Source: Idiomarina loihiensis L2TR
Lineage (GTDB): Bacteria > Pseudomonadota > Gammaproteobacteria > Enterobacterales > Alteromonadaceae
DNA: 32,000 nucleotides
Assembly (NCBI RefSeq): GCF_000008465.1
Contig: NC_006512.1
Span: 720,001 to 752,000 of the forward strand
Direction: 5' to 3'
A program made the position numbers and the translations under genes. Position 1 is the first letter of the stretch; each line of letters begins with the position of its first letter. This document shows, one piece after another, positions 1 to 32,000 of the stretch. The notes beneath the pieces were generated by a model. That model was not told the DNA's origin and did not search any database. It worked only from the letters and a program-made list of their open reading frames with translations.

Positions 1-558
1 ACCAAGGCCTCGTTCCGCGTCCGTTAACGCGCTTTCCAGAGCCTGTTCAAGATCCGTTTTGGACAGTGTTTGTAACCGGTAAACCCGCGCCCGCGACAGC
101 AGTGCGTTGTTAAGCTCAAAGCCGGGGTTTTCGGTGGTCGCGCCAATAAAGACAATAGTGCCGTCTTCAATGTGGGGCAAAAAAGCGTCTTGCTGGCTTT
201 TGTTGAAACGGTGCACTTCGTCCACAAACAAAATGGTGCGGCGTCCCTGCTGCTGAGCCAGCAACTTCGCTTCTTCAATGGCTTTTCGAATGTCTTTAAC
301 ACCGGAGGTTACCGCACTAATGCGGCTGACCGTAGCATTTGCCTGAGTCGCAATGAGTTCAGCTAAGGTGGTTTTACCGGTACCCGGAGGCCCCCATAAA
401 ATCATTGAATGCAGATGCCCCTGCTCGACCGCTACCCGCAAAGGTTTACCGGGAGCAAGAAGATGTTGCTGACCTACATACTCGTCAACCGTACGCGGGC
501 GCATTCGCGCCGCAAGAGGTTTGAAATCGGGTTGAAAATCTAAGTCCAGACCTGCCAC
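1..558 (-). CDS. rarA: Replication-associated recombination protein A (AAA+ ATPase RarA/MgsA), N-terminal part; the 3' end lies beyond the left edge
   Basis: Absent from the ORF track because it runs off the window. My minus-strand translation from GTG at 558 reads [110 protein letters not shown]. This is colinear with E. coli RarA, including Walker A and B. It starts 5 nt after the lolA stop, matching lolA-rarA synteny. The GTG start is the uncertain part. Confidence 0.9.
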
Positions 559-563
559 AACAA

Positions 564-1166
564 TTAACTTTGATCGTCGACGTCGACATCAGCGGGCACA
601 TCAAAAACAAATTGTTCGTCGCTGATGGTTTCATTTAACGCCACATTATTCAGCATCAGTTCAGTCCGCTCGCCCTGAGCCTGAACCATAGTTATCTCTG
701 TGAGTTTTTCATCAGTAAATCTTAACTCCAGCTTACTGCCATTCGTTTGATGCTCAACAAAGTAGCGGTTATCGCGAAAGCTGACATTATAGTTCTGCCA
801 CTGATTACCGTTGCTGTTCAACACCAGCAGTAAAGGGCTGTCGTCAACCATGTCCTGCTGTGCATAAATGGTTACTTGTTCAACAAAAGGATTGTAGTAC
901 CAGACCTTTTTGCCGTTAGCGACCATCACGCTTTCGTCCGGCTCTTTCGTATGCCAATACAAATTAGCGGGTCGTTTTAGCTTTAACGTACCGCTTAATG
1001 TTTGTAGCACTTCGCCCTGTTCATCTTTTACTTGCTGTTCAAACTCTGCCGATAAGCTTTGAGTTTGTTTCAGTAAACTTTGCAGAGCCTGCTTGTCTGA
1101 CTCGTCGCCTGAGGCAAACACATTAAACGAAACGGCCATGACCATGGCAAATACAACTGCTTTCAT
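564..1166 (-). CDS. lolA: Outer-membrane lipoprotein carrier protein LolA
   Basis: 200-aa ORF with a Sec signal peptide ([18 protein letters not shown]). The core [35 protein letters not shown] matches E. coli LolA ([35 protein letters not shown]). It holds the conserved ftsK-lolA-rarA position. Confidence 0.93.
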
Positions 1167-1169
1167 GAA

Positions 1170-3575
1170 TTAATCCCTTGGAGCTCGTGGAGCCAGCACT
1201 TCGCGCTGGCCGTTATTGCCTGCACTGGTTACGACACCACTCACCTGCATTTGTTCGACGATACGGGCGGCGCGGTTATAACCGATACGGAATTTGCGCT
1301 GTACACTGGATACTGAGACCCGTTGAGTCTCAGTAACAAAAGCAACAGCCTCGTCGTATAGAGGATCAGATTCAGCATCGTCAGATTCCTGCTGTTCCCC
1401 CGGAAGCAGCGCTTCCTCGCCCTGATCGCCCGATAAAATTTCTTCCAGATAGTTAGGTCGACCACGTTTTTTCCAGTCTTTAACCACCGCATGAACTTCA
1501 TGGTCATCGACAAAAGCACCATGTACACGCACCGGAGAACCGCTACCCGGTGGTAAATAGAGCATATCGCCCTGCCCTAACAATTGGTCGGCACCCGGCT
1601 GATCCAGAATGGTTCTCGAATCTATTTTTGATGATACCTGAAACGCAATTCGGGTTGGAATATTCGCTTTAATTAAACCGGTGATAACATCCACCGATGG
1701 GCGTTGAGTTGCCAAAATTAAGTGAATACCGGCAGCACGGGCTTTCTGAGCGATACGAGCTATTAGCTCTTCGACTTTTTTACCGACAATCATCATCATG
1801 TCGGCAAATTCGTCTATCACCACGACAATGTTTGGTAATTTTTCCAGCAACGGCGGTAACTCATCCATAGAGTCGCCGGGCTTCCAGATAGGGTCTCGCA
1901 GTGGTTCACCAGCGTCTTTAGCCGCCTTCACTTTCGCGTTGTAGCCTTTTAAATTACGTACCCCTAAAGATGACATGAGTTTGTAACGACGTTCCATTTC
2001 TCCCACACACCAACGCAGTGCATTGGCGGCATCTTTCATGTCAGTAACAACCTCGGTCAACAAGTGCGGAATGCCCTCATAAACCGACAGCTCAAGCATT
2101 TTAGGGTCTATCATAATAAGGCGAACGTCTTCCGGCGTGCTCTTGTAAAGCAGGCTCAGAATCATAACGTTAACACCAACAGATTTACCGGAGCCGGTGG
2201 TACCCGCCACCAGCAAATGCGGCATTTTTCCTAAGTCGACAACGACTGGAGTGCCCGCAATGTTTTTGCCCAGAATCATCGTTAACGGCGAGCCGCTATG
2301 GGTGAACTGGTCGCTATTAATCACTTCGCTTAGCTGCACAATTTCGCGGTGTTTATTAGGCAGTTCCAGACCAACATATGACTTACCCGGAATAACCTCT
2401 ACCACACGTACAGCAACAGCAGACAAGGTACGGGCAATATCTTTTGCCAAATTCGAAATTCTGGAGACTTTAACGCCCGGTGCTAAGTCGAGCTCAAAAC
2501 GGGTAATGACCGGACCGGGTTCAACGTGCGCCACCCGAACATCCACCCCAAAATCTTTCAGCACTGTCTCGACCGTGCGTGATACCTGATCCAGTTCTTC
2601 CTGAGTTACCGGGTGCTCTTTTTTATTCGGTCTATCCAGAAGCTCTATTGACGGCAACGGCGGAAGTAACTCGCCCTCGCCTGAATCAGCCGCTGATTGC
2701 GGTTCGTCTTCCGCAGAGGTGTCTGAAGAAGGCGCCACAGCTGGTTTATTAGGTGTGTCTTTTTTCGCAGCCGCTTGCTTGCTAAATTTAGGCGCATCGC
2801 TGTCTACGTCATCATCTTCATCAACAGAGCTCATTGAAGGCAGGCTCAAAACAGGTTCTTGTTTGTCAGTCCCGAATAAGTCGCTACTGAGCGTTGTGGA
2901 TTTCTTTTCTTCAAGCGTTTGCTCACGCTCGTTGTCATCATAAGCTTCTGAGTCGTCTTCTTTATCTTCCGTTTCTGAGCTTCCGCGACTTTGCCAAAGA
3001 ATTTTAATTTTTTCGGTTAGCCACAAAGCCCCGTCAATAACCCACTCACCGAGTTTGTCAGCAACCTGCAACCAGCTAATACCGCTGACCAGAGTGATGC
3101 CAGTAAAAAAGAAGGTTAACAAGAGTAAGGTTGTACCAACAAAATTCAGATAAGGAAGCAAAGACGCCGCAATAACATCGCCAATAACACCGCCAGCAGA
3201 AAAGTAGTAAATATCGTCGAAATTAATAGAGGACAGTGCAGATGCACCAATAAGCGCGAGCATAGCGCCTATCATACGCAAACTGACCGCAAGGTAATCC
3301 ATTTCTAATAAATGGTAAGTTTTGCGAAATAGTAGGTAGCCAAGGCCAACAAAGCCGAAAGGAATAAGGTAGGCAACGAAGCCAAAAGCAAACAAGAGTA
3401 CATCTGCCATCCAGGCACCTACGGCACCGCCGGCATTATGTATGCTTCCTTCATAACCGGTCTGTGACCAGCTGGGATCAGCGGGATTAAAGCTCACCAA
3501 TGACAAAAAAATGAAAATGGCCAGCGCACCACTTATTAGCAACCCTGCTTCTAAAACTCTTTGTACACCTGTCAT
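1170..3575 (-). CDS. ftsK: DNA translocase FtsK
   Basis: 801-aa ORF with N-terminal multi-TM segments and an acidic/Pro-rich linker. The C-terminal motor has Walker A (GTTGSGKS) and a gamma-domain-like winged helix ([25 protein letters not shown]-like). Synteny lrp-ftsK-lolA. Confidence 0.96.
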
Positions 3576-3669
3576 TATCTTATTGCAGCGCCTTCGTTGG
3601 TATTCTTGTTACGATAAAATATCGAGATAAATTTTATCCGCATGATTGTAGCGAATATCAGCCCCAATG

Positions 3670-4161
3670 TTACCCCTTTACTAATACTTTATTTTCTTGT
3701 TTGACCTCTTCCATAACCACATAGGTTCTTGATTCATCAACCCCCGGCATCATTAACAGGGTTTCACCCAATAATTTGCGGTAAGCACGCATATCCGGCA
3801 CCCGTGCTTTTATCAGGAAGTCGAAGTCACCCGCCACCAAATGGCATTCAAGAATTTCATCCGTTTTACGTGCAGCCTCGCTAAATTCGGCAAAAGCGTC
3901 GGCTGAGGTTCGGGTTAAGGTAATTTCAACGAAAACCATCAGGTTTGCACCTAACTTAGCAGGATTAATCCGGGCATGATAACTTTCAATTACTTGTTCC
4001 CGCTCAAGCTTACGCACACGCTCCAGGCAAGCAGTCTGGCTAAGCCCTACACGCCTTGCCAGTTCAACATTCGACATGCGTCCATCATCCTGCAAAAGCC
4101 GCAGGATCTTCCTGTCGGTTTTATCAATAGTGACTTCTGCTGGTTGTTCGGCGTTAAACAT
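3670..4161 (-). CDS. lrp: Leucine-responsive regulatory protein (Lrp/AsnC family)
   Basis: 163 aa. Long identical runs with E. coli Lrp (GRMSNVELARRVGLS..CLERVR.LER, LVFVEITL, CHLVAGDFDFLIKARVPDMRAYRKLLGETLL.MPGV..SRTYVVMEEVKQ). Located upstream of ftsK as in E. coli. Confidence 0.93.
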   Translation of the reverse strand: MFNAEQPAEVTIDKTDRKILRLLQDDGRMSNVELARRVGLSQTACLERVRKLEREQVIESYHARINPAKLGANLMVFVEITLTRTSADAFAEFSEAARKTDEILECHLVAGDFDFLIKARVPDMRAYRKLLGETLLMMPGVDESRTYVVMEEVKQENKVLVKG

Positions 4162-4302
4162 AATAAATCTCTAAATAAGTAATTAAAATTAGTATATCAC
4201 ACCAAAAAATAACTTAAAAAAAGTAAGTCATGCACTGTTATTTGCGTCTATAATTTGCGCCAAACAATTCCCCCTTAAACACGAAATTGTAAGAGGCAGA
4301 TA

Positions 4303-5430
4303 ATGTTAATTGGTGTACCAAAAGAGATTAAAAACCACGAATACCGTATCGGCTTAACTCCAGCAGCCGTGCGTGAATATGTGGAAAACGGCCATGACGT
4401 CATCATTGAAAATAACGGTGGTGCAGCAATAGGCTTCACAAACGAGCAATATATGGAAGCCGGTGCAACTATTATTGATACACCAGAAGAGATTTTTCAG
4501 CGCGCCGACATGATTGTTAAAGTAAAAGAGCCTCAGCCAAACGAATGCAAAATGCTTCGCGAAGGCCAAATTCTTTATACTTTCCTTCATTTAGCACCAG
4601 ACCCAACTCAAACTGAGTTACTGGGTAAAGCGGGTTGTACTGCTATTGCTTACGAAACGGTCACTGATACTCGTAACGGTTTGCCTCTTTTAGCTCCTAT
4701 GAGTGAAGTTGCCGGGCGTATGTCAATTCAGGCAGGCGCTCACTATTTAGAAAAGGCCCATGGTGGCAGCGGCACCTTATTAGGTGGTGTTCCTGGCGTA
4801 GCACCGGGTAAAGTACTTATCATTGGCGGCGGTGTTGTTGGTACTAACGCTGCGAAAATGGCTATTGGCCTGGGTGCTGAAGTCACTATTTTAGATCGTT
4901 CTCTGCCTCGCTTACGTGAACTGGACGATATTTTTGCCGGCCGTGTACAAACTGTTTACTCAACCGTTGATGCTATCGATAAATACTCTCGTGAAGCTGA
5001 CTTAGTGGTGGGTGCGGTTCTTATTCCGGGCGCCGCTGCACCGAAACTGCTGACTCGTGAAAACATCAGCAATATGAAGCCGGGCTCAGTACTAGTAGAC
5101 GTTGCAATTGATCAGGGCGGCTGCTTTGAAACATCAAAAGCAACCACACATCAGGACCCTGTTTACATTATTGACGACGTTGTTCACTACTGTGTGGCAA
5201 ACATGCCGGGCGGTGTTGCACGTACCTCTACTATTGCACTGAACAATGCAACCTTGCCTTATGGTATTGCGCTGGCAAACAAAGGCGTGCAAGCCATGCT
5301 CGAAAACGAGCACCTGTTACGCGGCCTGAACATGCATAAAGGTAAAATTACCTACAAAGCCATTCACGATGATCTTGGTCAGCAGTTAGGTCTGGATTAC
5401 CAGGACCCTCGCGAAGCGCTTCAGGCGTAA
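4303..5430 (+). CDS. ald: Alanine dehydrogenase
   Basis: 375 aa with the N-terminus [20 protein letters not shown] typical of Ald. Rossmann motif [22 protein letters not shown] lies upstream. Divergent from lrp. Confidence 0.92.
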
Positions 5431-5448
5431 TAGCCGGTTGTTCTGAAT

Positions 5449-5480
5449 AAGCCCGTGAACAAAAGTTTGCGGGCTTTTTT
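5449..5480 (+). terminator. Rho-independent terminator downstream of ald
   Basis: AAGCCCG..(loop)..CGGGCTT stem (5449-5455 / 5470-5476) followed by a T-run to 5480, 19 nt after the ald stop. Confidence 0.7.
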
Positions 5481-5536
5481 ATTGGCAGTTCTTGTTCGCT
5501 AAGCTTGTAAACCCTACAATCAACCCCCATAGCTAA

Positions 5537-6535
<999 letters not shown>

Positions 6536-6544
6536 TCTTTTAAC

Positions 6545-7255
6545 GTGATTGTTCAGCTTGATCCGGCATCAATCAGTTTTCCACCCGCAGCGACCGCTTT
6601 GCATGAGCCCAATGGGCTACTCGCTGTCGGTGGAGATTTATCGCCGGGCCGGCTGATACACGCCTATCAGCAGGGAATATTTCCCTGGTTCTCAGAAAGT
6701 GACCCAATTCTGTGGTGGTCCCCTAACCCCAGAGCTGTATTTTTCCCCGACCAAATCCATACCAGCCGCTCTTTAGCTAAAACCAATCGTAAGCCAAACT
6801 GGCAAATGAGCATTAATTGTAACTTTGCTGAAGTTGTTCGTGCCTGCGCAGACGAACGCGCCGACAAAGAAGGTACCTGGATAACGGAAGAGATGATTGA
6901 AGCTTATTGCAAGCTTCATCAGTTAGGTTACGCCCATTCGGTCGAAATTTGGTTCGACAATGAACTTGCAGGCGGTTTGTATGGCATTTCAGTAGGCCGT
7001 GCTTTTTGCGGGGAAAGTATGTTTCACTACAAAACCGACGCGTCAAAAATAGCCTTGTTACGTTTCGCTCAATATTTTAAAAAGCATGGCGGCCAGCTAA
7101 TTGATTGTCAGGTGGGTAATCCGCATTTATTTTCATTAGGTGCTGTTAACCTGCATCGGGAACGTTTTTTAATGAAGCTCAATATTGCGCAACAAAAAAA
7201 GATGCCAGATACTTTTTGGCAAGCTCGTGAGCTTCCTCTACCTGGAGAACTCTAG
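6545..7255 (+). CDS. aat: Leucyl/phenylalanyl-tRNA--protein transferase
   Basis: 236 aa from a GTG start. Colinear with E. coli Aat (EPNGLLA.GGDLSP.RL..AYQ.GIFPWFS..DPILWWSP.PRAV, GTWIT, GESMF, GG.LIDCQ). Confidence 0.92.
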   Translation: MIVQLDPASISFPPAATALHEPNGLLAVGGDLSPGRLIHAYQQGIFPWFSESDPILWWSPNPRAVFFPDQIHTSRSLAKTNRKPNWQMSINCNFAEVVRACADERADKEGTWITEEMIEAYCKLHQLGYAHSVEIWFDNELAGGLYGISVGRAFCGESMFHYKTDASKIALLRFAQYFKKHGGQLIDCQVGNPHLFSLGAVNLHRERFLMKLNIAQQKKMPDTFWQARELPLPGEL

Positions 7256-7983
7256 TGCAATTTGGCGTGACGAAAGAGAGCCAGTGTCACTATTTAACCG
7301 ACCAGGAAGAGCGACTTGTTGTTGCCCTGCCTAATGATCTTGAAAACCTTAATGCAGACGCGTATCAACAACTCATGCAATACGGCTTCCGGCGCAGCCA
7401 TAATGACGTTTACCGTCCGCACTGCCGGCTCTGCAGTGCTTGTCAGTCGCTCCGTGTGGTCGTGCCAGAGTTTCGCTTTAGTAAAAACCAAAAACGAATT
7501 CTAAAAAAGAATGACGACTTAACGCTGCAGATTAAACAGCAGCCGGAAGCTGAATACAGTCAATTGTTTTCGCAGTTTATTGAACAACGACACGCGGATG
7601 GGGAAATGTACCCACCCGACCCGGACAAATTCTGGAAGTGGATAGATTGCGACTGGTTAACTCCCGAATTATTAGAGTGGCGCAATGCCAGCAATGAGTT
7701 AATGATAGTTTCGGTAGTTGATCGCACTGTTGACGCAATGTCCGCGGTCTATACCTTTTTTCATCCCGATGAGGAAAAGCGTTCGCCTGGTACCTTCGCT
7801 GTATTAGAAATGATTCGATTGGCTCAGGAACGAGAAGTTGCCAGACTCTATTTGGGTTACCAAATTGATGACTGTAAAAAGATGAATTATAAAACTCGAT
7901 TTGCCCCATATGAACGACTGGTTGGCAATCATTGGAAAAAAGAGCTAAAATCGCACACACTTAAAGCTCAAAACAAAGATTAG
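7255..7983 (+). CDS. bpt: Arginyl/aspartyl-glutamyl-tRNA--protein transferase family (bacterial Bpt/Ate type)
   Basis: 242 aa. GTG start overlaps the aat stop by 1 nt (TAGTG). Cys-rich N-domain (CHYL...CRLCSACQSLRV) and C-terminal ATE_C-like region (SAVYTFF.PD...SPGTF..L..I..A......YLGY.I..C.KM.YK..F.P.E). The aat-bpt pairing is common in gammaproteobacteria. Confidence 0.8.
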   Translation: MQFGVTKESQCHYLTDQEERLVVALPNDLENLNADAYQQLMQYGFRRSHNDVYRPHCRLCSACQSLRVVVPEFRFSKNQKRILKKNDDLTLQIKQQPEAEYSQLFSQFIEQRHADGEMYPPDPDKFWKWIDCDWLTPELLEWRNASNELMIVSVVDRTVDAMSAVYTFFHPDEEKRSPGTFAVLEMIRLAQEREVARLYLGYQIDDCKKMNYKTRFAPYERLVGNHWKKELKSHTLKAQNKD

Positions 7984-8211
<228 letters not shown>

Positions 8212-8226
8212 TCCGCACTGAGGATT

Positions 8227-8261
8227 AAAAAAACCGGCTTCATTTAATGAGCCGGTTTTTT
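8227..8261. terminator. Bidirectional rho-independent terminator between convergent infA and clpA
   Basis: AAAAAAACCGGCT / AGCCGGTTTTTT stem-loop with an A-run on one side and a T-run on the other, placed between the two stop codons (8211 and 8281). Confidence 0.8.
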
Positions 8262-8280
8262 CATTTCTGCCGAAGGCTTA

Positions 8281-10551
8281 TTAACCTTCGACGGTCTCGT
8301 TCTTGCTGTCGTAATCGAATTGCAGTCCGTCCTTGCCATCAGCAGTCACTTTCACGCTGCCGCCACTGGCCAGTTTCCCGAACAGAATTTCGTTGGCTAA
8401 GGTTTTCTTCAGGTGTTCCTGAATAACCCGACTCATTGGACGGGCGCCCATTTCCTTGTCGTAGCCTTTTTCAGCAATCCAGGCATGAGCAGAAGGGTCA
8501 ACCTCAAGCGACACACCTTTTTTATCTAACTGAGCCTGCAGTTCACAAATGAATTTATCGACAACCTGTTCCAGTACTTCCGGTGTCAGATGGTTAAACC
8601 ACACAATACCGTCCAGGCGATTACGAAACTCCGGAGTGAAAATATTATTAATTTCCGCCAGCGCATCGAAGCTGTGATCCTGCTGTTTAAAGCCAATAGA
8701 CTTACGCACAGTTTCACGAACGCCCGCATTGGTTGTCATAACAATAATTACGTTACGGAAGTCAGCTTTACGGCCGTTATTGTCCGTTAAAGTGCCGTTA
8801 TCCATTACCTGCAACAGAATGTTAAATACATCGCTGTGGGCTTTTTCCAGCTCATCCAGAAGCAACACACAATGCGGTTGCTTGATTACAGCGTCGGTCA
8901 ATAAACCGCCCTGCTCGTACCCTACATAACCCGGAGGCGCACCAATTAGACGACTGACCGCATGGCGTTCCATGTATTCCGACATATCAAAGCGCACCAG
9001 CTCAATGCCCATAGCTTTCGCCAGTTGCTGTGTTACCTCGGTTTTACCAACACCCGTTGGTCCGGCAAAAATAAACGAACCTATTGGCTGGTTATCGTTG
9101 GCAAGACCCGAACGCGACAACCGTATAGCACCAGTGAGCTTATCAATAGCTTCATCCTGACCAAACACCACCATTTTCAGGTTACGATCCAGCTGCTTCA
9201 GTAAGTCCTGGTCGGACCGGGAAACTGACTGTTCCGGAATACGGGCTATTTTGGCGATAATGGTTTCAATATCCGACACCCCGACCGTTTTACGGCGTTT
9301 GGACGGCGGCAATAAACGCTGGGAAGCACCGGCTTCATCCATTACATCAATGGCTTTATCAGGCAAATGACGCTCATTAATGTATTTAGCAGAGAGCTCC
9401 GCTGCCGCTTTAATCGCCGGCTGCGTGTAACGAATACCATGATGGCTTTCGTAACGCTCTTTTAAGCCCATTAGAATTTTAGTGGTGTCTTCTACTGAAG
9501 GCTCCACCACATCCACTTTCTGGAAGCGGCGAACCAGCGCTCGGTCTTTTTCAAAAACATTTTTGAATTCATTGTACGTAGTGGAGCCAATGCACTTAAG
9601 CTGCCCACTTGAAAGCAACGGCTTAATCAAGTTAGATGCATCTAAAACGCCACCGCTGGCAGCTCCGGCACCAATAATGGTATGAATTTCGTCAATGAAC
9701 AGAATCGCGTGCTCTTTTTCCTGCAGTTCTTTTAAAAGCATTTTAAAGCGCTTTTCAAAGTCGCCACGATATTTAGTGCCCGCCAGCAAATCGCCCATGT
9801 CCAGTGAATAAATGGTGGCATCCGCAAGTATCTCCGGCACTTCACCTTTAATAATGCGATAAGCCAGACCTTCTGCAATAGCTGTTTTACCCACACCGGC
9901 TTCGCCAACTAACAACGGATTATTCTTACGACGGCGGCAAAGAATTTGCGCACACCGTTCCAGCTCAAAATCGCGGCCAATTAGAGGGTCAATTTTGCCT
10001 TCCTTTGCCTGCACATTAAGATTGGCACAAAAGCGCTTCAAGTAGCTCTCTTGCTCTTCACCACCCTTAACGGCCTCTTCTTCCGCCATTTCTTCGTCCA
10101 TAGGCTCATCGTCATCGATACGAGAAATACCATGAGAAATGAAATTAACGATATCCAGTCGGGTAATATCGTTTTTACTTAGCAGATAGACGGCTTGAGA
10201 TTCCTGTTCACTGAAAATGGCAACCAATACATTGGCGCCCGTTACCTCAGCGTTACCGGATGACTGAACATGAAATACCGCGCGCTGCAAAACTCGCTGA
10301 AAACCAAGCGTAGGTTGAGTGTCCGGACTTTCTTCTTCCGGACCAAACAGCGGCGTACTGCGGTCAATATAACTTAATAGTTCTTCTTTCAATTGTTGAA
10401 AGTTTGCCCCACAAGCTCGAAGCGCTTCCGATGCATCTGGGTTATCCAGTAATGCAATTAGCAAGTGTTCAACTGTCATCAATTCATGATTACGTTCGCG
10501 CGCTAGCCGAAACGCATCGTTTAGCGTTAATTCAAGGGCTTTATTCAACAT
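8281..10551 (-). CDS. clpA: ATP-dependent Clp protease ATP-binding subunit ClpA
   Basis: The ORF track starts at 10572. E. coli ClpA begins MLNQELELSL, matching [10 protein letters not shown] at the ATG at 10551, which has GGAG 7 nt upstream. Two AAA+ modules are present ([26 protein letters not shown]). Confidence 0.95.
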
Positions 10552-10578
10552 AGACCACTCCTTACCAGCCAACCCGGA

Positions 10579-10887
10579 TCATTCTTGCTCCATGGTACAC
10601 AATAATGGATGCTGATTTTCCCGAGCATACTGATTTACCTGTACTACTTTAGTTTCGGCGATTTCCGCAGAATATACACCGCAAACGGCCTTTCCTTTAT
10701 AATGCACCTGTAACATGGTGTCCGTGGCGCGCTCCTGATCCATCTTAAAAAATCTCATCAATACTTCAATCACAAAATCCATAGGGGTGTAATCGTCATT
10801 ATTAATAATGACCTTATACATGGATGGTGGCTTGAGCTCCTGCTTTTCCTCTGTATCGCTAAGGTGCTGGTGATCAAACTGACTCAT
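10579..10887 (-). CDS. clpS: ATP-dependent Clp protease adaptor ClpS
   Basis: 102 aa. The core [27 protein letters not shown]...[44 protein letters not shown] is typical ClpS. Lies directly upstream of clpA. Confidence 0.96.
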
Positions 10888-10987
10888 TTATTAACAACCT
10901 GCCATAATAATAGTTTTAAATTTACCAGAAAATATAAAAAAACAACCAAAATATTAACAATCCAGGTTATTTTTTGAACTTTAGGGC

Positions 10988-11015
10988 TTGACTAATCACT
11001 CACGTCACCTAGAGT
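10988..11015 (+). promoter_or_regulatory. Putative sigma70 promoter of cspD
   Basis: TTGACT (10988-10993), 16-nt spacer, TAGAGT (11010-11015). This would give a ~85-nt leader, consistent with the long 5' UTRs of csp genes. Pattern match only. Confidence 0.4.
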
Positions 11016-11104
11016 TAAACATGGTGCTAAATCGGCGATTTTTCAAGCCACCGCACCTAATAATAATAAACTATCTATCTGTTGCAGAAGAAGGATGTAG
11101 AAGT

Positions 11105-11320
11105 ATGGCTACCGGAAAAGTCAAATGGTTCAATAATTCGAAGGGCTTCGGCTTTATCGAAAGCGAGGACCGCGAAGGTGATATTTTCGCTCACTATTCA
11201 ACCATTGAAATGGAAGGCTATCGCACACTTAAAGCGGGGCAACCCGTAGAGTTTGAACTCGAAGAAGGCCCCAAAGGCTTGCATGCCAACAACATTGTTC
11301 CCGGCGCTGCCGATAAATAA
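11105..11320 (+). CDS. cspD: Cold-shock-domain protein CspD (stationary-phase replication inhibitor family)
   Basis: The true start is taken as the ATG at 11105 (MATGKVKWFNNSKGFGFIESEDREGDIFAHYSTIEMEGYRTLKAGQPVEFELEEGPKGLHA), colinear with E. coli CspD. Divergent from clpS as in E. coli. The upstream 39 codons of the track ORF look like leader sequence. Confidence 0.93.
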   Translation: MATGKVKWFNNSKGFGFIESEDREGDIFAHYSTIEMEGYRTLKAGQPVEFELEEGPKGLHANNIVPGAADK

Positions 11321-11352
11321 CATCGGCTAAACCAAACAATTTAAGTACTTTC

Positions 11353-11377
11353 AAAACGCCGGCTTGTCCGGCGTTTT
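11353..11377. terminator. Bidirectional terminator between convergent cspD and yejK
   Basis: AAAACGCCGG-cttgt-CCGGCGTTTT, a perfect 10-bp stem with flanking A and T runs. Confidence 0.8.
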
Positions 11378-11397
11378 AATTTACTTAATCACTTCAA

Positions 11398-12441
11398 CTA
11401 ACTATCTATACCAAAATAACGCCGTAATTGATCACGTAAATTTGGCGGAGTTCCATTAATTGTTAATGTATCCGTCGCCGCGTCATAGTGCACTCTCTCT
11501 CCCAGGGCTGTGTGATCAAAGCCAACGCTGACTCCTCCACCTTGTCCCTGAAACTTAACCAACTTACGTAATGTCGACTTATCTGCCGGAAAGTCATCGA
11601 CTAATTCGCGTGAATTCTGTTCAGCAAAATCCTTCGAGAAACTCTCGAAGCTCTTTTCTACCGGGTACTGCTCTGCAAATTGCTCTGATAGATCTTTAAT
11701 TTTTACCGTGTCGCCCTGCTTCCATTGGTCGTCACAATACTCATAAGCCGCTTTATTCAGGGCTTGGCGTTGTTCCGTTTCCAGTTCGGACTGTTTCGCA
11801 TATTCTTGAACCGAATCGACTAACTGTTGTGTGTGCGCTTTTGAGTTTAAACGCTCAGTGCACCCCAGAAAATCGAGGAAGAAGTCTGAAACCTTGCGAC
11901 CGGCGCGTCCTTTAATAAAAGAAATGTACCGCTCACTTTCCGGAGATGTTTTCCACTCGGTTAAATCAATACGAGCCGCCAATTGGACTTTTGTTATATC
12001 TAACTGCGACGAGCGGTCAACAGCCAGCTCAGGGTTTATTGTTACCCCTTCTTTAACGGGTAAAAAGCAGACCAATAAATACTCGGTGCTAATGTGTTGG
12101 TAGCGTGTGACTAACAAAAAGCCCGCTTCTAACAAGTTATAGTTCTGCAGTTGTTCCAGCAATAGTTTGGCAGACTGTTGGCTGAACTCGACAAAGTCCA
12201 GCTGCCCGTCATACCAGGAGGTTAAATGCTCAGGAAAAGGACCGGGCTCGCCCTCTTCTTCATCTTTAAGAAAACTCGCATAACCTTTTGCCGGTTTGCT
12301 GGTATACACATCCGTTAATTCGACTAACAAATCGTGCAACTGGTCATCTTCCGTTAACGCCGAAGGAGCCAACCGAAGCCCTACTTGTCCGTCATTTTGA
12401 TAAAACTGGTGAATAATGCTTTCTTCTATCCGCAATTGCAT
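11398..12441 (-). CDS. yejK: Nucleoid-associated protein YejK/NdpA
   Basis: 347 aa. The N-terminus (MQLRIEESIIHQF...) and overall length fit the NdpA family. Divergent from yejM as in E. coli. Confidence 0.85.
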   Translation of the reverse strand: MQLRIEESIIHQFYQNDGQVGLRLAPSALTEDDQLHDLLVELTDVYTSKPAKGYASFLKDEEEGEPGPFPEHLTSWYDGQLDFVEFSQQSAKLLLEQLQNYNLLEAGFLLVTRYQHISTEYLLVCFLPVKEGVTINPELAVDRSSQLDITKVQLAARIDLTEWKTSPESERYISFIKGRAGRKVSDFFLDFLGCTERLNSKAHTQQLVDSVQEYAKQSELETEQRQALNKAAYEYCDDQWKQGDTVKIKDLSEQFAEQYPVEKSFESFSKDFAEQNSRELVDDFPADKSTLRKLVKFQGQGGGVSVGFDHTALGERVHYDAATDTLTINGTPPNLRDQLRRYFGIDS

Positions 12442-12508
12442 AACGGGGACTATCCTTGCTGTTTTGCTGTGTTACTATAATGCCATTGTAACACGGGACT
12501 GACGAACG

Positions 12509-14143
12509 ATGGGAAAGTACCAACGTAGGGATAAAATTGCCCGATTAATAAGCTGGGGACATTGGTTTACCTTTGCCAATATCGTCCTGTGCCTGTTTAT
12601 TGGACTTTTGTATATTGAAGCGGCCCCGAAGCCCTCCACGGCTATCGGTAATCTCTACATGCTTGTCAGCTGGATAGGTCACTTTGCCTTCCTGCCGTTC
12701 GTATTCTTCATAATTCTGATATTCCCATTCTGCCTGATAGTACCTTATTCCAAAATATTACGTGGCTTTGCCGCCCTGATAGCCTCATTCGGTCTAATAG
12801 CGCTTATCGCCGATGCGCTGTTCTTTCGTCAGTACGGGTATCATTTAAATACCTATTCTATGGCGCAAATGACCCGCGATGCAGAAGCGGTTTTCACAGG
12901 GGCCAGTTTCGTTATTATTTCCGGTGTTCTGTTAGGTTTCTTATTAACTGTCGGAATACAGCTGCTGTTGGCTAACCTCGCGTGGAAACGTCTGGAAGAC
13001 TTACAACAGCGGAAAATTGGCGCCCCGGTTACAGCCATTTTCCTTTTATGCTTTTTCGTTAGTCACAGTATTCATGTTTGGGCTGACGCGGTGTTGTACG
13101 ACCCTATTACCCAACAAGACGATATGTTCCCGTTGTCCTATCCTACAACGGCTAAAACATTAATGGCTAAACACGGAGTCATTGATGTTGAAAGCTACCA
13201 GGCCAGACAACAAATGCTGATGGCTACCGATAAAATAAAACTTAAGTATCCCCAGCACCCGCTTTTATGCTCTAAAATAGACTCTCAGCAGTCAACAACT
13301 CTGATTCTATTCGAACGTAGCAGTAGCAAAATTCAGAAAGAACTGGAAACTCTGGCAGCCAAACATCAACTAGAGCGACCGGAGCTTAAACTACTGGCTC
13401 ATCCGAACCGCGACGGCGGATTATTTCAGGTGCTTTATGGCTTGCCCGACTTTTATCAGGAATCCATTGAGCGCCAGCAGTTGAAGCCCGCTTACCTTAA
13501 GCCGCTTAACGACTTTAATTTTGATGTGCGCTGGTATCACAGCGAAAACTGGAACGACTCTCTGCGTTTAAGTCAGTTTCATCCCGACTGGCAAAGCCAG
13601 GAGCTGGCAGAGTTTAGCGCTCATCCGCAAAACCAAATTAATGTCATTTTAATTGCTGAAGACGATATTTCTACTTTAGATAAAGTGCTTCAGCAAACCG
13701 GAGACCAACAACTGCTGCTCACGGCCTTGTCTCCTGCGCAAAGTGAAGAGTTATTGGGTAACAAGCAGTTTGCGCTTGAAAACATGCAGGTTCCCCTTTG
13801 GCAGCGAAATTACCAGTTGGCAGACCAACCTATAGCCGGACTTATGGATTTGGTTCCAACCATGCTTGAAGATCGTATCTCCTGCGCTGGTTCTCATAAA
13901 AATTACACCAATGGCGAAAGCTTGCAGACATCTAAGCGTCGTTGGCCGCTGGTTGAAACCTACAGTCCTTATATTGTTATTTACGACCAGAAAGAGATTA
14001 CGATTTTAGATAATAGTGGTCAGTTTAGCGTATACAGCAGCAACGATTTTGAACTGAAAAAACAGGCCGAACCGCCCGTCCCGGTGCTTATCGACGCACT
14101 GAAAGATTTAAAACGCTTTAGCGAAACTGAAAACAAGGAGTAA
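12509..14143 (+). CDS. yejM: Inner-membrane YejM/PbgA/LapC family protein (five TM segments plus a sulfatase-like periplasmic domain)
   Basis: 544 aa. The N-terminus ISWGHWFTFANIVLCLFIGLLYI matches E. coli YejM VSWGHWFALFNILLSLVIGSRYL. LSYPTTAKTLMAKHG matches LSYPMTARRFLEKHG. Followed by tRNA-Pro as in E. coli yejM-proL. Confidence 0.88.
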   Translation: MGKYQRRDKIARLISWGHWFTFANIVLCLFIGLLYIEAAPKPSTAIGNLYMLVSWIGHFAFLPFVFFIILIFPFCLIVPYSKILRGFAALIASFGLIALIADALFFRQYGYHLNTYSMAQMTRDAEAVFTGASFVIISGVLLGFLLTVGIQLLLANLAWKRLEDLQQRKIGAPVTAIFLLCFFVSHSIHVWADAVLYDPITQQDDMFPLSYPTTAKTLMAKHGVIDVESYQARQQMLMATDKIKLKYPQHPLLCSKIDSQQSTTLILFERSSSKIQKELETLAAKHQLERPELKLLAHPNRDGGLFQVLYGLPDFYQESIERQQLKPAYLKPLNDFNFDVRWYHSENWNDSLRLSQFHPDWQSQELAEFSAHPQNQINVILIAEDDISTLDKVLQQTGDQQLLLTALSPAQSEELLGNKQFALENMQVPLWQRNYQLADQPIAGLMDLVPTMLEDRISCAGSHKNYTNGESLQTSKRRWPLVETYSPYIVIYDQKEITILDNSGQFSVYSSNDFELKKQAEPPVPVLIDALKDLKRFSETENKE

Positions 14144-14188
14144 TTGTCGAAAATAGCAGCAGTCGAGCATCGGAGGGCGTGTTGAGAC

Positions 14189-14216
14189 TTGCTAATTCGG
14201 CTTAATCCAGTAACAT
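14189..14216 (+). promoter_or_regulatory. Possible tRNA-Pro promoter
   Basis: TTGCTA (14189-14194), 16-nt spacer, TAACAT (14211-14216), 14 nt upstream of the mature tRNA 5' end. Weak pattern match. Confidence 0.3.
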
Positions 14217-14229
14217 AGCAGTCCTCGGT

Positions 14230-14306
14230 CGGCGTGTGGCGCAGCTTGGTAGCGCACTGTCATGGGGTGTCAGGGGTCGGAGGTTCAAATCCTCTCACGC
14301 CGACCA
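14230..14306 (+). tRNA. proL: tRNA-Pro (anticodon GGG)
   Basis: Manual cloverleaf: acceptor CGGCGTG/CACGCCG, D stem GCGC/GCGC, anticodon stem CTGTC/GTCAG (one U-U, as in E. coli proL). Loop AT-GGG-GT, T arm GGAGG-TTCAAAT-CCTCT, encoded ACCA end. Near-identical to E. coli proL. Confidence 0.95.
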
Positions 14307-14309
14307 ATT
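14260..14309 (+). repeat. attL: 50-bp direct repeat (3' 47 nt of tRNA-Pro plus 3 nt)
   Basis: TCATGGGGTGTCAGGGGTCGGAGGTTCAAATCCTCTCACGCCGACCAATT is identical to 21178-21227. Confidence 0.95.
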
Positions 14310-14364
14310 ATTTCTTTATTTTTCAAAATCTAAGAGAAATACTCGTCCCGACACACCTTATTTC

Positions 14365-14395
14365 GGAACCTTTATGGAACCTTTGGGGAACCTAA
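14365..14395 (+). promoter_or_regulatory. Three phased direct repeats GGAACCT(T/A)(T/A): putative integrase arm-type (P'-arm) binding sites
   Basis: GGAACCTTT at 14365, GGAACCTTT at 14376 and GGAACCTAA at 14387, giving exact 11-bp spacing. They lie between the attL core and the 3' end of int. Confidence 0.55.
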
Positions 14396-14405
14396 TACAG
14401 TAGAC

Positions 14406-15557
14406 CTAAATTGCAATTTCTCCAGGTGGCACTCGCGTCCATAATTTATGGTTTTCGGTATAAACCTTTGTTGATTTAGCATCCGAATGCGCCATTCTTG
14501 CTTGAGGATCATATCCCCCATCTTTGTATGCCCTTGCTGACAATGCTCTAATTTCATGAAAACTGGGTCGTTCAATTTTTGATAACTCAGAAAATAGCCC
14601 TAGCTGGTCTCGCAATTTGCTAAACTCTCTACTAATGTACTTGCTAGCAACTTGCGTTGGATGATCACAGCCTTCCCCAACCCGCTTGGGATATCGCCCA
14701 CGACGGTGAACAATGTATGGACTCAAAAGCCGATCTCGACTCCTCTCGATAACCCTTTTTAACTCTTTTGTGATCGGGATCTCAACTCTGCTAGCCTCTT
14801 TCTCTTCTGTTTTCTGACGATGAATACGCAGATATCCGAATACCATCATGCCTTCTTCAACTACTGGTTTATCCAACCAGACGCAATCTTTGTACTGAAT
14901 TCGGCTAATTTCCAAAACAGCGTGGGTCGTCTGCATGGATAATTCCATAGCTACTTTCAGATATACCGAAGCTGCCTCGTGTATTAATTTAAATGCCTCA
15001 GCTGTTAATCGTTTTCGTCGCTTGCCTTCTTTGCGCTTTTTCTTCTTCTGATCTGCAAAGTTAAGATCCATCGCGGATTCGTCGATTAGATACGTAAACA
15101 CCTTCTGTAAAAAACTGATTTTCCGGTTATAAACGTTGTTGGATTTACCTGTGCAGTATTTTTCCAAATACTCATTGACATGTCTCAGCGTTATCGCCTT
15201 TGTATAAGTTTTTCCAAAAAGCAAAGTTAAGCGTTCACAATCTGCTTCAAATGTTTTTTGAGTGTCAGATGACATTTGCTCTTCTTCACGGACTCGACGA
15301 AGAATCTTTGGCAGCCAGTACTCTAATGGCTTATTATATCTATCAGCCCTTTCGATTAGTGAGATAGTTGGGTTCCGGTACTTTGCATTAAACAGTGAGG
15401 CAGCTTCTACGGCATCATGACGAGTCGTTTCGACTGGCAGATAGACGTCTTTACCACTCGGGTACCGATAACGCCAACGTTTTACACCACGCTTTTTAAT
15501 TTGGTTTAAACCTGTCGGAAGTCCAGCGTTCTGAGTCATTCTTCTTCGTGGGGCCAT
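14406..15557 (-). CDS. int: Tyrosine recombinase, lambda-Int-like integrase with N-terminal arm-binding domain
   Basis: 383 aa, colinear by eye with lambda Int. N-terminus: MAPRRR..LPTGL...YRYPSGKDVYL versus MGRRRS..LPPNL...YRDPRTGKEFGL. Also RLTAEAFKLIHEAAS, AMELS; RQKTEEK versus QSKTGVK; PSFHEIRALSARAY versus PTFHELRSLSARLY; AHSDAKSTKVY versus GHKSDTMASQY. The box-I Arg position reads Ala (see findings). Confidence 0.9.
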   Translation of the reverse strand: MAPRRRMTQNAGLPTGLNQIKKRGVKRWRYRYPSGKDVYLPVETTRHDAVEAASLFNAKYRNPTISLIERADRYNKPLEYWLPKILRRVREEEQMSSDTQKTFEADCERLTLLFGKTYTKAITLRHVNEYLEKYCTGKSNNVYNRKISFLQKVFTYLIDESAMDLNFADQKKKKRKEGKRRKRLTAEAFKLIHEAASVYLKVAMELSMQTTHAVLEISRIQYKDCVWLDKPVVEEGMMVFGYLRIHRQKTEEKEASRVEIPITKELKRVIERSRDRLLSPYIVHRRGRYPKRVGEGCDHPTQVASKYISREFSKLRDQLGLFSELSKIERPSFHEIRALSARAYKDGGYDPQARMAHSDAKSTKVYTENHKLWTRVPPGEIAI

Positions 15558-15772
15558 CAGATGGATCCTCCTTCCAGCAGTTTAACTAGTTGCCCAACTT
15601 TTGATTCCGGCATGCAAATGTCGACGTGAATCAGAAACCGCCCCGTTGGAGTTCTCTCGATTTCAGTATTCACTGGCATTCGCCCAGTTGCAATCCAGTT
15701 GCGTACCGTTCTGCAAGTGATTTTGCCGTTAAAAAACTCGTTTGCATACTCAGAGGGAGTATATACATTCAT
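15557..15772 (-). CDS. xis: Excisionase, lambda Xis-like
   Basis: 71 aa. YTPSEYANEFFNGKITCRTVRNWIATGRMP...TPTGRFLIH aligns by eye with lambda Xis LTLQEWNARQRRPRSLETVRRWVRECRIFP..KDGREYLFH. The C-terminus GQLVKLLEGG aligns with GGLLKRIRNG. The stop overlaps the int ATG by 1 nt (TGATG), as xis overlaps int in lambda. Confidence 0.75.
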   Translation of the reverse strand: MNVYTPSEYANEFFNGKITCRTVRNWIATGRMPVNTEIERTPTGRFLIHVDICMPESKVGQLVKLLEGGSI

Positions 15773-16034
15773 ATCGTCCCCCTTATGCCTCTGTCAGCCA
15801 CTACTTCCATGTTTACTATCATCGCTATCATCCTTTAACGCCAGCTGCTTACAGTGGATATGGTATAACAATTTTCAGAAAAATTTACCGAACCCCAAAA
15901 TTTCTTAAAATCTGACGTTAATACCCTGAATAATAATATTTTTATTTAACTCTCCTGTTAATTTGAGTCACTTTATAAGCTTCACAGTATCCCCATGAGT
16001 CTGTTTGCCAATTTGTTAAAGGTAAAAGATTTAG

Positions 16035-16077
16035 CACACTAAAACCTATCTCTGATAGGTCGCTTACGCGGTGTGTT
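16035..16077 (+). promoter_or_regulatory. Candidate oriT (nested inverted repeats plus GTGTGTT) upstream of the orf190-mob operon
   Basis: CACAC(16035-39)-taaa-ACCTATC(16044-50)-tct-GATAGGT(16054-60)-cgcttacgcg-GTGTGTT(16071-77). It lies 91 bp upstream of orf190. GTGTG/TT resembles the MOBV nick motif as I recall it from pMV158. Confidence 0.35.
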
Positions 16078-16167
16078 TGCTCCGCAAAAATTTCGTTAAA
16101 GGGAGTTTAAAAAATATTATGTGCTACGATATGAAGTATATAATTTCTTATTAAACAAGGGCTTAAA

Positions 16168-16740
16168 ATGAAAATCAAAATTTCCGATTTCGACTTAGTT
16201 GAGATGCTTGCTAATTTTGACTGTCAAAAGGTCATTGACATATTAGAGGAAAATTACTTGAGGTGCGCACAAGATCTGAAATTGATGAATTTGCATGGCA
16301 GACTTCATCATAATTGCTCATTTGAAGAGCTTCATCTCGAATGGTTGGAAAGATTTATTGAGGATATTCCGTTTAGTTACATCCAGAAAAAAGCTCCCGA
16401 ATTTCGTAAGTTTTACCAGCAAAACTTGATCGACAGTCAGCTCGAAATACTTGGTTTTAATTTGGAGCACAAATTAATAATTGGCAATGCATTACGGATC
16501 CTACGTACTGAAAAATTCGAAGATCTTCCTATTCACGAACTGGAAGATTTAGCTATAAACACAGGGCTTATATCGAGATGTAGGCGTTGCGATTTTGGAC
16601 ATTTCACCACAGATCGGTTTTTTCAAAACCTCAGTTTTGAAGGATGCTCTGCAACCCCGAACGGTATCAACTCCCCCGTTACCGGTGACTGTGTTTATTT
16701 TGTAACCAGAGGTATCAACGATGAAAGCGCAACATCGTAA
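16168..16740 (+). CDS. Hypothetical protein (190 aa), no family recognised; possibly a relaxase accessory protein
   Basis: Long ORF in an AT-rich context with a weak RBS (AAGGG). Its 3' end overlaps the relaxase start by 20 nt, which suggests co-translation. The segment EFRKFYQQNLIDSQLEILGFNLEHKLIIGNALRILR has a SAM/HhH-like helix pattern (weak, by eye). The C-terminal part contains CRRC. Confidence 0.6.
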   Translation: MKIKISDFDLVEMLANFDCQKVIDILEENYLRCAQDLKLMNLHGRLHHNCSFEELHLEWLERFIEDIPFSYIQKKAPEFRKFYQQNLIDSQLEILGFNLEHKLIIGNALRILRTEKFEDLPIHELEDLAINTGLISRCRRCDFGHFTTDRFFQNLSFEGCSATPNGINSPVTGDCVYFVTRGINDESATS

Positions 16741-17716
16741 GGCATATGTTTCGGTAAAATCGAGATATTACAAGCGTGACGCGGCTACGGCGGTTCTGGA
16801 TCACGCTAACGCACGCCGAAACGGGTTTACCAAATCGATTAATGTGCATCCTGAGTATAGCTGTGACAACGTGGGGCTGTACCCGAAAGAATGTAACAGC
16901 TCAGCAGAGGCGCTTGAGCGAGCTTGTACACAGTACAAACTCGTTACAGGTAAAAAAGTTCGTAAGGATTTCAACCTCTTATTTGAACACGTAGTGGTAC
17001 TCACAGAATCACAATATGCGAAACTTGAAAAAACTTGGGGAAAACAAAAAGCCAAGGAGCTGGTACTTAAACAGTTAGCATTATACATGCGTAAAATTAA
17101 AGCAGAATTTGGTTTTGAACCGATCGGAGTCGAATTTCATGCTGATGAAGGTCATTTTCAGCCTTCAAAAACGGGTGAGGAACCAATCTTTTGCCGAAAT
17201 ATCCATGCTCATTGCCATTTTTTTAATTATGATTTTACGAAGAAAGTTGCACCGCTTAGACATTTGATGAAAAAGCAAAAAGATGGACGCGGTAGGACTA
17301 ATCAGCTGAATCCAAATTTTGAGCGTATGCAGGATATTGCTGCTAATTTATTTTCTCCTCTCGGCTTTAATCGTGGCGAATCTAAGAATGTCACAGGAAA
17401 AGAACACCTGACGAAAGAGGCGTTCGTATTAAAAAAACTGCATGGTATGGAAGAACAAATTGCTGACTTGACGAATAAAAATCGTGCGCTCGAGGTTAAG
17501 CTTCAGGCAAAACACAAGAAATCCGAAATTCTTGACAAAAAAATCTCAGTTCAAGAAAATAAAAGCGCTTGGCTTGAAAAGCATCTCCAAAAACTTCAAA
17601 CAATGGCGAATGAGCTTGAAACCGCAATAAAAAGGCGCTGCCAGAGTGCTTTAAAGCTAATGAGCCAGCGTCTTAAAAGAAGAGCCTCCCCTTCACAATC
17701 TCTGAATCGTCACTAA
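16721..17716 (+). CDS. mob: MOBV-family (Mob_Pre / plasmid recombination enzyme-like) relaxase
   Basis: 331 aa. The N-terminus AYVSVKSRYYKRDAATAVLDHANARR resembles the MobM-type (S)YxVxRxQKxK....HNxR motif I. FEHVVVLTES resembles motif II (DEWIITS). FHADEGH...NIHAHCH resembles the HxDE..PHxH motif III but with a ~15-aa insertion. The C-terminal ~100 aa are Lys/Glu/Leu-rich coiled coil, as in Mob_Pre proteins. RBS AGAGG lies upstream. Confidence 0.7.
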   Translation: MKAQHRKAYVSVKSRYYKRDAATAVLDHANARRNGFTKSINVHPEYSCDNVGLYPKECNSSAEALERACTQYKLVTGKKVRKDFNLLFEHVVVLTESQYAKLEKTWGKQKAKELVLKQLALYMRKIKAEFGFEPIGVEFHADEGHFQPSKTGEEPIFCRNIHAHCHFFNYDFTKKVAPLRHLMKKQKDGRGRTNQLNPNFERMQDIAANLFSPLGFNRGESKNVTGKEHLTKEAFVLKKLHGMEEQIADLTNKNRALEVKLQAKHKKSEILDKKISVQENKSAWLEKHLQKLQTMANELETAIKRRCQSALKLMSQRLKRRASPSQSLNRH

Positions 17717-17836
17717 CTCATTAGACACTCAGTAATCTTATTGTGAGGAGCTATCGGCCCTTGCTTGAACATTAGCTCTAGTAAGCAGTATTCAGCTTTA
17801 CTGAATGCGGCAGGGACAAACCAAATTTTCAATATA

Positions 17837-18109
17837 TCATGAGGAAGGGTCTGTCCGGCTAACTCTCAATGCTATTAACCAAATTATTGGCGATAAAGCT
17901 ATTGATAATGCTAATGCAATTACGATGGCAGGAAACATTAAGTTTATCATTATAGATATTGGATGAACCCATTGGAATTCCCAAAAAGCATTCCAAAAGC
18001 CGTGATTCTTTATAGCCGAAAAAGATAAAAAAACAGCATATACAAGAATAGAGAGGGTGAGCGTCACTCCAAAGCATCCCGAAAATACGGTTTTAAAAGA
18101 TGGCTTCAT
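17837..18109 (-). CDS. Small hydrophobic membrane protein (90 aa, 2-3 predicted TM segments), function unknown
   Basis: Hydrophobic stretches GCFGVTLTLSILVYAVFLSFSAI and ISIMINLMFPAIVIALALSIALSPIIWLIAL. RBS AGGGT sits 7-8 nt upstream. Only 32 nt downstream of the preceding ORF, so probably co-transcribed. Confidence 0.6.
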   Translation of the reverse strand: MKPSFKTVFSGCFGVTLTLSILVYAVFLSFSAIKNHGFWNAFWEFQWVHPISIMINLMFPAIVIALALSIALSPIIWLIALRVSRTDPSS

Positions 18110-18141
18110 TTTAATACCCTGTGTTTTAAATCAAAAAGATT

Positions 18142-18585
18142 TTACTGGCAAGAATATGATTCTTCGAGAAACTTTTTTATTACAAACGCGTGGTACTCTC
18201 CAAGAGAGTCAGGGTTTTTGTTTCCCCAGGCAATGAATTTATCACTTAATAGAAGAGCGTTGTCACTCATGCAAGAAAGTGCTTCATCAAGTACAAAGTC
18301 TCTCTTTTTTCGATAAGCTTCAGAGCTAACCTCATTAAACAGTGATGGTTCTTTTTCGCTATTTATCATGTGCCACATAGCTCCGGCAATAAACCCTTCA
18401 TCGTATGCCTCCGCTCTAGTTGAATATGAAAACGCTAACCTAAGCATATAGCCCCTACAAACATTAATATCTTCTTTACAGCCGTTATGCAGCATTTTGC
18501 CTTGATATTCTAATGGTACTTCATCGGCATAGGCAATCGCAGAGACGGACATGAGGATTATTAGACTGGGTAAAATAAAGCGCAT
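18142..18585 (-). CDS. Secreted/periplasmic Cys-containing protein (147 aa from the ATG at 18585), function unknown; Rap1a/Tai-immunity-like sequence pattern
   Basis: The track ORF begins at a TTG (18615). The ATG at 18585 has AAGGA 7 nt upstream and yields a classical signal peptide, MRFILPSLIILMSVSAIAYA|DE. The mature part contains C...C.GY near the N-terminus and C(x)..F..W..KNP..L..Y.......FL...Y.C at the C-terminus. This resembles my memory of periplasmic Rap1a-family T6SS immunity proteins (low certainty). Confidence 0.65.
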   Translation of the reverse strand: MRFILPSLIILMSVSAIAYADEVPLEYQGKMLHNGCKEDINVCRGYMLRLAFSYSTRAEAYDEGFIAGAMWHMINSEKEPSLFNEVSSEAYRKKRDFVLDEALSCMSDNALLLSDKFIAWGNKNPDSLGEYHAFVIKKFLEESYSCQ

Positions 18586-19019
18586 AGTTTGATCCTTTAT
18601 GAGAAGGCCCTTCAAAAGACATTAGGTCAATGTTCTTTGGCGTGCAACAATTTGTATGCCATTATCTATGGCTATGAGGTGTCTAGAAAATCGTGGTGAT
18701 TCATATTGCTTTGCTTCAACTCCCAGATAAAACACTTAAGTCAGTAATGTCAGTTGTCAAGTAGCTCCCTAGGTCAACTAACTTTCATTTTTGGAGCCAA
18801 ATAAGAAGCTACTCCCTTTGTGATAAAAGACTAAATTAGCAAGTATCACTCTTACCTTTAAAAGCGTTTAAGCTAGTGCGAGGAAGCCACTTATTTCTTG
18901 AAGTGACTAACTTTTACGTGCTAAAGCGCAAATGCAATTGGGCAAAGAATTGTATTTCGGTTTATTGTTTTACCAGCTTAAGGCCTGTCCAGCAAATAAG
19001 CCAGTGGAAGCCCTCTTTT

Positions 19020-19071
19020 GACAACTGACAACACTGACTTTTAATGTGTAATGTCAGTGTTGTCAGTTGTC
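19020..19071. repeat. Perfect 19-bp inverted repeat with 14-nt spacer; part of a GTCAG-motif cluster (candidate origin or protein-binding site)
   Basis: GACAACTGACAACACTGAC (19020-19038) and GTCAGTGTTGTCAGTTGTC (19053-19071) are exact reverse complements. GTCAGTTGTC recurs at 18749-18758, preceded by TAAT as at 19049. No U/T tract follows on either strand. Confidence 0.8.
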
Positions 19072-19082
19072 GGTAACAGCTA

Positions 19083-20726
19083 TTATCCATTCCCTTTATA
19101 ATCAGGGTGGATTTCATAACGAAGGCAGGTTTTCTTCGACTTTCCCATAGTCCATGTTTTCCGAAGATAGCCATTCTCGACTAAGCTATCGACCGCCGCC
19201 CGACAGTCCTCATTGGAAGTTAAGCCTTTCCACCCTTTCCTCTGCAATGTCCGAAGATCAAACGGCGTATCCAGCTCTTTCAGCTGTGGTAACAATAATT
19301 GCGCTAAAACCACCTGGGAACTTGATTGCCAATAGGATTGTATACGACGGCTGTGAGACTCTAGCAGAGTCATGAAATTAATTGCTTTATTAAGGCTGTC
19401 TTCACCAACGCAATTACTTGAAACGAATGCCTCATGGTGTTCTGTACTATCAGCTTCATCAAAAAGATGAAAAAGATGCGCGAGTCGAGCAAGTAACGAT
19501 GGATATTTCCCAATTACGCTCGCATGGGCACTTGAAGATTTGAGCGAATTTTCATGGTTTCTACAACACCAATTCTCAAACAAGATTTGGGCTGTATCAC
19601 TGAATCTTGCAACGACCTTTATATCGTTCTCTACCATCATTGCAAAACAAGCAAAAGCCTTTATAGCTCTCTCTTCGTAATCATGATGTTTCGCTATATC
19701 TGTAAGCTCAGTTTTGACGTCTGGATAGACTGCAAGCTGAAGTCGCTCAAAAAATCCGTCGTCTGACTCACCGGAATGCCTTCGTTTCATTAACGGTAGG
19801 AGCCTACCTGGCTGAATTCCTCCGAGAATATTGATGCCTAAACGCTCGATAAAAACATCGTCTCGCGAGAGTCGGTCCTGCGAGTAACTACTGGTATTAT
19901 TGAATGCCTCCAGATAAATAGAACGCTCTTGAGAGTTTTCGATTCTTTCAAGCCTGTTAAGCAGTCCAAATAGCTCATCTCTAACCATCAAAATTCCGTT
20001 CGGGTTTTCCTCAACGCGTTTTAGCAGCGCTTCAGGCGTCGCATCGTTAATCACAATATTCCGCATTTTAGGAGTGCTTACTTTTAATTCCTCTATTTGT
20101 TGTAATAAGGACTCTGCAAGCTTCAAATCGTTATTTTTAAAAGCTTGATCAGCTGAATCTTCTAGTATTTTGATCTGCTTCGTGAGTAACTTTTTCTTTG
20201 CAGCCCCATTTCGCTTACGCAATTCGTTTGCGGGCGTTATGATGCGATCATGTATCTTCGATATCAATGAGGTACCCACGCTCATACAGGGAGTTTTATA
20301 GGAGGATGGCGCACCGACAAATAGCCCCCAGATTGCTTGCCGAACCTCCCACTCATCAAACCTTTTGGGTTTTATACTAGCTGAGGCTCCAATAACAGAG
20401 GCAGCCGCAGTAATTACTGACACAGCGACATACTCTGGAGGGGCGTTATTGATACGTTTGGCTTCATGGCAAACGTGGCCGTATATAGCTTCTGGCAGCA
20501 TATCCGGGGAGAGAGCTATCACCGGTTCCAGCTCAGGCTCTAGGGGCCTTGGAACGTCCCATTTGGAATTAGAAACAGGGATAAGAGCCTTCTCATCAAG
20601 GGTACTTAAGTCAGACTCTCCCACTTCATGATTCCCTAACCTAACACGTTCACCAAGCTTTGCTTCTTCGTTGCTTTCAATAAAAATCCTTTTCACCCTC
20701 AAAGCAAGCGTTTTAATTCCTTTCAT
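19083..20726 (-). CDS. DUF3987 (YfjI-like) P-loop protein, putative replication/helicase protein of the island
   Basis: 547 aa. The pattern W.VP.PL..ELEPV.ALSPDMLPEAI....CHEAKR...PPEYVAVSVITAAASVIG....KP.R.D.W.V....WGLFVGAPSSYKTP (Walker-A-like) ... NDATPEALL..V..NPNGILMVRDELFGLL (Walker-B-like DE) is the hallmark layout of DUF3987 proteins of CP4-57/P4-type islands. Strong RBS AGGAG 8 nt upstream. Confidence 0.8.
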   Translation of the reverse strand: MKGIKTLALRVKRIFIESNEEAKLGERVRLGNHEVGESDLSTLDEKALIPVSNSKWDVPRPLEPELEPVIALSPDMLPEAIYGHVCHEAKRINNAPPEYVAVSVITAAASVIGASASIKPKRFDEWEVRQAIWGLFVGAPSSYKTPCMSVGTSLISKIHDRIITPANELRKRNGAAKKKLLTKQIKILEDSADQAFKNNDLKLAESLLQQIEELKVSTPKMRNIVINDATPEALLKRVEENPNGILMVRDELFGLLNRLERIENSQERSIYLEAFNNTSSYSQDRLSRDDVFIERLGINILGGIQPGRLLPLMKRRHSGESDDGFFERLQLAVYPDVKTELTDIAKHHDYEERAIKAFACFAMMVENDIKVVARFSDTAQILFENWCCRNHENSLKSSSAHASVIGKYPSLLARLAHLFHLFDEADSTEHHEAFVSSNCVGEDSLNKAINFMTLLESHSRRIQSYWQSSSQVVLAQLLLPQLKELDTPFDLRTLQRKGWKGLTSNEDCRAAVDSLVENGYLRKTWTMGKSKKTCLRYEIHPDYKGNG

Positions 20727-21177
20727 AACTACTACTCCTGTAGAAGAATCAAATAGTACAGGAGAAATATTAACCCAAAAGTCCTAATAAATATTCAGTT
20801 TGGATGGCCAGGAAACCCTATCAATTCTATTTTATAGAAAGATAATGGCAATTTGCTTGGTTATATTATTATGAGCTTTGTTATGTTATTTGAATCCGCC
20901 GACTTAATTCTAAAAAAAGAATCAATATTTTTTCTCTTTCTTTATAAAATGACCTCTTTTCAACCTATTCAACGATGATATAAAAGAATCAAATTGTGCT
21001 TAACAAGAACAATGCTAAGCAGATCAGCGGGACCATTATACAGTACTCCGTGAAATCTAAGTTATTGTTTCCTAATTGTTTTTATTTTCCTGAATTACTC
21101 ATTTTTCTGGCAGATAATAACAACTCAAAGAACTTAAGCGTTTGAAGTTAAAGGATTATATTCAATTTCGTTAGTTA

Positions 21178-21227
21178 TCATGGGGTGTCAGGGGTCGGAG
21201 GTTCAAATCCTCTCACGCCGACCAATT
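21178..21227 (+). repeat. attR: 50-bp direct repeat (duplicated 3' part of tRNA-Pro)
   Basis: Identical to 14260-14309. The upstream tRNA part is absent (sequence diverges at 21177), so it is not a functional tRNA. Confidence 0.95.
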
Positions 21228-21252
21228 CTTCTAGTGACACTCAATAAAGCAT

Positions 21253-22308
21253 TCACTGGTTCCATTCTGGTAAGCTAAGTTGCTCTCCCATTTCAGTTGC
21301 CACTCGCCAGTAACCTCCTCTGGCAGAACCTTTTCGAATTAATACCCCTTGTTCTTTCAATTTAGAAATGTGTTTTTCTACCGCGCGCGACGAAATATTC
21401 AACACTTCAGCGACTCTGGCGGCACTCCATTCGGGTTGCTCATTTAATAGCCTAAGTACCATATTTCGTGTGCTCGTGCCCGAATATCGACCTTTACCCG
21501 AACCGTTATCCGAACCTAACAGCGAACTTTTTACCGAACTCATAGGTATTTCACTGGAAAAATCATGCGAGATACTCGCTTCTTCCAGCACCTCTGCTTT
21601 GTCTTTTTCTTCTTTTACTGTGGTTGAAATACTCTGTTGCAAACAATCCAGAATAAACTCAACCATAAGACCTCTGTCATTTTCACTAATTGAGCGTCGC
21701 AAGCAATCAAGATATTCGTCTTTATTGAATTTAAAGATTTGCTCAAAGCTTAACCAGGCAACTGCCGGATGCCATTTAGCTAAAATAAGGCTAAACCAGA
21801 GTCTTCCAACACAACCGTTGGCAACAGAAAACGGCTGAATAAATTCGAACTGCTGTAAGAAAATAGCCGCTTTAATTAAAGGGTGTTCGTTGCTTTCGTC
21901 TAACCAGGACAATAGACTTCTTACCGACTTCCCGGCCTGCCCCGCCGGAGCGGTCATATGAACCAGCTTGTTGTTGCGGTAAACGCCCATTCCCGTTGCG
22001 CGATAGCTTCCGGCACTGGGGGTTACTGCGGCGCAAATCATCTGGTGAGCGTTTTTAAGATCTGACTCCGAATGTAAATTCCACTCAGACAGCTTTTTAT
22101 AGGCTTCATCTAGACGAATACCCTCCAGCGGTTGTGACTGCTCATCCAGGCCTACCGACGCATGAGCTTTAATTGGCAATTGTTGAGACTTAAAATCTTC
22201 TAAATTGCTTTTATCGGATTCAAGTAATGCTAACCAACGGCCAAAGTCGGTGCTTATTTGCGCCACTAAATTCACGCATTTACTGGTAATCAAATAATCT
22301 GCTGCCAT
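21253..22308 (-). CDS. Fic-domain protein with C-terminal winged-HTH; degenerate active-site motif
   Basis: 351 aa. The N-terminal SQPLEG fits the SxxxE(G/N) inhibitory motif. The core FLQQFEFIQPFSVANGCVGRLWFSLIL aligns to the HPFxxGNGRxxR loop with His->Gln, Gly->Ala and Arg->Cys. The C-terminus RNMVLRLLNEQPEWSAARVAEVLNISSRAVEKHISKLKEQGVLIRKG is a MarR/DeoR-like wHTH. Confidence 0.8.
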   Translation of the reverse strand: MAADYLITSKCVNLVAQISTDFGRWLALLESDKSNLEDFKSQQLPIKAHASVGLDEQSQPLEGIRLDEAYKKLSEWNLHSESDLKNAHQMICAAVTPSAGSYRATGMGVYRNNKLVHMTAPAGQAGKSVRSLLSWLDESNEHPLIKAAIFLQQFEFIQPFSVANGCVGRLWFSLILAKWHPAVAWLSFEQIFKFNKDEYLDCLRRSISENDRGLMVEFILDCLQQSISTTVKEEKDKAEVLEEASISHDFSSEIPMSSVKSSLLGSDNGSGKGRYSGTSTRNMVLRLLNEQPEWSAARVAEVLNISSRAVEKHISKLKEQGVLIRKGSARGGYWRVATEMGEQLSLPEWNQ

Positions 22309-22376
22309 TTGTTATTAGTAACCTCTGGGGGTTACTCTCCGTTATTTTGTTAACGCACACACTCAGTCTAAAACAC

Positions 22377-22781
22377 TTACACTGTAATATCAGCGAATAC
22401 CGATTGCAGCCTTGCCACTTCACTTTCTTCCAGCGGAAGCATAGGTTGTTTCCCCCAGACTGGAGCAGGCCAGGCAGCGTCAGTTTGAAACCGCGCTATA
22501 TGATGAACATGCAACTGCGGAACCTGATTTCCTAAAGCAGCGACATTAAGTTTATCGGGTTGGTATTCAGCCTTTAGCCAGTGGCATAGAAATCGGCTTT
22601 CTTTTAACAACTGCAGTTGATCGTCTTCAGAAAGGTCTATGGCTTCGCGCACGTCTGCCACTTTAGGAACCAACAAAAACCACGGAAATTGCCTGTCATT
22701 CATGACTCTGACTTCGCATAGCGGCCAATCGGTTAAATGATAACTGTCTCTGGCTAATTCCGGAGCTAATGTATATTCCAT
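22377..22781 (-). CDS. HIT-family (histidine triad) nucleotide hydrolase/transferase-like protein
   Basis: 134 aa with the histidine-triad-like QLHVHHIAR near the C-terminal third. Size is typical of the HIT family. Confidence 0.75.
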   Translation of the reverse strand: MEYTLAPELARDSYHLTDWPLCEVRVMNDRQFPWFLLVPKVADVREAIDLSEDDQLQLLKESRFLCHWLKAEYQPDKLNVAALGNQVPQLHVHHIARFQTDAAWPAPVWGKQPMLPLEESEVARLQSVFADITV

Positions 22782-22784
22782 AAC

Positions 22785-23285
22785 CTACCCTTTTAATAAC
22801 GTTTCAAGAAACCGTTTAAACAGTGCATTAGTTTGCGGCAAGCTGTCAATTAAACGGTGGCCATCATTCACCAGGTGTAACTCTGCCCTGGTTCTTTCCG
22901 CATAACGCCAACTGTTCTCAACAGGAACAATATCGTCTTTCCAGCCATGAACAATTTGAGTCTCACAAGCCGGTGTCAGTTCATCAAAATTTGCCTGACC
23001 ACCTAAGTAAAAGGCCGGAGCCATTAAGAACAGCCCCCGGCTCTTTGTTTTAGCTGCAGCTACCGTTGCCACGTAACCGCCCATGCTGGAACCGACCAGC
23101 AAGAAATTTTCCGTTAGTGCTTCAATATATGTTGTGAGTTTTTCCACGCGCTGATCAGGATCATCAATACCCTGATAATCGACACTGGTTACGCTGAACC
23201 CCAAAGCTTCAGCGGTTTTTGCTAAAACTTTAATTTTGCTGCCCCAGGGGCCGCTCTCTTTTCCGTGATTAAAAATAACCAGCAT
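22785..23285 (-). CDS. Small alpha/beta-fold esterase (YqiA/UPF0227-like)
   Basis: 166 aa. Nucleophile elbow VGSSMGG, later WKDD and DGHRL are consistent with a Ser-Asp-His triad. Confidence 0.7.
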   Translation of the reverse strand: MLVIFNHGKESGPWGSKIKVLAKTAEALGFSVTSVDYQGIDDPDQRVEKLTTYIEALTENFLLVGSSMGGYVATVAAAKTKSRGLFLMAPAFYLGGQANFDELTPACETQIVHGWKDDIVPVENSWRYAERTRAELHLVNDGHRLIDSLPQTNALFKRFLETLLKG

Positions 23286-23400
23286 TTAGCAATTACCTAT
23301 ATTTTGTGCTTAGATAAAACTATCAGATATAACAATTAAGTAACAATGTAAGCTTTTATCATGATAGTCAAAACGTTCATTATAAAGAAAGGCGGTTACT

Positions 23401-24243
23401 ATGACCTTTAACAAGCAACTTGTTGCGCTGTACACCGCATTATCTATAGTGGCTCTGTTTAGCTCAAGCAGCCTTGCCGAGCACGAAGACATTATCTGGG
23501 GAGTAAACTCCTCCCCGCCGTTTCATATATTTGATGGTAAATACGAAGAACAAGGCTTTTGCGATGCTTTAGTCAGCAGCTTTCAGCGCCAGCTACCGGA
23601 ACTGTCGCACAAGGTCAGAAAGCTGCCCTCCCGCCGTATTACCATGCTTATGAAAAAGAACAAGAACCTCTGCTTTCCCTGCCTGATTAAAGGAGCAAGT
23701 TACAATTCCGAATTTAATTACACCGAAACAACTCATCGGTACCAGCCGCACGGTATCATTACCCGTGCTGACACAGCAGCCAGAATCATTGGAAAGTATG
23801 GCCAGCCAGTAGATTTTTCCAGCCTGGTTCAGGACTCAAATTTACGCTTTGCGCAACCGGCTGAACGCCGTTACGGCCGCCTGCAGCCTCTACTGGAAGA
23901 GCACCTTATCGATTCAGATAATTTCAGTTTTATTAGCGGCGACAATGCCCACATCAACTTGCTGACTATGATAGTCAACAAGCGTATTGATTACACTATC
24001 GATTATGAAATGATTATGACTTACTACAACGAAACTGAATTTAAAAACAGCGGACTGGTGTTCTTGCCTATTGAAGAGTACGAGGGTGTGGTTATTGAGG
24101 GTGCGGTTGGTTGCAGTAATAATGAATGGGGACGTAAAGCTGTGCGACACCTTAATGAGGTCATCAACGAACTTAAAGCTGATCCGGACTTTCAAAAAAG
24201 TCTGGATCAGTGGTTAGGAACTAGTCGCCCAATGGTTGATTAA
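23401..24243 (+). CDS. Secreted solute-binding-protein-like protein (SBP family 3-like fold), function unknown
   Basis: 280 aa. Signal peptide MTFNKQLVALYTALSIVALFSSSSLA. Overall length and pattern match orphan periplasmic-binding-like proteins of marine gammaproteobacteria. No adjacent ABC permease or ATPase. Confidence 0.6.
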   Translation: MTFNKQLVALYTALSIVALFSSSSLAEHEDIIWGVNSSPPFHIFDGKYEEQGFCDALVSSFQRQLPELSHKVRKLPSRRITMLMKKNKNLCFPCLIKGASYNSEFNYTETTHRYQPHGIITRADTAARIIGKYGQPVDFSSLVQDSNLRFAQPAERRYGRLQPLLEEHLIDSDNFSFISGDNAHINLLTMIVNKRIDYTIDYEMIMTYYNETEFKNSGLVFLPIEEYEGVVIEGAVGCSNNEWGRKAVRHLNEVINELKADPDFQKSLDQWLGTSRPMVD

Positions 24244-24623
24244 GCAAAGCGCTGTTGTAAATACTGGTTAATGTCATCGGACTCATACATCCACTGTACT
24301 TTATCGTCCTGCTCAATGCGCAAACACGGCACTTTAACTCTGCCGCCGCCATCTAACAGCTCTTGTCTGTGCTGCTCATTATTTTTTGCATCTCTTAATT
24401 CTATATTTAAATTAAGGCGGGCAATTTCCTTACGTACCTTGACGCAAAAAGGGCAAGCGGCAAATTGATAAAGAGCCAGCGACTTGCAGGCTTCATCTAC
24501 CTGTTGCTGAGCCTCATCACTGCGGCTCTGGCCTTTTGGGGTGGTCAATTTTTCGACCAGTAAAACAATAGGCGTTAAAATAAGCCGTAGAGTACGAAAA
24601 AAGTAACGAATGATAATTCTCAT
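24240..24623 (-). CDS. Membrane-anchored glutaredoxin-family protein
   Basis: 127 aa. N-terminal hydrophobic helix (LRLILTPIVLLV), CPFC redox motif (YQFAACPFCVKVR) and VPCL..(cis-Pro region). The stop overlaps the stop of the convergent 23401-24243 ORF. Confidence 0.75.
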   Translation of the reverse strand: MRIIIRYFFRTLRLILTPIVLLVEKLTTPKGQSRSDEAQQQVDEACKSLALYQFAACPFCVKVRKEIARLNLNIELRDAKNNEQHRQELLDGGGRVKVPCLRIEQDDKVQWMYESDDINQYLQQRFA

Positions 24624-24707
24624 AGAAATACAACCAGACTGCCTGTTAAAGATGCCGCTATTCTAACGTGTTTAAGGTAGAGCGTCAGTCTTTTAACTAA
24701 ACGCTTT

Positions 24708-25691
24708 TCACTTTCCGTTTAAAGCTTCCGCGGCAATTTCGAACGACCTTAAACGAGCCTGATGATCAAAGGCATGACAAGTAAGAATAACTTCATCTAT
24801 ACCGGTATCATCAATAAACTGATTAATATGCCGTTGAACTGAATCCTTAGTACCAACCGCCGTATAGGTTAATGCATGATTCGCCCCGGCCAGTTCATGA
24901 GGCGCAGCAACCGTTCTTATGTCATCCACCGGTGCTTTTAAAGGCCCGGGTGTACCGCGCCGCAACGCAATAAACTGTTGTTGCATTGAACTCATCATTT
25001 TTCGCGCATCGGTTTCGCTGTCTGCCGCAAAAACGTTCATTGCCGCAGCAACATAAGGCTTGCTGAGGTAACGCGACGGACGAAAGTTCTCGCGATACGC
25101 TTTTAACGCATGCTGCAAATAGTCTGGTGCAAAATGCGAAGCAAAGGCATAAGGCAGGCCTAAGTGTGCAGCAAGCTGAGCGCCAAAAGTGCTTGAGCCG
25201 AGCAACCACACCGGAATTTTCTGTCCAAACCCGGGCACCGCTTTAATTGGGTCGCTTTCCTGCGCTTCTTCCAGATAACCTAAAAGCTCCTGAACATCGT
25301 TAGGAAACTGTTCCGCATCATCTGGTTTACGTCTTAACGCGCGTAAAGTTCGGCCGTCTGTTCCCGGTGCTCTGCCCAGACCAATATCAATACGTCCGGG
25401 GTACAGGGCATCCAGCGTACCAAACTGCTCAGCGACCACAAAAGGCGCGTGGTTTGGTAACATAACACCGCCTGAGCCCACTCGAATTTTGTCAGTTTTA
25501 CCGGCGACATAACCTAAAGCAACCGCGGTTGCGGCCGAGGCAATTCCGGTCATATTGTGATGTTCAGCCATCCAGAAGCGGTGGTAACCCCACCGCTCTG
25601 CATGCTGGGCCAAATCAGCCGAGTTATGCAATGATTCAGCCACAGACCCACCTTCGGTAATGGGCGCTAAATCAAGAACTGAGTATTTCAT
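24708..25691 (-). CDS. LLM-class (luciferase-like) flavin-dependent oxidoreductase, YhbW-like
   Basis: 327 aa. [32 protein letters not shown] is the typical N-terminus of this family. Confidence 0.85.
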
Positions 25692-25697
25692 ACTGAA

Positions 25698-26435
25698 TTA
25701 CAGCTCTTGCTTGGTTGGGCGAATGATCATTTCATTCACGTCAACTTGCTGAGGTTGCTCAATCGCAAAGGTAATGGCACGAGCAATAGCCGCAGAATCA
25801 ATCGCGTCTGAATACAAACTGTCAGCCATTTCTTTCGCGTCTTTGTCACTAATGTGATCCGTCAGTTCTGTTGCTACAGCGCCCGGTGAAATATTGGTCG
25901 CGCGAATTTCACCATTAGATTCCTGACGAATGCCTTCGGAAATGGCTTTTACCGCAAACTTGGTTGCGCAATACACCGTTCCGCCAGCAAAAACTTTCTG
26001 ACCTGCAACCGATGACAGGTTGATGATATGACCCACATGCTGTTCACGCATAACCGGTAATACAGCAGCTACGCCATATAGAACACCTTTAATGTTCACA
26101 TCAATCATGGTGTCCCATTCGTCCACTTTCAGCGCGTCGAGCGGGGCCAGTGGCATGAGTCCGGCGTTATTAATTAAGACATCAATACGACCAAATTCAG
26201 CTTTGGTGTCGTCAGCCAGTTTTTGAACTGCGGCTTTGTCGGTTACATCAACCACACGGTAAGCTGCCTGGCCACCGTCTTTCTTAATTGACTCAGTCAA
26301 TTCTTTTAGGCGATCTTCGCGACGCGCCGCTAACATCAGTTTTGCGCCTTTTGCTGCAAGCATACGAGCGGTCTCTTCTCCTAAACCACTGCTTGCACCT
26401 GTAATAATCACAACTTTATCTTGTACTTCTGACAT
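25698..26435 (-). CDS. Short-chain dehydrogenase/reductase (SDR)
   Basis: 245 aa. Cofactor motif ITGASSGLG, NNAG, and the catalytic S...YCATK (YxxxK). Confidence 0.92.
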   Translation of the reverse strand: MSEVQDKVVIITGASSGLGEETARMLAAKGAKLMLAARREDRLKELTESIKKDGGQAAYRVVDVTDKAAVQKLADDTKAEFGRIDVLINNAGLMPLAPLDALKVDEWDTMIDVNIKGVLYGVAAVLPVMREQHVGHIINLSSVAGQKVFAGGTVYCATKFAVKAISEGIRQESNGEIRATNISPGAVATELTDHISDKDAKEMADSLYSDAIDSAAIARAITFAIEQPQQVDVNEMIIRPTKQEL

Positions 26436-26455
26436 AGCTTTACCTCCGGTTAGTG

Positions 26456-27046
26456 CTATTGGTCAACTGCCCCTAACTGCTTTAATATCATCTCTTCAAA
26501 ACGCAGTAGCGGCAGCATAGAACGCTGAACTTTGGCTCGCAGTAATGCCCCCTGCCAACCAGAAAGAATGAAGGCTCCCATCTGTTCGGTGTCAATGCAC
26601 TGCTGAATTTGCTGTGCGTCCTGTGCAGCTTTTAAACACCGGGCAATACGCTGCTCCCAGTCAGAAAAAATGTCATCTAACCGTTCGCGAAATAAGTCAC
26701 TCTGAGATGCCATTTCCTGACCCAGGTTGCCTATCAGACAGCCTTTGGAGAAATCACACGACTTTAAGTCCTCTACCGAGCGACGCAAATAGCTGCGCAA
26801 ACGATCAACCGGCTCCAACGTCTCGTTAGCCAGAGTTTCGTCCATGCGTGCTTCATAATCCTCGGCGTAGGTTTCGATAACAGCCAGGCCAAAATCATTC
26901 TTACTTTTGAAGTAATGATAAAAGGAGCCCTTGGGCACCTGCGCCTCGCTCAGAATTTTATTCAAACCGGTGCTGCCGAACCCATGTATGGATATCAGGT
27001 CAGCACCGATTGTTATGATGTTTTGTCGTGTGTCATTCTTAGTCAT
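26456..27046 (-). CDS. TetR/AcrR-family transcriptional regulator
   Basis: The HTH region GFGSTGLNKILSEAQVPKGSFYHYFKSKNDF is diagnostic. I prefer the ATG at 27046 (MTKNDTRQNII...) over the TTG at 27082 used by the track. Confidence 0.88.
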   Translation of the reverse strand: MTKNDTRQNIITIGADLISIHGFGSTGLNKILSEAQVPKGSFYHYFKSKNDFGLAVIETYAEDYEARMDETLANETLEPVDRLRSYLRRSVEDLKSCDFSKGCLIGNLGQEMASQSDLFRERLDDIFSDWEQRIARCLKAAQDAQQIQQCIDTEQMGAFILSGWQGALLRAKVQRSMLPLLRFEEMILKQLGAVDQ

Positions 27047-27102
27047 GCGATCTATATTAGACCAGTCGTCTAGAAACTTCAAGATCAGTCTGTTAATTGC
27101 AA

Positions 27103-28083
27103 CTATAGGGCTTCAGCAATGGGTTCCGGCCAGACACCGCACTGAACTTTAGCAATGTGGTCACTTTGTAAAATTTGCATAACCACCCGTGACTGACCTA
27201 TTCCCCCTCCAATAGTTAAAGGCAATTCACCCGCTAACAAGGACTGATGCCAGGGTAGCTTGAGCTTTTCCTCCTGTTGGCTAATAGCCAACTGACGCTT
27301 TAATGCCTGCTGGTCAACACGTATCCCCATAGAAGAAAGTTCCAGCGCGTCATCTAATACCGGATGCCAGACAAGAATATCGCCGTTTAAGCCCGTACTG
27401 CCCTGCTCGTTAACCGAACTCCAGTCATCGTAGTCCGGCGCTCTTACGTCATGTGCATGACCATGACTCAGCTCCCCGCCAATACCGACCAAAAATACTG
27501 CGCCATGTTGTTTAACCACTTTGCGCTCACGTTGTTTTGCAGTAAGGTCTGGATAGGCAGTAATTAAATCCTCTGCATGCACAACCTGTATTTTCTCCGG
27601 TAAGGTTCCGGTTCCACCGTGTTGTTCAATATATTGCTGCTCCGTTTGACGCAAAGCAGCGTAAATACGCTCGACGGTCTGGATCAGAAACGCCAGCGAA
27701 CGCTGCTCTTCAGTAATGACTTTTTCCCAGTCCCACTGGTCAACGTAAACAGAATGTACGGAACTCAAAGCTTCTTCGTCGGGCCGCAAGGCTTTCATTT
27801 GGGTAACTATGCCCTCGCCTGCACCAAAGCCGTAACGCCCCAGGGTATAGCGCTTCCATTTCGCCAGAGAGTGAACCACCTCGTAGTCTTTGTCGGGCAC
27901 GGCTTTTACTTTAACTGCAACCGCCTTTTCCCAGCCCGACAAATCGTCCTGAACACCACTGCCCAACTCACTTAGTAGTGGCGACTGCACTTCAATAAGC
28001 CCAAGCTGAAGCTGTAACTGCTGAGTAAAGCCGGCTTTTACGAATTGAATTTTCTGTTGCTGTAACATGTATTGTGACTTCAT
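27103..28083 (-). CDS. asnA: Aspartate--ammonia ligase (asparagine synthetase A)
   Basis: 326 aa. Long identical blocks with E. coli AsnA (LGLIEVQ.P.LS, EKAV.VKVKA.PD...[78 protein letters not shown]). Confidence 0.97.
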
Positions 28084-28233
28084 AAATACTCCGAATCGTT
28101 AATAAAAGAATATAAACACAATTCAATTAATACCTTTTAGAACTATTTATTCAATAATGTTTAACAAAAATAGCTTTACTTATTATTTTCCGTTAATTTA
28201 TACCTAACTTAATTAACGAAGCTTTAATAAAAC

Positions 28234-28704
28234 ATGAAAAAATTACCTGAAAATTATCAAATCGATGATCTGGACCGTTCCATACTAAGAACTCTGATGG
28301 AAGACGCACGTATTCCTTACGCTGAGCTGGCCAAACGCTATAAGGTGAGTCCGGCCACTATTCACGTACGGGTTGAAAAAATGAAGCGTGCCGGGATTAT
28401 TGAGGGTACGCGTTTACAGGTTAACGCCAAACGCTTAGGCTACGATGTCTGTTGTTTCATTGGCATTACGCTGAAAAGCGCGGGTGACTACCCGGCCGCA
28501 ATTGAAAAACTGGAAAAGCTCGAAGAAGTTATTGAGGCTTACTACACTACCGGTCAGTACAACGTCTTTATTAAAATTATGACACCGTCAATAAACGAGC
28601 TACAACACACGCTAATCAATCGAATTCAGGCTATTGATGAAATACAATCGACGGAAACGCTCATTTCATTACAGCAGCCAATTAACCGGGACATACAGCC
28701 ATGA
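28234..28704 (+). CDS. asnC: Transcriptional regulator AsnC
   Basis: 156 aa. Near-colinear with E. coli AsnC (YAELAK...VSP.TIHVRVEKMK.AGII.G, LGYDV.CFIGI.LKSA.DYP.A..KLE.L.EV.EAYYTTG.Y..FIK.M, IDEIQSTETLI.LQ.PI.R.I.P). Divergent from asnA as in E. coli. Confidence 0.96.
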   Translation: MKKLPENYQIDDLDRSILRTLMEDARIPYAELAKRYKVSPATIHVRVEKMKRAGIIEGTRLQVNAKRLGYDVCCFIGITLKSAGDYPAAIEKLEKLEEVIEAYYTTGQYNVFIKIMTPSINELQHTLINRIQAIDEIQSTETLISLQQPINRDIQP

Positions 28705-28792
28705 CAGCGCAGAACTGCATAAACAGTGGATAGAAGGCTTACTGGTTGACTACTACGACCCCATGTACGACTACCAAATGAAAAAGCGATAA
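28703..28792 (+). pseudogene. Possible 3'-terminal remnant (about 29 codons) of tRNA 2-selenouridine synthase (selU/mnmH)
   Basis: My translation of 28703-28792 gives DSAELHKQWIEGLLVDYYDPMYDYQMKKR*. This resembles the C-terminal segment of E. coli SelU as I remember it (..[24 protein letters not shown]..). There is no start codon or N-terminal domains, and upstream the frame runs into asnC in the wrong frame. Confidence 0.35.
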
Positions 28793-28886
28793 GCATCGCT
28801 AAAAATCTGCGACCCGCCGAAAACAACAGTCAATGCGTTAAGCTTTTGTTATGGTATTGGCATAATTACACCAAGGGGATCTATCT

Positions 28887-31505
28887 ATGTTGAAACGAAT
28901 GTTAAGCCGTGTCACCGCGGCTGCATTGGTCATCGTTGCCCTGCCTTCTATGGCAGCAACAAAAGACCTTTCTTACTATCTGCCACAGGATGTCAGTTAC
29001 AACCCGGAAATTACCAAACCCAAAGATGTGCTTGGTTATCAGGTTGGTGAATGGCATGCCCGCCCCGAACAAATTGTAAAGTATATGGAAGTTCTGGCCG
29101 AAGAGTCAGATCGCATCACGCTGGAAGTGACCGGTCGCACACATGAGCAGCGTCCTTTGTTACTTCTTACCGTCACCTCAGAAGACAACCACCGCAATAT
29201 TGATGACGTTCGTGAGCGTCATTTGGCCGCAGCTGATCCAAACCGTGATGCCGACCCGGACAATACGCCGGTCGTCATGTACATGGGCTACAGTATTCAC
29301 GGGGACGAATCGAGCGGCAGTAATGCAGCAATACTGTTTGCTTATTACCTTGCCGCGGCAGAAGGTGAAGCTGTGGATGAGCTTTTGAGCGATTCAGTTA
29401 TTCTGCTTGATCCGGCGTTTAACCCTGATGGACTAGCTCGCTTTGCACAATGGGCAAACCAGCACCGCAGTCAAAATCTGGTTGCCGATCCACAGCATCG
29501 TGAGCACGTGCAACCTTTTATTCGTGGCCGGGTCAACCATTACTGGTTCGATATGAACCGCGACTGGCTGTTACTGCAACACCCTGAATCGCGCGCGCGT
29601 ATCGCTAACTTTCAGAAATGGAAGCCAAACGTACTGACCGATTACCACGAAATGGGAACCAACAGCACGTATTTCTTCCAGCCGGGTATTCCGTCTCGTA
29701 AAAACCCATTAACGCCAGATGAAAACGTGCGCTTAACCGAAATTCTTGCGGCAGAACACGCTGACTCGCTGGATGATATTGGCAGCCTGTATTACACCGA
29801 AGAGTCATTTGATGACTTCTATTATGGCAAAGGCTCTACCTACCCTGACATTCAGGGCGCCGTAGGTATTTTATTTGAACAAGCCTCCAGCCGAGGACAC
29901 TTGCAGGACTCGGTTAATGGTGAGGTCAGCTTTCCGTTCACTATTCGTAACCAGTTTGTCGCCTCACTAAGTACCATTTACGGCACACACAAAAACAAAA
30001 GTCGTTTTATTGAGTTTCAGGAGCGTGCTTACGACGAAGGCATGGAGGCCGCACAAAAAGCCAAGTTTGAAGGTTATCTAATTGGTGACTCAAGCGATCC
30101 GTCGCGTGTAGAAGGTCTACTGGAAATCTTTAAACAGCACGGTATTAAAGCTTATCGTGTAGAAAAAGATATTGAACAGAACGGCACTCAGTTTAAAGCC
30201 GGAAGCAGTTATTATATCCCTCTGGCTCAGGCTCAGTACGGTTTAATTCAGGGAATATTCAGTACGCGTAAGAACTTCCCGAACAATACCTTCTACGATG
30301 TTTCAGGCTGGACTCTGCCATTAGCCTTTAACGTGCCATTTGAGACTCATCGTGGTCGTATTCAAATTGCGGATAATGCCTGGGATGCGCCAAAACGCAA
30401 GACGTCGGCTCTCACTGATGCCTACGCTTACGCATTTAACTGGAACGATTACTTCGCTCCGGGTTTATTACAAGAGTTGCTGGAGCAGAACATTCACGTT
30501 CGTCAGACAACAAAACCCTTCACTGTAGAAGGTGAACAAGGCCGTCAGGAGTTTTCAGCCGGTTCTATTGTTGTACCTAAAGCCTATCAGGAACGGGAAT
30601 GGCGCGATGTACAACGTCGTCTGGCTACCGCAGCAAAAGAAAAAGGTATTCAGGTAACCTCTATCGAGACCGGATTAACACCTGAAGGTGTTGACCTGGG
30701 TAGCCGCAATATTCAACCGGTAGAAAAGCCCAGCGTAATGATGCTGACCGGCGAAGGGGTTAACCTTTACGAAGCTGGGGAAACCTGGTACTACCTTGAC
30801 CGCCACGTAGGTATTCCATTGTCGATGGTTGATACTGAACGTCTGCCCAGCGCTGACTTAACCCGTTATAGCCATATTATTATGGTAGACGGACATTACA
30901 GCAATTTAGATAAACAACTGCGTAAAAAAATCCAAAACTGGGTAAGCCACGGTGGAACAATAATTGGTCAGCGTGGTGGTGCTGAATGGTTAGCAGAAAA
31001 CGGTCTTCTGCAAACTCGCTTTATTGATGATGCCGTCTTCCAGAGCGCTTTTACTAAAAAGCAGCTAAGTTACGAAGAGCGCGACGACTTCTACGCTGAA
31101 CAGCGAATTGCCGGAGCGATATTCTCAATGGATGTCGATACTTCTCACCCACTATTCTTTGGATTCCCGCGTGACCAAATGCCAGTATTCAAGAATTCGG
31201 CTGCCGCCATGGAAGAACCCGAGTCGCCTTTCGTTTCAGTCGCTCGCTATTCGGAGCAGCCTTTAATGAGTGGTTACACTGATGAGCGCAATCGCGAAAT
31301 ACTAAAAGGTAAAACCAATATTGCCGCCCATCGTTTAGGCAACGGTCAGGTAATTGGTTTTGCCGACAACATTAATTTCCGCGCCTATTTTTGGGGGACA
31401 TCCAAGTTACTCAGTAATGCTATTTATTTAGCTCCCCGTATTCAGGTTTACGCGAAAAAACTGGACGATAAAGCAGCAGCGGATGCCGCCGCTGAAGCCC
31501 ATTAA
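28887..31505 (+). CDS. Secreted M14-family zinc metallocarboxypeptidase, large multidomain form
   Basis: 872 aa. Signal peptide MLKRMLSRVTAAALVIVALPSMAA. Zn-binding HxxE (SIHGDESSG), later NPDG and the YHE-type motif (TDYHEMG), typical of the M14 fold. Good RBS (AAGGGGA). Confidence 0.85.
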   Translation: MLKRMLSRVTAAALVIVALPSMAATKDLSYYLPQDVSYNPEITKPKDVLGYQVGEWHARPEQIVKYMEVLAEESDRITLEVTGRTHEQRPLLLLTVTSEDNHRNIDDVRERHLAAADPNRDADPDNTPVVMYMGYSIHGDESSGSNAAILFAYYLAAAEGEAVDELLSDSVILLDPAFNPDGLARFAQWANQHRSQNLVADPQHREHVQPFIRGRVNHYWFDMNRDWLLLQHPESRARIANFQKWKPNVLTDYHEMGTNSTYFFQPGIPSRKNPLTPDENVRLTEILAAEHADSLDDIGSLYYTEESFDDFYYGKGSTYPDIQGAVGILFEQASSRGHLQDSVNGEVSFPFTIRNQFVASLSTIYGTHKNKSRFIEFQERAYDEGMEAAQKAKFEGYLIGDSSDPSRVEGLLEIFKQHGIKAYRVEKDIEQNGTQFKAGSSYYIPLAQAQYGLIQGIFSTRKNFPNNTFYDVSGWTLPLAFNVPFETHRGRIQIADNAWDAPKRKTSALTDAYAYAFNWNDYFAPGLLQELLEQNIHVRQTTKPFTVEGEQGRQEFSAGSIVVPKAYQEREWRDVQRRLATAAKEKGIQVTSIETGLTPEGVDLGSRNIQPVEKPSVMMLTGEGVNLYEAGETWYYLDRHVGIPLSMVDTERLPSADLTRYSHIIMVDGHYSNLDKQLRKKIQNWVSHGGTIIGQRGGAEWLAENGLLQTRFIDDAVFQSAFTKKQLSYEERDDFYAEQRIAGAIFSMDVDTSHPLFFGFPRDQMPVFKNSAAAMEEPESPFVSVARYSEQPLMSGYTDERNREILKGKTNIAAHRLGNGQVIGFADNINFRAYFWGTSKLLSNAIYLAPRIQVYAKKLDDKAAADAAAEAH

Positions 31506-31523
31506 TTAATAAATTAATAGAGA

Positions 31524-31559
31524 TAAAACCGCTAGGATTTTTTGTCTTAGCGGTTTTTT
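31524..31559 (+). terminator. Rho-independent terminator after the M14 peptidase gene
   Basis: AAAACCGCTA (31524-33) / TAGCGGTTTT (31547-56) stem followed by a T-run. Confidence 0.75.
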
Positions 31560-31640
31560 TACACTTGGATATATTGGTTGTTTTTCGAATAATGGTCTAC
31601 CTTACTAATTGAATCTTCTAAATTAATCAGTGAGGTGTAT

Positions 31641-31814
31641 ATGTTACGTTGGGTTCTAATCTTTCTAGCCGTGGCTGTAGTTGCCGCTATTTTAGGTTTT
31701 GGCGGAATTGCCGGAACAGCTGCCGGAATAGCTAAAATTATCTTCTATATCTTTATTATCCTCTTTGCGATTTCTTTAGTCGTTCGCCTGCTTCAGGGGA
31801 ATAAAAGGCTTTAA
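31641..31814 (+). CDS. DUF1328 (YtjA-like) small membrane protein, 57 aa
   Basis: Below the ORF-track size cutoff. ATG at 31641 with GAGGTG upstream. The translation [57 protein letters not shown] carries the family hallmark LGFGG(I/V)AG...A(K)I.F. Followed by a strong terminator. Confidence 0.8.
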
Positions 31815-31852
31815 ATGTTTTAGCCTTTGTTAGATATTAGACATTGGTCGTA

Positions 31853-31898
31853 TGCCAACCGTTATTGAGTTTACGCTACAATAACGGTTGGCATTTTT
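31853..31898 (+). terminator. Rho-independent terminator after the DUF1328 gene
   Basis: TGCCAACCGTTATTG (31853-67) / CAATAACGGTTGGCA (31879-93), a perfect 15-bp stem followed by TTTTT. Confidence 0.85.
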
Positions 31899-31936
31899 CG
31901 TTATCTGTCTAACACTACAACAATGAGGCTCTTGCC

Positions 31937-32000
31937 ATGAACGCAATCGTAATGATGGTTCTGGGTTTAGGCGCAATGTTTCTCGGTTATGTTTTTTACT
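31937..32000 (+). CDS. 5' end of a membrane protein gene (truncated by the window edge); possibly CstA-family
   Basis: ATG at 31937 with GAGG 8 nt upstream. The translation MNAIVMMVLGLGAMFLGYVFY is hydrophobic and resembles CstA/BtsT N-termini. Only 21 codons are visible. Confidence 0.4.
   Translation, partial: MNAIVMMVLGLGAMFLGYVFY

What the first reader, a model, noticed from the sequence alone, without database searches (positions are those of the whole stretch)
14260..21227. Compact ~6.9 kb tRNA-Pro island combining phage-type int/xis, a plasmid-type MOBV relaxase and a satellite-type DUF3987 protein, plus unassigned cargo
Seen in sequence: the last 47 nt of tRNA-Pro(GGG) plus 3 nt (14260-14309) recur perfectly at 21178-21227. 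The DNA between them is clearly AT-richer than both flanks. In order it contains three phased repeats, int(-), xis(-) overlapping int by 1 nt, a 395-bp intergenic region, orf190(+), and a relaxase(+) overlapping orf190 by 20 nt. Then come a 90-aa membrane ORF(-), a secreted Cys protein(-), a 467-bp repeat-rich non-coding region, DUF3987(-), and a 451-bp AT-rich arm. Established knowledge: yejM-proL adjacency is the E. coli arrangement, tRNA 3' ends are classic att sites, and attL(P' arm)-int-xis is the lambda prophage layout. Inference: this is a self-excising hitchhiker with no capsid or T4SS genes, so it must exploit a conjugative or phage helper. Three recombination, transfer and replication modules of different evolutionary origin are packed into under 7 kb. 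Three ORFs (about 1.3 kb) have no assignable function and about 1.5 kb is non-coding. That is where any novel function (defence, immunity, helper interference) would reside. I cannot tell from the sequence alone whether this element family has been described.
Basis: partly seen in the sequence, partly recalled or inferred. Interest (0 to 1): 0.75.

Follow-up and report, generated by a model that had tools for sequence, protein, structure and literature searches.

The report
Small mobilizable island at tRNA-Pro
This is a real, recently mobile 6.9-kb genomic island in Idiomarina loihiensis that can probably cut itself out, copy itself and borrow another element's conjugation machinery using a relaxase too divergent for three standard HMM libraries to detect; its relatives carry anti-phage defence genes through marine bacteria.

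Summary
A perfect 50-bp repeat of the tRNA-Pro(GGG) 3' end brackets 6,918 bp of lower-GC DNA (40% versus 46%). Conspecific contigs show the exact empty site.

The element is best read as an integrative mobilizable element (iMOB type) with four modules:
- Tyrosine integrase plus a 71-aa overlapping excisionase-like gene.
- A mobilization module made of a conserved structured oriT candidate, a Cys-rich accessory protein (orf190, so not cargo) and a 331-aa relaxase. Pfam, NCBIfam and PHROGs miss the relaxase, but its model matches the MobM/MOBV relaxase fold and it keeps the histidine motifs.
- A DUF3987 helicase followed by iteron-like repeats, a probable origin.
- Two ORFan cargo genes, one membrane and one secreted.

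The recombinase-oriT-accessory-relaxase order recurs in Alteromonadales and Rheinheimera-group genomes with swapped recombinases. Several relatives also carry a DUF3987- or D5-type helicase. Their cargo is Gabija, retron RT, and type I and III R-M systems.

It resembles PICMI satellites (int, int-overlapping gene, DUF3987, about 6 kb). It is not at fis, and the window's small gene matches no AlpA-type model. No relatives were found in viral collections.

Verdict: a new variant of a known kind, of moderate interest. Transfer, replication and cargo function are untested.

The parts
14230..14306 (+). tRNA-Pro(GGG), the integration target. Its 3' 47 nt form most of the att core.
   Evidence: ARAGORN; Rfam tRNA 53.8 bits
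14260..14309 (.). attL core: the 50-bp perfect direct repeat, left copy.
   Evidence: The empty site in L012 carries a single copy followed by the fic flank.
14365..14393 (+). Three GGAACCT repeats phased at 11 bp, between the core and the int stop codon. Candidate arm-type integrase sites (inferred).
   Evidence: 3 of the 6 copies in the window fall here. The N-terminus of int gives a weak lambda arm-binding hit (PF09003, E=0.049).
14406..15557 (-). Tyrosine integrase, 383 aa.
   Evidence: phrog_1 E=2.2e-27; PF00589 E=1.5e-5 at 25.3 bits against a 27.1-bit cutoff, and SAM-like domain E=5e-4; HEIR at residue 334 and a C-terminal KVY.
15557..15772 (-). 71-aa int-overlapping gene (1-nt TGATG overlap). 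Probable excisionase or recombination directionality factor.
   Evidence: No direct HMM hit. It belongs to a family of about 20 small proteins. Of those, 6/20 hit HTH_17 (best E=0.002) and 3/20 hit MerR (3e-5). A sub-threshold PDB hit is a mycobacteriophage Xis, 4j2n, E=0.57. It is 76% identical in the sister element L041, at the same position.
16024..16090 (+). Candidate oriT: a CACTAAAACCT box, nested and overlapping inverted repeats, a GCGGTGTG box and a TTTGC/GCAAA hairpin.
   Evidence: Conserved upstream of the relaxase operon in 7 loci, with its left half in 4 more. It is 92% identical to the sister element, against 66-71% for neighbouring coding DNA. In the consensus structure 96% of cells are paired, against 31-47% in slid controls, with 2 compensatory pairs. 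The ssDNA fold has z=-3.0.
16168..16740 (+). orf190: relaxase accessory protein, a helical N-terminal part plus a C-terminal CxxC...C...C segment (probable zinc ribbon).
   Evidence: It aligns full-length with the 181-aa ORF upstream of the relaxase in L016 (E=2e-5). Its C-terminus matches the Cys-rich ORFs upstream of the relaxase in L018 and L019, which in turn cluster with those of L017, L021 and L024. It is 46% identical to the 185-aa ORF in L040/L041. ORFs of 166-195 aa occupy the same position in L033-L038. No Pfam or PDB hit.
16721..17716 (+). MOBV-like HUH relaxase, 331 aa: N-terminal nuclease domain of about 230 aa plus a C-terminal coiled coil.
   Evidence: AF2 pLDDT 88.9. Foldseek top hits are the MobM relaxase domain (E=1.7e-5, probability 1.00, target TM 0.74), then MobA, NES, TraI and TrwC. 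Invariant residues are H28, H140xDE and NxH162xH164. It shares 28-29% identity with Mob-like proteins of tiny plasmids, one of which hits Mob_Pre at E=5e-5.
17837..18109 (-). orf90: putative small membrane protein with 2-3 hydrophobic segments. Cargo of unknown function, and the gene call is uncertain.
   Evidence: No hit in any library. ENA called this ORF, whereas NCBI called a 53-aa ORF on the other strand.
18142..18585 (-). orf147 (157 aa from the TTG start at 18615): secreted protein with 4 Cys, predicted mostly helical (low-confidence model). Cargo of unknown function.
   Evidence: ORFan: only a self-hit in 5.8 billion proteins. The signal peptide ...AYA|DE is read from the sequence. There is a sub-threshold Rap1a immunity hint, E=0.05. 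The single-sequence AF2 model is unusable, pLDDT 44.
18738..19071 (.). Iteron-like repeats: three copies of about 22 nt (AAGTCAGTnnTGTCAGTTGTCAA) at 18738-18760, 19018-19041 and 19050-19071. The last two form a 22-nt inverted repeat with an 8-nt loop, 12 nt after the DUF3987 stop. Candidate replication origin (inferred).
   Evidence: An analogous perfect 15-nt inverted repeat with an 8-nt loop lies just after the DUF3987 stop in L021, with further copies of the arm nearby.
19083..20726 (-). DUF3987 protein, 547 aa: putative replicative helicase with Walker A-like GAPSSYKT and Walker B-like ILMVRDE motifs. No primase domain detected.
   Evidence: PF13148 E=4.1e-73; phrog_2373 'DNA helicase' E=1.1e-27; motifs. 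DUF3987 is predicted to be a mobile-element replication helicase (PMC5862659).
20727..21177 (.). AT-rich right arm (29.7% GC). It holds the DUF3987 promoter region and three AAGAATCAA repeats at 20744, 20917 and 20984. No alpA-like ORF.
   Evidence: (these are the only 3 copies in the window; 0.57 expected)
21178..21227 (.). attR core: the 50-bp perfect direct repeat, right copy.

Best explanation
The element is an integrative mobilizable element with its own relaxase and oriT but no mating-pore genes (the iMOB type). It also carries a small plasmid-like replication module.

Proposed cycle:
1. Int, helped by the 71-aa int-overlapping protein, recombines the two 50-bp cores. This releases a 6,918-bp circle and restores an intact tRNA-Pro. 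The precise empty site is shown. The excision chemistry is inferred.
2. The DUF3987 helicase loads at the iteron-like repeats just downstream of its own gene and keeps the circle replicating. This step is inferred.
3. The MOBV-like relaxase, with the Cys-rich accessory protein orf190, binds the hairpin-rich oriT just upstream of its operon. It nicks one strand, probably through the invariant His28 as MobM does. It is then handed to the coupling protein and type IV secretion system of a co-resident conjugative plasmid or ICE. The fold, the motifs and the oriT conservation are shown. The activity and the helper are inferred.
4. In the recipient, the int-xis side would be the leading region under the usual plasmid convention, and Int inserts the circle into tRNA-Pro. 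This step is inferred.

The slot between the relaxase and the helicase is the cargo slot. In relatives it carries defence systems. Here it carries two ORFan envelope proteins whose role is unknown.
For: Mobility:
- The empty attB is exact in most conspecific contigs, and the element is present in only a minority.
- Element copies in four independent assemblies are 99.99-100% identical.
- Scaffold L002 ends exactly 5 bp outside each core. That is what a k=55 assembly-graph branch gives when occupied and empty alleles coexist (inference).

Relaxase:
- The model matches the MobM fold.
- The invariant His, HxDE and HxH residues hold across 31 and 18 sequences.
- Homologs occur on 2.8-5.6 kb plasmids. 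One hits Mob_Pre over nearly the full profile.
- That plasmid also carries a PAGEV RNA in a predicted origin (PMC5737381). A protein Rep is therefore probably not needed there.
- There is a weaker link to Bacteroides 'mobilization protein' genes; the one inspected lies beside cfxA.

oriT:
- It is a conserved structured block with compensatory changes.
- It is the best-conserved stretch against the sister element.
- Its position upstream of the mob operon and its overlapping inverted repeats parallel the pMV158 oriT (PMC5863519).

Family context:
- The order recombinase - oriT - accessory - relaxase - cargo recurs with unrelated recombinases and att sites. These are Tyr integrases at tRNA-Arg or tRNA-Ser, or a serine recombinase at miaE. 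A DUF3987 or D5_N/DUF5906 helicase is also seen in L021, L033-35 and L036-37.
- No T4SS, coupling-protein or capsid gene is present.
- IMEs with MobV relaxases and with replication genes are an established class (PMC5704250; PMC11389934).
Against: - No activity has been shown. No attP junction was found in JGI metagenome contigs or in IMG/VR.
- The relaxase is not recognised by Pfam Mob_Pre, NCBIfam or PHROGs, nor by sequence profiles against PDB. The assignment therefore rests on a predicted structure, motifs and a transitive link.
- Motif I reads H-x4-R rather than the canonical HxxR. The HxDE and HxH boxes are separated by an insertion of 15-40 aa.
- The nick site is not mapped.
- No helper conjugative element is known. 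The 32-kb window cannot show one.
- oriT covariation rests on 7-8 sequences and two compensatory pairs.
- The origin assignment is by analogy only.
Confidence: 0.72

Rival explanations
1. The element is a PICMI-like phage satellite. A helper phage induces excision through Int and the int-overlapping gene. The DUF3987 'primase' amplifies the circle, and concatemers are packaged into helper capsids. The HUH protein would serve replication or processing rather than conjugation.
For: PICMIs are marine elements of about 6.1 kb. They are defined by int, AlpA and a DUF3987/DUF5906 'primase'. They have large non-coding regions, and many have a gene overlapping int by 1, 4 or 13 nt that is needed for excision (PMC10803314). 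The window element has int, a 1-nt-overlapping 71-aa gene and DUF3987. It is 6.9 kb with about 1.5 kb non-coding. Some members of the 71-aa family weakly hit PF12728, one of the two AlpA models used for PICMI.
Against: - Integration at fis is called a hallmark of PICMI. This element is at tRNA-Pro.
- The window's own 71-aa protein hits neither AlpA model, and there is no alpA-like ORF upstream of DUF3987.
- DUF5906 is not detected.
- A complete relaxase, accessory protein and oriT module is present and is conserved under selection.
- No relative of the relaxase family or of this DUF3987 protein occurs in 2.9 M IMG/VR contigs, and the attP junction is absent there.
- The relaxase model has no significant viral structural neighbour. 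The best one is itself annotated as a relaxase, at E=0.04.
Confidence: 0.08
2. The HUH protein is mainly a rolling-circle replication or maintenance initiator for the excised circle, not a conjugative relaxase. The conserved hairpin block would be its double-strand origin. The element would then spread only by other routes.
For: HUH nucleases serve both as Rep and as Mob proteins, and some ICE and IME relaxases double as replication initiators (PMC5704250). The distant homologs sit on 2.8-3.4 kb plasmids with almost no other genes.
Against: - The best structural matches are all conjugative relaxases: MobM, MobA, NES, TraI and TrwC. None is a Rep protein.
- The V. cholerae plasmid has a PAGEV RNA in a predicted origin, which offers a protein-independent replicon.
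- The element already carries a separate replication candidate, DUF3987 plus iteron-like repeats.
- The C-terminal coiled coil and the upstream oriT position mirror MobM.
Confidence: 0.08
3. The element is an inactive relic: an integrated former mobilizable plasmid or IME that no longer excises or transfers and is inherited vertically in one lineage.
For: No circular junction was found. The integrase scores just below the Pfam cutoff. The element was seen in few assemblies.
Against: - Both 50-bp cores are perfect and every ORF is intact.
- The presence/absence polymorphism is precise within a species whose flanking proteins are 100% identical.
- The same attB holds at least two other unrelated inserts.
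- The scaffold break pattern implies both alleles in one sample.
- oriT is under purifying selection relative to the sister element.
Confidence: 0.07

Closest known systems
Canonical IMEs with MobV relaxases (Tn5520, Tn4451, ATE-1, IMESag-rpsI), called 'iMOB' in current terminology
   Same: Each has a site-specific recombinase, its own relaxase and oriT, and no mating-pore genes, within a few kb. Each depends on a helper conjugative plasmid or ICE. Some also encode replication initiators (PMC5704250; PMC11389934).
   Different: - The MobV examples read in that review are from Firmicutes, Bacteroidetes and Actinobacteria. This family is in marine Gammaproteobacteria.
- The relaxase is too divergent for Mob_Pre, with an insertion between the HxDE and HxH boxes.
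- It comes with a dedicated Cys-rich accessory protein.
- It is paired with a DUF3987 or D5-type helicase.
MobM of pMV158 (MOBV1 prototype) and its oriT
   Same: The relaxase fold is shared, as are the histidine-based motifs and the C-terminal coiled coil. In both, oriT lies directly upstream of the mob gene with overlapping inverted repeats.
   Different: There is no detectable sequence similarity. Motif I spacing differs. The 15-40-aa insertion sits inside the motif that in MOBV relaxases is the metal-binding HxDE...HxH box (my recollection, not checked here). An accessory protein is present. The oriT sequence is unrelated.
PICMI satellites of Vibrionaceae
   Same: Both are marine and about 6-7 kb. 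Both have int, a small gene overlapping int, a DUF3987 replication protein, large non-coding regions and one or two unknown cargo genes. In PICMI one of these is anti-phage.
   Different: This element is not at fis. The window protein gives no AlpA hit. DUF5906 is absent. It carries a relaxase and oriT. No trace was found in virome collections.
Small mobilizable plasmids of Vibrio and Pseudomonas (p21S, pSDH-2, pBYT5-6)
   Same: They carry the nearest non-island homologs of the relaxase: 28-29% identity over about 90% of its length.
   Different: They are extrachromosomal, with no integrase, and one has an RNA-associated replicon. MOB-suite, as reported by PLSDB, types them 'non-mobilizable'. 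That tool therefore does not recognise their Mob-like gene as a relaxase.
Defence islands carried on mobilizable islands
   Same: Relatives of this element carry Gabija, a retron-type RT-Toprim, type I and type III R-M, HKD+Snf2 and an IetA-like ATPase with an S8 protease, next to the oriT/relaxase module. This matches the reported clustering of defence genes near oriTs (preprint 10.64898/2026.01.13.699239).
   Different: The window element itself has no recognisable defence gene. It has only two ORFan envelope proteins in that slot.

Membership tests
Integrative mobilizable element (iMOB type) | Integrated, flanked by att repeats, with a site-specific recombinase | tested here: met
   50-bp perfect direct repeats and an exact empty site; tyrosine integrase
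Integrative mobilizable element (iMOB type) | Encodes its own relaxase | tested here: met
   MobM-like fold, conserved His motifs and a Mob_Pre-linked homolog. This is a structural and sequence inference, not an activity assay.
Integrative mobilizable element (iMOB type) | Carries an oriT | tested here: inconclusive
   A conserved structured block lies upstream of the mob operon in 11 of the 13 genome loci (complete in 6, left half only in 4, right half divergent in L024), plus the window and the sister element. The nick site and its function are not shown.
Integrative mobilizable element (iMOB type) | Lacks mating-pair-formation (T4SS) and coupling-protein genes | tested here: met
   None of the seven ORFs hits such families.
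Integrative mobilizable element (iMOB type) | Is transferred by a helper conjugative element | not testable with these tools
   This needs mating assays. A helper cannot be sought in a 32-kb window.
MOBV relaxases (Pfam Mob_Pre, PF01076) | Matches the Mob_Pre sequence profile | tested here: not met
   No hit at E<=0.1 for the window protein. The plasmid homolog p21S scores 23.5 bits against a 25.5-bit cutoff.
MOBV relaxases (Pfam Mob_Pre, PF01076) | MobM-type relaxase fold | tested here: met
   Foldseek probability 1.00, target TM 0.74, with six MobM chains at the top
MOBV relaxases (Pfam Mob_Pre, PF01076) | Signature motifs HxxR (catalytic His) and HxDE...PHxH. The consensus is recalled from the MOBV literature. 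Only the histidine nucleophile was checked here (PMC5863519). | tested here: inconclusive
   Invariant H28 sits in LDHxxxxR, so the spacing differs. H140xDE and NxH162xH164 are present but split by an insertion of 15-40 aa. No residue-level structural alignment was available.
PICMI phage satellites | int + AlpA (PF05930/PF12728) + primase (PF13148 DUF3987 and PF19263 DUF5906), co-localised | tested here: inconclusive
   int and DUF3987 are present. The window's small protein hits no AlpA model, although 6/20 relatives weakly hit PF12728. DUF5906 was not detected.
PICMI phage satellites | Integration next to fis, stated to be a hallmark | tested here: not met
   It is integrated in tRNA-Pro between yejM and fic. 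The definition is from PMC10803314.
PICMI phage satellites | Packaged and transduced by a helper phage | not testable with these tools
   There is only indirect negative evidence: no relatives and no attP junction in IMG/VR.
PICI / P4-like / cfPICI satellites | Packaging or capsid-redirection genes (terS, ppi/rpp, sid/psu/delta, capsid genes). The gene list is from my own knowledge. | tested here: not met
   No PHROG or Pfam hit of that kind in any ORF
ICE or prophage fragment | Part of a larger element with T4SS or virion genes | tested here: not met
   The element is bounded by att cores. Immediately outside are core-genome genes (yejM, fic-HTH, HIT) that are contiguous in empty-site strains.

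The most novel reading that the evidence does not exclude
The element is a dual-route hitcher. Its PICMI-like core (int, int-overlapping gene, DUF3987 replicon) would let it be amplified and packaged by a helper phage. Its cryptic MOBV-like relaxase and oriT would let the same 6.9-kb circle ride conjugative elements. Its two ORFan envelope proteins, one secreted with 4 Cys and one small membrane protein, would be a new defence, immunity or entry-exclusion function sitting in the slot where relatives carry Gabija, retrons and R-M systems.
Probability: 0.08. Interest if true: 0.8.

Novelty: new variant of a known kind. Interest (0 to 1): 0.45.

Why it matters
- A relaxase clade invisible to Pfam, NCBIfam and PHROGs means that islands and small plasmids carrying it are currently scored as non-mobilizable. 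PLSDB's MOB-suite typing does score the plasmid homologs that way. Recognising the clade would reassign a set of marine genomic islands, many of them loaded with anti-phage systems, to the conjugation-hitcher category. It would also supply a ready oriT and relaxase pair to test.
- The window element is the smallest complete member. That makes it a convenient minimal model: four modules in 6.9 kb, with a natural empty-site strain background.
- Its two ORFan cargo genes occupy a slot that holds defence genes in relatives, so they are reasonable candidates for an unknown protective function.
- None of this overturns current concepts. IMEs, MobV-type IMEs and defence cargo near oriTs are all established.

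Tried and rejected
- Sequence-level links from orf331 to MobM failed. Single-sequence and two profile searches against PDB returned only coiled-coil noise. Pfam, NCBIfam, PHROGs and PADLOC gave no relaxase hit.
- lambda-type Xis: no Pfam or PDB hit for the 71-aa protein alone.
- Homolog searches for orf157 and orf190 returned only themselves.
- The Rap1a hint for orf157 (E=0.05) could not be tested. The single-sequence AF2 model was poor (pLDDT 44), so no fold search was run on it.
- DUF3987 and orf190 have no solved-structure relatives by sequence.
- An attP junction search in JGI metagenomes and IMG/VR found nothing.
- Relatives of the relaxase family or of the DUF3987 protein were not found in IMG/VR.
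- Rfam found no known RNA in the element apart from the tRNA.
- I considered and rejected three readings: a fragment of a larger prophage or ICE (the flanks are core genes, contiguous in empty-site strains), a PICMI member (wrong site, and the window protein matches no AlpA model), and orf190 as cargo (it is a conserved mob accessory).

Full report
**1. Observation**

The window comes from Idiomarina loihiensis GSL 199, CP005964.1. ARAGORN finds one tRNA, tRNA-Pro(GGG), at 14230-14306.

The repeat finder and a direct string test confirm a perfect 50-bp direct repeat at 14260-14309 and 21178-21227. The two copies diverge at the next base.

The interior is 40.1% GC, against 46.4% and 45.7% for the flanks. 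The right arm drops to 29.7%.

The three phased repeats are GGAACCT at 14365, 14376 and 14387, an 11-bp period.

**2. It is a discrete, recently mobile unit**

Exact-sequence look-ups of the flanking Fic-HTH and YejM proteins returned many conspecific contigs. In most of them yejM, tRNA-Pro and fic are contiguous. This holds for L005/L012 and their 12-18 collapsed equivalents, and for L008, L009, L010 and L015. Only the GSL 199 contig and one equivalent carry this element.

At base level the empty site reads tRNA 5' part, then one core, then the fic-side flank. That is exactly the sequence predicted by deleting one core plus the interior.

Element copies in three metagenome or SRA assemblies are 99.99-100% identical to the window. 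One of them, the 6,978-bp scaffold L002, spans window 14255-21232. That is 5 bp beyond each 50-bp core. A k=55 de Bruijn assembler would give this pattern if occupied and empty alleles coexisted in the sample. This last point is my inference.

The same attB holds two unrelated inserts in other strains. L006 carries an island with a 445-aa integrase. L013 carries a 3.3-kb integrase-less insert bounded by a full core and a 39-nt partial core. The 3' end of tRNA-Pro is therefore an integration hotspot.

**3. Recombination module**

The 383-aa protein is a tyrosine integrase. It scores phrog_1 E=2e-27. Its Pfam PF00589 hit (E=1.5e-5) falls just under the cutoff. HEIR and a C-terminal Tyr are present.

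The 71-aa gene overlapping int by one base has no direct HMM or PDB hit. A full scan of 1.8 billion representatives found about 20 small relatives. Of these, 6/20 weakly match HTH_17 and 3/20 match MerR. A profile search against PDB gives only sub-threshold hits, one of them a mycobacteriophage Xis.

Its position, its size, its winged-helix-type relatives and its 76% conservation beside int in the sister element make an excisionase role likely. That role is not proven. It is not a member of the lambda Xis Pfam family.

**4. Mobilization module**

*Sequence-level searches.* orf331 has no hit in Pfam, NCBIfam, PHROGs or PADLOC. It does have 67 homologs, all unannotated, in Pseudoalteromonas, Alteromonas, Shewanella, Rheinheimera and other marine bacteria.

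*Motifs.* The alignment shows invariant H28 (in LDHxxxxR), H140-x-D-E-G and N-x-H162-x-H164. These residues persist when distant plasmid proteins are added.

*Fold.*
- An AF2 model built on this alignment is confident (pLDDT 88.9). It has an alpha/beta N-terminal domain and a 90-residue C-terminal helix.
- Foldseek against PDB puts six MobM (pMV158; MOBV/Mob_Pre) relaxase-domain chains first, with E down to 1.7e-5, probability 1.00 and target TM 0.74.
- Next come MobA (R1162), NES, TraI (pCU1) and TrwC. No Rep protein appears among the significant hits.
- Against viral structures nothing is significant.

*Plasmid homologs.*
- tblastn finds homologs of 28-29% identity over about 90% of the length on plasmids of 2.8-5.6 kb from Pseudomonas and Vibrio cholerae. 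It also finds weaker matches to Bacteroides 'mobilization protein' genes. The one inspected lies beside cfxA.
- The V. cholerae protein matches Mob_Pre over profile positions 1-190 of 196, at E=5e-5.
- That plasmid also carries a PAGEV RNA, E=2e-30. This RNA lies in a predicted replication origin (PMC5737381). The HUH protein is therefore probably not the plasmid's Rep.

*oriT candidate.*
- Upstream of the operon, a k-mer screen of the 13 related loci and the window revealed a conserved non-coding block. In the window it lies at 16024-16090.
- It consists of a CACTAAA(A/G)CCT box, overlapping inverted repeats, a GCGGTG(T/G)G box and a TTTGC...GCAAA hairpin.
- RNAalifold and explicit pair counting give 96% paired cells against 31-47% for slid controls. 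Two compensatory pairs are present, and 3 of 500 shuffles reach the covariation score.
- One locus extends the inner stem by an insertion that is itself self-complementary.
- As ssDNA the window copy folds with z=-3.0.
- Against the sister element this block is 92% identical, while the adjacent coding DNA is 66-71% identical. It also shows the complementary state of one covarying pair.
- Its position upstream of the mob operon and its mutually exclusive hairpins parallel the pMV158 oriT. MobM nicks that oriT with a histidine (PMC5863519).

*orf190.* orf190 is part of this module.
- It aligns end to end with the 181-aa ORF in front of the relaxase in L016.
- It is 46% identical to the 185-aa ORF in the sister element.
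- Its C-terminal CxxC...C...C segment matches the Cys-rich ORFs immediately upstream of the relaxase in L018 and L019, and these cluster with the equivalent ORFs in L017, L021 and L024.
- In those loci a separate ORF of about 115 aa precedes the Cys-rich one, and no sequence match links it to orf190's N-terminal part. I therefore read orf190 as a fused version of a two-gene accessory pair; this is an inference from position and size.

**5. Replication module**

The 547-aa protein is a DUF3987 protein (E=4e-73; phrog 'DNA helicase'). It has Walker A-like and Walker B-like motifs and no detectable primase domain. DUF3987 has been predicted to be a helicase of mobile-element replication (PMC5862659). 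It is also the 'primase' marker of PICMI satellites.

Twelve bases after its stop codon lies a 22-nt inverted repeat with an 8-nt loop. A third copy of the same 22-mer lies 257 bp further on. The Colwellia relative has the same arrangement with an unrelated sequence.

I read this as an element-specific origin. I recall that SaPI and PICI origins also sit just 3' of their rep genes, but I did not check that here. The reading is an inference. A transcription terminator plus operator sites is an alternative.

**6. Family and cargo**

In 13 species-representative genomes and several further contigs the accessory-relaxase pair lies next to a site-specific recombinase of varying type. The oriT block was seen complete in six of the 13 genome loci and the sister element, and partly conserved in five more.
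- **Tyr integrase at tRNA-Arg(CCG).**
- **Tyr integrase at tRNA-Ser(GGA).**
- **Tyr integrase beside groEL.**
- **Large serine recombinase at miaE.**

Cargo follows the pair. In the loci examined with Pfam and PADLOC, most of that cargo is defence:
- **L021:** GajA 3e-270, GajB 2e-197 and RT-Toprim 4e-225.
- **L019:** HKD+Snf2 plus type III R-M.
- **L023:** an IetA-like ATPase with an S8 protease.
- **L024, L028, L036 and L038:** type I R-M.
- **L033-35:** a SNIPE/T5orf172 nuclease.

L021 is fully delimited by a 19-bp tRNA-Ser repeat and is 11.7 kb long. Its order is int - oriT - accessory - relaxase - cargo - DUF3987(-) - attR, the same as the window. Pseudoalteromonas marina islands also end in DUF3987. 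Alteromonas islands carry a D5_N/DUF5906 helicase instead.

The closest relative (relaxase 65%, int 87%, xis 76%) has the same left half but different genes after the relaxase. These are a predicted lipoprotein and a 434-aa unknown.

The window element is therefore the minimal member of a modular family. Its cargo slot holds orf90, a small membrane protein with an uncertain gene call, and orf147, a secreted protein with 4 Cys that is predicted mostly helical in a low-confidence model. orf147 has no homolog beyond itself, orf90 matched no family library, and neither hits a defence model. Their function is unknown. The ideas of defence, T6SS immunity (Rap1a hint at E=0.05) or entry exclusion are speculation.

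**7. Comparison with known systems**

By function and architecture this is a canonical IME of the iMOB type (PMC11389934; PMC5704250). MobV-encoding IMEs are known: Tn5520, Tn4451, ATE-1 and IMESag-rpsI. So are IMEs with replication genes.

The element meets the IME criteria that sequence can test. Transfer itself is untested.

It does not meet the sequence definition of Mob_Pre. I therefore describe the relaxase as MOBV-like by fold and motifs, and as a divergent clade rather than a demonstrated member.

It resembles PICMI satellites in size, habitat, the int-overlapping gene and DUF3987. It fails their stated hallmark, integration at fis. The window's small protein matches no AlpA model. No relatives were found in virome data.

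**8. Verdict**

The element is a new variant of a known kind.

The added value is threefold. First, a relaxase clade with a partner accessory protein and a candidate oriT goes undetected by the standard HMM libraries tried here (Pfam, NCBIfam, PHROGs). MOB-suite, as reported by PLSDB, types 14 of the 17 plasmids with homologs as 'non-mobilizable'. Second, that clade appears to mobilise defence islands across marine Gammaproteobacteria. Third, there is a compact model element with two ORFan cargo genes.

Interest is moderate (0.45). No step of the proposed life cycle has been shown experimentally.

Noticed in passing
L013:7752-11115 (the same attB as window 14260-14309): Another I. loihiensis-type contig has a 3.3-kb insert at the same tRNA-Pro site. 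It holds three unannotated ORFs (221, 200 and 368 aa) and no integrase. It is bounded by the full core and a 39-nt partial core. It looks like an integrase-less, possibly cis-mobilizable element, and is unrelated to the window element.
   Followed up: partly
L006:7084-13056: A third occupant of the same attB. This island has a 445-aa integrase (Arm-DNA-bind_3 / Phage_int_M) next to the fic-side core, followed by unknown ORFs and a Calx-beta/reprolysin-like protein. There is no DNA similarity to the window element.
   Followed up: partly
L002 (= window 14255-21232): A 6,978-bp metagenome scaffold ends exactly 5 bp outside both 50-bp cores. The pattern fits a k=55 assembly-graph branch caused by coexisting occupied and empty alleles in one sample. 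L011 likewise ends exactly at the core.
   Followed up: partly
window 21253-22308 (-): The Fic + winged-HTH gene immediately outside attR matches the PADLOC SoFic defence model (E=3.6e-25). It is present in empty-site strains, so it is chromosomal and not part of the island.
   Followed up: partly
L029 (V. cholerae plasmid p21S) 1324-1541 and 1950-2930: This 3.4-kb plasmid carries a PAGEV RNA (RF03037, E=1.8e-30), an MqsRA toxin-antitoxin pair and a Mob_Pre-like 'recombinase'. PLSDB/MOB-suite types it, and other plasmids with this gene, as non-mobilizable. They may in fact be mobilizable.
   Followed up: partly
L021:4416-16141: An 11.7-kb Colwellia island at tRNA-Ser(GGA) has the same backbone. 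It carries Gabija (GajA/GajB) and a retron-type RT-Toprim as cargo, and is bounded by a 19-bp direct repeat.
   Followed up: yes
L042-L044 (marine metagenome contigs): A widespread relaxase variant (P0021, found on 39 contigs including TARA) sits among HEPN proteins, IS elements, TnsA/TnsB-like genes, a group II intron RT and a BsuBI/PstI-type R-M fusion near miaE. This is a mosaic hotspot in which the mob module persists.
   Followed up: no
window 20744, 20917 and 20984: The only three copies of AAGAATCAA in the 32-kb window all lie in the 451-bp AT-rich arm upstream of DUF3987 (0.57 expected). They may be protein-binding sites for Int, Xis or a regulator.
   Followed up: partly
window 17805-18109: The gene calls conflict. 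NCBI annotates a 53-aa ORF on the + strand (17805-17966), whereas an ENA assembly calls the 90-aa membrane ORF on the - strand (17837-18109). Neither has homologs.
   Followed up: no
L017:7686-9179: A 497-aa protein with no Pfam hit lies upstream of the mob operon. By eye, its N-terminal segment resembles the start of the window's DUF3987 protein. It may be a very divergent helicase of the same kind.
   Followed up: no
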